64,000 nt of DNA from an uncultured delta proteobacterium (GTDB lineage: Bacteria > Desulfobacterota > RBG-13-43-22): contig CAWBOS010000001.1 in NCBI GenBank assembly GCA_963790475.1, positions 160,001 through 224,000 on the forward strand, written 5' to 3'. Positions 1 to 64,000 of this stretch are shown piece by piece. Made by a program: the position numbers and the translations under genes. Below the pieces are notes generated by a model. That model was not told the DNA's origin and did no database searches. It saw only the letters and a program-made list of their open reading frames with translations. Position 1 is the stretch's first letter. Every line of letters begins with the position of its first letter.

Positions 1-261
1 TTTTGGGGGTTAGCGATAATCTTGGCTGCCAGGTGCAAATTTTAGGACTGGAAATTAATAGCCCCCGTTTATTAATAAAAAATCAGTTGGGATTTTTTTT
101 GGTTTGGAAGATAATCTAAATTTAAGATAAATGAGTTGTTATTAGAAAAAAATGATCGGGGTCGGGTTTCCGTTGAACATATTATGCCCTGTGCTTTGAC
201 GGAAATTGATATTGGTGAGCTTACCAAGGAGGATTGAAAGCTCAATCTGCTCAGGATTCTC

Positions 262-531
262 GTGGATAAAGGCGCTGAGGTCAATGTGGCGAACCAGGAG
301 GGGATTACAGCTCTTCACCTTTCGTCAGGTAATGGTGCGATCGAATGTGTTCAGTTCCTGATAAATCGCGGAGCCGATGTAACACTCCAAGCGAAAAACG
401 GAATGACGGCCATGGACATGGCCTTGAAGAATGGTCATGAAGAGACAGCCGAGATATTGAGGGAGGCGATGAAGAAGCAGGAAAGTTGGAAAGCGGGGTC
501 GGACCAGGCGACCGATTCCGTCCATCCGTAA
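262..531 (+). pseudogene. Ankyrin-repeat protein, C-terminal fragment (5' truncated)
   Basis: GAEVN..GITALHLS..G..ECVQFLINRGADV..GMTAMDMALKNGH ankyrin consensus; begins mid-repeat, with an in-frame TGA at 235-237. Confidence 0.7.
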
Positions 532-590
532 AAGAGCGGCGGTTTAATTTTACCGTTCAAATGAAAAACCCACTGACGAAGAAGGACGAG

Positions 591-708
591 GGTCGGTCAG
601 GTCTTGAATTGCATCACATAGCTCAAAGGTCAAAGCTGATAGGACATAGGTAAGAGCTTAAGCCGATTAAGGAGAAAAGTGATGACTTCATAATTTAAGA
701 TGTGACCC
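591..708. repeat. Imperfect inverted-repeat element (GGTCAGGTCTTGAATT ... AATTTAAGATGTGACC), MITE-like remnant
   Basis: 16-nt imperfect inverted repeat about 100 bp apart in an intergenic region. Confidence 0.45.
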
Positions 709-791
709 TCGTGTTTTTCATCGTCCCTATCCCTAAGGCTTGACCGCCGATTGATGTTCGAGGTAAGATAAACAAAGCCTTAGGAGTCCTT

Positions 792-1370
792 ATGCTGAAA
801 AAAATAATGGTCGGGGCCTTCCAGGCCAATTGCTACATCCTGGGCCATCCCGGAAGCCGGGAAGGGCTAGTGATCGATCCCGGGGCGGAACCCTGGCGCA
901 TCATACAGGAGATTACCAGGAGCAGTCTGAAAATAATCTACATCCTGATCACCCACGCCCATATGGACCACGTAGGAGGCGTTGGCGAACTCCGCCGGAT
1001 CACCAAGGCCCCGGTCCTCGTCCATGCTCTTGATGGGCCGGGATTGGACGCCCGCCCGGATGGAACCCTTACTGACGGACAGGAGATCACCCTGGGGACT
1101 TACCGGATAAAGGTCATTCACACCCCCGGACATTCTCCGGGAGGGGTATGTTTTCAGACCCCGGGTGCGGTCTTTACCGGGGACACCCTCTTCGCCGGGT
1201 CCATCGGCCGGACTGATTTCCCCGGAGGTGATCATCAAGGATTGATTCAGGGAGTGGTCAGGAAGATCTTTCCCCTGGGAGACGACCTGCGGATCTATCC
1301 GGGACACGGCCCGGCCTCGACCATCGGCCGGGAGCGTCGGACTAATCCCTTTTTCAGAGGGTATAGTTAA
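792..1370 (+). CDS. MBL-fold metallo-hydrolase (glyoxalase II-like)
   Basis: THAHMDH, HTPGHSPG, GDTLF, PGHG motifs; RBS AGGAG. Confidence 0.92.
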   Translation: MLKKIMVGAFQANCYILGHPGSREGLVIDPGAEPWRIIQEITRSSLKIIYILITHAHMDHVGGVGELRRITKAPVLVHALDGPGLDARPDGTLTDGQEITLGTYRIKVIHTPGHSPGGVCFQTPGAVFTGDTLFAGSIGRTDFPGGDHQGLIQGVVRKIFPLGDDLRIYPGHGPASTIGRERRTNPFFRGYS

Positions 1371-1443
1371 GTTTTAAAGGACGTTGTTTCTGAGGCAATC
1401 AAATAAATAAATGAATTTAATAGTTCAGAAGGAGGAGATTACT

Positions 1444-2595
1444 ATGAAAGCAGAAGACGTAAAAACGATCGCCATGATCGGCGCGGGTGACATGGGTCAC
1501 GGAATTGCCGCTGCCTGTTTGATGGGCGGCTATAGAGTATTTTTACGCGATATCGATCAGAAGTTTGTAGATAAGGGAATGGCCGGCATCAAGGCCAGTT
1601 TTGATAAATTCAAGGAAAAGGGCCGAATGACGCCGGAGGCTTATACCGACGCCTTTGCCCGTCTGATCCCGATCGTCGATTTGCAGACGGCGGTGAAGGA
1701 CGCCGATTTTGTCATTGAAGCCGTTCCCGAAAAGCTGCAGCTCAAACAGAGCGTTTTTGCCGACCTGGACAAGTTCGCGCCCAAACAGGCCATTTTGGCC
1801 TCAAACACCTCCAACATCAGTATTACGGACATTGCTTCCGCTACACAGAGACCGGACAAGGTAATCGGCTATCACTTTTTCAATCCGGCCATCCTGATGA
1901 AACTGGTTGAAGTGACCAAGGGCCGGAAGACCTCCGATGAGTCCATCCAGATCGGCTATGATATTGCAAAAAAAATCGGTAAGGTCCCGGTCATTGTGAA
2001 AAAGGACTCGCCCGGCTTTATTTACAACCGGGTTAACGAGCCAACCCTGCTCTTGCTGTCCAAGATTCTGGAAGCGGGACATCCCACACCGGAAGAATTC
2101 GACGCGGCTCTCAAACCCATAATGCCCATGGCGCCGTTTGAGCTGATAGACTATGTCGGTATCGATATCGCCGTCCATGGCCTGGAATATTTTGCCGAGG
2201 TCCTTTCCAAAGAATACAAACCATCCGAGGCGATCCTGTCTTACCTGAAATCGGGGAACCTGGGCAAGAAGACCGGCAGGGGCGTATATGATTGGTCCAA
2301 GGGCCGGCCCATGATCGATCTGTCCAAGGCAACCAAGGAATTTGACCTTAATCATATGGTTGCCCTCCAAGTCAACGAAGCCACCAAGCTTATAGAAGAG
2401 GGCGTGTGCGACGATCCGAAAGAAATCGATCTGGCCATGGCCAACGGCGGCGGCTCGCCCTTCGGTCCCTTTGCGCTGGCGCAAGGCATTGGTTACCTTG
2501 TGCTCTTGGCCAAGCTGGATGAGTTATACAACAAATTCAAACTGGAGATATTCAAACCGACCAAGACGATGCAGGCCGGTCAGATCAAGGTCTGA
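1444..2595 (+). CDS. 3-hydroxyacyl-CoA dehydrogenase
   Basis: GAGDMGHGIA Rossmann motif, IEAVPE, SNTS, HFFNPA; RBS AAGGAGG before ATG 1444. Confidence 0.93.
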   Translation: MKAEDVKTIAMIGAGDMGHGIAAACLMGGYRVFLRDIDQKFVDKGMAGIKASFDKFKEKGRMTPEAYTDAFARLIPIVDLQTAVKDADFVIEAVPEKLQLKQSVFADLDKFAPKQAILASNTSNISITDIASATQRPDKVIGYHFFNPAILMKLVEVTKGRKTSDESIQIGYDIAKKIGKVPVIVKKDSPGFIYNRVNEPTLLLLSKILEAGHPTPEEFDAALKPIMPMAPFELIDYVGIDIAVHGLEYFAEVLSKEYKPSEAILSYLKSGNLGKKTGRGVYDWSKGRPMIDLSKATKEFDLNHMVALQVNEATKLIEEGVCDDPKEIDLAMANGGGSPFGPFALAQGIGYLVLLAKLDELYNKFKLEIFKPTKTMQAGQIKV

Positions 2596-2615
2596 GTAAG
2601 CAGTGTCCGCTATTC

Positions 2616-2652
2616 CGGTCGTGGAGATGACGCTTTCATCCCCACGACCGAA
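2616..2652 (+). terminator. Stem-loop after the dehydrogenase gene, probable terminator
   Basis: CGGTCGTGG..GATGA / TCATC..CCACGACCG inverted repeat. Confidence 0.5.
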
Positions 2653-2764
2653 CTATGAATTAAAATAGGAATAAAGGGAAATTTTCTTCATTCTCAATAG
2701 AGTTCAAATCTTTAGTTAAAAAATAAACCAATAAGAACGATGAATTAAATTTTTTTAGGGATTG

Positions 2765-2779
2765 TGGCACCGGATTTGC
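2765..2779 (+). promoter_or_regulatory. Sigma-54 -24/-12 promoter
   Basis: TGGCAC-CGGAT-TTGC matches the consensus TGGCAC-N5-TTGC, in an AT-rich region. Confidence 0.7.
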
Positions 2780-2881
2780 TTAATACTTATAATTAATTAG
2801 ATGATTCGGTGATCCAATCAAAGAGGCAGCAGAGGTCTAATAAAGCAAATTCAATAAATTTATAATTGAAGGTTAAAGTTA

Positions 2882-3073
2882 ATGGAGCTATTAAAAAAGA
2901 CTGAAGGCACTGGTGAGAAGATAGAGGCATTAAGAAGGGCCTTAATCGGTATTAATAATAAGAGGAGGGAGGCTTTCTTATTACTGAGTGCAATTCCGGA
3001 AGAATATCTGCCTGATATGGTGGAGCATCTTTGGATCCTGAATGGGCTCAATAAAACAGAGAGAATGAATTAG
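2882..3073 (+). CDS. Small hypothetical protein (63 aa)
   Basis: ORF directly downstream of the sigma-54 promoter; helical composition. Confidence 0.45.
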   Translation: MELLKKTEGTGEKIEALRRALIGINNKRREAFLLLSAIPEEYLPDMVEHLWILNGLNKTERMN

Positions 3074-3216
3074 GGATGAGAAATATCTTCCTTGAATTCC
3101 GAAAGTTTTTACCCTGTTGAAAAAAGGCAAGAATTCTTCCTGCATTCTTCCATCGGCAAGGTCGGGGTTTTTCTTCGTCCTTAGATTCCACGATTTCTTT
3201 CCCTCCTGCCCGGCCA

Positions 3217-4158
3217 TTACAATTCATCCAAAACCTGAATGTTTTCCTTAAGCTCCTCGTAAGTGGCCATCGCTACTGCTGTTGTGCCGATAAACGAATG
3301 GTTTAAAACCCATCTTAAGGCGGACCGAAAAGAAGGCTTTTTTTCATCCGGAAAGGCATACGGTCCTGCCGAACAGGTTTTCATGGCGACAATTCCGATG
3401 TTGTTCTTCTCGGCTCTTTGAAGTTCTTTGATCATGCTCGGCTGATTCCATTCGGAGTAACGCCCTGTTTGGGAATGGACTAAGGACCCTTTGTGATTGA
3501 AGGTGGCCATGATGACATCATAAAACAGTTTCTCATTATTAGCTCTTATCATATCAGTCTGATTAGTATGCGTGGAAAATCCACAGGCCCGGATCTTTCC
3601 GGATGTTTTCGCTTTTTCAAAACATTGGAACACCACATCATGATAAATCAAATCGGTCGATTCGGAGTCATGAATCAACATGACATCAATATAGTCTGTC
3701 CGGAGGGCCTTCAAGCTTTGATCAATGGATGAATCCATTTCTTTTTTTATTCTTTCTGCAACCTCAACGGTCTGAATCGATTTCCCCCCGTTACGAATTC
3801 TCAATTTTGACTGAATAACTACCTTATCCCGCATGTTTTTTGTAACTTCTCCAACCATCTCCTCATTTTTTCCATTAAAGTAATGTCGTCCCGTATCAAT
3901 AAAATTCAGGCCTTTTTCCAATCCAATTTTTAAGAGCGCATTATCCAGTGAACGCGTTGCCCCAAAACCAACAGGCCTGACCTGGATCCCCGTTCTTCCC
4001 AGTTTTCGGGCTGCCCCTTTTTCTGAATACCCATAATTTATTGGAAAACTGCTCGCCACCCCTAATCCAATTAATCCTGCGGCTGTTTGTTTTATGAACC
4101 TTTTACGCGAAATTCCATTTTCTTTTTTTGATTCCAGGCGGTCTTTCAATATTCCCAT
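3217..4158 (-). CDS. Aldo/keto reductase with Tat-like N-terminal signal
   Basis: RKLGRTG, FIDTGRHY, SLKALRTDYID, GIVAMK; N-terminal SRKRFIK followed by a hydrophobic stretch. Confidence 0.88.
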   Translation of the reverse strand: MGILKDRLESKKENGISRKRFIKQTAAGLIGLGVASSFPINYGYSEKGAARKLGRTGIQVRPVGFGATRSLDNALLKIGLEKGLNFIDTGRHYFNGKNEEMVGEVTKNMRDKVVIQSKLRIRNGGKSIQTVEVAERIKKEMDSSIDQSLKALRTDYIDVMLIHDSESTDLIYHDVVFQCFEKAKTSGKIRACGFSTHTNQTDMIRANNEKLFYDVIMATFNHKGSLVHSQTGRYSEWNQPSMIKELQRAEKNNIGIVAMKTCSAGPYAFPDEKKPSFRSALRWVLNHSFIGTTAVAMATYEELKENIQVLDEL

Positions 4159-4239
4159 CCCCCATCATAATAAAAAGAGTTGATCTGTAGCCGGTAAACC
4201 GTTTTCATTCTGTCTCTTATCTTTCCCCTTTTTTTCTCC

Positions 4240-4292
4240 TTGATCATGTCTTTTGGTTATTTTATACTTTCGCCATGAAGAAGCAACTTCTT
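4240..4292 (+). promoter_or_regulatory. Repeated sigma-70 promoter/leader module (copy)
   Basis: TTGATC-17-TATACT followed by TTCGCCATGAAGAAGCAACTTCTT. Confidence 0.65.
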
Positions 4293-4318
4293 ATTAATTG
4301 GAAAGGAGGAACTAAGGT

Positions 4319-5020
4319 ATGAGTTTGCCAGATATGCTCGGCAGAGTGTACGGAATCGCCCTAAGGCGGTTCGTCGCAACGGGACGGGCTCCGCACTACA
4401 CGGAGATCGCTGAGGAGGCGGGCGTGCCGGTGGAAGAAGGGCGTAAGGCTCTCCATGACCTGATCGATGCGGGAATTCCGGCGATGTGGCTGTATCCCGA
4501 GACGGACCTCATTTGCAGTATCGCGCCCTTCAGCAATCTCCCGACACAATACCGGATCAGCGTCGAGGGCGTGCAGAAATGGTTCGGCCAGTGAGGGTTC
4601 GAATCGCTGGCAGTTAGCTGGCTTTATCCCGGGAAAGTGGTCCGAATCGATGCGCCGTGTCTCGACTGCGGTTCACCGATTCGTGTGGAGATGAAGGACG
4701 GTGCTGTACTGAAAGAGGAGCCGAAGGGAATCATGGGATATGTCGCCGTTCCATTTTCCAAATGGATGCAGGGGTTTCCCTATGCCTGAAGCACCATGAA
4801 CCTCTTCCGGTCGGAAGAGCACATCAGGAGCTGGTCCCGGTTCGTCCCCGCTGCGGAACAAGGCATCGTCCCACTCGCGAACTTGGTCATGCTGTTCTCC
4901 CTGGATATGTTTAAAAAACGGCTTGAACCCGATTACATTGCCCGCAGTGGTCAGTATGTAGGAGAATTCCTATCGGCCATCGCTGAACTGGCCAAAACGA
5001 GACCCTTCTGGCAGATGTGA
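4319..5020 (+). CDS. MerB (organomercurial lyase)-like selenoprotein, 233 aa, Sec at codons 92 and 157
   Basis: One continuous frame through TGA 4592-4594 (WFGQ-U-GFES) and TGA 4787-4789 (PYA-U-STMNLF); both fall at the two catalytic Cys positions of MerB; a hairpin follows each. Confidence 0.88.
4802..4819 (+). promoter_or_regulatory. SECIS-like hairpin for the second UGA
   Basis: CTCTTCC-GGTC-GGAAGAG perfect 7-bp stem starting 12 nt after TGA. Confidence 0.75.
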
Positions 5021-5102
5021 AGGACTTTGGTCTGGGGGAATGAGTCGGTCACTTAAAATTCGTACCAAAAAAATAAAACAATAAGTGGCCTAGGTACACA
5101 CC

Positions 5103-5132
5103 AAAGGCAGGGTCAAACGGTCCTGCCTTTCT
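5103..5132 (+). terminator. Stem-loop, probable intrinsic terminator
   Basis: AAAGGCAGG...CCTGCCTTT followed by CTT. Confidence 0.55.
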
Positions 5133-5320
5133 TACACACAGTTCGAACGGTAATCGATAATTTTTGGAACGATCGCCTTATAGTAATTGTAGGTGAAGTC
5201 TCAAGAAGAGTAATCTTGACCCAATCTGTCAAGCCAACTTCTGTTCAGGAGAAATTAGGATTTGAATCTAACAACACCAAAGCTCATTTGCCTTCAAATT
5301 TGTTGCGGGTTCAAGAGGCC

Positions 5321-5827
5321 ATGAAACCGACACGCGTGTTCATTCACGGATTGGAAAGCTCGAGCCGGGGAACCAAGGGTGTATTTTTCCATGAACGATA
5401 TCCCGACATGATCATCGAGGACTATTTCGGTTTATTTTCCCAGCGGATGGAGAAGCTCGAGGGGCTTCTGGCCAGGGAGGACCATCTTATCCTCGTCGGA
5501 TCCAGCTACGGAGGGCTGATGGCTGCCGTGTATGCCTGTCTGCATGAAGAACGGGTAAAAAAACTCATCCTTCTCGCGCCGGCCCTGAACTCAGAGCCAT
5601 ATCAACCCTGTCTGAAAAAGAAGTTGTCTATGCCCATCACCCTGTTTCACGGCCGTCAGGACGATGTGGTGCCCTTGGCGCCGGTCCGGGCTATCGCCGA
5701 GCGGTGTTTCATGAATCTCAAATTCAACGCGGTAGAAGACGATCATTTTCTGCAAGATACCTTTCCAACCCTGGAGTGGGATAAACTCCTCAGTCTTCAT
5801 AGTGAAACGGAGGACGACCTTAAATAA
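5321..5827 (+). CDS. YqiA/UPF0227-like alpha/beta-fold esterase
   Basis: FIHGLESS, GSSYGG nucleophile elbow, HGRQDDVV, DDH. Confidence 0.88.
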   Translation: MKPTRVFIHGLESSSRGTKGVFFHERYPDMIIEDYFGLFSQRMEKLEGLLAREDHLILVGSSYGGLMAAVYACLHEERVKKLILLAPALNSEPYQPCLKKKLSMPITLFHGRQDDVVPLAPVRAIAERCFMNLKFNAVEDDHFLQDTFPTLEWDKLLSLHSETEDDLK

Positions 5828-5888
5828 TTCAATTGGCTTAAAAAGGGTCTATGATCGGATATTTTTTGAGTATCTTCAGAGAAAAACC

Positions 5889-6341
5889 ATGAATGACTAT
5901 CATCCAAACCGCAAAGAATACGATCCACGAATGCATTCTGCCGAGCATATTTTAAACCAAACGATGGTGCGACTGTTCAACTGCGGGAGAGCGTTCAGTG
6001 CCCATATCGAAAAGAAAAAGTCGAAATGTGATTATCTCTTCGATCGGAATCTTACCGAAGAGGAAATTTGGGCCATTGAAAATAAAGTCAACGAAATTAT
6101 TCAGGCTGATCTTCCAATCAGGGAACACCTTCTGCGCCGTGAAGAAGCCAGCAAAGTCGTTTCACTGGCTAAACTTCCAGACGATGCGGGAGAGGGCGTG
6201 CGAATTGTCAGCATTGGTGATTATGATGTATGCCCTTGCAGTGGCCGGCACGCTTTGACAACGAGAGAAATCGGAACATTCAAGATCATATCCGGTGCTT
6301 ATGCAAATGGCAGCTTACGCATTAGATTTAAACTGGTGTGA
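5889..6341 (+). CDS. AlaX-like stand-alone tRNA editing domain protein
   Basis: HSAEH (HxxxH) and CSGRH (CxxxH) zinc ligands, VRIVSIGDYD. Confidence 0.85.
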   Translation: MNDYHPNRKEYDPRMHSAEHILNQTMVRLFNCGRAFSAHIEKKKSKCDYLFDRNLTEEEIWAIENKVNEIIQADLPIREHLLRREEASKVVSLAKLPDDAGEGVRIVSIGDYDVCPCSGRHALTTREIGTFKIISGAYANGSLRIRFKLV

Positions 6342-6424
6342 GTCATAAATACCTGAAATCGAGGTCAGGTCTCATGAAAAAAATAATTTATTTATCAGCC
6401 CAATATATTAATGGTTTCAGTCTG

Positions 6425-7711
6425 ATGGATCATCGCACCATTAAGATTGAGGGGAGATCTTATCCAGAAAAATATAATAGTGAAGGTCAAAAGGAAAAAG
6501 ATTTTAAGATTTACGGCTACCGATGGGTAATTCTTCTGCTTTTTATTATTATCAACATATTGATGCAGCTTCAGTGGATAACCTTTGCCCCAATCGCCAG
6601 TGAGGCGAAACAATATTATAACGTTCCTGCCCTGCAAATCGACCTCCTTTCTCTGATCTTTATGATCGTTTATATTTTCGTATCCATTCCGGCATCGTAT
6701 ATCATTGACACCCGGGGCATCCGGATCGGCATCGGAACCGGTGCTGCCTTTCTGGGTATCTTTGGAATGATCAAAGGACTCTACGGCGCAAGCTATGAAA
6801 TGGTGGTCATCGCCCAGATCGGGATTGCGGTCGGACAGCCTTTCATTCTGAATGCCGTCACCAAGGTGGGGGTCCGATGGTTTCCCCTGAATGAGCGGGC
6901 GACCCAGGCGGGCCTGGCCGTGCTGGCGCAGTTCGTGGGGATACTTCTGGCGATGGCCCTTACACCGGCTCTCTTCAAAGCATACGGACTGGAAAAGATG
7001 CTGATGATCTACGGAGTGGCCGCCCTTGCCGGTGCCGTGATCTTTATTCTTTTCAACAGGGAATGCCCCCTTACACCTCCCTGTCCTCCCGGCCATGATG
7101 AGCGTATTCCGGTTTTCAACGGACTCAAACACATCTTCAAGCAGAGAGACATGATCTTACTCATCCTCGTGTTCTTCTTAGCGCTGGGGATCTTCAACGC
7201 GGTTGCGACCTGGGTGGAGCAGATCGTTAGCCCGCGCGGATTCACCATTGCCCAGGCCGGGGTCGCCGGAGCGATCATGATGTCAGGCGGCATTGTCGGC
7301 GCGATCATCCTACCGCCTCTTTCCGACAGACTGCGAAAGAGAAAGATCTTTCTTGTCCTCTCGATGATCGGCGTTATTCCTGGTCTCTTGGGAATGACCT
7401 TCACCGGCAGTTATGGACTTCTTATCGCCTCAAGCTTCATATTCGGTTTCTTTCTCATTGGGGGCGGGCCTATCGGCTTCCAGTACGGCGCTGAAATATG
7501 CTATCCGGCGCCTGAGGCCACTTCGCAGGGCCTGCTTCTCCTAGCGGGGCAGATTTCGGGCATCCTCTTCGTCTTCGGCATGGACATGGCAACGGAGCCG
7601 GGTGCCCCTAAGACACCGGCCATGCTCCTCTTCATAGTGTTCGCGGTGGTCTGTGTCCTCCTTGAGCTGATGCTCAGGGAATCCAAGTTGGTAACAACAG
7701 ATGACATTTGA
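6425..7711 (+). CDS. MFS transporter (FLVCR/SLC49-like)
   Basis: About 12 hydrophobic segments, YRWVIL, WFPLNERA, AEICYPAPE; start uncertain (6338-6425). Confidence 0.88.
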   Translation: MDHRTIKIEGRSYPEKYNSEGQKEKDFKIYGYRWVILLLFIIINILMQLQWITFAPIASEAKQYYNVPALQIDLLSLIFMIVYIFVSIPASYIIDTRGIRIGIGTGAAFLGIFGMIKGLYGASYEMVVIAQIGIAVGQPFILNAVTKVGVRWFPLNERATQAGLAVLAQFVGILLAMALTPALFKAYGLEKMLMIYGVAALAGAVIFILFNRECPLTPPCPPGHDERIPVFNGLKHIFKQRDMILLILVFFLALGIFNAVATWVEQIVSPRGFTIAQAGVAGAIMMSGGIVGAIILPPLSDRLRKRKIFLVLSMIGVIPGLLGMTFTGSYGLLIASSFIFGFFLIGGGPIGFQYGAEICYPAPEATSQGLLLLAGQISGILFVFGMDMATEPGAPKTPAMLLFIVFAVVCVLLELMLRESKLVTTDDI

Positions 7712-8008
7712 TATTCCGGGGGATGGCCAAGAAACTCTTCAATACGCATAAGCAATAAAATTTTCTTTGGGGATTGACTTGAGAAGATTTTTCTGATACG
7801 TTCAAAATTACAATTCTAAGAAATGAAAAACCTCAAAAAGTAACCTTTATCAAGTTCGCAAGAATTTCAACCCTGCTTTTAAATTTTAGGGGGCCGCTTC
7901 TTCGGCCCGTTCGAGGCGACAGATAAGCCCCACCTTTTTTTCGTAATTCATATTTGAGCCTAACCATCGGTATATGATATTTATGAGATAGGCCCAGAAA
8001 GGTGAACC

Positions 8009-8449
8009 ATGTCAGTAATAAATTTTCTGAAAAAAACAGCATACTGGACTGGAGTTTTCCTTTGCATTTTCTCCATCAGTAGGGCATCGGTGTCGCTCGG
8101 CGGTCAGTCCGCAGGAATTGTTCAAAGCGTGAAAGTGACTGCCGGCTGGTATGGATTAAGACATCACAAAAAGCCCACGGCCAATGGACAGAGATTCGAC
8201 ATGTACAAAAACACCCTGGCCCACAGGACATTACCCTTAGGGACTAAGGTCCGGCTTGTCACCCTGGATAATAAAAAATCCGCTGTAGGGGTGGTCAATG
8301 ACCGGGGCCCCTTTACCAAAGGCCGGGACTTGGATGTCTCCTATGCGATGGCCAAGCAACTTGGCTTCGTCAGGAAAGGAGTCGTGAAGCTCTACCTAAG
8401 TACCTTGGAAGGAAATGAGGGAAATAGGGAATCAGGCCAAGGGGGTTGA
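8009..8449 (+). CDS. rlpA: RlpA-like (DPBB) lytic transglycosylase family protein
   Basis: WYG..H...TANG..FDM....AHRTLPLGT, VNDRGPF..GR.LDVSY; signal peptide. Confidence 0.85.
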   Translation: MSVINFLKKTAYWTGVFLCIFSISRASVSLGGQSAGIVQSVKVTAGWYGLRHHKKPTANGQRFDMYKNTLAHRTLPLGTKVRLVTLDNKKSAVGVVNDRGPFTKGRDLDVSYAMAKQLGFVRKGVVKLYLSTLEGNEGNRESGQGG

Positions 8450-8455
8450 AATAAT

Positions 8456-9139
8456 ATGGGCACCACTATTCACCGCATCCCAATGGGAGTAGGTAATATC
8501 TATATTCTCAGAGACCGGGGCACTGTGGTCATTGACGGTGGCGCCCCTAAAAAGGACAAAGTCTTTTTAAAAAATCTCGAAAAAGCCGCTATTAAACCCG
8601 ATGAAATAAAGTGCATTATTCTTACTCACGGCCACTGGGATCATATCGGATCTGCCGCCGATATTAAAGAGATTACCGGAGCCAAGATCCTTATGCACGA
8701 AGAAGAAAGAAAATGGCTTGAAACGCCTCTAAAAAAAATGCCTCCCGGCGTGACCCCCTGGGGGAAAATCCTGAGTTCCATTCTCTCGGGCCTGACGCTC
8801 CCGTTTATCCTTATCAAACCGGCGAAGGTCGATATCGCCGTTACGGACGATGAATTTTATCTGGAGGATTACGGGATTCCTGGCAGGATCGTTTATACCC
8901 CGGGACACACAACCGGATCGATCAGTATCCTCCTGGATTCGGGTGAGGCCTTTGTGGGAGACCTGGCCATGAACGCCTTTCCCTTACGCACTTCGCCCGG
9001 ATTGCCGGTTTTTGCGGAAGATATGCCCGCCGTACTCGCCAGTTGGAAAAGGCTCCTGGACAAGGGCGTAACAACGATCTACCCCGGCCACGGGCGGCCT
9101 TTCCCTGCAGAAATCATAAAAAAGGCCATAGGCTATTGA
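8456..9139 (+). CDS. MBL-fold metallo-hydrolase
   Basis: THGHWDH, TPGHT, GD, YPGHG. Confidence 0.9.
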   Translation: MGTTIHRIPMGVGNIYILRDRGTVVIDGGAPKKDKVFLKNLEKAAIKPDEIKCIILTHGHWDHIGSAADIKEITGAKILMHEEERKWLETPLKKMPPGVTPWGKILSSILSGLTLPFILIKPAKVDIAVTDDEFYLEDYGIPGRIVYTPGHTTGSISILLDSGEAFVGDLAMNAFPLRTSPGLPVFAEDMPAVLASWKRLLDKGVTTIYPGHGRPFPAEIIKKAIGY

Positions 9140-9196
9140 AAAAAAAGGACAGTGGGAGTTCACTTCCCTTTTTAAGTTCTTACCAGGAGAATGCTT

Positions 9197-9302
9197 ATGA
9201 ATGATCAGCGCGTTCAGGTTCCTCAAAAGGCCTGGTACGGAGACTCGGAGATTGAATTGAGTTTTCCTGAAGACTGGCAGGTAAAATACCAGGCCATGCC
9301 GG
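9197..9302 (+). pseudogene. N-terminal remnant resembling lactate racemase (LarA)-domain proteins
   Basis: RBS AGGAG, then VPQKAWYGDSEIELSFPEDWQV; similarity lost after about 35 codons. Confidence 0.5.
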
Positions 9303-9357
9303 TTGAAAAAAGACCCAGGGCAAGTCATCAGAGGTTATCTCCACCGAGCAGAACGCC

Positions 9358-9936
9358 GGGGCAGCGGCCCTGATGGCCGAGTACAACGGTCTGGACCGGT
9401 ATCCGCATATTCAGGAAAAACTGGCCTGGCTGGCCATGCACGCCAAGATTGTCGACGTCATGGCCCAGGCCGGATGCGAGCACCCGACCGTCTATCCGGA
9501 TATTAATCTGGTGGCGCCCAACGTCATGTACACCAATATTGCCAAGTACATGTTTGCCAATGATCAGCATGAGACATCAAAACTGGTCGGGGACATCACC
9601 GGCGGGATCGCCTCCACCGTGTTCACCTACAAAGACTGGATGAATCCTGAGGAAAGACCCCATATCGAGAAATACCTGGCCGGAAAAGACGGCATCCCGA
9701 CCGAAGACCGGCTGAAAGCCATTCGGATGGTCAAGGATCTCATCGGCCACGGCCACGATAATGTAACCATTCATGCGGAAGGCTCTTTGGCCTCCCAAAA
9801 GATGATGATCTATTCCTCGGCAGAATGGAAAAAATACAAAGCCATTGCCAAGAGGATCGCCGGAATTAAGGGTTGGAGAGAGGACGCCCCGGATATGGCG
9901 GACTTGCCGGACTGGCCGGGTGAAAAGATTATTTAA
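9358..9936 (+). pseudogene. C-terminal fragment of a 4-hydroxybutyryl-CoA dehydratase / HpaB-family flavoprotein
   Basis: GAAALMAEYNG, HIQEKL, DITGG, KYLAGKDGIPTEDRL, HAEGSLASQK; N-terminal half absent. Confidence 0.75.
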
Positions 9937-9971
9937 GGATTATTAAGGGGAACAGAAAATAGATTGCATTT

Positions 9972-10145
9972 ACCGCAAAGTCGCAAAGATCGCAGAGGAG
10001 AATGTTTTTTGCTTTCCGCTGAGAAGGCGGAAAGCAAAAAGAGCTCTTTGCATTTGCCTGCTCCTCACAGGCAAATGCAAAATCTCTAACTTATCGTACT
10101 CGGCGTTTTTAACGAGCCCTATTTTAATCAGGGCGAGTGGGCGGT
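9972..10145. repeat. Palindromic repeat family C (ACCGCAAAGNCGCAAAG...), divergent copy
   Basis: Terminal ACCGCAAAGTCGCAAAG plus two long internal hairpins. Confidence 0.7.
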
Positions 10146-10341
10146 CAAATTCCTTTTCATAGGGAACCTATTTTATGCTCTCAGCAATAACTGACCGTAT
10201 TTTAAGGGTCGATGCGGTTCGGGGCCATAGAATGGCTTTCGATTAATTAACCAAAGGTATGCCAGGAGCGGGTCAAACACCTTCCGGCATCCTTTTGTTT
10301 CTTCAGGATAACCCCAAACCTCTAAACGAAAGGACAGGGAA

Positions 10342-11505
10342 ATGGATTTTAATTTTACCAACGAACAAATTGAATTACGCCGGAAAGCCAGGGAGTTTGC
10401 TGAAAAAGAAATCGGCCCTATGGCCCATGAACTGGACAGCACTAATGACGTCCCGGCCGAAGGTCTCAACCGTCTTAAAAAGTCCGGATTTTACGCCTAT
10501 GTTGTTCCAAAGGAATACGGCGGCAAAGGCGTATCCTCAATCAATCTGTGTATTCTTCGTGAAGAATTCGCTAAGGTTTCCTCCTTTCTGGATGAGGCTT
10601 TTGTCATGCAGGGTCTGGGAAGTTATCCCATTACTGTTAACGGAACCGAGGAACAGAAGAAAAAATACCTGACACCCCTGGTCGATGGTTCCCGGATGGC
10701 CAACTTCTGTCTCACCGAACGCAGTTCGGGTTCGGATGTGGCCGGTATCCAATCCACGGCCAGATTGGAAGGCGATCATTATGTCCTCAACGGCATTAAA
10801 TGCTATGTTTCCAGACCAGGCGACACGGACATCTCGACCGTTTTCGCCAAGACAGACCCCAAAGCCGGTGGAAAGGGCATATCGGCCTTCATTGTGGACC
10901 GGGCGATCTCGAAGTACCGGGCCGAAACCCGCAAGCTGATTGCCGAAGGGAATATCGGAGAAATCTTTATGGAAGACATGAAGGTCCCCAAGGAAAACCT
11001 TCTGGGTAAGGAGGGTGAAGGTATGCGCATTAGTCTGGGTAATCTGAGCATCTTTCGTCCGACCGTGGGCGCCGCCACACTCGGAATGGCCCACTGCGCT
11101 TTGTCCCTGGCCATAAATCATGCCAGACAGCGTGAAATGTTCGGCCAGAAGCTGGGTGATTTTCAGGTGACTCAGTTCAAGCTGGCGGAAATGAAAATAC
11201 AGCTCGACGCCGCTTCTCTGCTAATCTACCGGGCCGCCTGGCTGGCAGACAATCCCACGAGCGAAAGAACAACCCTGGAGGCCTCAGCCGCCAAATTCTA
11301 CGCCACTGAAATGGCGCACAAAATCGTTGACCAGTCGCTCCAGATCCACGGGGGCATCGGACTGCACAAGACCTCACGCATCGAACACCTTTATCGAGCC
11401 GTGCGTTCTCCTAGGATCTATGAAGGCGCATCCGAAATCCAGCTCCTGGTAGTGGGCCGGGAACTGATGAAACGGGAATACCTGACCAGCGACAATCGGC
11501 TGTAG
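10342..11505 (+). CDS. Acyl-CoA dehydrogenase
   Basis: FCLTERSSGSD, LNGIKCY, RQREMFG, QIHGGIG, IYEGASEIQ. Confidence 0.95.
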   Translation: MDFNFTNEQIELRRKAREFAEKEIGPMAHELDSTNDVPAEGLNRLKKSGFYAYVVPKEYGGKGVSSINLCILREEFAKVSSFLDEAFVMQGLGSYPITVNGTEEQKKKYLTPLVDGSRMANFCLTERSSGSDVAGIQSTARLEGDHYVLNGIKCYVSRPGDTDISTVFAKTDPKAGGKGISAFIVDRAISKYRAETRKLIAEGNIGEIFMEDMKVPKENLLGKEGEGMRISLGNLSIFRPTVGAATLGMAHCALSLAINHARQREMFGQKLGDFQVTQFKLAEMKIQLDAASLLIYRAAWLADNPTSERTTLEASAAKFYATEMAHKIVDQSLQIHGGIGLHKTSRIEHLYRAVRSPRIYEGASEIQLLVVGRELMKREYLTSDNRL

Positions 11506-11526
11506 AAATCATTGGGGTCATGCGCA

Positions 11527-12690
11527 ATGTTTAGCTTAAAAGATAAGGCCGCTATTGTCGGCATTGGAGAAACTGAATATTCCCGGGACGCCGGGGTGAG
11601 TGTTCTCAGCCTAAATCTGCAGGCGGCAAGACGTGCTGTAGAAGATGCCGGGCTTGCTATTAAAGATATTGACGGCCTCCTTCCCAGGGCGGATTTGGTG
11701 AAAACGGATGAGCTTCTCAGCAATTTCGGCATCAAAGACCTGAGATACTCGGTTATCATTCGAATGGGAGGGGCCAGCGCTACGGCCTCCCTGCAAAGTG
11801 CCGCCATGGCTGTAGCCAGCGGCGTGGCTAAAGTGGTACTGTGTGTGTTCGGCTGGAAGGCGGCTTCCGAAACCCGGTTTTCGCGCCGGCCCGTATCCTC
11901 ATCCGGAATATTACGCCAGAGGACGGTCCCCGGCAGTTTCGAGGACCCTTTCGGCAGTTTTGTCCCGGTGCAATATTATGCCCACATGGCCAAAAGGCAT
12001 ATGCATGAGTATGGTACCACCTCCCGTCAGTTCGGGGCAGTGGCTGTGGCCATGCGTAAGCATGCTATTCTCAATCCACAGGCTATCATGAGAAAGCCCA
12101 TGACTATTGAAGACCATCAAAACTCACGAATGATTTCCGAACCTTTCCGGCTTTTTGACTGCTGCCTGGAGAGCGATGGCGCAGCCGCGGTGGTGGTCAC
12201 TTCGGCGGAAAGGGCCTGCGACCTGAAGCAACGTCCTATCCATATTATGGGGGTGGCGGAGGGGCACCCTGATTCCCCTGATTATATTGCCGGACGACCG
12301 GTGCTTACCGAGGTGGGGCTGAAGAAGGCGGCTCCCAAGGCTTTCGCTATGGCCGGCATAACTCCCGGAGATATCGATGTGGCCCAAATTTATGATTGTT
12401 TCACCTATATTGTCATCGTTCAGCTGGAGGACCTGGGTTTCTGCAAGAAGGGGGAAGGGGGTCCTTTTGTGGAGAATGGAAGGATTGAGCTGGGGGGAGA
12501 GCTTCCGGTCAATACCCACGGCGGCCTCCTTTCCCAGGCGCACATCTCGGGTATGAACCATATCGTCGAGGCCGTGCGCCAGTTAAGAGGAGAGGGAGGA
12601 GCCGCCCAGGTAAAGGGCGCCAAAATTGGCCTGGTAACCGGTTATGGCGATTTTGGCGACGGCTCGATTGCTATTTTAAGAGGGGACTGA
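11527..12690 (+). CDS. Thiolase-superfamily (SCP-x/Ltp2-like) protein lacking the N-terminal catalytic Cys
   Basis: AAIVGIGET, DCCLESDG, IYDCF, NTHGGLLS; MGGAS where thiolases carry Cys. Confidence 0.88.
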   Translation: MFSLKDKAAIVGIGETEYSRDAGVSVLSLNLQAARRAVEDAGLAIKDIDGLLPRADLVKTDELLSNFGIKDLRYSVIIRMGGASATASLQSAAMAVASGVAKVVLCVFGWKAASETRFSRRPVSSSGILRQRTVPGSFEDPFGSFVPVQYYAHMAKRHMHEYGTTSRQFGAVAVAMRKHAILNPQAIMRKPMTIEDHQNSRMISEPFRLFDCCLESDGAAAVVVTSAERACDLKQRPIHIMGVAEGHPDSPDYIAGRPVLTEVGLKKAAPKAFAMAGITPGDIDVAQIYDCFTYIVIVQLEDLGFCKKGEGGPFVENGRIELGGELPVNTHGGLLSQAHISGMNHIVEAVRQLRGEGGAAQVKGAKIGLVTGYGDFGDGSIAILRGD

Positions 12691-12691
12691 T

Positions 12692-13099
12692 ATGACCGAA
12701 TACCAAAAACCGCTTCCTCTTCCTACCCAGGACACCAGGGAATTCTGGGAGGGATGCCGGCGCCACGAACTCCTTATTCAGAAATGCCGAAAATGCGGTG
12801 TCTTTCGCTTTTATCCCCGTCCCATGTGCCCCGAGTGTAATTCGATGGAATGCGAATGGATCAAGGCCGAAGGAAAAGGCCGGGTGTATTCCTGGACCGT
12901 GGCCGTTCGGCAGTTTCACCCTGCCTTTGAAGTCCCCTATGTTATTGCCATTGTGGAGCTGGAAGAGGGAGTGCGGATGACGACCAACGTCATAAACTGC
13001 AAACCTGAAGAACTCTTTGTGGGGATGCCGGCGGAGGTTGTCTTCGAGGATGTTACTGAGGAGACTACGTTACCCAAGTTTAGGCCGATAAAGGATTAA
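12692..13099 (+). CDS. DUF35 Zn-ribbon/OB-fold protein, partner of the thiolase-like protein
   Basis: CRKC...PRPMCPEC, GRVYSWT, PYVIAIVELEEG. Confidence 0.92.
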   Translation: MTEYQKPLPLPTQDTREFWEGCRRHELLIQKCRKCGVFRFYPRPMCPECNSMECEWIKAEGKGRVYSWTVAVRQFHPAFEVPYVIAIVELEEGVRMTTNVINCKPEELFVGMPAEVVFEDVTEETTLPKFRPIKD

Positions 13100-13249
13100 C
13101 TGGTAGCTCCTTTGAGCAACCTGTAATAAAAGAGTTTTTCAACAAACGGTTAATGACCTGCCCTTACAAGTTGTCATAGGGAGTCTCCGTTGACTTATGA
13201 AAACTCCTGTGGCCCGGAATTGGGATCGGGACACGATGGGAGGTGGGGC

Positions 13250-13945
13250 ATGATCGAAAAAGAGATCGGTTTTATCGCCGGTGATTCTTCGGGAAAAGTC
13301 AGCGCTATTTTTTTGTGTCCTGAAAAACCGCGCTGGCTACTGGTGCTTGCCCATGGCGCCGGCGCAGGCATACGGCAGGCCTTCATGTCCGGTATGGCGC
13401 GGCTTTTGGCCAAGCAGGGAATTGCCAGTTTCCGGTATCAGTTTCCTTATATGGAACAGGGGAAAAATGGACCCGACCCGCAGCCTGTTCTGCTCCGGAC
13501 CGTTCGCTCCGCTGGGGTGGCCGCACGAGAAATCGGAGGAGGTTTACCGATGCTGGCGGGGGGCAAATCATTGGGCGGACGCATGACCTCGACCGCCGCT
13601 TCCCAGGAGGCCCTGACCGGTGTAAAGGGACTGGTCTTCTTTGGATTTCCGCTCCATGCCCCGGGAAAACCCTCCAGCGAACGGGGTGAGCATTTGTTCA
13701 AAATCCCCCTGCCCATGCTTTTTCTGCAAGGGACGCGCGACACCCTGGCTGAACCGGCGCTGATGCGTCCTTTGTGCGCCCGGCTTCAAAGGGGGAGACC
13801 GGTCAGACTCCAGGTCATCGAGGGGGCCGATCATAGCTTCCATGTGCCGAAAAAATCAGGTAGGTCAGACGAAGAGATATTGGAAGAATTGGCCAGGATG
13901 GTCTCGGAATGGACCTCCGACCTGGATCCCGGCAGAACTCCATAG
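13250..13945 (+). CDS. Alpha/beta hydrolase (KANL3/Tex30-like)
   Basis: LAHGAGA, GGKSLGGR, QGTRD, GADHSF. Confidence 0.88.
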   Translation: MIEKEIGFIAGDSSGKVSAIFLCPEKPRWLLVLAHGAGAGIRQAFMSGMARLLAKQGIASFRYQFPYMEQGKNGPDPQPVLLRTVRSAGVAAREIGGGLPMLAGGKSLGGRMTSTAASQEALTGVKGLVFFGFPLHAPGKPSSERGEHLFKIPLPMLFLQGTRDTLAEPALMRPLCARLQRGRPVRLQVIEGADHSFHVPKKSGRSDEEILEELARMVSEWTSDLDPGRTP

Positions 13946-14338
13946 AGGGATCGCCTTTTCAGACCGGCGTGGAGAATGAGGTCTGGGAGGCAAATTTTAA
14001 ACCTTGCCCTTTGCCCACCGTTAGGATGCCTTAAATTGGCCGGGGACCTTGTGCTCACCTATCCCCGACCAGGGCGAACCTATGAGCCGATATTACGGCT
14101 TCCATATAATGTCTCTCGGGATCTGGAAATACCGGCTTTATTTTAATAAAATACATAGTTCGCCTCATATCTTTTAAAAAACACATCCTTTATCTTAGAA
14201 ATTAAAACTCCCGGCACCAGGTGCGGAGAATAAGGGAGCAGGTATTCTTTTGGCTCAGTTTTTTTGTTGGCAACCTTTACCAAAGTAAACTCAAGGGAAT
14301 GATAATAGCCCCCATTTCTTAAATGAGAGACTTGCCAG

Positions 14339-16234
14339 ATGAGAGATAATGAAAAGACCAAAGACCAACTTATCAAGGAGCTAAATGATCTGCGATGGAG
14401 AGTTGTTGAACTGGAAAAGTCTGAAACCGAGCGCCGGCAGACCGAAGGGGATATTAAAAATTTAGCGAAGTTTCCCTCCGAAAACCCTAATCCTGTGCTA
14501 CGCGTAAATCAAGGGGGTATTGTCCTGTATGCGAACGAAGCCAGTAAAACCCTGTTCCGAGATCGGCAGTGTGAAGTGGGCGGCTATGCTCCTGCATTAT
14601 GGTGCAATTTATTTATTGATGCCTTCAAAGACCAGTCTCAGAGAACCGTTGATGTTCAATTGGGTGAGAAGTTTTATACGTTTGATATTACACCGATCCC
14701 CAATACTGACTATGCCAACCTTTATGGTCGTGACAACACCGAACGCAAACGAGCGGAAGATGAAAACAGGCGCAACGAGGCACGGCTGGAAAGCCTCCTG
14801 AAAATATCTCAGTATCGCGCCGACTCGACCCAAGAGCTTCTGGATTTTGCCCTGGAAGAGGCCATTGCCCTCACAAACAGCAAGATCGGCTATGTTTACT
14901 TCTATGACGAGACCAAGAAAGAGTTCATTCTCAACACTTGGTCCAAAGAAGTCATGAAGCAGTGTACCATTGCCGAGCCCCAGACTGTTTATCACCTTGA
15001 TAAGACCGGGATCTGGGGAGAGGCCGTGAGGCAGGCCAAACCGATCATTGTCAATGATTTCCAGGCGACCCATCCACTAAAAAAGGGATACCCTGAAGGC
15101 CATGCTCCCCTCTATAAGTATATGACCGTTCCCGTTTTTTCCGATGACCGCATCGTGGGAGTTGTAGGCGTGGCCAATAAGGAAACGGACTATGACTTCT
15201 CCGATGTGCGCCAACTCACCCTGCTCATGGACTCGGTCTGGAAAATATTCGAACGCAAGCAGACCGAGGAGGCACTGCGCGAAAGTGAGCAGCGCTACCG
15301 CAGTTTGTTTGAGTCGATGGACGAGGGATTCGCCCTTTGTGAGATGATCTATGACCTACAGGGCAAGCCGATAGACTTCCGTTACCTGGTCGTCAACCCC
15401 GCCTTCGGCAAACTGACGGGCCTGCCGGTTGATCAGCTCGTAGGGCGAACGGTGAAAGAAGTGATCCCAGGGATCGAGTCTTTCTGGATTGAGTCTTTCG
15501 ACAGTGTGGTGCAGAGCGGTCGGGATGAAAGGTTCAACAACCCCGTGGCGGAACTGGGGAAGGATTATGAAGCATACGCCTGGCGCTCGGATGTCGGACG
15601 ATTTGCGGTGGTCTTCAGCGACGTAACGGAGCGCAAACGGGCAGAGGAGACTCTCAAGGCCTTATCTCTCAAAGATGATCTGACCGGCTTATATAACCGC
15701 CGGGGTTTCTTTGCTTTGGCTGAGCAGGGATTGAAGGCGGCGCAACGGATGGGAAAGGAAATGTTACTTATTTATGGAGACTTGGACAATTTTAAGGGGA
15801 TAAATGATGCCATTGGTCACCAAGAAGGCGATCAGGCCTTGATTGATATATCCCATATCCTTAAAGAGACTTTTCGGGAATCAGATATTATCTCCCGCTT
15901 AGGGGGAGATGAATTTGTCATTCTGGCCATGAATAATATTGAGGACGCAGCTGAAATACTGATCAATCGTTTTGAGAAAGTTTTGAGTGACCACGATCTC
16001 CAAAGAAAACGCCCTTACAGGCTCTCCATGAGCCTGGGAATTGTCAATTTTGACCCACAAAGCCCTTGCTCCATCGATGACCTGCTTGCCCAGGCGGACA
16101 AGATGATGTATGAGAATAAACAAAAAAGACAAACCAAGAAAGATAGGATCAAAAAATGGCCCAACCTTTCTCAGGCACATTTCAAACAGCATGGATCGGG
16201 GTCAAATGGATTGTGGGCAAATCTTAAACCATGA
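14339..16234 (+). CDS. Diguanylate cyclase (PAS-GAF-PAS-GGDEF)
   Basis: ENPNPV PAS, GAF region, DDLTGLYNRR, RESD I-site, GGDEF. Confidence 0.93.
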   Translation: MRDNEKTKDQLIKELNDLRWRVVELEKSETERRQTEGDIKNLAKFPSENPNPVLRVNQGGIVLYANEASKTLFRDRQCEVGGYAPALWCNLFIDAFKDQSQRTVDVQLGEKFYTFDITPIPNTDYANLYGRDNTERKRAEDENRRNEARLESLLKISQYRADSTQELLDFALEEAIALTNSKIGYVYFYDETKKEFILNTWSKEVMKQCTIAEPQTVYHLDKTGIWGEAVRQAKPIIVNDFQATHPLKKGYPEGHAPLYKYMTVPVFSDDRIVGVVGVANKETDYDFSDVRQLTLLMDSVWKIFERKQTEEALRESEQRYRSLFESMDEGFALCEMIYDLQGKPIDFRYLVVNPAFGKLTGLPVDQLVGRTVKEVIPGIESFWIESFDSVVQSGRDERFNNPVAELGKDYEAYAWRSDVGRFAVVFSDVTERKRAEETLKALSLKDDLTGLYNRRGFFALAEQGLKAAQRMGKEMLLIYGDLDNFKGINDAIGHQEGDQALIDISHILKETFRESDIISRLGGDEFVILAMNNIEDAAEILINRFEKVLSDHDLQRKRPYRLSMSLGIVNFDPQSPCSIDDLLAQADKMMYENKQKRQTKKDRIKKWPNLSQAHFKQHGSGSNGLWANLKP

Positions 16235-16460
16235 CAATTTGAATTATTTATTCCGAGGCGTTGTTGAATTGGCATATCGCGCACCCCGTAGACCCCTGAA
16301 GCACTAAACCGACAGGCCAAAGAAGGTCTTTCGATTCCCGCCTGAATGGAGAAAGGTTCCCCATCTACTTCCTTGCCTTCCGCTCTGTTTTTCACCTTGA
16401 CGGTGTTCTTTTCATTCCCTATACTCTTCTCATCAAAAAAAAGGAATTTCTTATCATTCA
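16195..16460 (+). repeat. Intergenic repeat family A, copy 1, ending in the promoter module (TTGACG 16397, TATACT 16420)
   Basis: ATCTTAAACCATGAC..AATTATTT..TAGACCCC..CCTGAATGGA..CCATCTAC shared with 24869 and 26543. Confidence 0.8.
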
Positions 16461-16620
16461 TATCTATGCCCAAAAAAAGAAACTATAAAAAACTATAGCC
16501 GTTTTATCAATAGCATCGTCACAATCGGATTGTGGTCAATATGACAGCTGGAATGGGCCGAGTTTTTCCAATTCAAACCTGTCTTTTGTTCCCGGCGAAG
16601 CGACGTCTGTTTCTTCTTTA

Positions 16621-16784
16621 TCCACGGTCATTGCTTCTGAGTATGGAGGTGAGCTATGGGTGCCGCCCTCGGATATTTTACGGCCAAGACCATTCTCCGA
16701 TTGCACGAAAAGAAGAGTAACTTTACCGTTGTCCCGATGACCGACGGTCAATATAGTGGCATTGGGTTTTCCGGGAATTTCTAA
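16621..16784 (+). pseudogene. Internally deleted remnant of a PAP2-family phosphatase
   Basis: STVIASEYGGELWVPP in one frame joined to GAALGYFTAKTILRLH...GIGFSGNF* in another. Confidence 0.5.
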
Positions 16785-16820
16785 ACTGGCGACTCACGAT
16801 TAAAAAAAGGAGGTTTATTG

Positions 16821-17951
16821 ATGGGACCGCTCAAAGGAGTAAAGATAATTGAAGTGGGTGGGATCGGACCGGGACCTTTCTGCGCCATGATGCTCTCTGA
16901 TATGGGAGCAGATATCATTCGTGTGGACCGCAAGGGGGAGCCCGCCAGGTTCGAACCGGAATACGACACCCTGCATCGGGGCCGGCGATCCATCGGTGTT
17001 GATCTCAAGAAACCCGAAGGCGTTGAGCTTCTGCTCCGGTTAGTCGAAAAAGCCGACGCCCTCCAGGAAGGATTCCGGCCTGGCGTTATGGAAAAATTAG
17101 GGATTGGGCCTGAGGTCTGTTTAAAACGAAACCCTAAACTCGTGTACGGCCGAATGACAGGCTGGGGGCAAGAGGGACCCCTCTCCCAGGCCTCCGGGCA
17201 CGATATCAATTATATCGCTTTGACCGGCGCTCTTTACAGTATCGGTCGGCCCGATCAGAACCCGGTGCCGCCCTTGAACCTCATAGGTGATTTCGGCGGC
17301 GGTGGTATGTTGCTGGCCTTTGGTATGGCCTGCGCCCTTTTTGAGACCCAGAGATCAGGCAAGGGCCAGGTCATTGATGCCGCCATGGTGGATGGGTCTG
17401 CAGCCCTCATGACCATGTTCTATGGCCTGAGGGCCGCAGGTCTGTGGACCGATGAGCGCGGTTCTAACTTTCTGGACAGCGGGGCTCACTTTTATGACAC
17501 CTATGAAACCGCAGACGGTAAATGGATATCGGTCGGATCTATTGAACCCCAGTTCTATACCCTCATGCTCCAGCACTCAGGCATCGATGATCCTGAGTTC
17601 CAGGCCCAGAACGACAGGGCCAAGTGGCCTGAACTGAAGAAAAAGATTGCCGGGATATTCAAGACCAGGACGCGGGAGGAATGGTGCGAGATCATGCTGG
17701 GGACCGATGTCTGTTTCGGGCCTGTTCTAACTATGGGAGAGGCTTTGGGGCATCCCCATAACGTGGCCCGAAAGACATTCGTCGAGATTGAAGGGGTGCC
17801 GCAACCGGCCCCTGCGCCGCGTTTCAGCCGGACCAAACCGGAAATTCGGGGACCTGCCCTTGTGGGGCCTCAACACACGGAAACCGCTCTTCTGGACTGG
17901 GGTATTCCCAGGAACGACATCGAAAAACTAAAAGCCGCTGAGGTAATTTAA
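16821..17951 (+). CDS. CaiB/BaiF CoA-transferase family, alpha-methylacyl-CoA racemase-like
   Basis: [35 protein letters not shown]. Confidence 0.93.
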
Positions 17952-17997
17952 AGAAAAGCATTTTTTATAAAAAAATAAATTAGAGCGAGGTTGTGAT

Positions 17998-18246
17998 ATG
18001 GCAGCATCATCAAGGAATCCTGCCGGGATCCATAGCCTGAAGCTGCTTGACCAGGCTTTTGAAGCCCTGCGAACTTTTCATCCCATGAACAGGGAAGAGG
18101 TCGCTTCCCTGCTGGCCAGAACGGCGGAAGCGGCCAAAGACGGGAAATATGAAATGTTTAAGACCAGCACGATGTATGATGCCACCGCGCGAGACCCGTC
18201 TATGATGGGGGAAGATTCGGAGCAGGTACGAAATATGTTCGGATAA
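17998..18246 (+). pseudogene. C-terminal remnant of an aldo/keto reductase
   Basis: GIHSLKLLDQAFEALRTFHPM..LLARTAEAA..GKYEMFKT resembles AKR C-termini. Confidence 0.5.
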
Positions 18247-18355
18247 CAGGGTATTTTTGAAAGCGGCCTTCTAATGGGTTAGGCACTCCTGAGGCTGTTT
18301 AACCTTTCAGCATCTTTTTTTATTATCGTGTTCGAAACAGGAGAGTAGAATTTCT

Positions 18356-18408
18356 TTGACCAGCCCTGTTATTTTTCGTATACTCTTATCCGGCAAAAGA
18401 AAACTTCT
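18356..18408 (+). promoter_or_regulatory. Repeated sigma-70 promoter/leader module (copy)
   Basis: TTGACC-17-TATACT-CTTATCCGGCAAAAGAAAACTTCT. Confidence 0.6.
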
Positions 18409-18497
18409 CCTATTGAAATGGCAGGGAAGACCAGAAGAAACGTTTGAGCTGATCTTCAACGTTCAATCGTATAATGATCAGCTTGGCAGGGGGGATT

Positions 18498-19501
18498 ATG
18501 GAATAAATAACGGGATTACCCTCGTTACCGGCGCGGCCGGATTCATGGGAAGTCACCTTGTTGAATTCCTTGCCCGAAAAGGGGTCCGTACCAGGGCTTC
18601 CGCCCGTCCGAGAAAGGACACCTCATTTTTTGACCGATTGGGCGTCGAATATGTGCCCGCCGACCTTACCAAGCCTGAAACGCTGTCCCGGCTCTTTGAT
18701 GGCGGCGTCGACCGGGTATTCCACCTGGGAGCGATCTGCAATTTCTCCACACCTTTTGAATCCCTCTATCCGACCAACGTTACCGGCGTTAAACTGATCA
18801 CCGAGCTTGCGCTGAAAAATGGGGTTAAGCGCTATGTTCATGTCGGTTCCACCAGCGTGTACGGGTATTACCAGGGTACGCCGTTCAAAGAAGACAGTCT
18901 CCGTGACCCGCAGGATTCCTACGGGAGGAGCAAACGTGACGGAGAAGACAGGGTCTGGTACCGCATCAAGGAAGGCCTCCCGGCCATCATAACGCGGCCG
19001 TGCACCGTGTACGGGACGCGCTGCAATGACGGTGCCGGCAAGGCTTTTTCGCGTCCCTCCAGCATCAGCGTGATCCCGGGAAACGGCAGGCAGCTTCTTT
19101 CCAACGTCCGGGCGGAAGACGTAGCAGCCGCCGTCTACCATCTCTCGCTCATCGATACCGCTGTCGGGCAGGCCTTTAATCTGGCCGAAGACACCCATCC
19201 GACCCTGGAGGAGGCGCTGGTGATGTCCTCCAGGGCTTTCGGTACCAGGCCGCCAAAATTACACCTGCCACTCTGGCTGGTGAAGGCCGTCGCCCGTGTG
19301 GACGGAGCGGTTTCGAAACGCAAAGGACGAATACCGGACCTGGAGCTGGACGCGGTAAAATATCTCTATGATGACTACATCGTGGATAACAGCAAACTGA
19401 AATCCACGGGATACCGGATGATCTATCCGGATTTCAGGGAATCCATGGAACAGATGGGCCAGTGGTATCGTGCGGGAGCGGGGCAGATCAAGTCAGCATG
19501 A
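18498..19501 (+). CDS. NAD-dependent epimerase/dehydratase (extended SDR, 3-beta-HSD-like); start codon out of frame
   Basis: VTGAAGFMGSH, YGRSK; the ATG at 18498 behind GGGGG reads ATG GAA TAA, implying an indel in the first codons. Confidence 0.82.
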
Positions 19502-19520
19502 ATAAACGGGAGGTGCATTA

Positions 19521-20351
19521 ATGGGACAGATTGTGGTAATTACCGGTTGTGCGGATGGGATGGGGCGTCATGTCGCCGAAATGCTGGCCGCTGCAGGTCA
19601 TTCCGTGGCCGGCTTTGACGTCGATTCCCAGGGCATAGCCTCTCTGGAGAAGGCGCTAAAAGATATCGGTGGTGAGCATCTGCTGGAGACCATCGATATT
19701 ACCGACCGGCCGGCGGTCAAGAAATTTTGCGATCAGGTCCTGGCCCGGTACGGTCATGTCGATACGGTGCTTTCCAATGTGGGAATCGGATTCTTCAGTC
19801 CCTTTGAGGAAGTGAATCTCGAGAAAGCCCTCCAGTGCCTTGAAATTAACGTCATCGGGGCGGCAGCCATTTTTCAGGCTTTCATTCCGTCGATGCGCGA
19901 ACGGCGATCCGGTAAGCTGATCGCCATGTCGTCGCTGGTAGGGCGCATTCCTTTCCCATTTGAATCCATATATTCGGCGAGCAAATTCGCCGTCACAGGG
20001 ATGGTGCTCTCGCTCAAGTACGAGGTGGCTCCCTTCGGCATACAAGTGGCTCTCATAGAACCGGCACAGGTGTCCACGAGTTTTGCAGCTAAAATCCACG
20101 TCCTGCCGCCGGAAGATTCCGTCTACCGGGATCGGGCCCGACGGTTTATTGAGCGGGATAATGAACTCATCAAAACGGCGCCCACGCCTCCCTATGCGGC
20201 CCAGAAGATCATGAAAATCATCGAGGCGGAAAAGCCGTCCTTGTTCAATCAGATCGACTTCATGAGCACTTTTTTCCTGTGGCTCAACCAGTTCCTGCCG
20301 CGACGGATGAGGGACGCGATCCTGGTCAGCCACATGCATATTAAAGTTTGA
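19521..20351 (+). CDS. Classical SDR oxidoreductase
   Basis: ITGCADGMG, SS..G, YSASK. Confidence 0.92.
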   Translation: MGQIVVITGCADGMGRHVAEMLAAAGHSVAGFDVDSQGIASLEKALKDIGGEHLLETIDITDRPAVKKFCDQVLARYGHVDTVLSNVGIGFFSPFEEVNLEKALQCLEINVIGAAAIFQAFIPSMRERRSGKLIAMSSLVGRIPFPFESIYSASKFAVTGMVLSLKYEVAPFGIQVALIEPAQVSTSFAAKIHVLPPEDSVYRDRARRFIERDNELIKTAPTPPYAAQKIMKIIEAEKPSLFNQIDFMSTFFLWLNQFLPRRMRDAILVSHMHIKV

Positions 20352-20368
20352 GCTACCGGAGGTATTCC

Positions 20369-22756
20369 ATGGGAACACAACCTGCACTCCGTCAACCCCT
20401 GACGCAGTCCCGCGTCGAAAGGCTCCGCTGGAAGATCATCGAGGCGCCCCAGGAAGTCTGCATCGAGCGCGCCCGATACCTCACCGAATCGATGAGCCTC
20501 CACTGGGACAAGCATCCACTGACTCGGATGAGTCTGGCCTTCGAGCACATCCTGAAAAATATCAGTGTCATTATCCGCGATGACGAGCTCATTGTCGGGT
20601 GCCGCACCTCCAAGCTCAAGGGCGCCCCCCTGTTTCCGGAAAACAAGTCGTTGTGGATTGAGGGAGACCTGGAAAATTTCGATAAACGGGTATTGCAAAG
20701 GGCAATGATCTCGCAGGAAGAAAAAGAAGAACTGGCCGACGACAATTCTTCCCTTCTGGAAAGGGAAAACCGTGGAAGACCGGTTGCAAAAGCTCATGCC
20801 GGAAGATGTGCTGACTGACATGGACAAGTACATCTTCACCATGATGCTCGAGATCACCTACGGGATCGGCCATTTTACCATGGACCACCCGCGGATCCTG
20901 GCCCGCGGTCTTCGCGGCGTCATAGACGATGTCCGAACAAAAGTCGGCGGGGCTCTCCCCGGAAGAGAAGGCCGGTGAAAAGGGGCTCTTTTATGATGCG
21001 GTGATTCGCAGTTGCCGGGCGGCTATCTCTTTTGCGAAGCGCTACAGCGAGCTGGCGCTGGCCATGGCCGCGGCGGAGCGCGACCCCGAGCGGGCGGCGG
21101 AACTCCGGGAAATCGCCCGTGTATGCGGTCGTGTTCCCGAATACCCGGCTGAAACACTCCATGAAGCCATCCAGAGCCTCTACTTTATACACCTGCTGGC
21201 CCAAATTGAATCGGGCGGAAACTCCATATCACTGGGTCGAATCGACCAGATCCTATTCCCTTATTACCGGAAGGATTGGGAAGCCAAACGGGGATCCCCG
21301 GAAAAGGCCCGGGAACTCGTGGCCATGCTCTTTATCAAGACCAACGAGATCTGGAACGTCCTGGAAGAGGCCTTCATCCCCGGCGGAGAGGGCACTGAGG
21401 GCAAGACGACTCAGAATGTCACCGTGGGCGGTGTGGGGTCCGACGGTCGAGACGCGACCAACGATATGAGCTATATCGCCCTGGATGCTTACGCCGACGT
21501 GAGAACCGTGCAGCCCAATTTCGGCGTTCGGGTCTCTCCCGATTGCCCGGAGGAACTGATGCGCCGGGCCGTCGAGTATGACCGCGACGGCGTGCTGATG
21601 CATTTTTTCAATGATGAAGTGATTATCCGGTCGCTGGTACAGGGAGGCCACGCGATTGAAGATGCCAGGGATTATGGTGTGGTGGGCTGTCTGGAGCCGA
21701 GTGCGCAGGGGAAGACTTTCGGGTCCACATTCGCGGTGCAGTTCAACGGCATCAAATGCGTCGAGCTGGCCCTGTCCAACGGGATTGATAATATCTTCGG
21801 GTACCCGAGCGGTATTGAATCGGGGGATCCGGCGGGATTCAAGAATTTCGAGGACCTCTGGAATGCCTATGACCGGCAGGTGCGCCATTTTATTAACCAG
21901 ATGGTTCGGGGAATGGATGTGCTGGACCGCGTGATCGCCGAAACCGTCCCCTCTCCCTTTGCCTCGGCGATGGTCGACGGCTGTCTGGAGAAGGGTGTGG
22001 ACCTGACCAGGGGCGGCGCAGTCTATAATTCCACAGGCGTGCAGCTTATGGGATTTGCCAATGTGGTGGACAGTCTATACGCCGTGAAAAAAGAAGTCTT
22101 CGAAGATAAGCGCTTTACCATGGCCGACCTGACCCAATGGCTGTCGGAGGACTGGCAGGATGCCGAGGACAAACGCGCCTATTTCCTGAACCGCGTTCCA
22201 AAATACGGGAACGACAATGACGATGTCGATGCCCATGGCCGCACGGGTGATGGATCACTTCTGCGACGTCCTGTCGAAATACCGGAACTTCCGGGGAGGG
22301 GCCTTCTGGCCGGGCATCTTCTCTGTTGGTTTCCATATCACCATGGGGGCTTTTACCGGCGCCACACCTGACGGCCGCTTCTCAGGAGACGTACTCGGAA
22401 ACGGCATCACGCCGACGACGGGAAACGCCGTATCCGGTCCGACGGCGATCATGAATTCCGTAGTGAAGCTTCCGGTGGCCCGGGTATTTAACGGCGCCAA
22501 TCTGAATATGCGATTTCAGGGAAAGAAGATCAGCACGGAAAACCTCACGGCTCTCATCAAGACCTATTTCCGTGGCGGCGGTACGCAGGTGCAGTTCAAT
22601 ATGGTCGATTCGGCAACCCTCAGGGAGGCCCAGATGCATCCGGAGAAGCACCGTGATCTGTTCGTCCGGGTCAGCGGTTATTCAGCCGAATTCATCGGCT
22701 TGAGCGAGATAGCCCAGGATGAGATTATAAGCAGGACCGAGTTTGAGATGAATTGA
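20369..22756 (+). CDS. Glycyl radical enzyme (PFL2/eliminase class), interrupted by three +1 frameshifts
   Basis: ERARYLTES, GRIDQ, VVGCLEP Cys loop, RVSGYS Gly loop; frame changes near 20743, 20940 and 22232. Confidence 0.88.
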
Positions 22757-22811
22757 CATGTTGCTGAAAAAATATTGAGTTTTTGCTCAAACTATCTAAG
22801 GGAGGACGGGA

Positions 22812-23252
22812 ATGAGTATATACTACAAAGACGCCGAGGATCTTTACAAGATATACGGATACTTTTTGGACCGGGTCTTACGGGACGACAAGATCGGGGC
22901 GAAAATGAGCAAGGCCGGCATCATTATAAAATTCAGGTACACGGACCCGGAGGCGGAGATCACCATTGACCTGAAAAATCCGCCGACCAAACAAGGATAC
23001 TACGGCACCTATTATCTGGGGGCCTCCGATCTCAAAGAGGATGTCTGGTCCAGGCAGACGGCCGACTTTTCACACCGGTTCTGGCACGGCCGCGAAAACC
23101 CGATCGCCGGCGTCGCCAGGGGGAAAATCAAGCAGGGCGGGAAGGTGACCGCCATGCTGAAACTTTTACCGGTGATCAAGCCGGCCTTTCAGCTCTTTCC
23201 GGTGGCCCTGCGGGAACTGGGCCTCGACCACCTGATTGTTTCAGAAAAATGA
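22812..23252 (+). CDS. SCP2 (sterol carrier)-like lipid-binding protein
   Basis: FRYTDPEAEITID, HRFWHG..NP...VARGKIK..G...MLKLLP pattern; RBS GGAGG. Confidence 0.7.
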   Translation: MSIYYKDAEDLYKIYGYFLDRVLRDDKIGAKMSKAGIIIKFRYTDPEAEITIDLKNPPTKQGYYGTYYLGASDLKEDVWSRQTADFSHRFWHGRENPIAGVARGKIKQGGKVTAMLKLLPVIKPAFQLFPVALRELGLDHLIVSEK

Positions 23253-23303
23253 CCTGGTATGTGTTGCTTCTTTTCGCCTGAGATGATCTGATAGGAGAAG
23301 TTG

Positions 23304-24869
23304 ATGGAAACCAAATACACCTTTGAAGAAAAGAAGATAAGTGGAAACACGATAAGGGCCTATGCCAACCGACCGCAAACGATTCATGAAATGTTCAGCA
23401 AGACCCTACAAACTTACCCCAACCGTGAAGCCGTTAAGTTCGGCGAAATCTCTTTAACCTATACCGAATTGAATCAAAGATTGGATGAATCAGCCTCGTT
23501 TCTCAAAAATGAATTCAATGTGGGGAAAGGGGACCGGGTGGCGGTCTTCCTGAAGAATGACGATGTTTTTCCCATAGCCTTTCTGGCCCTATCGAAGCTT
23601 GGCGCCATCTCGGTCGTCCTGAATACCAGGCTGACCAAGCCGGAATTGGCCTATCAACTGGAGCTGACCAAGCCGGTTGCTGCTGTCGTCGACGACGAAA
23701 CATGGGATAAGGGTTTGGACAACCTGATGAAATTTAAAGTGGAGAGCAGTTCTTTGAGGCGGATATGGGGTAAAGGGGGCACCTGCCCTCCTGCCGCCGG
23801 AAGCGAAGATGATGTCCACACGATTCTTTTCACTTCAGGTACGACGGGGAAACCGAAGGGGGTAAGAATCGTTCACCGCAACTTCATCCATAGCGCCATA
23901 AGGCTTGAACAATACATGGAGATGCTGGGTGCGACCCGTCCTGGGGAGGCGTGCAAAACATTGGTCGTCGCCCCCCTGTTCCACGTGATGGCGCTTCAGG
24001 AGCAATTCCTGCCCAGTATGAAGATGGGGAATACGGTGGTGATGCTCAGCGCCCTTAACATCCAGGCCTTCCTTGAGCTGGTTGAAAAAGAACGGATTGA
24101 TTTCCTGGTCGGATCGCCGGCCATATACCGAATATTGCTGGGATCGGAAGACGTTAAAAAGTATGACTTGAGCTCCATCAAAATTGCCGGCTTTGGCGCA
24201 GCACCCATGTCGCCGGATCTGATGGCGGAAATGAAAAAAGCCTTTGTCAATGCCAAATTCTTCAATGGCTTTGGTCTCACGGAAGCCTCTATATCGCTGG
24301 CTGCCCTGGACCTCGAATGCACGGAAAAGCCCACCTCGATAGGACACCCCAGTCTCGGTTGCGAAGCCAGGATAGTGGATGAAAATATGAGTGAGGCGCC
24401 GAGAGGTGCTGTGGGAGAAATAGCCGTTAAGGGACCCAATGTGGCCGACGGTTATTACCATAATCCGGAGGAAACGGACAAAGTCTTCAGGGAGGGATGG
24501 TTTCTGACGGGCGATTTGGGAAAGATAGACGATGAAGGGTTCTTTTATGTGGTCAGCAGAAAAAAAGATATGATCAATCGCGGCGGGGAGAATGTCTATC
24601 CGGTTGAGGTCGAAAACATCCTCTATCTTCACCCTAAAGTGCTTGAAGTGGCGGTGGTTGGCCTACCGGATAAGGTTATGGGGGAAAAAGTGGCGGCAGC
24701 CATCGTCGCCGTTCCCGGGACAACGCCCACCATTGAGGAGATAAAGGAATACTGCAGCGATAAACTGGCCAAATACAAAATTCCCGAACATATCAGCTTT
24801 GTCGCCTCCCTGCCCAAGAATGCCGGGGGGAAAGTGATAAAGGCGCAACTATTGAAGAATGTTTTTTAA
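23304..24869 (+). CDS. Long-chain acyl-CoA ligase (AMP-forming)
   Basis: FTSGTTGKPKG, GFGLTE, TGDLG, RGGENVYP, PKNAGGK. Confidence 0.93.
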   Translation: METKYTFEEKKISGNTIRAYANRPQTIHEMFSKTLQTYPNREAVKFGEISLTYTELNQRLDESASFLKNEFNVGKGDRVAVFLKNDDVFPIAFLALSKLGAISVVLNTRLTKPELAYQLELTKPVAAVVDDETWDKGLDNLMKFKVESSSLRRIWGKGGTCPPAAGSEDDVHTILFTSGTTGKPKGVRIVHRNFIHSAIRLEQYMEMLGATRPGEACKTLVVAPLFHVMALQEQFLPSMKMGNTVVMLSALNIQAFLELVEKERIDFLVGSPAIYRILLGSEDVKKYDLSSIKIAGFGAAPMSPDLMAEMKKAFVNAKFFNGFGLTEASISLAALDLECTEKPTSIGHPSLGCEARIVDENMSEAPRGAVGEIAVKGPNVADGYYHNPEETDKVFREGWFLTGDLGKIDDEGFFYVVSRKKDMINRGGENVYPVEVENILYLHPKVLEVAVVGLPDKVMGEKVAAAIVAVPGTTPTIEEIKEYCSDKLAKYKIPEHISFVASLPKNAGGKVIKAQLLKNVF

Positions 24870-25085
24870 GGGTCGATCTTAAACCATGACAATTTAAATT
24901 ATTTAATCCGGGGGTTGGTTGGATTGATTTATCACGAACCGTATAGACCCCCGATTCTTGCCTGAATGGAAAAAGGATCACCATCTACTCCCTTGCCTTC
25001 ACCCCCCAGTTTAATCGCCCCTTCTTTTCTCCTTGCCCCGGTCTTTTTCTTGCCTTATACTCTTCCCATCAAAATAAAAATTCCT
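24869..25085 (+). repeat. Intergenic repeat family A, copy 2, ending in the promoter module (TTGCCC 25033, TATACT 25056)
   Basis: Aligns by eye with 16195-16460. Confidence 0.8.
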
Positions 25086-25317
25086 ATGAAGAAAAAAGGG
25101 AAGAAGGTCTAATTTTCAATATGAGATTACGAAATAATGATAAATCAAATGAGTATGTACGATTCCTCTGAAGTAAGCCCTCCTGAAAGCGTAAAATGAA
25201 AAAGATGGACCGCACTAATAAAATGCGCCGGAAGGCCGCTGATCTCAAATTGTCGGTTTCCAAATGGACTGTGGCCAGGAAAACTCCAAACCTGTGGCCC
25301 AGGGTCGAAGGGACCGA

Positions 25318-26493
25318 ATGAACAAAATCAGAAAAATGCTTTGGAATCTGATCACCAGTGGTCTGCCGGGCAGCGAAAATATCGAGGTGCTTCGTAAGGT
25401 GGTCCTGCAGAACCTCATGTTCCTGTTGGCAGCCCCTAGCCTCATCCTTTTTATCTTTATCGCCTATGCGAAAGGGGAAATTCTGCTGGTGGCAATCGAC
25501 TCGACGGCCGTGACATTTTTGATCGCCTTGTTCGTCGGCCTGCGAAAGACCGGCAACTATAGGAGGACCGGAGCGCTCGGAACAACGGCCGCCGGCCTTT
25601 TGTTTACTTTCCAAATCGCCGACGGCGGCGTGGGCCATACCGTTTTGATCTGGTCTTTGATCTATCCCTTGGTTGCCCTCTTTCTGCTAGGCCTTAAGCG
25701 AGGGGGCCAAATGTCCTTGTTGCTTCTGGGGTTGGCAATCGCGATTATCATCCTCGGGAAAGAGGTCTCCTGGTTGGCGGTTTACCCGACAGATCTTATC
25801 GTTCGTTACCTGGCGGTCTATATCCTCATCTTTTTCTTCTCATTTGCGATGGAAAAGGTTCATTCCCAGGTCCGGGGCCGGATGGAAACATCAAACCTGG
25901 ATCTTCAGGGTGCACTGGCCAAAGTCCGGGAAGGAGCCTCGGCATTGGCCGAAGCCAATCGGGAGCTGCGGGTGGAGATCACCGAACGCAAGCGGGCCGA
26001 GGAAGCCCTCAAGACCTTGTCCCTTAAGGATGATCTAACCGGCCTCTATAACCGTCGGGGGTTTTTTACTTTGGCCGAACAGGGCTTGAAATCGGCTCAA
26101 AGGATGGGAACAGAAATGTTGCTCGTTTTTGGAGACCTGGATAATTTGAAAGGAATTAATGATACCTTCGGCCATAAAGAAGGGGACCAAGCCTTGGTGG
26201 ATATTTCACAGATACTTAGGGAATCCTTTCGGGAGTCGGATATCATCGCCCGCAATGGGGGGGATGAATTTGTCGTTCTGGCCATGAAAAGCTCTGAGAC
26301 CTCCCCGGAGAAACTGATCAACCGCTTCGAGCAGGTTTTAAATAACCATCATCTCCAGACAGAGCGCTCCCATAAACTCTCCATGACCTTTGGTATTGCC
26401 TGTTTTGATCCCCGAAATCCATGTTCCATCGATACCCTGCTTGCACAGGCAGACAAATTGATGTATGAGGATAAGCAAAAAAAGGGTAGATAG
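25318..26493 (+). CDS. Membrane-anchored diguanylate cyclase
   Basis: About 6 TM helices, coiled coil, DDLTGLYNRR, RESD, GGDEF. Confidence 0.92.
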   Translation: MNKIRKMLWNLITSGLPGSENIEVLRKVVLQNLMFLLAAPSLILFIFIAYAKGEILLVAIDSTAVTFLIALFVGLRKTGNYRRTGALGTTAAGLLFTFQIADGGVGHTVLIWSLIYPLVALFLLGLKRGGQMSLLLLGLAIAIIILGKEVSWLAVYPTDLIVRYLAVYILIFFFSFAMEKVHSQVRGRMETSNLDLQGALAKVREGASALAEANRELRVEITERKRAEEALKTLSLKDDLTGLYNRRGFFTLAEQGLKSAQRMGTEMLLVFGDLDNLKGINDTFGHKEGDQALVDISQILRESFRESDIIARNGGDEFVVLAMKSSETSPEKLINRFEQVLNNHHLQTERSHKLSMTFGIACFDPRNPCSIDTLLAQADKLMYEDKQKKGR

Positions 26494-26542
26494 GCTCAGA
26501 TTTTTTGCCTCCTCTTTTTCTTATGCGCATTTCTAACTGAGC

Positions 26543-26724
26543 GGATCGGGGGCGAATCTTAAACCATGATTAGTTGAATTATATAATCCGGGGTGTTGTT
26601 AAATTGGTATGTTTCTAACTTATAGACCCCCAAAGCGCCGGCAGGCCAGACGACGGGCGGGCCCAAGAAGGTCTTTCGATTCCTGAATGTAAAAATGGAA
26701 ACCGGCGCCTATTTTCCCTTGACC
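26543..26724 (+). repeat. Intergenic repeat family A, copy 3, truncated at the -35 box
   Basis: AATCTTAAACCATGA..TAGACCCC..AAGAAGGTCTTTCGATTCC..TTTCCCTTGACC. Confidence 0.75.
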
Positions 26725-26803
26725 AAGCATGGAGGGGCCTAAATGACTTCAGATAGGGCAAAGCCCGTGCACGTCGTTCCAAGACTAGGAGAAAAATAGG
26801 TCT

Positions 26804-27394
26804 GTGACCAGAGAGACCGAGCCATTGCGCCGCGATGCGCTGCGAGTGACAGAAGAAGGGAAACCGGCACTTCTTCTCCGGACTATTTTGGGCTCAATGG
26901 AGGTAACTGTCCTTATGCTGGACGGGAAAACGATCCGGTTTGAGACCGTGAAGGAAATTTCATTGCGACATCCTATGACCGTCCCTTCTTTTAACCAACG
27001 AAAAGTTCTTAATTTGTTTCTCGACCTCTCACTCCAGAAAGGTTATCTCTTTCACCCCGACCAGGAATTAACCTATGGCCGGCCAACAGAGGAGGGACCC
27101 CCTCGATGCACCTTCGACCATTCTGAACTTTCGCTGGAGAAGGGTTCGTTAGGCTGTTCAAAATGTCGAGCTTACGTTTGTCAATGCGGAAGATGTCTTT
27201 GCGGTCATTCGGGGATGAACTACCTCGGGCAGGCCTTTAGCCGTCCTCCTCTTCCTATCCTCCGGGAAGAAAGACTGGAGTATATTCGGGTGGTGAGGTT
27301 TTGCGATTTAAACATCCAGCCAGTCATTCCAGCCAAAAAAACAAAACTCCTGTATTTAGTTAAGGCCCAAAGATCTTTGAGACGGTCTGTTTAA
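26804..27394 (+). CDS. Hypothetical protein with Cys-rich putative zinc-binding domain
   Basis: CTFDH..GCSKC..YVCQCGRCLCGH; RBS AGGAG. Confidence 0.65.
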   Translation: MTRETEPLRRDALRVTEEGKPALLLRTILGSMEVTVLMLDGKTIRFETVKEISLRHPMTVPSFNQRKVLNLFLDLSLQKGYLFHPDQELTYGRPTEEGPPRCTFDHSELSLEKGSLGCSKCRAYVCQCGRCLCGHSGMNYLGQAFSRPPLPILREERLEYIRVVRFCDLNIQPVIPAKKTKLLYLVKAQRSLRRSV

Positions 27395-27577
27395 GGACAC
27401 AGTCGTTACCCTCGGACGATTCTGGATCAGGTATTAAGGTGGATCCGGAAAAGTCTTATGTTGACAACTACGAAGAGGCCTGGTTATGGTGACCCAGGTC
27501 GGCAATGATTTTCGGAAAATAATATATATTCCAACCTTAACCTTGTACCTTAGCCCTTCAGATTAGGAGGAGGGACC

Positions 27578-29977
27578 GTGAAAAACCAAATATCAGATGA
27601 GATGCGCGTAAACTCGCCTTTGGGCCGGCGTTTACCGGATTCTTCCGGAGCGCCGGTGGGGGTGGTCAGGCTTGATCCGGAAAAGTCTTATGTCGGGATC
27701 GGGGAACTGCTGAGACAGGTCATCGATGAATCCAGTCAGGAGGCCTGGGATAAGATCAAGGCCAAGATTGATTACACCTATGAAGGCCTGGACTTTGCCC
27801 TGGCCCCTTTGAATGAAGAAACAGGGTTTGAAAAAGAAATCAAAGATCGACTGAGCAAGGGACAGAAACTCCTTTTTAAACCCAACTTAGTCAGTACTTC
27901 CAACATCGATCCTCAAACCCATGGTCGCGGCCTGGGGAACACGGCCTGCACCGAATGGCCTTTCATCGCCGCCCTGATGCGCTGGTTTCATGACCGAAGG
28001 GGGGTTCGCTATCATCAAATGGCCATCGGAGAAGCGGCCACGGTCATGGCCGCCTTGGCCGGGTATTTCTCCATGATTAATCCGGAAGGAAAAACAATCA
28101 CCACCGAAGCCGTCATCGAGGGCCGGTCCGGCAGTTTTTATGGAGGTTGGGGGTTTTATTTTGCCCGGAAATATCTGGCCGGGTGTCCCCGGTCTGATCC
28201 GAAAGATGATCCGATGCTGGGCCATGAGAGCAGTACGGCCGGATTATACACCCCACCGGGATATGTGGACCAGGAGCTGATGACTATCGACCTGAACCGG
28301 ATCTCCGACGATGCCGCCAAAGGCCGTGAAATTCCAGTGCCCGGAGGCGTCAACTTCAATGCTATTACCCTTCACAAGGCTATAATCGGGGGTGATCCGG
28401 CTGACCCCCGGGACCGGAAGGCCTACCCGGGATGTATTCTGGTCAATGTGCCCAAACTGAAGGTCCATACTAATTCCCTCTTCACCAATATCATCAAGAA
28501 CCTGGGCATCGGTCTCTATCCCATGCAGTTTTCGAGAGGCGGCGATTGCTGCTGGGAGTACGCTAATCCCCATCATCCGATCCCCGGGATGAAAGGGGGC
28601 ATTCCCCATGAAGTCTGGGTCCCGGAAATGAATTTGGAGACTTGTCTCCCCCAATTGGATCAATCCGGAAAATTGAGCTTGAGAAAGACCGGAGGCCTTA
28701 CCGGGACCATGGTCGATATCGTTAAAGCCGTACAAAACCAGGATATCTTCATGATCCATATCGTCGATGCCATCGAAGCGACCAACCTGGACCATACCGG
28801 TACGGACATGGCCAGGAAAGAACCGGAAGGTCTGGTTATTGCCGGTCTGGACCCGGTGGCCGCGGATCTGTTTTCGGCCAGATATATTTTCAGCAATGTA
28901 CCGCTGGAAGAGGCCATAAAGGTCCCCATAGATGACGGAGCCGGCGGCCGTTTTCCCCAAGCTGTACCCCTGCCGTCTGTAGAGGGAACCAACATCATCA
29001 CCGGAAAGGATTATGATTGTCCGTTAGCCCGTGAGGACTGCTTTGAGCAAGCCGAGGTGCGGGGATTGGGAAAGAGAGCTTACCATGTGGTAGGCCGGGA
29101 TACGGTTACCGACAGCCCGCTGATTTCCCTTGACGGGCACTTTGGTATGGTGAAAGACGGGGCTTTTGCAGATGTTATTACCAAGGCCCTCTATTTCGAT
29201 ATCTTTAAGTTTCCCTGGGATCTTCAAAAAACCGCCTTTGGTTATTTGTCGGCCGTCGATCAGTTGACCGGCTCGTCACTGAAAAAGACCTTTCTAAAGG
29301 CCTTCGACGAGAACGGCGACGGGGTGGTCAGCTACTGGGAAAAGGGCCAAAAAGGGGTGGGGTCCATTGCCCTTTACATGGGGGGGTATTCGACTTCCTG
29401 CCTGGGCGCTGAACCTTTAGGCTTTATCTCCGGACGGGTTAAAACCCAAATGAAGAGGCTCAAACTCGTTGATCCCCAGAGAAACAGCCATGGGTATGAT
29501 TTTCTCAGGGAATTTTCCTTCGGCGGGGTCTGTCTGGCGGCTTTCAGGATGTCACAGATTGAAATGGAGAGACCGGACCCCTTTGTTCCCGAACTGACCT
29601 TTGGTAAAGGAAAGTGGCCCAGCTTCCAGACGGCCAAGTTTTTTTCTTTGGGCATGGCGCTTTACGGTCAAGGCTTTCCTTTCCAAACCGGGTTTCCCAG
29701 CCTCTATGGTGCGGCCGTCTATTATGCGGATTTGACCCAGAGAGAAGGCAAATATTTGGGCGGCTCCGGGCGGTTGCCCGATCCCGAAAAACTAAGACAA
29801 TACGTGGCCACTGTTCAAAAGGGACAGGATCAGCCTATGGATTTCATTTTTTATGTCCCCCCCGGTTATGAAAGTCTCGGAGGAGCACCCCTGCCGAATG
29901 TGGAGGCAACGGAAGACCCGGCCAGGATTTTGACCGTATCTTTCCGGGGCGGTCAAGAGATTTGGGGAGACGTTTAA
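27578..29977 (+). CDS. Large DUF362-domain protein (799 aa)
   Basis: FKPNLV, AIGEA, VNVPKLKVH, KNLGIG, DPVAAD; RBS AGGAGG. Confidence 0.85.
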   Translation: MKNQISDEMRVNSPLGRRLPDSSGAPVGVVRLDPEKSYVGIGELLRQVIDESSQEAWDKIKAKIDYTYEGLDFALAPLNEETGFEKEIKDRLSKGQKLLFKPNLVSTSNIDPQTHGRGLGNTACTEWPFIAALMRWFHDRRGVRYHQMAIGEAATVMAALAGYFSMINPEGKTITTEAVIEGRSGSFYGGWGFYFARKYLAGCPRSDPKDDPMLGHESSTAGLYTPPGYVDQELMTIDLNRISDDAAKGREIPVPGGVNFNAITLHKAIIGGDPADPRDRKAYPGCILVNVPKLKVHTNSLFTNIIKNLGIGLYPMQFSRGGDCCWEYANPHHPIPGMKGGIPHEVWVPEMNLETCLPQLDQSGKLSLRKTGGLTGTMVDIVKAVQNQDIFMIHIVDAIEATNLDHTGTDMARKEPEGLVIAGLDPVAADLFSARYIFSNVPLEEAIKVPIDDGAGGRFPQAVPLPSVEGTNIITGKDYDCPLAREDCFEQAEVRGLGKRAYHVVGRDTVTDSPLISLDGHFGMVKDGAFADVITKALYFDIFKFPWDLQKTAFGYLSAVDQLTGSSLKKTFLKAFDENGDGVVSYWEKGQKGVGSIALYMGGYSTSCLGAEPLGFISGRVKTQMKRLKLVDPQRNSHGYDFLREFSFGGVCLAAFRMSQIEMERPDPFVPELTFGKGKWPSFQTAKFFSLGMALYGQGFPFQTGFPSLYGAAVYYADLTQREGKYLGGSGRLPDPEKLRQYVATVQKGQDQPMDFIFYVPPGYESLGGAPLPNVEATEDPARILTVSFRGGQEIWGDV

Positions 29978-30080
29978 ACGAGGCAAAAGTCAAAATGCCC
30001 CGGCAAGAGATAACCCTTTCGGTTCGTAAAATTTCCGGGCGTATGTTCCTATCAAATATTGAATTAAAGGAGATCGATAT

Positions 30081-31130
30081 ATGCAGTATAGAAGGTTAGG
30101 GAAGACAGGGCTTGAAATCTCGGTTATCGGGTTCGGATCAATAGCTGTCAGGGGCGCTGAGGCGGTAAGAGAGATGCTGGTTGAGGGAAAGAGGGTAGGT
30201 ATAAATTATGTTGATACGGCCCGCTCCTATGGCCGGAGCGAGGAGATGCTCGGCAAGGCCATGAAGGAACTCCGCCAGGATTTTTTTATTTGCAGCCGGA
30301 CCCAGAGCCGGGATTATGACCGCGCCCAAAAGGACCTGGCCACCAGCTTGGAGATGCTTCAGACAGACCATATAGATATCTATCAGATTCACCAGCTCAA
30401 CAACGAAGAGGACCTGGCCAGGGTCCTTCGTGATGACGGGGTGGCCCCCTTGCTGCAAAAGGCCAAGGAGGACGGCCGGATTCGATTCACCGGAGTCAGC
30501 AGTCATCATCTGGACGCGGCGGGCAAAGCGGTGGCCACGGGCCTGTTCGACACACTGGTTATCCCCTTCAGTCCGGTTGAATATTCGGCCAAACACCTTC
30601 AACTCCTTCAGATATGCAAAGACCTGGATGTGGGGGTCGTGGCCATGAAACCCTTATCAGGCGGGAATTTTGTCAATCGCGTAGCCGACACCTTGTCTTT
30701 TATCCTGCAGCATGATCTGGCTTCGGCCATTACCGGCACCGGCCAAATCGAGGAACTCCGGGAAAACGCGGCCGCCGGTTCCAATCTCCGCATATTGACC
30801 CTGGCTGATTTTGATTCTCTGATGGACGAAGCCTCCCTGCTCGGCCGGTCTTTCTGCCGGCGCTGCGGCTATTGCCTGCCCTGTGACGAGGAAATTCCGA
30901 TCCGCGACATCATGATGTCCGAGGCCTATATCCGGGGTAACGCAAACCTGGTGGCCATGTTTGGCGGGGCGGAGGGCCTGGGGAGATTCAAAGACGCGCT
31001 GGCGCGATGCACCAGTTGTGGTCAATGTGTGGAACGCTGCCCCTATGACCTCCCCATTCCTGATCTGATGCCCAGGAAGGTAATTTTTTTCGAGGAGGTA
31101 TTGGCTCAAGTCACTAAGGCGAAAAGCTAA
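30081..31130 (+). CDS. Aldo/keto reductase with C-terminal 4Fe-4S dicluster
   Basis: YRRLGKTG, DTARSYG, CRRCGYCLPC, CTSCGQCVERCP. Confidence 0.93.
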   Translation: MQYRRLGKTGLEISVIGFGSIAVRGAEAVREMLVEGKRVGINYVDTARSYGRSEEMLGKAMKELRQDFFICSRTQSRDYDRAQKDLATSLEMLQTDHIDIYQIHQLNNEEDLARVLRDDGVAPLLQKAKEDGRIRFTGVSSHHLDAAGKAVATGLFDTLVIPFSPVEYSAKHLQLLQICKDLDVGVVAMKPLSGGNFVNRVADTLSFILQHDLASAITGTGQIEELRENAAAGSNLRILTLADFDSLMDEASLLGRSFCRRCGYCLPCDEEIPIRDIMMSEAYIRGNANLVAMFGGAEGLGRFKDALARCTSCGQCVERCPYDLPIPDLMPRKVIFFEEVLAQVTKAKS

Positions 31131-31147
31131 TATTTAGAAGGATAGTT

Positions 31148-32440
31148 TTGCCACCCGATTTAAAAAAAAGGGGAAATCAGGTTCAACCTGCGGAAGTTCA
31201 GACCCATCCCTCCTTGGCAACAGGGCCGATCCGGGGTTGGGTAGGGCCGTTTATCTCGTTGAGGAATCCAGATTTTCGATGGTTTTTGGTTGCCATATCA
31301 GGTTTTTTTAATGGGATGCAAATGGGAGTGGTCGCTCAGGGCTGGCTGGTTTACACGCTGACTGACTCCGCTCTGGCACTTGGACTCATCTCAGTCGCCT
31401 GGGGTTTTCCTTTGATACTGTTTTCCCTTTTCGGGGGGATGGTAGCGGACCGAATGCCCAAAAGAAATCTGATCATCGTTACCCAGGGGGTTGTTTGTTT
31501 TCTTTCCTTGATAATGGCTGTTCTGGTAACAACGGGATTGGTCCGATTTTGGCACCTGATACTCGGCTCTGTCTTGTCAGGGACGATAATGGCCTTTAGT
31601 CTTCCGGCTCGTCAGGCCTTTATCAGTGAGGTGGTCAGCCAGTGGGAACTGCTTAACGCCATTGCCCTCAATTCAGCGGTCATGAATGTCTGCCGGATCG
31701 TTTCTCCGGCCCTGGCCGGTATTCTGTTGAAACTGATAGGAATACCAGGCGTTTATTGGATCATTTTCACTTCGTATTCTGTTGGAGCTATTTTTCTAAC
31801 CCGGATAAGGTCAAGGGCTGTGCCTCCCGAAAGGCCGATCATATCTAAAAGGGAACAACTCCTCTCCGGTTTGCATTACGTTCGCGGTCAGGCCATTCTT
31901 CTTATCCTTATGGTTATTGCTTTTGTCGCTCTGATAGTTGGTTCGCCTTATCAGATGCTGATGCCTGTTTTCGCCCGGGACGTATTCAAAGCTGGTGGAA
32001 CCGGGCTTGGTCTGCTTTTTTCCGCCGATGGCAGCGGGGCGTTGATAGGTTCGAGCTTTGTCAGCGCCCTGGGAAACTTCAAACACAAGGGGAAGCTGAT
32101 GCTGACAGGCGGCATGGTCTTCAGCGTATTTTTAATTTGTTTTTCTCAGTCAGGCTCTTTAAAAGCAGCCTGCTTATTCCTGCTTTTTGCCTCTGTGGGG
32201 GGATCTATTCTTTCCATGCTGACCATTACCCTGGTCATGAGCAACACCCCGAAAGACCTGGTAGGCCGGGTTATGAGCCTTTATATGATTACCTGGGGAC
32301 TTATGCCCCTTGGAATGTTGCCCGCTGGGGCCTTGGCTGAAGTTTTTGGTGCTCCGATCGTTGTATCAACAGGAGGAGCAATCCTCCTGATATTTTTGGT
32401 GATCGTGGGTATCAGCCAGCCGAGGTTGAGGAAATTGTGA
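31148..32440 (+). CDS. MFS transporter (MFS_3/EntS-like)
   Basis: GGMVADRMPKR, PARQA, NAIALNS, GRVMS. Confidence 0.9.
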   Translation: MPPDLKKRGNQVQPAEVQTHPSLATGPIRGWVGPFISLRNPDFRWFLVAISGFFNGMQMGVVAQGWLVYTLTDSALALGLISVAWGFPLILFSLFGGMVADRMPKRNLIIVTQGVVCFLSLIMAVLVTTGLVRFWHLILGSVLSGTIMAFSLPARQAFISEVVSQWELLNAIALNSAVMNVCRIVSPALAGILLKLIGIPGVYWIIFTSYSVGAIFLTRIRSRAVPPERPIISKREQLLSGLHYVRGQAILLILMVIAFVALIVGSPYQMLMPVFARDVFKAGGTGLGLLFSADGSGALIGSSFVSALGNFKHKGKLMLTGGMVFSVFLICFSQSGSLKAACLFLLFASVGGSILSMLTITLVMSNTPKDLVGRVMSLYMITWGLMPLGMLPAGALAEVFGAPIVVSTGGAILLIFLVIVGISQPRLRKL

Positions 32441-32482
32441 TAGTAAAGCGCAAAAAAGTGACATCCTTAAATGGATCTGGTG

Positions 32483-33430
32483 TCAAATCTTATTCAGATT
32501 TGACAGTTTATCCAGAACCGCATCGGCTTCGGCCATCAGATCCCTGATTACCCGGTCAATACTTTTAATTTCTTTGATCAGGCCGGCCACCTGGCCGGCG
32601 CTCATTAGGCCTTTATTAACATCCGGATAGGTAAAAGGAGCTGATTGAGTTTTCATAAAGGCTTCAATTTCGGCAATGGACAAACCTTTTTTTCCCATAT
32701 CGAGAAGCTGCAGGGTAAAAGGGTTCTTTAAAACTCTTAAAAGAGCGTCGCTGTGTCCGATCAGGGTAGTATCGTTGTCCCGGGCTTCAATAATAGCTCT
32801 CTTGTAATTCTCATGGATTGTGGCTTCTGTAGTGGCCAGAAAGCGTGTCCCCATTTGTATTCCCTCCGCGCCAAGGGATAAAGCGGCCACCAATCCTCGC
32901 CCATCGGCGATACCGCCGGCGGCAATCACCGGTATTTTAACCTGTTCAACAACCTGGGGTATCAGAACCAGGGTAGTAATTTGATCAAACCCACCATGAC
33001 CTCCCGATTCAGTACCCTCGGCGATGACCGCGTCTACTCCAGCCTCTTCCGCCTTCCTGGCCAGCCTGACTGATGGAACCACATGCAATACCTTGATCCC
33101 GTTTTCTTTGAACACCCTGATGAATTTCGCCGGATCTCCGGCGGAAGTTGTGACTACAGGAATCTTCTGCTCTAAAACCAGATCAACCATTTCGGGAGCG
33201 TTTTTTCGACGTACAGAGATATTGACCGCGAAAGGTTTATGGGTGATCCGGCGGACATTCATGATTTGTTGCCTGAGCATGTCTTTGGGAGCGGAGGAGC
33301 CAGCCAGAGTTCCAAGACCGCCCGCCATTGAAACCGCGGCTACCATTTCCGACATACTAATGAACTGCATGGCCCCTTGAATAATGGGATATTCTATGCC
33401 CAACAGATCGCATATCCTGGTCTTTTTCAT
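32483..33430 (-). CDS. Nitronate monooxygenase / FabK-like flavoprotein
   Basis: YPIIQGAM, EGTESGGH, AAGGIADG, MGTRF. Confidence 0.92.
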   Translation of the reverse strand: MKKTRICDLLGIEYPIIQGAMQFISMSEMVAAVSMAGGLGTLAGSSAPKDMLRQQIMNVRRITHKPFAVNISVRRKNAPEMVDLVLEQKIPVVTTSAGDPAKFIRVFKENGIKVLHVVPSVRLARKAEEAGVDAVIAEGTESGGHGGFDQITTLVLIPQVVEQVKIPVIAAGGIADGRGLVAALSLGAEGIQMGTRFLATTEATIHENYKRAIIEARDNDTTLIGHSDALLRVLKNPFTLQLLDMGKKGLSIAEIEAFMKTQSAPFTYPDVNKGLMSAGQVAGLIKEIKSIDRVIRDLMAEADAVLDKLSNLNKI

Positions 33431-33463
33431 TTGAAATCCCTTTGTCTACCAAACTTTAAAGAA

Positions 33464-34267
33464 TTATCTTCCTTTAAATTCAGGCTGCCTTTTCTCCAGA
33501 AATGATTTTATCCCTTCCCGATAATCTTCCGACTCGATGCATATCCTTTGGGCATATAGTTCGTATTTCAGCATAGATGACAAATCCGTTCCCATGGCTT
33601 TGTAGATAGCCCTCTTGGCTAAACCCATGGGGATGGGGGCCCCATTGGCCAGCTTAAGAGCAAATTCTTTGGTCGTTTCGGTTAACTTTTCCTGAGGGAC
33701 CCGTTTATTCAGGAGGCCTATTTTTTCAGCCTCCACGGCGTCAATGACCTCCCCGGTAAAGATTAATTCACAGGCCTTAGAAGGTCCAACCAGATGGGGC
33801 AAAAAGAAGGTTCCCCCCCAATCCGGATGCAAGCCTCGCCTGACGAAAACCTGTCCAAACCTGGCTTTGTCGGACCCTATTCTGATATCACAGGCCAGAG
33901 CCAGATTGCATCCTCCTCCGGCGGCGACTCCGTTTACCGAGGCTATGACCGGTTTGGCCATTTGTCGGATGGTGATTACTATTAGATTACCCAGATCCTG
34001 AGGAGATTTCACCTTGAGGGATGGATCGGCCAAAGGGGATTGAAATTTTCTGGCGGCCATATCTTCCACATCTCCTCCCGAGCAAAAGCCTTTTCCCGCT
34101 CCGGTAAAAACAAGGACGTTTGTGTCCAGGTCTTTGGCGGCTTCCTGAGTAGCCCTTAGAATCTCCCAGCGCATGGTCATATTCAGAGCGTTCAATTTTT
34201 CCGGACGGTTCAAGGTAATGGTCGTGACCCTGTTTTCTTTCTCCACAATGATGCATTCGTAACCCAT
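33464..34267 (-). CDS. Enoyl-CoA hydratase/isomerase (PaaG-like)
   Basis: LNRPEKLNA, FCSGGD, NGVAAGGG, GLHPDWG. Confidence 0.92.
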   Translation of the reverse strand: MGYECIIVEKENRVTTITLNRPEKLNALNMTMRWEILRATQEAAKDLDTNVLVFTGAGKGFCSGGDVEDMAARKFQSPLADPSLKVKSPQDLGNLIVITIRQMAKPVIASVNGVAAGGGCNLALACDIRIGSDKARFGQVFVRRGLHPDWGGTFFLPHLVGPSKACELIFTGEVIDAVEAEKIGLLNKRVPQEKLTETTKEFALKLANGAPIPMGLAKRAIYKAMGTDLSSMLKYELYAQRICIESEDYREGIKSFLEKRQPEFKGR

Positions 34268-34410
34268 CTTTATCTCCTTAGGCTAATAGAAATTGCCTCA
34301 AGAATAGAGTTGAATATGGTAAACTTTTCATCGAAAACCATAAGCTAAGTCTGTTCTGCAGGGCCTTTACTCCACCGGTTTCCACTTCGGTCCGCCTAAC
34401 GCGCTTGGAT

Positions 34411-35409
34411 TCAGGACCTGTCCCCCGGCCCTAATGAGAACAGGATCCGTCCGGCCTCATCTCTTTTGTTGATTTTCCCTTCGGCCTCCAGATAATCAAT
34501 ATGGGCCATGGTTTCGCCAAGGGCGAACCATTTTTGAACCGGGGGAAAGTCTTCCCAGGATCGAAAATTAATATCCCAGGTGATATAGGGGGCGATCTGC
34601 CAGGCGGTTTTTTCTCCTTCTTTCAAGGCCTCCAGAACTTCATCCAATCTATCCCGATGATGTTCCTGAAGCTCATCAATCCTTTTCTGGTGATCCGTTA
34701 TGAGGTTGCGGTGCCCCGGTAAGACGAGGTCGATCTCAAGATCATAGATCTTTTTCAGATTCGTAAGATAGGATTTAAGGGAATTTTCCAGTTCAGCCCA
34801 ATTGGTGATGTTGGGGGTAATGTCAATCAGGATGTGGTCTCCTGAGATAAAAAGCTTTTTTTGGGGTTCATAAAGACACATATGGCCGGGAGAGTGTCCG
34901 GGCGTATCAATGCAGGTAAAGGCATAATCATTGATCCGTATTCCGTCCCCTTCTTTTAATTGGGTAAAATCCACCTTTCGCTGAGGGCTGTAGCGATACC
35001 CCGGATGATTTTCCATGGCCGTTTTCAACTCCTCTTCCGGAAAACCGCTGGAGATATAAAATTTCATAATATCGGCGCGTCGCTCTTCGGACGATTTTGC
35101 ATTACCGGATATAACCCTGGCCTCCGCCTGGCTGAAATAGACCGTCGAAGTATCGGTTGCCAGATGGCCGATCAGTCCGAGATGGTCGGCGTGCAGGTGG
35201 GTGATAAAAAAATCCGTTTTGTTCAGGTCCACTTCCAGCTCCTTGAGACAGGAGCGCATGGCCTTAAGACAGGTTTCACGGTTCATCCCGGTATCGATAA
35301 TCAAAAATCGATCCTCACCTCTGATCAAATAGGAATTCACGGCTTTTAGAGGGCTTCTCGGAAGGGGAATTTCAAGCTTGTACAAATCATCAAATATCTT
35401 TTCAATCAT
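34411..35409 (-). CDS. MBL-fold metallo-hydrolase with C-terminal winged helix
   Basis: THLHADH, TPGHSPGH, SGDH, LPGH, ETMAHIDYL. Confidence 0.9.
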   Translation of the reverse strand: MIEKIFDDLYKLEIPLPRSPLKAVNSYLIRGEDRFLIIDTGMNRETCLKAMRSCLKELEVDLNKTDFFITHLHADHLGLIGHLATDTSTVYFSQAEARVISGNAKSSEERRADIMKFYISSGFPEEELKTAMENHPGYRYSPQRKVDFTQLKEGDGIRINDYAFTCIDTPGHSPGHMCLYEPQKKLFISGDHILIDITPNITNWAELENSLKSYLTNLKKIYDLEIDLVLPGHRNLITDHQKRIDELQEHHRDRLDEVLEALKEGEKTAWQIAPYITWDINFRSWEDFPPVQKWFALGETMAHIDYLEAEGKINKRDEAGRILFSLGPGDRS

Positions 35410-35536
35410 GTTCTCTCCTTATAAAATTATAATTTTCAAACTGGTGTCGGTTTTCATGAACCGTTATCGAATCCATTTGTGTTTTTAATTCATTGTGATC
35501 TTACTGTCAAGCCTGCCGTCAACCCTATCTTTCTCC

Positions 35537-35590
35537 TTGACCGTGTTTCCTCTTTTCTTATACTCTTTCCATCAAAAAGGAAATTCTTGT
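35537..35590 (+). promoter_or_regulatory. Repeated sigma-70 promoter/leader module (copy, no intact gene downstream)
   Basis: TTGACC-16-TATACT-CTTTCCATCAAAAAGGAAATTCTT. Confidence 0.6.
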
Positions 35591-35668
35591 TAGACTTCCC
35601 GGCGATCTATCCTTCTCGATGCCGTTCAAGGACTGCCGGGCCACAAAGACCGTCATGGGCACAACCTC

Positions 35669-35998
35669 GGCGCTGGGCAGTGTAAGACCCGAACGGATAA
35701 TAATGCGAAAGGCATCCTTAATCGGATTAATCTGTTCAGCGGTATAACCATTTCGTTGCAAACCGATTTTGTTGACGCGCGAATCTCTGAGGGGGACCCA
35801 TCGGCAATACAATAGGCAAAATATCTTTCGCCACCCCGTTGAATCCACCAATAAAGGCGAATTTTCCGATCCGGGCAAACTGAATAATGCCGGTTTTAGC
35901 GCCCACATAAGCATAATCGTCGATCTGCAGGTGAGCAGCCATTTTGGAATCGCTACTGATAATAACATGATTGCCCACATACAATCGTGGGCATTTAA
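35669..35998 (-). pseudogene. lpxA: Frameshifted C-terminal remnant of UDP-GlcNAc acyltransferase
   Basis: AHDC, VGNHVII, QFARIG..AFIGG..GVAKDI.P, then NKIGLQRNG..IKDAFRIIIRSGL in another frame. Confidence 0.72.
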
Positions 35999-36328
35999 TT
36001 CAAAATGGAGATTTGCGGAGGAAGAGAGTTTTCAAAAAGTTTCCTATCTCCTTAAAATAAGACCTCATTCCCCCAATTATTCCCTCGAAAACCTCCAGAG
36101 TTCGAATGGTAATCAATTAGATAACCAGACTATTTCCCATAAATGATATCCATTTTGTTGGGTTTTTACAGTTGTTGGGGTTGCCTCCATTACGAAGATT
36201 TCGAATGGATATAAATCGGCACACGGATCAAAGCACAGGATCCCTTTTTGCTTCTTCCCCCTGCTCTTTGAACTTTTCAGGGGGATTCTCTCTATATATT
36301 AATAAATAGCGATGGATACCGACTGATA

Positions 36329-37171
36329 TCACTTTCCCGGTTTCCACTCCTGAACAGGTCTCCCTTCCGCTTCCAGCATTTCCTTCAGGCTCTCTCTAAA
36401 TGACGGCCAGTCGAAAGGTTCGTCCCATTCGTAGGAGAGATCGACGATTTCACCCGGACTTGTTACCGTAACGAGAAGGTTTAGCGCATCCATGAGAATA
36501 CCCTTTTGCATGACACTATCGTTAGGCCTGCCGCATTGATGGCCGAGCGGGAAATTGACAAAAGCGGTCCTGGGTGGCTTGATCTGGGCCATCATACAAA
36601 GGCAGGAGCCGAGATATATAGTGGAAATCCCCGCTTCTTCAATAGTTCGGGCGATCAGTCCGACCGACTGATGATCGAGCGGTCAGGCCGCAATGAGAAG
36701 CACCGCATCGGTATCCTGCTCCCTGAGCACCTCGACTATCCGGGGGACGGTCTCCGTCTGCAAGGCCGTCCGCTTGTACAATCTCCCCATTCCGAGGGTG
36801 ATGGCTGTAGGTGCCAGACGCCCGATAAACCCCTCCCTCTCTAATTCTCTGAGCCGCTCCAGGGGAAAGACACAATTCAGGTCCTTCAGGGCATCCCGGT
36901 GATCAAAATAATTATGATGAAGTTTGAGTCTGGTAATGGGAGTATTTTTCGGAATCTCTCGAAAGCTCAGGTCGTTCACCGCCCAGGGATCAAAGGGCTC
37001 CTGATCCTCCCTGAAAATACCTGCTGAACTGATGAGGGCCAGCGTTGCCTCTCTGAGAGGTTTCTTAAAGGAAGTCCAGGGACTGGAATCAAATACGGAC
37101 CAGCGATAGGGTGGAAATCCTTGACTCTGATACATGGCATTGAGACCGGATACGTAATCTACGGGTTTCAT
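36329..37171 (-). CDS. GrdB/PrdB-like reductase selenoprotein B family, 280 aa, Sec at codon 163
   Basis: ALISSAG, DLNCVFPL; read-through of TGA 36685-36683 gives LIAA-U-PLDHQSVGLIARTIEEAGI..PPR..FPLG; hairpin ATCAGTC-GGTCG-GACTGAT 10 nt after UGA. Confidence 0.9.
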
Positions 37172-37303
37172 CTCTTCCCTCCCTTATGAGTCTATTAATA
37201 TCTTAAAGATTATAAGCCCATTTCCCGGGCGACGGAATGGCTGAAGCCCTCCATTTCCTTGCTGGCTGCTTGTAGCTCAGCTGTTTACTCCTGGACTCGC
37301 TGA

Positions 37304-38245
37304 TCAATTTCGCCGTTCAATCGGTGTCTTAAAAAACTTCTTCAACAAGTCAGTGAATTCCGAGGCATGATTCAAGTAGGAGAAATGCCCCGCATTGTGA
37401 AAGATAAATACTCTCGCGCTCGAATAAGTTGTTTTCAACGCTTCACGCAAGGCTGGCTCCACCAAGGGGTCGTTGTCTGATTCGATGATCATCACCGGAA
37501 TACCAAGCGACTGGACATTGGGCGCGACAAAAGGCTGAACAACACAGCGATAACGTCCCACCACCTGAGCCTTGCTCATGCGGCCACTACCGATCTCATT
37601 TAAAAAAGCCAGGGTTAATTCATCGTTGCCCGAGGCGGGATAGATGCTATTTTTAAAACTTCCTCGAAAAACATTTATCACGAGCCACTCAGGAAGATAC
37701 GGAAGCAGTACACCAATGGTTTTATTCTTCTCAGCGATAATTTTATTGGGCGGAAAGGTATTGGCCAAAACGGCACGCAAAATACGACTGGGATGTTGCG
37801 CCACCAAATACTGGGCAAAATAACCGCCCAAGGATGTGCCGACAAGATCAACTTTGTCAACCTTTTCGTGGTCCAGGATCTTCAAAATTCCCTTACTCAT
37901 TTTTTCCAGCGAATTCACAGCCGGGTAAGTAACAGAGATGATGCGGCAATCTTTTTTTAACGATTCGATCTGCTGCCACCAAATATCGTAACTGCCAGTC
38001 ATCCCGTGCAGAAACAGAATAGGTTCCTGCCCGCTGCCGACGATGACATAATCCCATTCGATACCGTCAACATATACAGCCTTCATCGGATATGTTTCTC
38101 GAAACGAAACGAGGGATTGCGTGGTTTCCGGGTTGGCTTTTGCATAAAGTTGAGCAAAGGGTAGTCGTTGAACCGGGATGAAATAAATTCCCGCCAGCCC
38201 TACCACAATAATTAAGGGAATGATCCATGTCAGGTTTTTAATCAC
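37304..38245 (-). CDS. Alpha/beta hydrolase (maspardin-like) with N-terminal anchor
   Basis: FLHG, GTSLGG, ESDND, AGHF. Confidence 0.88.
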   Translation of the reverse strand: MIKNLTWIIPLIIVVGLAGIYFIPVQRLPFAQLYAKANPETTQSLVSFRETYPMKAVYVDGIEWDYVIVGSGQEPILFLHGMTGSYDIWWQQIESLKKDCRIISVTYPAVNSLEKMSKGILKILDHEKVDKVDLVGTSLGGYFAQYLVAQHPSRILRAVLANTFPPNKIIAEKNKTIGVLLPYLPEWLVINVFRGSFKNSIYPASGNDELTLAFLNEIGSGRMSKAQVVGRYRCVVQPFVAPNVQSLGIPVMIIESDNDPLVEPALREALKTTYSSARVFIFHNAGHFSYLNHASEFTDLLKKFFKTPIERRN

Positions 38246-38267
38246 ACCAGACTCCTGTTCAATTTGA

Positions 38268-38321
38268 CAAGAAATTTCTTTTTGATGGAACGAGTATAAA
38301 ACAAGGAAAAAACAGGATCAA
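38268..38321 (-). promoter_or_regulatory. Repeated sigma-70 promoter/leader module (copy)
   Basis: Minus strand TTGATC-17-TATACT-CGTTCCATCAAAAAGAAATTTCTT. Confidence 0.7.
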
Positions 38322-38884
38322 GAAAGAAAATCCGGCAATAAGTTTGATCCAAATTATAAACCAGTTTTTGTTTGACAAGAACGGTATCTACAAGTCCCCG
38401 ACTATAGCCCCAAATTTATTAATTACCATTCGAAATCCACAAAAAGAGGCTGGGCTATTTTGGTTGATCCATTCGGTTAGATTTCCCCCCGGAGAGAAGG
38501 ATGGCGGATCAGCATCGGTTCCCCAGGAGCGGGAACTGTCTACCACATACCTGTAAAAATTTTTCAGATAAAGAAATTATCCTTCAGCTATTATTTGAAC
38601 TTGAGGCTCTTGACGATTTTTCTCGCTGCATCGTAATCAAATAGACTACTCGGACTCCCAGCTTCCTTTATACGAAGAATTCTTTAATAATGATTTTGAA
38701 GTTTCTGTAGATTACCCCACCGTTTAAGGAAGATTCGGGAAGCAGAGGAGTGGTTCGCTCAAATTTGGGTAGTTCTCCTCTCTTCTTCCTCTCTCATCCT
38801 TCTTTATTTGTAAAATCCACCACGATCAGGCCCCATTTTTTTAAGAAGACTACCCCTCCCATTGCCTTTGGACCTATTTTTCCC

Positions 38885-38945
38885 TTGACCGACTTCTTTC
38901 CCTTTTTTATACTCTTACCAATAAAAAGCAATTTTTTATCATTCG
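38885..38945 (+). promoter_or_regulatory. Repeated sigma-70 promoter/leader module (copy)
   Basis: TTGACC-17-TATACT-CTTACCAATAAAAAGCAATTTTTTATCATTC. Confidence 0.7.
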
Positions 38946-38974
38946 ATGATTTTGGGGCGATGAAAGGACAGTTG

Positions 38975-39607
38975 ATGAAGAGTGTTGACGATCGTGCTGC
39001 GGATTTTCCCCGGATGACAGTGGGGGTGATGGGCTCTGCCGGAGGTACCCTGGACGAGGCGGTCCGCGGAAAAGTCTACCGGTTGGGCCAGGCCATTGCC
39101 ACGAGGGGGTGTGTGCTGATCACCGGGGCTTGCCCCGGGCTGCCCCATGAGGCTGTCAAAGGGGCCAAGCAGGCCGGGGGAATCGTGGTGGGGATTTCCC
39201 CCGCACTAAATTTGGAGGAGCACGTCCGCAAGTATAGCTCACCCAGTCGGGGGTATGATGCCATCGTATATACCGGAAGCGGCCTGATGGGACGGGAAGT
39301 GGAGAACATTCGCAGCTGCGATGTGGTCGTCTTCGCCGGAGGCCGGTCCGGAACGCTGGGTGAGTTTGCCATTGCCTACGACGAAGCCAAAGTGATTGGT
39401 GTACTGCAGACAACCGGAGGGATTACTGAACATCTGAGAGACATCATTGCCATGATGAACAAGGATACGGGTGCTCTGGTCTGCTATGATACCGACCCCG
39501 ATGGGCTCCTCGATCAGTTGGAGGAAATCTATGTCAGGGTGATCAAACCTCGGCACTTGAAGGTGACGGAGGGCGCCGATCCGGATGGGGAGCTTTCGCC
39601 TTTCTGA
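38975..39607 (+). CDS. LOG/SLOG family protein
   Basis: VGVMGSA, ITGACPG, VGISP, GREVENIRSCD, GGRSGTLGE. Confidence 0.85.
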   Translation: MKSVDDRAADFPRMTVGVMGSAGGTLDEAVRGKVYRLGQAIATRGCVLITGACPGLPHEAVKGAKQAGGIVVGISPALNLEEHVRKYSSPSRGYDAIVYTGSGLMGREVENIRSCDVVVFAGGRSGTLGEFAIAYDEAKVIGVLQTTGGITEHLRDIIAMMNKDTGALVCYDTDPDGLLDQLEEIYVRVIKPRHLKVTEGADPDGELSPF

Positions 39608-39776
39608 TCTTCGACGACTGCCGATCGACTTGCCGACTCTTTCCTTAATTGAGGACTTCAGAAAACAATTCGTCGAATAGCCCTCGATCCCCTTAAGAAA
39701 AGCCTCCGGATTGTGCTGTAAATCTGGTCAAAATCGCAAGATTTCGAATGACAATCATTCAGAAATTCACCGCGTA

Positions 39777-40481
39777 ATGGATCGATTATCCCGGTCGGGC
39801 GTGATTTACCCGGAAGGATATGAAGCAGAGTTGATTCGTAAGTATAAAAAAGAGGGCGTGCGATACCCGCGCATCCTGCAGCGAATAGGCGAGCCGAATA
39901 TCCGTAAGCATCCACAATACCGGAAAATTCTGCAAATGCGAGGAACTCTGTTGGATTATGGTTGTGGGACCGGCGATGACATTCGTGTGCTGGTAGACGA
40001 CGGATATCCAGGCAGTCAAATCGTCGGATACGACGTCAATTGGGATAGTATTAATCTGGGATTCGATTTTTACTTAGACCCCGAAAGGCTAAAGGTACAA
40101 TTCGTTGTGGACCGCCAGTTTCCCTTTCCCCCTCCTAATTTTGATCTCATCTATTCTGGGTCGGTATTGCATGTGTTAGTGACCAAACGCGCCATCCGGA
40201 AGTACTTGACCAATGTATTTGCGACCCTAACCGACTGCGGCACCTTTTTCGGGTCAACGCTTAATTTTGGGCAAGGTATACCGAAAAATATTTCGAAAAA
40301 ACCAATACCAATAGAGTGGCGCCGACGGAGATGGCACTGGCTCCGCTGGTTAGCACGATGGATCACATTCCTCTCAAAAGAAGGATTGCAAAAAGCATTC
40401 GAAGAAACGGGGTTTGTAGAAATCGAGATTACCCTTGACGCCTCTTATCGTCGGCTTTGGTTTTACGCAAAAAAACCATAA
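39777..40481 (+). CDS. Class I SAM-dependent methyltransferase
   Basis: LLDYGCGTG, FDLIYSGSVLH; start uncertain. Confidence 0.8.
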   Translation: MDRLSRSGVIYPEGYEAELIRKYKKEGVRYPRILQRIGEPNIRKHPQYRKILQMRGTLLDYGCGTGDDIRVLVDDGYPGSQIVGYDVNWDSINLGFDFYLDPERLKVQFVVDRQFPFPPPNFDLIYSGSVLHVLVTKRAIRKYLTNVFATLTDCGTFFGSTLNFGQGIPKNISKKPIPIEWRRRRWHWLRWLARWITFLSKEGLQKAFEETGFVEIEITLDASYRRLWFYAKKP

Positions 40482-40509
40482 TTCGCCTATGCACCGCTGA
40501 GGATTATTT

Positions 40510-40647
40510 TTAGTGAAAGGAGCCGCAGGTCCTTTCAAAATGATCTTCATAGACTTGCTCCATGGTTTCAAGGTTCTCTTCGAAGCAATGGTAGCCAGAT
40601 GATTGTTGAGGGCGTCGAGAGCAATATACGGGTGCGGGCACAGGCAT
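40510..40647 (-). mobile_element. N-terminal remnant of an IS91-like transposase (zinc-binding domain start)
   Basis: MPVPAPVYCSRRPQQSSGYHCFEENLETMEQVYEDHFERTCG resembles the VYRPRxP..Y...EDH.E.F..VY...FE..YG start of such transposases. Confidence 0.55.
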
Positions 40648-40694
40648 GTGCCAAAGATTAAAGATTGCCCGGAGAAGGTATCCGTTAGGAGAAT

Positions 40695-41474
40695 GCCCAA
40701 CTGGCTGTCTGATCAAGGCTCGTAATAAATCGGCTTCAGATCCGAAGTGACTAATGGCCAGAAGGGCGTCCTGTTTATATCGGTCGGCCTTTTCTTTTAC
40801 CTCCTCCAAACCAATGAGTTTTAATGCCGTTTTTTTATTCATATCCATTTTAACGTTTTTCCCCACCTCCTGGACCTCAGCCATTGCATCGGCCACATCA
40901 TCCAGCAGTTGGTAAGAAAGTTCCAATTTAAGACCGCATTCATATAATGAATCCGCCTGGCCAGGACCGGCCCCGCAGATGACAGCTCCGGCCTTGGCGG
41001 CCATAGCATATAAGGTCCCGCTTTTCAAGTGATAACACATCAGCGTTCCTTGGATAGGGTCGATATCATCTAACGGAAGGATATCCAGTGATTGTCCCTG
41101 GACCATGGCTAAGCCGGCTTCGGAAAGGGCCAAGGCGGCCTTAAGTCGCTGCCCATTCGTACTCCCGAGGTCTGAAAGGCTGATTTTATAGGCCAGGGAG
41201 ACTAAATATACCGGGGTCAAATCAAGACCCGGTGAGGACAGGGTTTCCCTCGGCGAATTCTGGCATTGTCCATGAAGGGAAGATCATCCAAGATGAGTGA
41301 AGCGCCATGGGCCAGTTCAACTCCGCAGGCACCGGGAAGAACCTTCTCGTGGACCTGTGGGTCGAAGATCAGTCCGGAGGCTATAGCCACCATAGCCCTC
41401 CATCGATGCCCGCCGTCTAAGATTGTATATCTGGCCACTTGATTCACTTCCGAATCCGGCTGGGAATCAAACAA
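40695..41474 (-). pseudogene. Polyprenyl diphosphate synthase, split and degraded
   Basis: GGHRWR, LILDDLPFMDNARIRRGKP (FARM), GQSLD, YQLLDDVAD (SARM) in two frames. Confidence 0.78.
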
Positions 41475-41543
41475 CCGTCCTCTTTATTCATGGGATGTCT
41501 CTTTAACGACGAATCATCTATCGGCAACTTATAAATTGCTCTG

Positions 41544-42821
41544 TTATAATCGTTGAATTAAATAAAAAAAGACAGGAAGTTGACTCTGATTTTTTATTTC
41601 AAAAAATTGTGGTAATAATTCACGTTTTTTGGGACTATCCTTTATCGGGGATAGGTATATAGCCCCTTTCCCTTTTGAAGGAACCGATGCGTCTCCAAGT
41701 AGCTCGGCCAGGGATTGATAATGTTCGGGGCGAAGTGTTTTTCCCATAAGAAAATTGCCTGTAATTTCTATATTGGGATAGGTAGCATTAATTTCGAGCA
41801 TCTTCATGAAAGCCTCTTGAACCATGGATGCAGATATAGGTTTACCAATAAATTTCAGGGTCGGCGGGTCTATCGATTCGAAACCGATGTTGATATAGGT
41901 ATAATAGGGTAGGGAACTTATCTTTTCAAATAATGCACTTTCCGATTTTAGAAAAGAGTCCACGCTTCCAAAAAAGAATAACATAGGAGTGTTTGTGCGT
42001 GTGCCTTCAAAGCCAAAAATCCTGCCGGCCTCAGAACCGGTCAGATAGATCAATTCATCCCCGGCTGCCAGTGCGTCATGATTCCCCAAAAACAGGGCGT
42101 TATAATTTTCGAGATTGCGACCATAAAGAATTTTTAATTGTCGAATCTGTTCAAGAATATCGGTTCTGGATCGCGCCTGAAATTTTTGCGCCGTTTTAAC
42201 ACAACAAAAGCTGCAATGATAAAGACATCCGTCTGCGATCATAAGAGGGATGATCTCATAATCGACCTGTCGGGTATCCGGTGGCAGAACCGACACCCGC
42301 CCGCCTATAATCGCATTCAATCTTTGTGATCGTTCATAGAGTACTTTGTCATCATTGCTTAAAATGAGGGCCATTAAATCTTTGACTTTAGGATGTAACC
42401 CATCTTTTCTCGCGCCATATAGATCGCCATACAATTGTGACCAGGCGGCAAAGGCATTCATTATTTTCGGATTTGAGAAATAGTTGATTTCCCAAATCGA
42501 GTTGCTCGAATAGGGAAGACAAGGCAAATAATATTCGCCCATCCAGGAAATAATTCCTTTTTCACCGCTGGTGTCACCGAGGGAATAATACACCCAGTCA
42601 TTACCGTCAGTCCGCTTCAACTGTTCGGCGGGATGAGGCCAATTTACATTAAGACCACGGATGAACTTAATTTCTCCATTTAAATTGAACCGGAATTCGT
42701 ATTCCGATGTTGTTATCTCTGAATATTTTCCATATCGAAGCGGAAAACTCGACTTTGCAATAGTTCTGGGGGCTTGCTTTTCCACGCTGATAGCGAAGTT
42801 ACTTGAGTTGGGAGATACCAT
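41544..42821 (-). CDS. Radical SAM protein of unknown function
   Basis: DGCLYHCSFC CxxxCxxC, FLGNHDAL, INIGFES. Confidence 0.85.
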   Translation of the reverse strand: MVSPNSSNFAISVEKQAPRTIAKSSFPLRYGKYSEITTSEYEFRFNLNGEIKFIRGLNVNWPHPAEQLKRTDGNDWVYYSLGDTSGEKGIISWMGEYYLPCLPYSSNSIWEINYFSNPKIMNAFAAWSQLYGDLYGARKDGLHPKVKDLMALILSNDDKVLYERSQRLNAIIGGRVSVLPPDTRQVDYEIIPLMIADGCLYHCSFCCVKTAQKFQARSRTDILEQIRQLKILYGRNLENYNALFLGNHDALAAGDELIYLTGSEAGRIFGFEGTRTNTPMLFFFGSVDSFLKSESALFEKISSLPYYTYINIGFESIDPPTLKFIGKPISASMVQEAFMKMLEINATYPNIEITGNFLMGKTLRPEHYQSLAELLGDASVPSKGKGAIYLSPIKDSPKKRELLPQFFEIKNQSQLPVFFYLIQRL

Positions 42822-42879
42822 TTTTTTGCCTCAGTTTGATTCCTGGAACATCTTTTGTATAGGATATTTGGGGCTATTT

Positions 42880-43052
42880 GGGGTCGGGCCTGTTGGTCCA
42901 CGACAAGTTATTGAGTGGCACGTTATGACTCCTAGAAATGGGCATTTTCGGGGCCTATAGTCTTTTTTAACCTCGAAAAGAGCCTTATAGTGAGCGGCTC
43001 CCGCTTTGAGATGATACCCTTCGCCGTCTTCTATGACCTTTCCCCTTTGGCT
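42880..43052 (+). repeat. Intergenic repeat family B, copy 1
   Basis: CCACGACAA.TTATTGA..AGAAAT.GGC..GGGCCTATA..AACCTCGAAAAGAGCCTT..GAGATGATACCCTTCGC; shared with 43645 and 45887. Confidence 0.82.
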
Positions 43053-43081
43053 CCAAATATGAAATATGGATTAATCCGAAT

Positions 43082-43337
43082 TTAATGCTGGGGGATGAGG
43101 GATCGAAGTGCCTTATTCACCGATTCAGGGTTTGGAAAATGTATTTTTACGTCGGGGTCAAGCATAATAGCCCTCCTCCTGGGAAAAATACTGAATCAAT
43201 TTAGTCCCATCCTTTTTGTTTACTGTGACGGTATGTCCTTCATGATAGGCTTTATAATGCTTTCCCCTAATACCCTTTGACCAATCATACTCTTCCCTCA
43301 TGGCGATTTCATTTGGATCTTGCTTAGCCTTTTTCAT
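43082..43337 (-). pseudogene. BrnA-type antitoxin partner, frameshifted
   Basis: MREEYDWSKGIRGKHY..., continuing in another frame as AIMLDPDVKIHFPNPESVNKALRSLI. Confidence 0.7.
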
Positions 43338-43602
43338 ACATTTTCCTTTCACATCGGATTGCTTTGCGACAACCGATTATTCGGATATTATCGTTTTTTT
43401 CGGTATACCAGACAACCAGAATCCTTCCTTTCGATGAAAGTTCGATATCAAGATATCGATCTTCTTCAATCGAATGAACAGGATCACCAATTGTGATGCA
43501 AACGGATCATTTGAAAATAGTTTTGGCTCCCTCAAAATCAACGCCGTGTTTTTTCAAGTTACGATTTGATTTATTTTTATTCCATTCAAAGGTTGATGCC
43601 AT
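43324..43602 (-). pseudogene. brnT: BrnT-family toxin with internal TGA
   Basis: FEWNKNK..NLKKHGVDF..AKTIF, HSIEEDRY, ILVVWYTE..IRII..RKA; TGA at 43509-43507. Confidence 0.78.
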
Positions 43603-43644
43603 ACATTATATCCTATTTTTATTGAATTTTGTATATGGAATCTG

Positions 43645-43800
43645 GCCACGATAAGTTTTTGATTATTTAGCTTAAAAGTTCCAGAAATAGGCATTATCAG
43701 GGCCTATATCTTTTTCAATCTCAAAAAGAGCCTTATCGCGAATAGCTCCCGATCTGAGATCATTCACTCCGTCGTCTCCTACGACATTTCCCACCCTCAA
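43645..43800 (+). repeat. Intergenic repeat family B, copy 2 (followed by an inverted partial copy at about 43820-43935)
   Basis: Aligns with copy 1; the minus strand at 43900-43935 reads GGGTCGGGCCACGCAAAGTATTTGATT. Confidence 0.75.
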
Positions 43801-44522
43801 CTCTAAAGTCCAAGAGTGCGAAAAACGGTCTTTTTACCCTCCAAAAACGCATTATAGGCCACTTTTAAGAGATAGAGTTGACAGTATTCTTTCCCTAATC
43901 AAATACTTTGCGTGGCCCGACCCTCTTTGACCCTGTTTGGCATAGCGGTCTCTTCCGCACCACGTACCCTCGGGATGTCCGATCCAGTCGGTCTTCCAGA
44001 AAATTTATTTGTTCCTTGCCAGTCTAACTGGTCTCACAGGACCTGTGGTTGTGAGCCAATCATATTTTAGCTCATGGCAGTGGCGGATGAGACGTCGAAC
44101 GGTCTAGCCGGCTGTCATAGTCCAAAACAAGATAGTACGTCAGTGCATCAAAGTCTCCCAATAAAGTTCAATATTGGGAAGCGGATGGTTATTATGGCTA
44201 ATTGTGTCCATCTCATGGGGAATGGGATTGATGATTTAACCAAAGAAGATTTAACAGCTCTTCCAGGAATCTTTTTAGCTAGAATTTAAATACAGCCTTG
44301 TTTTCAAGAAAATACGATATTGACACTATTTGTTTATCCTGGAATTTCCGTTAAATTAGAAAATAATTTATTTCTAAGCAGAATGGGCGTTAGTTAGCAG
44401 TGTTTGAAAAGAGAAATGCGATTACGTCCGACGGCAATATCTCCAAGAAATGAGATTTGAGTGTTGGCGAAGGTCTGGGATGGCTTGGGGGCTTTAAATC
44501 GATTCAGTAAAGGGAACAAGTT

Positions 44523-44882
44523 ATGAAGGTATTGATTGTAGACGACGACCGGGCAATAGCCTCTTTTGCCCAATTTTTGTTGGAATATAAAGGGCATGAG
44601 GTAAGATTGGCTCTGAGTGGGGCGGAGGGGTATTTGATCTATCTTCAATTCCTTCCGGACCTGGTGATTACAGACATCCATATGCCTGGGGAGAGTGGGC
44701 TAGAACTGATAAATCACATCAGGGAGCATGATCCCTTGGTAAAGACCATCTATATGAGTGGTGACTTGAATCATTTCTATCCCCTCCTTGAAGAAGAGAG
44801 GACAAAGTATCCCGTTAACTTTTTGGAGAAACCCTTTTCTGGAAAGGAATTGATCGGGCGGGTTTCCCAGTTCGCCCATTAA
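44523..44882 (+). CDS. Single-domain response regulator
   Basis: VLIVDDD, PDLVITDIHMP..SG, MSG, LEKPF. Confidence 0.9.
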   Translation: MKVLIVDDDRAIASFAQFLLEYKGHEVRLALSGAEGYLIYLQFLPDLVITDIHMPGESGLELINHIREHDPLVKTIYMSGDLNHFYPLLEEERTKYPVNFLEKPFSGKELIGRVSQFAH

Positions 44883-45285
44883 GCAGACACGGATAAAAGT
44901 GGAGAAATACGGGCATACCTTTCCTTAAGATTTACAAAATTAATGACATGGTTTTTCTTCTGAAAGAGAGGAAAAGCCGAAACCATTCAGGTGGCGGAAG
45001 CCTTTAGGTTGGTTAAAGCAAATGAATGGTGCATAATGTTCACAAAAGCTTGAAAAGAATTTTATTCAAAATGGTCAACTCAGGTTAATACCCGGAAAGG
45101 AGAAAAAGCATAATAATTGGAACAGAAAAAATTGGTGCTTTTTTTTTATGCCTGTTGGTGTTTATTCCTTTCCCTTTATGTGCAGCGGATGGCAATCCTC
45201 CAACTGAAACCCAAAACGGGGGATTTTTAGATAATCCGGAATCTTTATTTCTGGAATCGGAGGGGGATTTCGCCCCGGAACAAAA

Positions 45286-45774
45286 GTGGTTGGCCTATCC
45301 CTCGGGGTAAGCGATGGCTGGATGATGTTAGGGGACGGGACACGACATGATCTGGCACTGGTCTCAGTTTCGTATGGTCGGATGATCGGAAAGGTTAAAG
45401 GAATGGACCACTGGTATCAAGGCAACTGGGAACTCCGTGGGGAATTATTCGGCGGCATTCAGTTTGATCCGGAAACCCGCTCACTCGTAGGAGTGGCCCC
45501 GCACCTGCGATATCATTTTGCAACGGGCACCCGCTTCATTCCTTATATCGATGTCGGGGCTGGCTTGTCTTTCACGGAAATCAGGGAACCGGACCTTGGC
45601 GGCCCTTTCGAATTTAACCTGCAGGCCATCACCGGAGTGAATTATTTTTTGCGGAATAACCTGAGCATCAATATCGCCCTGCAATATCTTCACCTCTCGT
45701 CAGCCGGTATTTACAAACCCAATCATGGCATAAATGCGCTGGGCTGCTTTCTAGGTGTTCAGCGGTTTTTTTAG
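45286..45774 (+). CDS. PagL-like lipid A deacylase / acyloxyacyl hydrolase beta-barrel; 5' end appears disrupted
   Basis: DLGGPFEFN, YLHLSSAG..PNHGIN, C-terminal F; a signal-peptide-like stretch at about 45140-45190 is out of frame. Confidence 0.75.
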   Translation: MVGLSLGVSDGWMMLGDGTRHDLALVSVSYGRMIGKVKGMDHWYQGNWELRGELFGGIQFDPETRSLVGVAPHLRYHFATGTRFIPYIDVGAGLSFTEIREPDLGGPFEFNLQAITGVNYFLRNNLSINIALQYLHLSSAGIYKPNHGINALGCFLGVQRFF

Positions 45775-45886
45775 AACTAAAAGTCCAAAGAGTAATGACC
45801 TGACCTTGGTCCAAGAGCTCATAGCTGACAACTCATAGGGAAAGCAAGAGAAAAGATGAAAAGAACGACAGGTCCTTTTCCTTAAA

Positions 45887-46053
45887 TGGGGTCGGGCCAC
45901 GACAACTTATTGATTCTCAGTTTTAAACTTTTCAGAAATAGGCGTTTTTAGGGCCTATATCGTTTTTTTTAACCTCGAAAAGAGCCTTTTAAGGAGCGGC
46001 CCCGCTCTGAGATGATACCCTTCGCTGTCTTCTACGACCTTTCACCCTTTGGC
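45887..46053 (+). repeat. Intergenic repeat family B, copy 3
   Basis: Close match to 42880-43052. Confidence 0.82.
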
Positions 46054-46060
46054 TTGGCAG

Positions 46061-46190
46061 GCTATTGATTGCCGGCCGATTGTCGGCTCCTCACCGGCAA
46101 TCAATAAATCAGGTTGTCTCTGCGACTCTGAGAGCTCTGTGAGAGATAGGCCTTTGTCCGGTTGTAGTCGGTGTGAGTCTGTGGCAAAAA
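46061..46190. repeat. Partial family C-related palindromic repeat
   Basis: TATTGATTGCCGG..CCGGCAATCAATA hairpin as at 55400 and 62741; 3' part shared with 53205-53280. Confidence 0.65.
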
Positions 46191-46211
46191 AACATTTGAT
46201 AAACAACTAAT

Positions 46212-48131
46212 TTATAGACCCAACTTTTCGGCTACATCGGCCAGGCCGAACTTCTCCAGGGTCTGACGAGTCGGAATCCCTGTTTGCAGGTCCCAACCCA
46301 TGATCTGATAATAGTCATCCTTCATTTTTTCCAGCTCGGCCTCGGAGAAACTTAGTTCGGGCATCAACTTCCCTTCGGGACGGATTCGATCATAGAACCC
46401 CTTGGACACCCGGTCATCGTTGCGGGACAGGCCGCATTTACTGGTGAAGGCCCTTTCCAGGTTACGCATCCTCAACCCGGCTTCTATCAGGGCCTCGGCC
46501 TGAACGGAGGTGCCTGATCCCAGGGTCATGAATTCAGCCATAACCGCCGCATCAACCGGCAGTCCGATAAAGGAGGTCATCCAGGTGCAGACGCCGGCAA
46601 TATCCGCCATGTCGGTCCGCTCTTCATCCCGGCGAACCAGGGCGGCCTTACCTTCCGTAACCCGGGGATCGGCGGCCTCCCGGACGCCGACCTCTTTTTC
46701 CGCCCGATCCTTATATCGTTTTATCGCTTCATCAAAGGAGAGGTCATCTTTGGCCCGGACATATCTCCTGGCTGAAACGCTGTCCAGGAAAGGTTGTACC
46801 TGGGCATCTTCCCCGATGGCCGATACGGCACTGGCCAAGGCCCTGGTTTTAAGAGGGGCGACATGCATGTCGGAAGGCGAGCCCTTGGCGATGATCAAAC
46901 AGTCTTCAGCGCCATTACCGATCTTCCTGGCCGCGGCCGGGAGCCCATCCGCCAGTAGATCTCCAATCCCTTCCCGATAAGTTATCTTTCGGGCCATGGG
47001 TAAAATGGCCTCCGGACTGCCCCAATCCATAATCTGGCCGTCGGTATCCCTGGAAGAGATGATGCCTTTTTCATTTAATTCCATAAGCCAGGCAATGGTG
47101 TTAGACAAAGAACGGGCATCCAATCCGTATCGCTGACATTCGACAAAGACCTTCCAGAAGAGCATCAGGTCGGGATTTTGTAAGTCCCAGGTCAAGTCCC
47201 CATAGGGACTGCACTTGGCCGTCCCGGCTCCCACCCCCAGAATATTATAGGAATCAAAACAGGCCACCGGGCAGGCGAAACATCCCACTCGGTTGTGGAG
47301 GTGTTTCTTTAAAAAATCCCCTTCGCAGATTGTCGTGCATTCCTCGGTGGCGTTTTCCAAAAGCTCGTAGAGGGACCGCATCTCCCGGTCGTGAATCCGG
47401 GTCAGCCCGGCCTCATGAAGGTCGTTATAAAAATGGGCTTCCCGGATAGAGGCCAGCAGTGCCCGACACCCTTCCAAAAACTCCCAGGGCTGAGCCACCT
47501 TGATCCCCTGCGTTCCCCGCGCGGCAATGGCCTTCAGGTTCTTTGAACCCATAACCGCACCCATCCCGGTTCTGGCGGCCGCGTTACCCGTACCCGAATT
47601 AATCGAGGCATAGACCACCAGCCTCTCCCCTGCCGGCCCGATAGATACCACCTTGGCCGCCGGGTCCCGCAATTCCTGCCTCACCATTTCCGGCGTCTCA
47701 TAGGTGTCATGGCCCCAGATCGCCGAGGCATCGCGGATCTCCACTCGATCGTCCCGAATGGACAAATAAACCGGTTCTTCAGCCTTCCCTTCAATCACCA
47801 GATGGTCATACCCGGCGAATTTCAACTCCGAACTCAGGTATCCGCCCATGCCCGAATCGCCCAAGGCCCCGGTCACCGGTGATTTGGCCATTACATCCGT
47901 CCGACAGGCCCCGGGAAAGGGTGTGCCGACCAGAGGGCCAGCTCCAAAGATAAGGAGATTGTCCGGGTCCAGGGGCTTCGTGGCCTGCCCGACGCCGTCA
48001 AAAAGGATCTTGAGGTTGATGGCCTTGCCGCCGGTGAAGCGCTCCGCATAAGGTTCGACCGGCTCGCGGCGAATCTTCCCCTCTGTTAAATCGACTCTAA
48101 GAATCCAGCCTCCCCGCAGGTATCCCATCAT
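46212..48131 (-). CDS. aor: Tungsten-dependent aldehyde:ferredoxin oxidoreductase
   Basis: ILRVDLT, AKSPVTG, SIGPAGE, AAARTGMGAVMGSKNLKA, CFACPVAC, YYQIMGWD. Confidence 0.92.
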   Translation of the reverse strand: MMGYLRGGWILRVDLTEGKIRREPVEPYAERFTGGKAINLKILFDGVGQATKPLDPDNLLIFGAGPLVGTPFPGACRTDVMAKSPVTGALGDSGMGGYLSSELKFAGYDHLVIEGKAEEPVYLSIRDDRVEIRDASAIWGHDTYETPEMVRQELRDPAAKVVSIGPAGERLVVYASINSGTGNAAARTGMGAVMGSKNLKAIAARGTQGIKVAQPWEFLEGCRALLASIREAHFYNDLHEAGLTRIHDREMRSLYELLENATEECTTICEGDFLKKHLHNRVGCFACPVACFDSYNILGVGAGTAKCSPYGDLTWDLQNPDLMLFWKVFVECQRYGLDARSLSNTIAWLMELNEKGIISSRDTDGQIMDWGSPEAILPMARKITYREGIGDLLADGLPAAARKIGNGAEDCLIIAKGSPSDMHVAPLKTRALASAVSAIGEDAQVQPFLDSVSARRYVRAKDDLSFDEAIKRYKDRAEKEVGVREAADPRVTEGKAALVRRDEERTDMADIAGVCTWMTSFIGLPVDAAVMAEFMTLGSGTSVQAEALIEAGLRMRNLERAFTSKCGLSRNDDRVSKGFYDRIRPEGKLMPELSFSEAELEKMKDDYYQIMGWDLQTGIPTRQTLEKFGLADVAEKLGL

Positions 48132-48637
48132 CGTCCTCCTTTTCCCGGGACACTATCCGTCAGCCCTTCCGCTTCCAAAATGCCGGCCAGCCTTTCAACC
48201 CTTTTCGGATTGCCGGTCCGGTCATTGTCCTCCAGGGTTAAACAATCCGAATGGCACAAGGAAATACATTGAGGCCGGCCCTGGCACAGGTCACAGGAGA
48301 TGAGCAGATTGGTCAGTTGGTCCAGGGAAATACACCCCGCCGGACAGGCCTCGACACACATCCCGCACCCGGTGCATTTCTCTTGATCAAAGGTTAAAGG
48401 GGAGCCCTCGTTTTCGCGCCAAATGGCTTCGGTCGGACAGGCCTCCAGGCAAGAGGCTTGCCGGCACTGCTGGCAAACCAGGGGCAGGGAAAAAACCAGC
48501 CCGCCTCTCTCCCGACGGATTACGCGAATGGCCGACTTTTCAGGGTTGCACTCCCCAAAATGATAAAGCGAACAGACCACTTCACAGGTTCGGCAACCCG
48601 TGCATACGGAATGATTTACAGCGATGAATGGTGACAT
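48128..48637 (-). CDS. 4Fe-4S dicluster subunit of AOR (AorA-like)
   Basis: Multiple CxxCxxCxxxC motifs; ATGA overlap with AOR. Confidence 0.92.
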   Translation of the reverse strand: MSPFIAVNHSVCTGCRTCEVVCSLYHFGECNPEKSAIRVIRRERGGLVFSLPLVCQQCRQASCLEACPTEAIWRENEGSPLTFDQEKCTGCGMCVEACPAGCISLDQLTNLLISCDLCQGRPQCISLCHSDCLTLEDNDRTGNPKRVERLAGILEAEGLTDSVPGKGGR

Positions 48638-48876
48638 GATCGATCCCCCTTTATGGGAACTGGATAAGGAAAAATAATTTGGAAAGGATATTTAGACTAA
48701 ACGAAACGCTTAATCGTTATTTTAAAAACTCAAAAAAAAAATTTTCCAATAAGCATGGGACCGAAGCCAATAATCCAGTTTCAAACCAGCCGTCGTCTTA
48801 GATTAAGATGATTTAGAAAATCGGATTTGTCAAGGCCAAACGGGAAAGGCCGGGCCCCCATCATCCTTCAATTTCA

Positions 48877-48925
48877 TTGACCTCGGTGTTCCTTTAATTT
48901 ATACTCCTACCATTAAAAAGGTCTA
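48877..48925 (+). promoter_or_regulatory. Repeated sigma-70 promoter/leader module (copy)
   Basis: TTGACC-17-TATACT-CCTACCATTAAAAAGG. Confidence 0.65.
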
Positions 48926-48996
48926 TTAAAAACATCAAGAAGATTCAAAGAAGTTACCCTAAGCCCTTTTTTGGATTAAACATCCTGGAGGAAAAA

Positions 48997-50187
48997 TTGA
49001 ATATCGATTACACCGGCCTGCCCAACGGCAGATTTACTGTTCAGGCCCAGGAGTCCATTGTTTTCGGTCAACCGGCTGGCAAGGCCCTTTTGACTGAGGC
49101 CGAACGTTACGGTTCGAAGCGGGTATTTGTGATCTCGACCGGCTCGTTGGGTCGTCTGGAAAAAGGTCCGCTGCAGGGGATCCTTTCTGACCTGGGGTCT
49201 CGTCTTGTTGGAACCTACACGGCGATCCGGGCCCACAGCCCCCGCGAAGACGTCATCGCCGCGGCTACCGCCGCCCGCACTGCCAAGGCGGATTTATTGG
49301 TCGCCGTCGGCGGCGGCTCGGTGATTGATGCCACCAAGGCGGTACAGATGTGTCTGTGGCTCGGGCTCACCAGCGTGGAATCGATGGAGCCTTATCGCGG
49401 AGGCGCCGCGGCCGACATCCGCCGCAAAATCGAACCGCCGGAAAATCCGATCCGCATGGTCTCCGTCTCGACTACGCTTTCGGCCTCGGAGTTCACCTCC
49501 ACCTCCGGCGTTACCGATACCAAGGCCAATGCCAAGCAGTCCTTTACTTATCGTTTGCTGGTGCCCCGTTCGGTCATTCTCGACCCGGCGGCGACGCTCA
49601 ATACACCGGAGTGGCTTTTATTCTCCACCGGCATCCGCTCGGTGGATCATGCGGTGGAGTCCTATTGCTCGCCCCTGGCCAACCCGGCGACCGAGGTCCT
49701 CTCCCTCCAGGGCCTTCGCCTGCTTTCCCGGGCCCTTCCCAGGATCAAGGCCGAACCGCATAGCCTCAAAGCCCGGCTCGATGCCCAGTTCGGCATGTGG
49801 CAGGCCATTGCCGGCTCCGCGGCCGGTGCCGGTTCGGGTGCCAGTCACGGCATCGGTTATGTACTGGGGGCGACATTCGGCGTGGCCCACGGTCATACCT
49901 CCTGCGTCATGCTGCCGGCCGTGTTGCGCTGGAACTCGGCCGTTAACCAAGATCGCCAGCGGGGGCTGTCTGAAGCCATGGGATCGCCCCAAAAACCGGC
50001 GGCGGACCTCGTGGCCGAGTTGATCGCTTCCCTTGACCAGCCAGGGTCTTTACGGGCCGTGAATATCAAGCGTGAGAACTTCGATGAGATCGCCGAACGG
50101 GCCATGACCTACGGGCCGGTGCGGATGAACCCGAGGCCGATCAAGAGTCCGGCCGATGTGAAGGAAATTCTCGAACTCGCCTGGTGA
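48997..50187 (+). CDS. Iron-containing alcohol dehydrogenase / maleylacetate reductase-like
   Basis: AVGGGSVID, TTLSASE, DHAVE, SHGIGY, HGHTS; TTG start behind GGAGG. Confidence 0.9.
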   Translation: MNIDYTGLPNGRFTVQAQESIVFGQPAGKALLTEAERYGSKRVFVISTGSLGRLEKGPLQGILSDLGSRLVGTYTAIRAHSPREDVIAAATAARTAKADLLVAVGGGSVIDATKAVQMCLWLGLTSVESMEPYRGGAAADIRRKIEPPENPIRMVSVSTTLSASEFTSTSGVTDTKANAKQSFTYRLLVPRSVILDPAATLNTPEWLLFSTGIRSVDHAVESYCSPLANPATEVLSLQGLRLLSRALPRIKAEPHSLKARLDAQFGMWQAIAGSAAGAGSGASHGIGYVLGATFGVAHGHTSCVMLPAVLRWNSAVNQDRQRGLSEAMGSPQKPAADLVAELIASLDQPGSLRAVNIKRENFDEIAERAMTYGPVRMNPRPIKSPADVKEILELAW

Positions 50188-50201
50188 GAATTAGATGCTT
50201 T

Positions 50202-50606
50202 TTATTTGGGCTTTTCGAGTAACTCGATCATCATTCCCCGGGCGGACTTGGGGTGAATGAATACATTAGCCCCTTTGGCTCGCGCTTCGGCCTCGGCGTT
50301 GATGAGGCGGATACCTTTCTTCTGTAAGGTCTGAATGGTTTCCTCCAGATTCTCGACTTCCCAGGCCATCATATAGACCCCCTCACCGCGGTTCTTAAGG
50401 AATTGCGCCAACGGCCCTTTATCGGGATCCAACGGTTCAATGAATTCAATAAAAGCGTCCCCCAGGGGGAGCAAAGCATTGCGAATCCCCATCTCAGGCA
50501 TCTCACCCGATCTGGATGGGGTAAGGCTGAAATTTTCCGAAAATTCTTTCACCGCATCATCAACACTTTTGACCGCGACATGGACGGCCCTGATTCTGCT
50601 AAACAT
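50202..50606 (-). CDS. VOC family protein (methylmalonyl-CoA epimerase-like)
   Basis: HVAVKS, IEFIEP, FLKNRGEG, FIHPKSARG..IEL. Confidence 0.88.
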   Translation of the reverse strand: MFSRIRAVHVAVKSVDDAVKEFSENFSLTPSRSGEMPEMGIRNALLPLGDAFIEFIEPLDPDKGPLAQFLKNRGEGVYMMAWEVENLEETIQTLQKKGIRLINAEAEARAKGANVFIHPKSARGMMIELLEKPK

Positions 50607-50743
50607 CGGCTTCTCCTTATTCTGAGGTTTATCCTGATGCTATTTTTTACTCTCAAAATATGGAAGGCGGAAGAGGAAAGTCTCCTTTATTCCCATAAAC
50701 TCTTTGGCACTCCCAACTTGTATCCCTTCATCAAGTCTTCATG

Positions 50744-51193
50744 TTATGGTAAATGTTCCAGATCCTCTAAGTCTTTATGTCTGCCGGCTGCGTTTTTATT
50801 TTTTTTTAGGTCCTGAAGAGAAATAAGATTTATTTGAATCCCTTCAATCTCAACAAGTTCCCGATTAGAGTAACATTCATTGAAATCCACTCCAGAGGCG
50901 CTGGTGATTATTTCAAGCCGTACCGGAGGAACACCCATCCGAATTACTTTGTTCGTTTCTATGAATAGTTTTTCTGAAAGATCTTCTACGGGCACCCCAA
51001 AATCATGAAAGGCTGCGGCAACTTTTTTAGAATTAGGTTCGCTTATTTCAATCCAAATGTCCATATCACCGGTTGCCCGCGGGTATCCATGGTAACCCAC
51101 AGCGTAACCTCCGACAAGAAGATACCGGACATCATGTAAGTTCAGCAACCTCAAGAAATCTTTGAAGTCTGGATGTAACTCTATCTTGGCCAT
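50744..51193 (-). CDS. Pol-beta-fold nucleotidyltransferase
   Basis: YLLVGGYAV..HGYPRATGDMD, KNAAGRHKD..D. Confidence 0.85.
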   Translation of the reverse strand: MAKIELHPDFKDFLRLLNLHDVRYLLVGGYAVGYHGYPRATGDMDIWIEISEPNSKKVAAAFHDFGVPVEDLSEKLFIETNKVIRMGVPPVRLEIITSASGVDFNECYSNRELVEIEGIQINLISLQDLKKNKNAAGRHKDLEDLEHLP

Positions 51194-51332
51194 AAACCAT
51201 CCTTCTATTAATCTCGATAGCTTCAATTCGTTCAATGGGGGTTTTTGCTATCCAATATCTCTTTTCTTCTTCGATGTCATTTAGACGGGTAACCTCAATC
51301 TTTTTTTTATCAAGACGTGGAAGTTTATCCAT
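51132..51332 (-). CDS. Small partner protein of the nucleotidyltransferase (putative TA-like pair)
   Basis: YW..KTP.ERIEAIE..R pattern; overlaps the start of the transferase. Confidence 0.7.
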   Translation of the reverse strand: MDKLPRLDKKKIEVTRLNDIEEEKRYWIAKTPIERIEAIEINRRMVYGQDRVTSRLQRFLEVAELT

Positions 51333-51557
51333 GTAGCCTGTCCTCCAGAATTTATTCCCGCTACAACAAGTGTAACTTATTATAAAAGATAAATATTTTC
51401 TTTACAATTCATTTTTCAAGATTAGTCCCGGAAGTCCTTCCTGAGTTTTAGCCGCCGCAGGTCAAGAAAAAATCTGTCGTTGAGGTGGTGCTTGTATTGA
51501 ATCCTTTCTTTTGTTATCATCCGCAGAATTGTTAAGATAAACGGAAATGGAATATAG

Positions 51558-53030
51558 ATGCCGGAACCTTTCCTGAAAGAACAGGATCAGCAGTCAACTT
51601 CTCTCCTGCGAGTGCTGGCTGAAGAAGTATTTTCACGAACAGCCGGGGCAGCTTTGCAACCGGGCAACAAAATCAAAATCCTGAAAGACGCCAAAGAGAA
51701 TTACCCGGCCTGGATCGAGGCCATTTCCGCCGCAAAAAAGTACATCCATTTTGAATCCTACATTATATTTGAGGATGATATCGGCAATCAATTCGCGGAC
51801 CTCCTGATCGCTAAAGCCGTGGAGGGGGTAAAGGTTCGGGTCATATATGACTGGTTGGGAGCGGTGCACAAGACCTCTCGGCATTTCTGGAGCAGACTCA
51901 GAACCGCCGGAGTGGAGGTGCGATGTTTTAATCCTCCCCGAATCGACAGCCCCCTCGGATGGCTTACCAGAGATCACCGAAAGATGATTTCCGTAGATGG
52001 ACGCCTCGCTTTTGTTACCGGCCTGTGTGTGGGACAAAAGTGGGTTGGATATCCGGAGCGGTCGATTGAACCCTGGCGCGATACGGGTTTGGCAGTTGAG
52101 GGCCCGGCAGTGGCTGATATAGACCTGGCCTTTGCCGAAGTATGGGGGGCAACGGGTGAACCGCTCCCGGAGAACGAACTGGTAGAGCCGGAGGCCATTC
52201 CCGCGGCAGGCCGTATTGCCGCGCGGGTAGTAGCCAGTTTGCCTAACACAGCCGGCCTTTATCGACTCGATCAGCTGATTGCCGCCCTGGCCTGCAACTC
52301 CTTGTGGCTCACCGATGCCTATTTCGTCGGGGCAACCCCCTATATTCAAACGCTGCGGTCGGCGGCCCTTGATGGCGTGGACGTGCGGCTGCTGGTCCCC
52401 GGAAGTACGGATATTCCTGTTCTGCGCGCCATATCCAGATCAGGCTATTATCCGCTTCTCGAGGCCGGCGTCAGGGTCTTTGAATGGAACGGTCCGATGA
52501 TGCACGCCAAAACGGCGGTCGTGGATGGGCGATGGGCGCGAGTAGGATCAACAAACCTCAATTTGGCGAGTTGGTTCGGAAACTACGAACTGGACATCGC
52601 TATTGAAGATGAGGGTTTTGCCCAGGCGATGGAGGAAATGTTTCTGGAGGATTTGACCCGGACGACTGAAATCGTTCTGAGCGAACATAGAGTCCGCCCG
52701 GCGCAAAAAAATCCACGATGGTCCCAGACGCGAAAAAAATTGGGTACAGGGAGTGTGAGCCGCGCAGGGGTCGGCGCGATTCGCCTCGGGAGCGCGGTAG
52801 GCGCCGCGATCACCAACCACAGGATACTGGGTCCGACGGAAGCCAAAATAATGCTTTTCATAAGCATCATTCTTCTTGTCCTCTCGGCCATCTCCGTAAT
52901 TTGGCCGAGGGTGATCACCATCCCGGCCGCGTTTTTCGGTACCTGGTTGGCCATTTCTCTGGGGATCAGGTCCTATAAACTGTATATCAAGCGGACTCGG
53001 ACGAGGGAGGAACTGTCGGACAAGGAATGA
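51558..53030 (+). CDS. Cardiolipin synthase (ClsB-like phospholipase D family)
   Basis: Two HKD motifs HRKMISVD and [14 protein letters not shown]. Confidence 0.9.
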
Positions 53031-53040
53031 TCTCTTTTTT

Positions 53041-53281
53041 TTGCCACAGACAACTGCAGGACAGGAGTAAGACGACTTGTCTTCCTCCTACCGTCAGGCC
53101 CTGCGGGCGTAAATTCTATCCTCTCAACCGCAATGAAAAAAGCGAAGTCTAAATTTTGATCTTTGAGTTTTTCTATCAGCTATGAGCTTTGAGCTATTGG
53201 CTCCTTTCTCTGCGTCTCTGAGAGCGCTGTGAGAGAGGTGCCTTTGTCCGGCTTTTGTCTGAGCGAGTCTGTGGCAAAAGG
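53041..53281. repeat. Composite palindromic repeat between convergent genes
   Basis: Terminal IR TTGCCACAGAC...GTCTGTGGCAA; 3' part shared with 46117-46190. Confidence 0.6.
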
Positions 53282-53331
53282 CATTTTAAAAACAGCTATA
53301 ATGTTACGGAAGTCTTTATTTCAATATCCAA

Positions 53332-54147
53332 TCAGCTTACATCCTTGAATCGAGGTTCCCTTTTTTCCAGATTGGCTTTGACGGCTTCCACCTGATTCGG
53401 TTGGCCGATAACGGATCGTTGAAGTGCCGCTTCAAGTTTTAAACCCTCTTCCAGGCTAAGGACTCTGGAGGAATTTAAAAGTTTCTTTCCGGCCCTGATA
53501 GCGTCGGGGGATTTGGAGGCGATCTCCCGAGCTAATTTCATGGCCTCCCCGTGAGGGTCTTCACTGACCCGGGTAGCCAGACCCAGTTCGACAGCTTCCT
53601 TTCCGGAAATGACACGACCGGTAAAAGTCAATTCTTTAACCACATCCAATCGAACCAGATGGCGCAAGAGTTGAGTCCCGCTCATATCCGGAACCAGCCC
53701 CCATTTAATTTCCAATACCGACAAACGGGCGTCCGGGGCAACGATACGAATATCCGCACCCAGGGCTACCTGGAGTCCTCCGCCGTAGGCTACTCCGTGC
53801 ACGGCGGCAATGACCGGGACCGGAAGCACCTGCCAGATAAAGGCGACCTGTTGGGCGAAATTGGCCGGGCTCTCCTTGTCCGTTTCGAAAATTCCTTGCC
53901 CCAATTTCTCAACGTTTGAATCGGTCATGGCCTGGAAACTCATAAAGTCCAAACCGGCGCTGAAGGCCTTTCCTTCACCGGACAGAACCACCGCCCGAAG
54001 GGAATTGTTGGCCGCCAGCTCTTTCCCCGTTTTGGTCAATCCCTCGAACATGGCCGGGTCAAGGGCATTCATTTTGTCCGGACGGTTCATCCGGACATCG
54101 GCCACCCCGTCGGCCATTGAATAAACAACTCGGGCAGACATGTTCAT
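53332..54147 (-). CDS. Enoyl-CoA hydratase/crotonase
   Basis: NRPDKMNA, FSAGLD, GVAYGGG, EIKWGLVPD. Confidence 0.92.
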   Translation of the reverse strand: MNMSARVVYSMADGVADVRMNRPDKMNALDPAMFEGLTKTGKELAANNSLRAVVLSGEGKAFSAGLDFMSFQAMTDSNVEKLGQGIFETDKESPANFAQQVAFIWQVLPVPVIAAVHGVAYGGGLQVALGADIRIVAPDARLSVLEIKWGLVPDMSGTQLLRHLVRLDVVKELTFTGRVISGKEAVELGLATRVSEDPHGEAMKLAREIASKSPDAIRAGKKLLNSSRVLSLEEGLKLEAALQRSVIGQPNQVEAVKANLEKREPRFKDVS

Positions 54148-54209
54148 TTCTCCTTTTGTAACAATTTAGGATTTTGAGAATTAAGTCTTTTCAAGACAGC
54201 GTTAGAGTC

Positions 54210-54288
54210 AAAATCCCCCTCAATCCCCCTTTTTCTAATCCAGCCAACGGCGGGACTCCCTTTGAAAAAGGGAGGTCGGGAGGGATTT
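54210..54288. repeat. REP-like palindrome
   Basis: AAATCCC..CCCCCTTTTTC / GAAAAAGGGAGG..GGGATTT. Confidence 0.5.
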
Positions 54289-54319
54289 AATGATACCTCC
54301 TTTTTTCTTCATTTATCGT

Positions 54320-55285
54320 TTAAGCCAGTTGATCCAGCCGTTTTTTGGCCTCCGCGGCTTCCTTCATGATCCGCTTCATCAGGTCGGCAACGGTGGGGAT
54401 GTCGTCGATGAGACCGATGACCTGCCCCATGGGATAAATTCCCTCACTCAGATCGCCGCTGTTCCAACCTTGAAAACTTACCTTGCCACTGATCATGGGA
54501 GCCAATTCTTCCAGAGAGGCCTTTCGCCCTTCCATTTCGATGATCTTTTCGGTCCAGGGGGTTCTCAAGACCCGGGCCGGATTCATCAGGGATTCCATGA
54601 CCAGAACGGTTCCTGTTTCTTCGGATTCCACGATCTTGGCTTTGGCCGCCGGATGGAGAGGACACTCCTGGGTGGCCAGAAAACGGCTCCCCATGTTGAC
54701 CCCCTCTGCGCCCATGGCCAGGGCCGCTAAAAAAGTCCGTCCATTTCCGAAACCACCTCCGGCAATCAGGGGGGCCTTGATTTTAGCTGCGGCCTTGGGG
54801 ATTAAAATCAAGGAAGTGACTTTTTCCATACTGGGATGGCCGCCGCACTCGGTACCGACGATGGAGACGATGTCCACCCCCATGCTATCGGCTTTGACGG
54901 CATCCCGGACCCGGGCGCATTTATGAATATGGACCAACCCGGCCTTGGAAATCATCTCCCGGTAAGGTTGGGGGCTGCGGCCGGCGGTTTCCAGAATCTT
55001 TACTCCGGCCTTGATGATGGTTTCCAGCATCTCTTCTGGCGGTTTGGGCATAAGGGACGGGAACAGGGAAATGTTCACCCCGAATGGTTTTTTGGTCAAT
55101 CCTCTCGTTTTCTCGATAGCCTCGGTCAACTCCTCCGATGTAGGATAAATGGCAGCGGCCAGGCAGGCCAGTCCGCCGGCATTGGCCACGGCGGCTACCA
55201 ACTCGGGTTTGCTTATGGACATCATGGTTCCACATTGGATCGGATATTCTATTCCTAACAACTCGGTCATTCTGGTTTTAAACAT
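54320..55285 (-). CDS. Nitronate monooxygenase-family flavoprotein
   Basis: YPIQCG, GTECGGHP, AGGGF, MGSRF. Confidence 0.9.
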   Translation of the reverse strand: MFKTRMTELLGIEYPIQCGTMMSISKPELVAAVANAGGLACLAAAIYPTSEELTEAIEKTRGLTKKPFGVNISLFPSLMPKPPEEMLETIIKAGVKILETAGRSPQPYREMISKAGLVHIHKCARVRDAVKADSMGVDIVSIVGTECGGHPSMEKVTSLILIPKAAAKIKAPLIAGGGFGNGRTFLAALAMGAEGVNMGSRFLATQECPLHPAAKAKIVESEETGTVLVMESLMNPARVLRTPWTEKIIEMEGRKASLEELAPMISGKVSFQGWNSGDLSEGIYPMGQVIGLIDDIPTVADLMKRIMKEAAEAKKRLDQLA

Positions 55286-55363
55286 TGAGCCTCCATTCTT
55301 TGTTCGTCATTTATTTATTTTTACAAGCACCATATCAATTTAGATTTTTGAAATAAATGTTCC

Positions 55364-55548
55364 CACCGCAAAGCCGCAAAGAACGCAAAGAGAAATATTC
55401 ATTGATTGCCGTGAGGGGCCGGCAATCAATAACCTTCGCTTATCCTCGGTAATTACTTGGCCGGAGGCCAAGGCTGTTATATTCAATCCCGTCTTTCATG
55501 GGATTGAATAAAGCTAAATATCTTTGCGATCTTTGCGCCTTTGCGGTG
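55364..55548. repeat. Palindromic repeat family C, complete copy
   Basis: Terminal IR CACCGCAAAGCCGCAAAGAACGCAAAGA / TCTTTGCGATCTTTGCGCCTTTGCGGTG with two internal hairpins. Confidence 0.85.
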
Positions 55549-55589
55549 AATAAGGTTTTTTTTCAAAAACCTGAAGTGTTACCAAATAT

Positions 55590-56114
55590 CTAATTTTCCT
55601 GGATCGCTTTTAATATTTCCCCCAGGGCATTACGGGCGATGGCCCTCATTTCATCATCCGTCCTGTCCTGGATGGGATGAGGCACAAACACGGCCGCCGG
55701 ATCAAATCCCAGGGCCCTGGCTTGCGACTCTCCGGCCTGCTTAAATTCTGCTGAAGCAACATAAACGCCGGCCACGCCCCGTCCTTCCAGATCAACGATG
55801 TCGTGCACACTGCACGACGTGCAAGACCCTCAATCGGCCAGGGCTTCAATCACCACTTCACATTGGGACCTGATCTCCTGTTTAAGCTCCAGGGGGGCCA
55901 CTCTGGCAAAGGTGGGTTTTTGATACCGACGGACTTTCAGTCCTTGTCCGGTAAGCTGTTTCTCCACTTCATCCAAAAAGATGTCTCCCCGGGGTTTGGA
56001 AATATTCAGCAGCCCGATAGTTATCCCCTTCAGATCGTCAGGGCGCTTTACCCGTTCCCGCATCTCCGGCGACCGCTCAGCCGTGGGGTCCAGTAAAACG
56101 GTTGTTTGATTCAT
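55590..56114 (-). CDS. UGSC-motif selenoprotein, 174 aa, Sec at codon 95
   Basis: Read-through of TGA 55832-55830 gives ALAD-U-GSCTSCSVHD; hairpin GTCGTGCA-GTG-TGCACGAC 11 nt after UGA. Confidence 0.9.
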
Positions 56115-57550
56115 TTTCGAACCTCCTTGGTTACAAGCTGGCTTCCTCTTGGGCCGCTGGCCACCCAGCCGCCGATAATGGCTGAAAACTTTCCGGCAGT
56201 ACCCCCGGCATAAACAAGAGTAAGACCACCTGGCCGAAATTTGGGAAAGGTCATGTCCTTCATTTCTTCAGGGATTCCCTCGGCAATCCCCTGGGCCCCG
56301 CGCACCAGCTCTTTACCGGGGACTTGAAGCCAGGTGTCCAATTCCTTTTTTAACCGGGCCTTGGTCCAACCGGCCTGCCGGAATATCTGACCGTGTTCCG
56401 GTGAGATCACCAAAAGGGCATCGGCGGCCAGGGGGATTTTGGGATGGGCCACGGTCCGCAGGCACAAGGCCAAGGACCGGGCCAGGGATTCGGGTGTCCG
56501 GGAAAGCTGGTCCACCACGGCCTGAACCCCGTCTCCGGCAAAAAGGCTTACTGTGGAGGCCCCTTCCGGAAATCCCCGTTCCACAGAAAGGGGCTCCCAG
56601 GGGGAATCTAACTCGTCCTCGGCGAAACAAAAGGTATATTTTCCGGGATTACCCAGGACTGCCCGATCGATCTCTCCCGGCCTTCCGCCTCCTACATTTC
56701 GGACTATCAACTGGAGGGCCCGACCGATGGTGGCATTGGCCCGATTCCCTTGACCGAGGGCATTGACCCCGGAGTTCATTCCGATGGCCCGGGTAACGGG
56801 GCCGTTGACGATCACCACCGGACCGGAAAAATAAGTTGTGGCCAGAAGACCATGCAAACAGAACTCATCCAAACAGGCCGCTTCCACGGCTGCCAGCACA
56901 ACCGGCAGATACTCCGGTTTACATCCGGCCATGACGGCATTGATGGCCGCTTTTTCCACAGTACAGGGCGCCTGGTTGGGGGGAATGATTCCCACTAATT
57001 CATCCGGGGATCTTGAGGTTCCTTCCAGCATGCGTACCACACGGACTTCAGTGGGCGGCACAACGGGCAACCCGTCTGTCCATCCCCGGGAAAAACAGGT
57101 TTCCATCTCGTCTTCCAAGGGTGGCGAGGTTATGCGCCGTGAAGCCAGATGAATACCTCCGAAGCGGACCGCCAATTCCTCCACTATTCCGGGTTCGCAA
57201 TTTTTGGAACCGCAACCCGGTCGAAAAGGGGGAAGCCCTTCTCCCAGTCCTTTGATTCCGGTCATGGCCCGCCATTCTTCCCGGTCCCAGCCGACGGTTC
57301 GCCCGATCTCCCGGCCGTTTTTCAGACTAATCAAGGTGGGGACGGTTTCAATTTGGAAATGGCAGGACTTTTCCAGTAAGGTATCGTTGACGACACCCGG
57401 TATTCCTTCCGGAAAACCAGGGTCATCCTGGGTAAAGATAGAAAGCGATTTATCACCTTTGGAAATGGCTTTCATAACCGGCACAATCATCGTGCAGGTA
57501 GCGCAATCCTTTTTACAAAACAGAATCAATCCGTCCGTTAGTTTCTCCAT
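56111..57550 (-). CDS. Thioredoxin-like domain fused to UGSC-partner domain
   Basis: KKDCATC, ETVPTL, RPGCGS, GWTDGLPVVPPT, NAVMAGC, NRANATIGRAL; ATGA overlap with the UGSC gene. Confidence 0.85.
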   Translation of the reverse strand: MEKLTDGLILFCKKDCATCTMIVPVMKAISKGDKSLSIFTQDDPGFPEGIPGVVNDTLLEKSCHFQIETVPTLISLKNGREIGRTVGWDREEWRAMTGIKGLGEGLPPFRPGCGSKNCEPGIVEELAVRFGGIHLASRRITSPPLEDEMETCFSRGWTDGLPVVPPTEVRVVRMLEGTSRSPDELVGIIPPNQAPCTVEKAAINAVMAGCKPEYLPVVLAAVEAACLDEFCLHGLLATTYFSGPVVIVNGPVTRAIGMNSGVNALGQGNRANATIGRALQLIVRNVGGGRPGEIDRAVLGNPGKYTFCFAEDELDSPWEPLSVERGFPEGASTVSLFAGDGVQAVVDQLSRTPESLARSLALCLRTVAHPKIPLAADALLVISPEHGQIFRQAGWTKARLKKELDTWLQVPGKELVRGAQGIAEGIPEEMKDMTFPKFRPGGLTLVYAGGTAGKFSAIIGGWVASGPRGSQLVTKEVRK

Positions 57551-57629
57551 GGCTTTCCCTTACTGTTTGGTCAATGAAACCTTTAACTGAAAACGGAACC
57601 CCCAAACAGATATGATGAACATGAAACAG

Positions 57630-57772
57630 GTCGTCACCCCTTCTGGCGAATCCCGGGTCCAGGAGATTATAATTACTTAAAAACACTGAATTCCGGCTGG
57701 AGTCTTTCCCGCACTTGATGCGGGACCGGAATGACCTGATTTCGGTTTTGGCGACTTTTGTGAGTCCATCAG
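57630..57772. repeat. REP-like repeat family D, copy 1
   Basis: GTCGTCACCCC..GGGTCCAGGA..ATTCCGGCTGGAGTCT..CCGGAATGAC; shared with 60242-60400. Confidence 0.8.
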
Positions 57773-57786
57773 GTATAAGGGGTTCA

Positions 57787-58878
57787 TTACCTTCGGGACA
57801 CCGCGGCTTTTATGGCTTCCCGCAGGGCCTTTCCATCTTTCGGGGGTTCAAGAAAACCGGGTTTATTGACCATGGCAATGGCTTCGGTCGGGCAGCCGGT
57901 GGCGCAGACGGCACACCCAAAACAGCGGTCGAGGTTTACCATCGGGAGATCATTCTCTCCCATGGTCAAGGCCTCGGGCGGGCAGCGATCGATACAAGTG
58001 CCGCAGGCCGTGCAAACATCGGCATCAAATCGAGGTTCGAAACCCGAATTGAAATACAGGCCAGGTTTGGCCTTGGCCAGGACATTTTTTACGGCAAAAC
58101 AATGCCAGCGGTCGCAGTTGCAAATAAAACCGATATCCTCGGTCATATTCTGACTCATGTGAATCAACCCGGCCTCTTCGGCCCGATCCAGTACCTGGCG
58201 AGCCTCTTCCTTGGTCACTTGCCGGCCGCCTAATCTTTCTATGACATATTGGGCCATAGGTCCGAATTGCATACAGACATCATTGGGCATCCCATGGATA
58301 TCTTCCCCCTGCAACAGCGCCGCGTGCCGACAATAACAGGTGCTGATAGCAATAGGGTCGTATTTGTCGATAAAGGTTTGAACCTGGTCATAGGTGTGGA
58401 CCTGGTTGTCGACCTGCACTACGGCATCGACAGTGATGACCCTGATCCCGGGAAAATCCGGTCCCGAACGATCCGTTTTTTGATCATAAGCCTTTTTATA
58501 GGCATAAATGAGCTTGGCTATTTTTTTGTCGCGCTCGGTGGTTTTCCCGGGCATGAATTGAAATTCCAATATGCCGGGCATAAACCTGGCCGCCTGGTAA
58601 TATCGGGTTTGATCCACTTTCAAAGTCGTACAAAGTCCTTTGTCGGCCATGGCCTCGAGGATCTTCTCGATCTCTCCCTCGTCCCGGCCCATGGCCTCGG
58701 CCAGGCCCTTGGCCGTAAAGGGACCCCTGGGCATGGCATTGTTGACTTCCGCTTCCTGAGGGGTGAATAATTCTTCCACCAGGGAAAAGAACTCGGGAAT
58801 ATCCATTCCGGCATATCCTCCTCCGCGCCTGGTCATGACTGTAAGTAAATGCTGGTAGACTTCCTGACTCATCTTCAT
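57787..58878 (-). CDS. 4Fe-4S binding protein with N-terminal wHTH-like region
   Basis: CYCR, ICNCDRWHC, CTACGTCIDRCP, CFGCAVCATGCP. Confidence 0.88.
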   Translation of the reverse strand: MKMSQEVYQHLLTVMTRRGGGYAGMDIPEFFSLVEELFTPQEAEVNNAMPRGPFTAKGLAEAMGRDEGEIEKILEAMADKGLCTTLKVDQTRYYQAARFMPGILEFQFMPGKTTERDKKIAKLIYAYKKAYDQKTDRSGPDFPGIRVITVDAVVQVDNQVHTYDQVQTFIDKYDPIAISTCYCRHAALLQGEDIHGMPNDVCMQFGPMAQYVIERLGGRQVTKEEARQVLDRAEEAGLIHMSQNMTEDIGFICNCDRWHCFAVKNVLAKAKPGLYFNSGFEPRFDADVCTACGTCIDRCPPEALTMGENDLPMVNLDRCFGCAVCATGCPTEAIAMVNKPGFLEPPKDGKALREAIKAAVSRR

Positions 58879-58885
58879 TTTCTCC

Positions 58886-59491
58886 TTAAGGTTTTTTATT
58901 ATTGGGCGACGATGAACCCAGAATGCGTTCAAAAATCATCCGATCAAAGATTTTATAGGGAACAAGGCTTTTGGAAACCTTCATCTGCATCAAAGTGCCT
59001 TCCCAACTATTGAGGATGAAATCCGTGCTTTCCTCAACATCAATCGAATCGGGTATTTTGCCCTGTTGCCTGGCTTGAGCCAGATGGGCGGCCAGATTCT
59101 TTTTAATATCAATAAAGGCCTGATTCAGTTTTTTTCTGAAGGCAGGATTCCGGCCTCCCATTTCCTGGGACAGGTTGCCGATGGGGCAACCGCCTTTGAA
59201 ATCGCTACGCTGGAATGATTCCGCCTGCCCTTTAAAAAGATGTCTAACCTTTTCCAGGGGGGAGAGTTTTTCGTTCCGGTAAAACCCCTGGGCATTGGAT
59301 TCCAAATATCCTGCAAAGAGGTCAATAAGCTGCAGGCCGAAGTCCTCCTTGTTTTTGAAATAAAAATAAAATGATCCCTTGGGGACTTTGGCTTTTTCCA
59401 ATACTTCGGCCAGCCCGGTATTAAAAAAGCCTTTTTGCAGGACAATTCCCGCACCGGCTTTCAGAATGCGTGTTTTGGTGTCCGTTTTCAT
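58886..59491 (-). CDS. TetR-family regulator (NemR-like)
   Basis: VPKGSFYFYFKNKE HTH, GGCPIGN, WEG. Confidence 0.92.
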   Translation of the reverse strand: MKTDTKTRILKAGAGIVLQKGFFNTGLAEVLEKAKVPKGSFYFYFKNKEDFGLQLIDLFAGYLESNAQGFYRNEKLSPLEKVRHLFKGQAESFQRSDFKGGCPIGNLSQEMGGRNPAFRKKLNQAFIDIKKNLAAHLAQARQQGKIPDSIDVEESTDFILNSWEGTLMQMKVSKSLVPYKIFDRMIFERILGSSSPNNKKP

Positions 59492-59497
59492 CTTTGC

Positions 59498-60214
59498 TTA
59501 ATCAGCGGAGAGGCTCTGTCTGGCGGCGAGATAGGCCGGATCATCAATATCCATAACCCTCAGAATATGCTTGAAGCCCACTTCTTTGATGGGTTTCAGG
59601 ATATTCCTTCCCTTGTTCATGGTTTTGGAAAAGGCTATGACCTCCTTCATCAGGTCATCAAGATGACAGGCCTTAAATACCGCTTTGTGGGCCTCCAGTT
59701 CCGCGGCCGTGTAACGTTTGCCGGTCAACTGGGCTTCCAGAGAAAGATGACCGGGCAGGGCTTTCTTAATGAGGGCGTCCATACCCGGCATAAAGGGGAT
59801 ATGGATGTCGACCTCAGGAAAGCAGAAATAGCCGCGGTCGGTACGCATAAAGCGGAAGTCGAAAGCGCAAGCCAGGATGGCCCCCCCGGCAAAGGCGTGG
59901 CCGTTGATGGCGGCAATGGTGATCAGGGGATAGGTTAAAATGCGGCGAAGGACGTCCATAATCCGCATGGAAAACCGTGACCCCGTTTCCGGGTTTTCGG
60001 CCACGGCGGCCCGCAACCAGTCCAGGTCTATCCCGTTGGACCATATTTTGGAGTCGGCGCTCTTAACCACCAGGACGGTGGCCGGTGTTTTATTTTCGAT
60101 TTCATCCAGAATGTTTAAAAAGGCCTCCAGGAAGGAGAGGGTGAAGCGGTTTTCACCGCTTTTCATCGTCAACACAGCCACATGTTCATCCAGCTGATAC
60201 TCGAATAGGTCCAT
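59498..60214 (-). CDS. Enoyl-CoA delta-isomerase/hydratase family
   Basis: WSNGIDL, INGHAFAGG, FCFPEV. Confidence 0.9.
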   Translation of the reverse strand: MDLFEYQLDEHVAVLTMKSGENRFTLSFLEAFLNILDEIENKTPATVLVVKSADSKIWSNGIDLDWLRAAVAENPETGSRFSMRIMDVLRRILTYPLITIAAINGHAFAGGAILACAFDFRFMRTDRGYFCFPEVDIHIPFMPGMDALIKKALPGHLSLEAQLTGKRYTAAELEAHKAVFKACHLDDLMKEVIAFSKTMNKGRNILKPIKEVGFKHILRVMDIDDPAYLAARQSLSAD

Positions 60215-60241
60215 CGGTAAAATATCCTTTCTATTTTTTAA

Positions 60242-60400
60242 TGATGAGTTCGTTAAAAGTCGTCACCCCGGCGAAAGCCGGGGTCCAGGAAATTTATAAC
60301 CAGTTAAAAACACTGGATTCCGGCTGGAGTCTATCCCGCGCTTGATGCGGGGCCGGAATGACGAATCCGGGCTTCCGGCGACTTTTTGCGAAGTTGGCAT
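60242..60400. repeat. REP-like repeat family D, copy 2
   Basis: CCCCGGC-GAAA-GCCGGGG and ATTCCGGC..GCCGGAAT hairpins. Confidence 0.8.
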
Positions 60401-60493
60401 TTATTGAGTTACAGTTTCATTGAACCGTTCCCGGTCTGTTGACAACCCGCTTTTCAACATGTAGACGATTTCATCTCAAATGGTTTATGGGGA

Positions 60494-60522
60494 ATAGTAG
60501 ACCGGTCGTCTACACCTGTCAA
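60494..60522 (-). promoter_or_regulatory. Sigma-70 promoter with overlapping TetR-type operator
   Basis: TTGACA-17-TACTAT on the minus strand; palindrome GTAGAC-CGGTC-GTCTAC at 60497-60513. Confidence 0.75.
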
Positions 60523-60579
60523 GTTGTTTTTAGACTTTCCTTCTCCTTTTGTTTTTAATAATGCTGTTTTTAATAATGC

Positions 60580-60608
60580 TTGACAGGCAACCCCTTCCTG
60601 GTTATAAT
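60580..60608 (+). promoter_or_regulatory. Consensus sigma-70 promoter of the helicase gene
   Basis: TTGACA-17-TATAAT. Confidence 0.8.
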
Positions 60609-60847
60609 ACCTTCATTATCAGTTGGAAGTTCTTGTCAATAGCTCCGGAAGCCGAATCGATCAGGCCCTGCCTGGGGCACAAAAGCCAAGTGCTAGCGGA
60701 CAGTTTTACAGCCTGAGCGGCGGTTTCACCGGCAACCCCTCCGTATTCATCCTAAAGTCCTCCAAATTTATTATCAACCAGCCGGATCATTCCATTGGGC
60801 GGAACTTTACCTTTCGAGGAAAGCCGACCCGAGGAAAAAGGAGATCT

Positions 60848-62233
60848 ATGTCATTTTCATCTTTTGCACTTCACCCCCAACTATTAAAGGCCCTTGAAGA
60901 AAAGGGTTTTCATCAGCCCACTCCGATTCAGGAACTGGCCATCCCCGCCCTGCTACAGGGCAGTGATGTCATGGCTTCGGCCGTCACGGGAAGCGGCAAG
61001 ACGGCCGCCTTTTTACTTCCCATCCTCCATCAACTGATCGGACAGCCCCGGGGAAAAACCAGGGTACTGGTTCTGGTACCCACGCGGGAACTGGCCGTGC
61101 AGATTGCCGAGCATCTGCATGATCTGGCTTTGCATACCGCGTTGAAAGGCGCCGCCGTCTACGGAGGAGTCTCACCCGTTCCGCAGGAACAGGCTTTTAG
61201 AAAGGGAGTGGATTTTGTGATTGCCACGCCCGGACGCCTCCTGGACCATATGCGCAACAAATACGCCAAACTGGAGGGGTTAAGTCATCTTATTCTTGAC
61301 GAAGCCGATCGTATGCTCGATATGGGATTTCTCCCCGACATCCGTCGTATTCTGGACGGCATTCCGAAGAACCGTCAGACCCTTTTCTTTTCGGCCACAC
61401 TTCCTCCACCGATTGTTGCCCTGGCCAGGGAGATGCTCAATAACCCGATTGCTCTCAATATCACGCCGAAACCGATACCGGCCTCACAAATCACCCATGT
61501 GGCCTATCCCGTGCCCCATGAATTAAAATCAACCCTTCTGCTCGCCCTGCTTAAACAGAGTGCTACTAAGAGCGTCCTGGCCTTTACCCGGACCAAACAC
61601 CGGGCCAACCGGCTGGCCGACTTTCTTGAAAAACACGGGGTCTCCTGTGCCCGGATACACGGCAACCGTAGTCAGAGTCAACGGACCGAGGCCCTGGCCG
61701 GATTCAAACGGGGGAGGTTCCGGGTCCTGGTGGCCACGGACATCGCCGCCCGGGGGATCGATGTGGAGGCCATTGGTCTGGTCTGCAACTTCGATGTGCC
61801 CCACCTGGCTGAAGAATACGTTCACCGGGTTGGCCGGACTGGCCGGGCCAGCGCTTCAGGGGATGCCTGCACCCTGGTTTCACCTGATGAAGAGCACACT
61901 TTCCGATCTATCGAACAGAATCTTGGACGGCGAATGCCCCGGGAGACGGTCCAGGGATTTGATTATAAGAAGAGGCCATCGGAACGTTTCGAAATCCCTC
62001 TTAACGAGCGGATTGCCGCTATCCGGACCCGGAAAGCCGGGGAACGGGCCCGCCACCAGGAAAAAGAGGAATCGAGAGGCCATAGACCAACCAGGGCGAA
62101 TGGTTCGGTGTCCAAAGAGGTCTCCCAACCCGGATTTGCCCGCGAGCACCGGGGAAACAGCACCATTTTCGGATTTTCCAAGGGGAAAGGAACGGCCTTA
62201 AGACGGCCTTCCCTGCAGGATCGATCGCGGTAG
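60848..62233 (+). CDS. rhlE: DEAD-box RNA helicase (RhlE-like)
   Basis: Q motif, TGSGKT, PTRELA, DEAD, SAT, HRVGRTGRA. Confidence 0.9.
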   Translation: MSFSSFALHPQLLKALEEKGFHQPTPIQELAIPALLQGSDVMASAVTGSGKTAAFLLPILHQLIGQPRGKTRVLVLVPTRELAVQIAEHLHDLALHTALKGAAVYGGVSPVPQEQAFRKGVDFVIATPGRLLDHMRNKYAKLEGLSHLILDEADRMLDMGFLPDIRRILDGIPKNRQTLFFSATLPPPIVALAREMLNNPIALNITPKPIPASQITHVAYPVPHELKSTLLLALLKQSATKSVLAFTRTKHRANRLADFLEKHGVSCARIHGNRSQSQRTEALAGFKRGRFRVLVATDIAARGIDVEAIGLVCNFDVPHLAEEYVHRVGRTGRASASGDACTLVSPDEEHTFRSIEQNLGRRMPRETVQGFDYKKRPSERFEIPLNERIAAIRTRKAGERARHQEKEESRGHRPTRANGSVSKEVSQPGFAREHRGNSTIFGFSKGKGTALRRPSLQDRSR

Positions 62234-62287
62234 GCATCAGGCATTCAAACCTCTGTAATTAATAAGCGGAGAATCCATCATATTTTT

Positions 62288-62317
62288 GTAGGGGTCGGTT
62301 TAAATCCGGCCCCTACA
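62288..62317. repeat. GTAG-type REP palindrome
   Basis: GTAGGGGTCGG-TTTAAAT-CCGGCCCCTAC. Confidence 0.6.
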
Positions 62318-62454
62318 GGGTGGGGGAGAACCTATTTATACCTTTACCGAAAAGAGGCAGTGGGTTGAACTTAGGAGAGGTTATTGAGTTTGACAATAAC
62401 CCGTGTTAGATTATAATCGTCCTCAAAAATATCCCTATTGGAAAAGGAGACATC

Positions 62455-62640
62455 ATGGATACAGAAAAGATAATGGATAATTTATTTAAGGAATTGGGGG
62501 TGGCCTTGAAGGCCATATCTACCGCCAAAACCGTAGAAGACAAAGTGGCCTACAGCGAAATTATTAAAAATTTAAGTGAATCCCTGGGAATTTTTCTGGA
62601 TTTGGCCACCACGATCATGGAAGACGAAATCGAAGACTAA
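62455..62640 (+). CDS. Small acidic hypothetical protein
   Basis: RBS AAGGAG; promoter TTGACA-16-TATAAT at 62390-62417. Confidence 0.7.
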   Translation: MDTEKIMDNLFKELGVALKAISTAKTVEDKVAYSEIIKNLSESLGIFLDLATTIMEDEIED

Positions 62641-62703
62641 CCTTATCACGATCCGTTTTAATACATTTAAGTTATGCATCAATTTAGCTTTTTGAAAACT
62701 GTT

Positions 62704-62883
62704 TTCACCGCAAAGGCGCAAAGAGCGCCAAGAGGAACTTTTATTGGCTGCCGGTGAGGGGCCGGCAATCAATACCCTTCTCTACCCACCAGGTAATTAT
62801 TTGGACGGAGTCAGAGCTGTTTTATTCAATCCCGCCTCTCACGGGATTGAACAAAAATGATTCTCTCTGCGTCCTTTGCGTCT
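62704..62883. repeat. Palindromic repeat family C, interrupted in its right arm by the IS110 element
   Basis: Aligns with 55364-55548 up to ...CTTTGCGTCT, then switches to IS sequence. Confidence 0.85.
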
Positions 62884-62946
62884 GGTTTATTGTTGTCAAG
62901 AGTTTTTTAAATATTATTAAACAAACTGGTAACTATCTTAGAGTGA

Positions 62947-63094
62947 CACCTTGCCCAACTCTGGTAATTTGAGAGTCTCAACAGAGCTCTAACCTTGCTT
63001 TATTGGGGTTAAGGTGCAAGCGGAGAGTTATTTAAGCTCTGCGAGAAGGTCGACTTAGTCGCCTTAGATGCCGCAAACGATAATCTCTCCGCTT
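62947..63094 (-). ncRNA. Predicted bridge/seek RNA (target-binding loop, then donor-binding loop)
   Basis: Two stem/internal-loop/stem modules whose loops match the target flank and the IS end. Confidence 0.72.
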
Positions 63095-63109
63095 ACACGC
63101 TAAGAAGGT

Positions 63110-64000
63110 CTAAGCAGCCAGTTTTAACGTTGCTCCTTTTGAATAATTTTCCATATATTCGTTATGATCACGCACCAAGGCAAAAATAACACCGAGAAGC
63201 TTCCGGGCAATGGCTACCAGGGCCTTGATCTTGGGCATTCCTTGATCCAGATGCCTTTGATAGGCCGTATGCATCACTCCCCCTTTTCGAACCGTATTGA
63301 TAGCGGCAAAAAAGAGGATTTTCCTAAGAAGCGACCGGCCTCTTTTGGATATATGACGATTCCCTTGGTGCCTTCCAGAACTGATTTCAAAGAGGTTCAG
63401 TCCGGCCAACTTCAGGACTTCAGCCAGCGTATGAAATTTACGAAAATCCCCGACTTCTCCAATCAGTCCGGCGGTGGTAACCTCTCCTATCCCTTTCAAG
63501 GACAGAATCGAATGACTATAGGGGATCTCGGGAAGAAGGGCCGCCATCTCCTGTTCCGCCTTCTCAATAAACTGGTCAGAAGATTCAATCTCAGAAAGAA
63601 GTTCTCGTATCTCAAAAAGAATCGCCTTGCGGCCTTCTTGAAGACCTACGGAATGGCCAGCGGCCGCATAAAGGGCCGGGGCTCGCTCTTTATCCAGCTT
63701 CCCTCGGCTAACCCGTCTCAGCGTGGCCCTCAAGGTCCCAAGACCACATTGGATAATATCTTCCGGGCACGGATAATGCCGCAACAGATATTGGGCACTG
63801 CGGGTTTTAATATTCTTCATCACTTGCAGAAACTCGGGGAAGACAATAAAGACCAAATCCTGAATCTGGTTCAAAAGGCCCGTTCGTCTTCGTATGGCTC
63901 TCTCCCTGGCATGGGTCAGTCGGCGAAGTTCAGCTGCCGCGCCTTCGGGAATGACCACGGTAAGGGCATGACCCAGCTCAATAATATCCGCAATGACTTT
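63110..64000 (-). CDS. IS110-family transposase/recombinase (N-terminal RuvC-like part outside the window)
   Basis: SLKGIG, EVGDFRKF, LAGLNLFEISSG, ISKRGRSLLR, AIARKLL; frame open to the window edge. Confidence 0.93.
   Translation of the reverse strand, partial: KVIADIIELGHALTVVIPEGAAAELRRLTHARERAIRRRTGLLNQIQDLVFIVFPEFLQVMKNIKTRSAQYLLRHYPCPEDIIQCGLGTLRATLRRVSRGKLDKERAPALYAAAGHSVGLQEGRKAILFEIRELLSEIESSDQFIEKAEQEMAALLPEIPYSHSILSLKGIGEVTTAGLIGEVGDFRKFHTLAEVLKLAGLNLFEISSGRHQGNRHISKRGRSLLRKILFFAAINTVRKGGVMHTAYQRHLDQGMPKIKALVAIARKLLGVIFALVRDHNEYMENYSKGATLKLAA

What the first reader, a model, noticed from the sequence alone, without database searches (positions are those of the whole stretch)
62875..63109. 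Readable bridge-RNA-like guide downstream of an IS110 recombinase
Seen, on the transposase strand: module 1 has an outer 10-bp stem (63018-63027/63085-63094) and an inner hairpin (63046-63065). Its loop strands are TTTGCGGC (63077-63070) and CGCAGAG (63043-63037), spelling a 7+2+5 target TTTGCGG-CT-CTGCG. The actual flank is TTTGCGT-CT (62875-62883). Module 2 (stems 62947-62958/63003-63016 and 62969-62981) has loop strand ACCAGA, complementary to the junction TCTGGT (62881-62886). An outward TTGACA lies 10 nt from the core. Known: IS110 bridge RNAs have a target loop then a donor loop around a 2-nt core (CT in IS621), and circularisation creates the promoter. Notable here: the RNA lies 3' of the gene (IS1111-like placement), and the CT strand is opposite to the transposase strand, reversed relative to IS621. 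Inference: a naturally programmed RNA-guided recombinase variant.
Basis: partly seen in the sequence, partly recalled or inferred. Interest (0 to 1): 0.88.

Follow-up and report, generated by a model that had tools for sequence, protein, structure and literature searches.

The report
Bridge-RNA-guided IS110-family insertion sequence
This is a 1.6-kb jumping gene that carries, just after its recombinase gene, a folded guide RNA whose loops spell out both its own ends and the genomic repeat it inserts into; the system is real and neatly readable but belongs to an already described kind.

Summary
Window 62884 onward is the 3' part of a 1600-bp IS110-family insertion sequence (body 62884-64481, CT at both junctions). 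It has 10 near-identical copies in the genome. Downstream of the 419-aa recombinase gene lies a ~176-nt RNA with two stem/internal-loop/hairpin modules.

The other junction ends in CT, YTGCGG and the rest of the repeat follow, and the circle junction gives TTGACA-17-TATATT. One detail was wrong: the left-donor guide is AGCAAG (62994-62999), not the GGTTAGAGCTCT stretch.

Across 25 homologous elements the stems keep pairing through compensatory changes. The donor loop is nearly invariant. Both target-loop strands change together with the flanks, and a handshake nucleotide tracks target position 7 in 19 of 21 events. In this genome all 10 insertions carry T at that position, although 23 of 45 empty sites carry the G that the guide matches.

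Verdict: a real, well-supported new member of a known kind, of modest interest.

The parts
62678..62881 (+). Left part of the ~215-bp genomic repeat that serves as target. The left target half-site (LT) TTTGCGT is at 62875-62881.
   Evidence: BLAST of the region hits about 45 repeat copies whose alignments end at 62883. An intact copy gives 51 hits, 39 of them >=170 nt. The flanks of the 10 copies are aligned.
62882..62883 (+). Core dinucleotide CT at the left junction. The second CT is at 64482-64483, outside the window.
   Evidence: CT is present at both junctions of all 10 copies. AG|CTTGCT and AAACC-AG| ends occur in the homologues whose ends lie on the contig.
62884..64000 (-). Insertion sequence body. 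It is 1598 nt and continues to 64481 beyond the window. In transposase orientation the right end lies at 62884.
   Evidence: There are 10 copies, identical except for one alignment column, and the flanks diverge exactly at these points.
62884..62899 (-). Right end of the element, ...TTGACAACAATAAACC. It holds the -35 hexamer TTGACA (62899->62894) and the right-donor sequence GGT... that the donor loop reads.
   Evidence: From. Joined to the left end, it gives TTGACA-17-TATATT. The same arrangement appears in 19 of 21 distinct reconstructed junctions.
62929..63105 (-). Bridge/seek RNA of about 176 nt. An outer stem (63096-63105 with 62936-62945) encloses the two modules.
   Evidence: Covariance model R1 scores 182.6 bits, E 4.6e-43. 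The structure counts are and the independent RNAalifold consensus.
63018..63094 (-). Module 1, the target-binding loop. The outer stem is 63080-63094 with 63018-63031 and the inner hairpin is 63046-63065.
   Evidence: Helices 2-4 are 95-99% paired, with 16 of 22 pairs changed on both sides.
63066..63079 (-). 5' strand of the target loop, the left target guide. UUUGCGG-C (63077->63070) has the same sense as LT+C, so it pairs with the strand opposite the CT strand.
   Evidence: It is hypervariable between lineages and tracks the flank after the right end. The longest shared run with the cognate flank averages 5.84 against 3.20 for non-cognate flanks.
63032..63045 (-). 3' strand of the target loop. 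It is the right target guide CGCAG, then AG (pairs with the CT core), then CUU (handshake guide matching the donor's ...AAG).
   Evidence: Identity to the 6 nt before AG|CTTGCT averages 4.7 of 6 for cognate pairs against 1.92 for non-cognate pairs. The nucleotide after AG is C in 29 of the 30 loci tallied and T in one.
62946..63017 (-). Module 2, the donor-binding loop. The outer stem is 63003-63017 with 62946-62958 and the inner hairpin is 62972-62990.
   Evidence: Helices 5-7 are 84-98% paired, with 9 of 19 pairs changed on both sides.
62991..63002 (-). 5' strand of the donor loop. The left donor guide AGCAAG (62999->62994) has the same sense as the element end ...ATAGCAAG-CT.
   Evidence: AGCAAG is invariant in 26 of 26 aligned RNAs. 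The end CTTGCTAT is conserved in the homologues.
62959..62971 (-). 3' strand of the donor loop. It reads U-ACC-AG-AG: the right donor guide plus the core pair, followed by the handshake nucleotides A and G.
   Evidence: ACCAG is invariant. The nucleotide after ACCAG pairs with target position 7 in 19 of 21 distinct events, against 44% (183 of 420) for non-cognate pairs.
63110..64000 (-). IS110-family DEDD/serine recombinase gene. The CDS is 63110-64369 and encodes 419 aa; the window holds the C-terminal 296 codons.
   Evidence: PF01548 and PF02371 match. NF033542, 'IS110 family RNA-guided transposase', scores 216 bits against a cut-off of 140. IS621 structures are hit at E 4e-8.

Best explanation
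The region is the 3' non-coding end of an active IS110-family insertion sequence and encodes its bridge RNA (also called seekRNA).

Shown from sequence:
- The element is 1598 nt plus one CT.
- It sits between LT-CT and CT-RT with no other duplication.
- It has 10 near-identical copies, most of them at the same point of a ~215-bp genomic repeat.

Inferred mechanism, by analogy with IS621 and the IS1111-type elements:
1. Excision joins the two ends into a circle. The junction ...TTGACA-ACAATAAACC-AG-CTTGC-TATATT creates a sigma-70-type promoter that reads through the recombinase gene into the RNA.
2. The RNA folds into two stem/internal-loop/hairpin modules.
3. In module 1 the 5' strand (UUUGCGG-C) pairs with the strand opposite the CT strand at the left half-site. 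The 3' strand (CGCAG-AG) pairs with the CT strand at the core and the right half-site.
4. In module 2, AGCAAG and ACC-AG do the same on the joined element ends.
5. Two recombinase dimers, one on each loop, exchange strands at the CT core.
6. The nucleotides just 3' of each core-pairing segment (CUU in module 1, A in module 2) act as handshake guides. They pair with the partner DNA only after top-strand exchange.

The handshake step explains the site choice. Every insertion here is at a T7 site. The G7 sites match the left target guide, but their G7 would pair with module 1's own handshake C before exchange and could not pair with module 2's handshake A after it.
For: Boundaries and copies:
- BLAST finds 10 full-length copies.
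- The aligned copies differ at one column only, with flanks diverging at TTTGCGT-CT| and |CT-YTGCGG.
- All 10 recombinase genes are intact at 100% identity.

Protein:
- PF01548 plus PF02371 match, and NF033542 scores 216 bits against a cut-off of 140.
- In the printed alignment to IS621, E76, D119, D122 and S331 (my hand count) fall on the catalytic E60, D102, D105 and S241 named in PMC11208158.

RNA structure:
- The fold has z -4.9.
- On 26 sequences, 91.9% of 1220 cells pair, against 85.7 +/- 0.4 in shuffles (0 of 500) and 36-48% when the partners are slid.
- 31 of 50 pairs change on both sides, against 15.3 +/- 2.1 in shuffles (0 of 500).
- RNAalifold independently returns the same two open-loop modules: 39 pairs, 26 with compensatory changes.

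Guides:
- There are 24 distinct guide pairs.
- The 5' strand shares a run of at least 6 nt with its own flank in 12 of 19 lineages, against 2.6% of 342 non-cognate pairs.
- The 3' strand matches at least 5 of the 6 nt before the core in 11 of 20 lineages, against 4.2% of 380 non-cognate pairs.

Handshake:
- 19 of 21 events pair at position 7, against 183 of 420 non-cognate pairs. No event (0 of 21) has G at position 7.
- In this genome the occupied sites are T in 10 of 10. The 45 empty sites are G 23, C 12, A 6, T 4. Fisher p = 3.4e-8.

Junction promoter:
- TTGAC[AT]-17-TAT[AG]TT is found in 19 of 21 reconstructed junctions.

One insertion (the C6 copy at 14550) lies outside the repeat yet has the same LT and a wobble-compatible RT.

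The published mechanism was read in PMC11208160, PMC11208158 and PMC13626964 (passages) and PMC11187229 (sections 6, 9, 12, 13).
Against: - There is no direct evidence that the RNA is made, processed or bound. The only RNA-library data are short metatranscriptome contigs of relatives, which may be DNA carry-over.
- No circle junction was observed.
- The donor loop and the element ends are both invariant, so their pairing rests on complementarity (6 nt, and 3 nt plus the core) without covariation.
- The left target guide carries G at position 7, where all 10 used sites have T. In this lineage the guide does not match its sites perfectly.
- The unconstrained minimum-energy fold of this lineage closes the target loop by pairing the two guide strands: -62.2 kcal/mol against -55.2 with the loops held open.
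- In 7 of 19 lineages the 5' guide shares only 4-5 consecutive nt with the one flank examined.
- Register offsets of 1-2 nt occur in the L013-16, L017/19 and L031-40 lineages.
- No promoter or terminator of its own was found on the RNA strand.
Confidence: 0.9

Rival explanations
1. Only module 1 works as a guide, as a short seekRNA of the IS1111 type. Module 2 would be a structural or protein-binding scaffold, and the element ends would be recognised by the protein rather than by RNA pairing.
For: For IS1111-type elements the abundant co-purified RNA was a short 82-96-nt seekRNA described with target matches only (PMC11187229 section 9). Here the donor loop and the ends are invariant, so their pairing has no covariation support.
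Against: The module-2 loop strands carry AGCAAG and ACC-AG exactly where module 1 carries its guides, and they match both element ends around the same core. The nucleotide after ACCAG covaries with target position 7 in 19 of 21 events. That is expected only if this strand contacts DNA during strand exchange, as in IS621 (PMC11208158).
Confidence: 0.05
2. The conserved 3' structure is a cis-acting element, such as an mRNA 3' stabiliser, a terminator or a DNA-level end-binding site. The loop/flank similarity would come from bits of target captured into the element.
For: This target consists of tandem 9-mers, so short matches to it are easy to find in this one lineage. The window sequence alone cannot exclude captured target DNA.
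Against: In 24 lineages with unrelated targets the two loop strands change with their own flanks, while the stems are kept by compensatory changes. The two strands match opposite DNA strands on either side of the core. No terminator-like site was found.
Confidence: 0.03
3. The element is a relic. The RNA was a guide once, but the copies no longer move.
For: No circle and no transcript were observed here. The left target guide mismatches its sites at position 7.
Against: All 10 copies have intact 419-aa genes at 100% identity and differ at one alignment column, while their surrounding repeat copies are about 80% alike. That points to recent spread.
Confidence: 0.05

Closest known systems
IS621 bridge RNA system (IS110 group; Durrant et al. 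2024, PMC11208160; Hiraizumi et al. 2024/2026, PMC11208158, PMC13626964)
   Same: - A DEDD RuvC-like domain plus a Tnp domain with a catalytic serine.
- A CT core at both junctions.
- An RNA with the target loop 5' of the donor loop.
- In each loop, the 5' strand pairs with the strand opposite CT and the 3' strand pairs with the CT strand plus the core.
- Handshake nucleotides 3' of the core-pairing segment.
- A genomic repeat as target.
- A promoter formed at the circle junction.
   Different: - The RNA lies downstream of the gene, in the right end, not upstream.
- The body of the element is inverted relative to the CT-defined top strand, so the core reads AG in transposase orientation.
- The recombinase is 419 aa, whereas the IS621 chain is 328 residues, and is only distantly similar (E 4e-8).
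- The RNA finds no Rfam family.
IS1111-type elements with a seekRNA / right-end bridge RNA (ISEc11, ISPa11, ISKpn4; Siddiquee et al. 2024, PMC11187229)
   Same: - The long non-coding region and the guide RNA are downstream of the gene.
- The match to the top strand (transposase orientation) lies 5' of the bottom-strand match.
- Each lineage has its own target.
- The circle junction forms a promoter.
   Different: - There are no subterminal inverted repeats of 7-17 bp. The best inverted match between the ends is 5-7 nt, no better than shuffles.
- The recombinase is 419 aa, not 330-350 aa.
- The motif reads GLNLFEISSG, with L where the GL-P----SG consensus has P (read).
- In the plasmid collection, full-length matches are to ~410-aa 'IS110 family' genes of Bacillota and Streptomyces. 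Many listed Klebsiella and E. coli plasmid copies matched over the C-terminal part only.
ISPpu9 of Pseudomonas putida (IS110 group; PMC12288879)
   Same: It inserts into a genomic repeat (REP), recombines at an AG dinucleotide in transposase orientation and forms circles.
   Different: Its bridge RNA is upstream. Its downstream Ssr9 RNA is dispensable and is not a guide. No junction promoter is formed (PMC12288879 abstract and passages).

Membership tests
IS110-family RNA-guided (bridge/seek RNA) recombinase elements | N-terminal DEDD RuvC-like domain and C-terminal Tnp domain with a catalytic Ser in an SG motif | tested here: met
   PF01548 matches residues 21-178 and PF02371 matches 287-371. 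NF033542 scores 216 bits against a cut-off of 140. In the alignment to IS621, E76, D119, D122 and S331-G332 (hand count) align with the catalytic residues named in PMC11208158. The first D was not aligned to IS621; it is covered only by the Pfam match.
IS110-family RNA-guided (bridge/seek RNA) recombinase elements | Site-specific insertion with a 2-nt core repeated at both junctions and no other target duplication | tested here: met
   All 10 copies read LT-CT|element|CT-RT. Uninterrupted sites read LT-CT-RT.
IS110-family RNA-guided (bridge/seek RNA) recombinase elements | Non-coding RNA with two internal loops, each carrying two guide strands that match opposite strands of the target or the donor around the core | tested here: met
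   The structure is supported.
IS110-family RNA-guided (bridge/seek RNA) recombinase elements | Target-loop guides covary with the target across relatives | tested here: met
   For the 5' guide, 12 of 19 cognate pairs share a run of at least 6 nt, against 2.6% of 342 non-cognate pairs. For the 3' guide, 11 of 20 match at least 5 of 6 nt, against 4.2% of 380.
IS110-family RNA-guided (bridge/seek RNA) recombinase elements | Handshake guides pairing with positions 6-7 of the partner DNA after strand exchange | tested here: met
   Position 7 pairs in 19 of 21 events but position 6 in only 7 of 21. The module-1 handshake C (U in one of the 30 loci tallied) faces the invariant donor G7.
IS110-family RNA-guided (bridge/seek RNA) recombinase elements | Circular intermediate whose junction forms a promoter | tested here: inconclusive
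   The joined ends give TTGACA-17-TATATT here and in 19 of 21 junctions. No circle was observed, because that needs PCR or reads.
IS110-family RNA-guided (bridge/seek RNA) recombinase elements | The RNA is expressed and bound by the recombinase | not testable with these tools
   The only data are metatranscriptome contigs of relatives over the RNA region, which do not prove transcription.
IS1111 group (sensu Partridge & Hall / Siddiquee et al.) | Long non-coding region and guide RNA downstream of the gene, with the top-strand match 5' of the bottom-strand match | tested here: met
   The RNA lies at 63105->62929, after the stop codon at 63110-63112. The 5' guide pairs with the transposase-sense strand. 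The criterion is from PMC11187229 sections 6 and 9.
IS1111 group (sensu Partridge & Hall / Siddiquee et al.) | Subterminal inverted repeats of 7-17 bp | tested here: not met
   The best exact inverted match between the 80-nt ends is 5-7 nt in 15 lineages. Shuffles average 5.9-6.5 with maxima of 9-11. Only a short TATT(G) is shared at similar offsets.
IS1111 group (sensu Partridge & Hall / Siddiquee et al.) | Compact transposase of 330-350 aa related to the IS1111 transposase over its full length | tested here: not met
   The protein is 419 aa. The listed matches covering at least 80% of it are to ~400-430-aa genes of other phyla. No named IS1111 reference protein was available for direct comparison.
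IS110 group (sensu Siddiquee et al.) | Guide RNA / long non-coding region upstream of the gene | tested here: not met
   The left end is only 112 nt (64370-64481) and holds a 5'-UTR hairpin, with no two-loop RNA. R1 hits only the 3' side. PMC11187229 section 6 notes that some IS110-type elements have a 3' non-coding region.
IS110 group (sensu Siddiquee et al.) | No or only short imperfect terminal repeats; transposase of 395-455 aa in the IS110-proper subgroup | tested here: met
   One search shows no significant inverted repeats. One search gives 419 aa.

The most novel reading that the evidence does not exclude
This element and its 24 guide lineages (from Nitrospirota, Desulfobacterota-like and other metagenome genomes) may form an uncharacterised subfamily. 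It would combine an IS110-proper-like long recombinase and ends without subterminal inverted repeats with the IS1111-type 3' bridge RNA and inverted body orientation. That makes it a candidate intermediate for the RNA having moved between the two ends of the element. In this subfamily, natural site choice at target position 7 follows the handshake rule and overrides complementarity to the left target guide: 10 of 10 insertions are at T7, while the 23 G7 sites that match the guide are all empty.
Probability: 0.3. Interest if true: 0.45.

Novelty: new member of a known kind. Interest (0 to 1): 0.3.

Why it matters
This is a clean natural example of a bridge-RNA recombinase that can be read end to end from sequence: both junctions, both loops, the handshake nucleotides and the junction promoter.

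It comes with a ready-made comparative set of 24 naturally reprogrammed guide pairs on one conserved ~176-nt scaffold. That set is useful raw material for anyone mining compact bridge recombinases.

It also shows in a wild genome that sites are chosen by the handshake rule established in vitro for IS621. The T7 sites are used. The G7 sites are not, although they match the left target guide perfectly.

It does not change the current picture of IS110/IS1111 biology.

Tried and rejected
- **Rfam.** Nothing reached a gathering score. The four chance-level hits (E 0.37-5.5) were ignored.
- **Own promoter or terminator for the RNA.** No site was found on the minus strand. The two plus-strand promoter-like sites are at the chance level (2.1 expected) and there was no terminator-like site, so nothing was concluded.
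- **A 3-nt core with a donor-derived T at position 7.** I considered this to explain T7 and rejected it. The base before CT at the other junction is G in every lineage whatever the target, so it comes from the donor and T7 must come from the target.
- **Anchored guide/flank identity.** This gave erratic values because the register shifts by 1-2 nt in some lineages. I replaced it with the longest shared run and non-cognate controls.
- **Model R1 on distant relatives.** It found nothing in L045-L048 (Bacillota and Streptomyces plasmid relatives at 24-36% protein identity) or in L044. It gave only truncated hits at the contig ends of L004 and L024. This says nothing about whether those elements have a different RNA.
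- **Plasmid tblastn.** No named IS closer than 36% identity was found, so the element could not be placed in a named ISfinder group. No tree was built, for lack of reference IS1111 and IS110 proteins from a tool.
- **RNA libraries.** No run held half of the sampled words.
  - Contigs of four metatranscriptomes at 90-99% likeness cover parts of the stretch.
  - One 194-nt contig lies on 62935-63109 and one 479-nt contig on 62864-63087.
  - These come from relatives and may be DNA. Parts without cover mean nothing.
- **Supplements.** The supplementary tables of PMC11208160 and PMC11187229 (lists of predicted bridge RNAs and targets) could not be seen. They may already list this clade.
Full report
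**What is there.** The window is G000:C1:160001-224000. On the minus strand, an open frame runs from beyond the window end to a stop at 63110-63112. With the contig sequence beyond 64000 the gene is 63110-64369 and encodes 419 aa.
- It carries PF01548 (DEDD_Tnp_IS110, residues 21-178) and PF02371 (residues 287-371).
- It passes NCBIfam NF033542, 'IS110 family RNA-guided transposase', at 216 bits against a cut-off of 140.
- Its only solved relatives by sequence are the IS621 (E 4e-8) and ISCro4 transposases.
- Counting by hand on the alignment, E76, D119, D122 and S331 fall on the IS621 residues that PMC11208158 names as catalytic (E60, D102, D105, S241).

**Boundaries.** BLAST of 62600-64700 against the genome gives 56 hits. 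Ten are full-length copies and the rest fall on a repeat whose alignments end at 62883. Aligning the ten copies with their flanks shows they are identical except at one column.
- The left flanks diverge before ...T(T/C)TGCGT-CT| and the right flanks after |CT-YTGCGG.
- The body is therefore 62884-64481 (1598 nt), with CT at 62882-62883 and again at 64482-64483.
- Eight copies lie in full-length copies of a ~215-bp repeat and one in a short, divergent piece.
- One copy (C6:14550) lies outside the repeat at a site that still reads TTTGCGT-CT-CTGTG.
- All ten genes are intact and 100% identical.
- An intact repeat copy finds 51 places, 39 of them >=170 nt, at a median 80% identity.

Every coordinate given is correct. 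The minus strand 63109-62884 folds at -67.9 kcal/mol, z -4.9, with 0 of 200 shuffles as good.

The far-end predictions are met. The element ends in ...ATAGCAAG-CT, followed by YTGCGG and the rest of the repeat. Joined in a circle, the minus strand reads TTGACA, then 17 nt (ACAATAAACC-AG-CTTGC), then TATATT. One prediction fails: the end does not match GGTTAGAGCTCT, which is the inner hairpin of module 2. The left-donor guide is AGCAAG at 62994-62999.

**Relatives.** A scan of one genome per species found 43 loci encoding relatives. Forty-two are 46-67% identical and one (L044) is 26% identical. All come from metagenome-assembled genomes, labelled Nitrospirota, delta-proteobacteria/Desulfobacterales, Syntrophobacteraceae and others.

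The 330 nt after each stop codon align over the whole RNA. For structure counts I aligned this element with 25 of the 43 loci (A1). The 18 dropped rows were:
- L004 and L024, where the contig ends inside the RNA;
- L044, which is too distant;
- fifteen further copies from metagenome genomes already represented in A1: L007-L011, L014-L016, L018, L019, L032, L034, L035, L037 and L040.

**Structure.** I derived a structure from this sequence with the four loop strands held open. It has 50 pairs in 7 helices.
- On A1, 91.9% of 1220 cells pair. Shuffles give 85.7 +/- 0.4 (0 of 500 reach the observed value) and sliding the partners gives 36-48%.
- 31 pairs change on both sides, against 15.3 +/- 2.1 in shuffles (0 of 500).
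- Because that structure came from one of the sequences, I also ran RNAalifold. It returns the same layout on its own: two modules, each an outer stem, an open internal loop and an inner hairpin. It has 39 pairs, 26 with compensatory changes.
- Model R1, built from A1, scores this copy at 182.6 bits over 63105-62929.

**Guides.** Module 2 is almost invariant (AAGCAAG... and ...UACCAG), and so are the element ends. These are AG|CTTGCTAT in every locus whose left end is on the contig and ...AAACC-AG| at the right end.

The two loop strands of module 1 are hypervariable, with 24 distinct pairs.
- The 5' strand has the sense of the CT-strand left half-site. Examples: CCCUCCCC against flank GGGAGGGG in L006, UUCGCGCC against GCGCGAA in L012, UUGAAUCC against GATTCAA in L025, and CCUAACCC against GGTTAGG in L041.
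- The longest run shared with the lineage's own flank averages 5.84 nt. It is at least 6 in 12 of 19 lineages and only 4-5 in the other 7.
- For 342 non-cognate pairs the average is 3.20, with 2.6% at 6 or more.
- The 3' strand reads right half-site, then AG, then C(U/A/G/C)U in transposase sense.
- Over the 6 nt before AG it matches its own flank at 4.7 of 6 on average (at least 5 in 11 of 20 lineages), against 1.92 for 380 non-cognate pairs (4.2% at 5 or more).
- Some non-cognate lineages have related targets, which inflates the control.

**Handshake and site choice.** In IS621 the two nucleotides 3' of each core-pairing segment pair with positions 6-7 of the partner DNA after top-strand exchange. 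Pairing with the loop's own DNA before exchange blocks the reaction (PMC11208158, section 'Handshake base pairing'; PMC13626964, abstract and passages).

Here the nucleotide after ACCAG in module 2 pairs with target position 7 in 19 of 21 distinct events, against 183 of 420 (44%) for non-cognate pairs. The next nucleotide pairs in only 7 of 21. Position 7 is C in 12 events, T in 8, A in 1 and never G. G is the donor's own position 7, and the module-1 nucleotide that faces it is C in 29 of the 30 loci tallied and U in one.

In this genome there are 45 uninterrupted sites of the form T(C/T)TGCG-N-CT-(C/T)TGCG. N is G in 23, C in 12, A in 6 and T in 4. All ten occupied sites have T (Fisher p = 3.4e-8).

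The left target guide reads G at that position. The sites that match it perfectly are therefore the unused ones, and the sites that fit the handshake A are the used ones. A donor-derived T is excluded: the base before CT at the other junction is G in every lineage regardless of target. That the handshake rule causes this bias is my inference from the published IS621 work, not a result obtained here.

**Promoter and expression.** The reconstructed junction gives TTGAC(A/T)-17-TAT(A/G)TT in 19 of 21 distinct cases. No promoter-like site on the RNA strand and no terminator was found inside the element. Transcription of the RNA is therefore most simply read-through from the junction promoter or from outside, as described for this family (PMC12288879 introduction; PMC13626964). 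That too is inference.

Metatranscriptome contigs of relatives lie on 62935-63109 (194-nt contig, 11 differences) and 62864-63087 (479-nt contig, 5 differences). They show only that such sequence is present in RNA libraries.

**Comparison with what is known.** At the RNA level the layout is that of IS621: target loop, then donor loop, with the 5' strands on the strand opposite CT, the 3' strands on the CT strand plus core, and handshake nucleotides.

- Durrant et al. predict a bridge RNA in the right end for the IS1111 group, finding one in 93% of IS1111 elements (PMC11208160 passages).
- Siddiquee et al. find the seekRNA downstream, with the top-strand match 5' of the bottom-strand match, and call this order reversed relative to IS110-type elements (PMC11187229 abstract, sections 9 and 12).
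- ISPpu9 likewise recombines at AG in transposase orientation (PMC12288879).

Yet the element fails two defining features of the IS1111 group. It has no subterminal inverted repeats beyond chance, and its recombinase is 419 aa, not 330-350 aa. In the plasmid collection, the matches covering most of its length are to ~410-aa 'IS110 family' genes of Bacillota and Streptomyces. PMC11187229 section 6 notes that some IS110-type elements have a 3' non-coding region, so even this combination is acknowledged in print. I found no experimental treatment of it in my two literature searches.

**Verdict.** The feature is real. The system is a new member of a known kind. The most interesting residue is the natural T7-over-G7 site choice, together with the mixed IS110/IS1111 character of the clade.

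Noticed in passing
window 62678-62883 and contig beyond the window (64484-~64520); about 39-51 copies genome-wide: This is a ~215-bp non-coding repeat family at a median 80% identity. Its two ends are inverted arrays of 9-mers (YTTTGCGNC...GGTG) and it has two internal hairpins. Both ends carry target-like sites, but the insertion sequence uses only one end type. It looks like a MITE- or REPIN-like element, and no transposase is assigned to it.
   Followed up: partly
L001 2370-2450 (window-equivalent 64370-64450, beyond the window): The left-end 5' UTR holds a long-range inverted repeat, GGCTATACTC...GAGTATAGCC. It would sequester the GGAG ribosome-binding site and abut the start codon. It is conserved in the homologues and is probably a translational brake on the recombinase.
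   Followed up: no
window 63032-63079: In this lineage the two target-loop strands are complementary to each other, because the target half-sites are tandem repeats. The unconstrained fold therefore closes the loop (-62.2 against -55.2 kcal/mol). The consensus fold of the family keeps the loop open.
   Followed up: partly
L017, L019 versus L018: Copies of one lineage sit at targets whose match to the 5' guide is shifted by 2 nt relative to the element end (TCACAGACC-CT against TCACAGA-CT). L017 and L019 also share identical upstream flanks, so they are probably one insertion inside a duplicated segment.
   Followed up: no
L013-L016: This lineage is 1875 nt long, about 270 nt longer than the others. 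Three of its four insertions have targets that differ from the 5' guide at two adjacent positions (ACCTTCTA against guide ACCUGAUA).
   Followed up: no
G000:C1:240541-240996, C13:479327-479785, C12:172307-172642, C12:1483740-1484075: Four weak matches (29% identity over the C-terminal domain; open frames of 381, 381, 160 and 164 aa) point to at least one other, distant IS110-family element in the same genome.
   Followed up: no
L002 (CP070770.1) downstream of the RNA: The right end and flank of the closest relative (67% identity) read as a run of N in the held copy, so its target could be checked on the left side only.
   Followed up: no
window 60623-62233 and 62455-62640: Upstream of the repeat lie a DEAD-box-helicase-like open frame (motifs visible in the translation; no family search was run) and a 61-aa open frame. 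Neither appears connected with the element.
   Followed up: no
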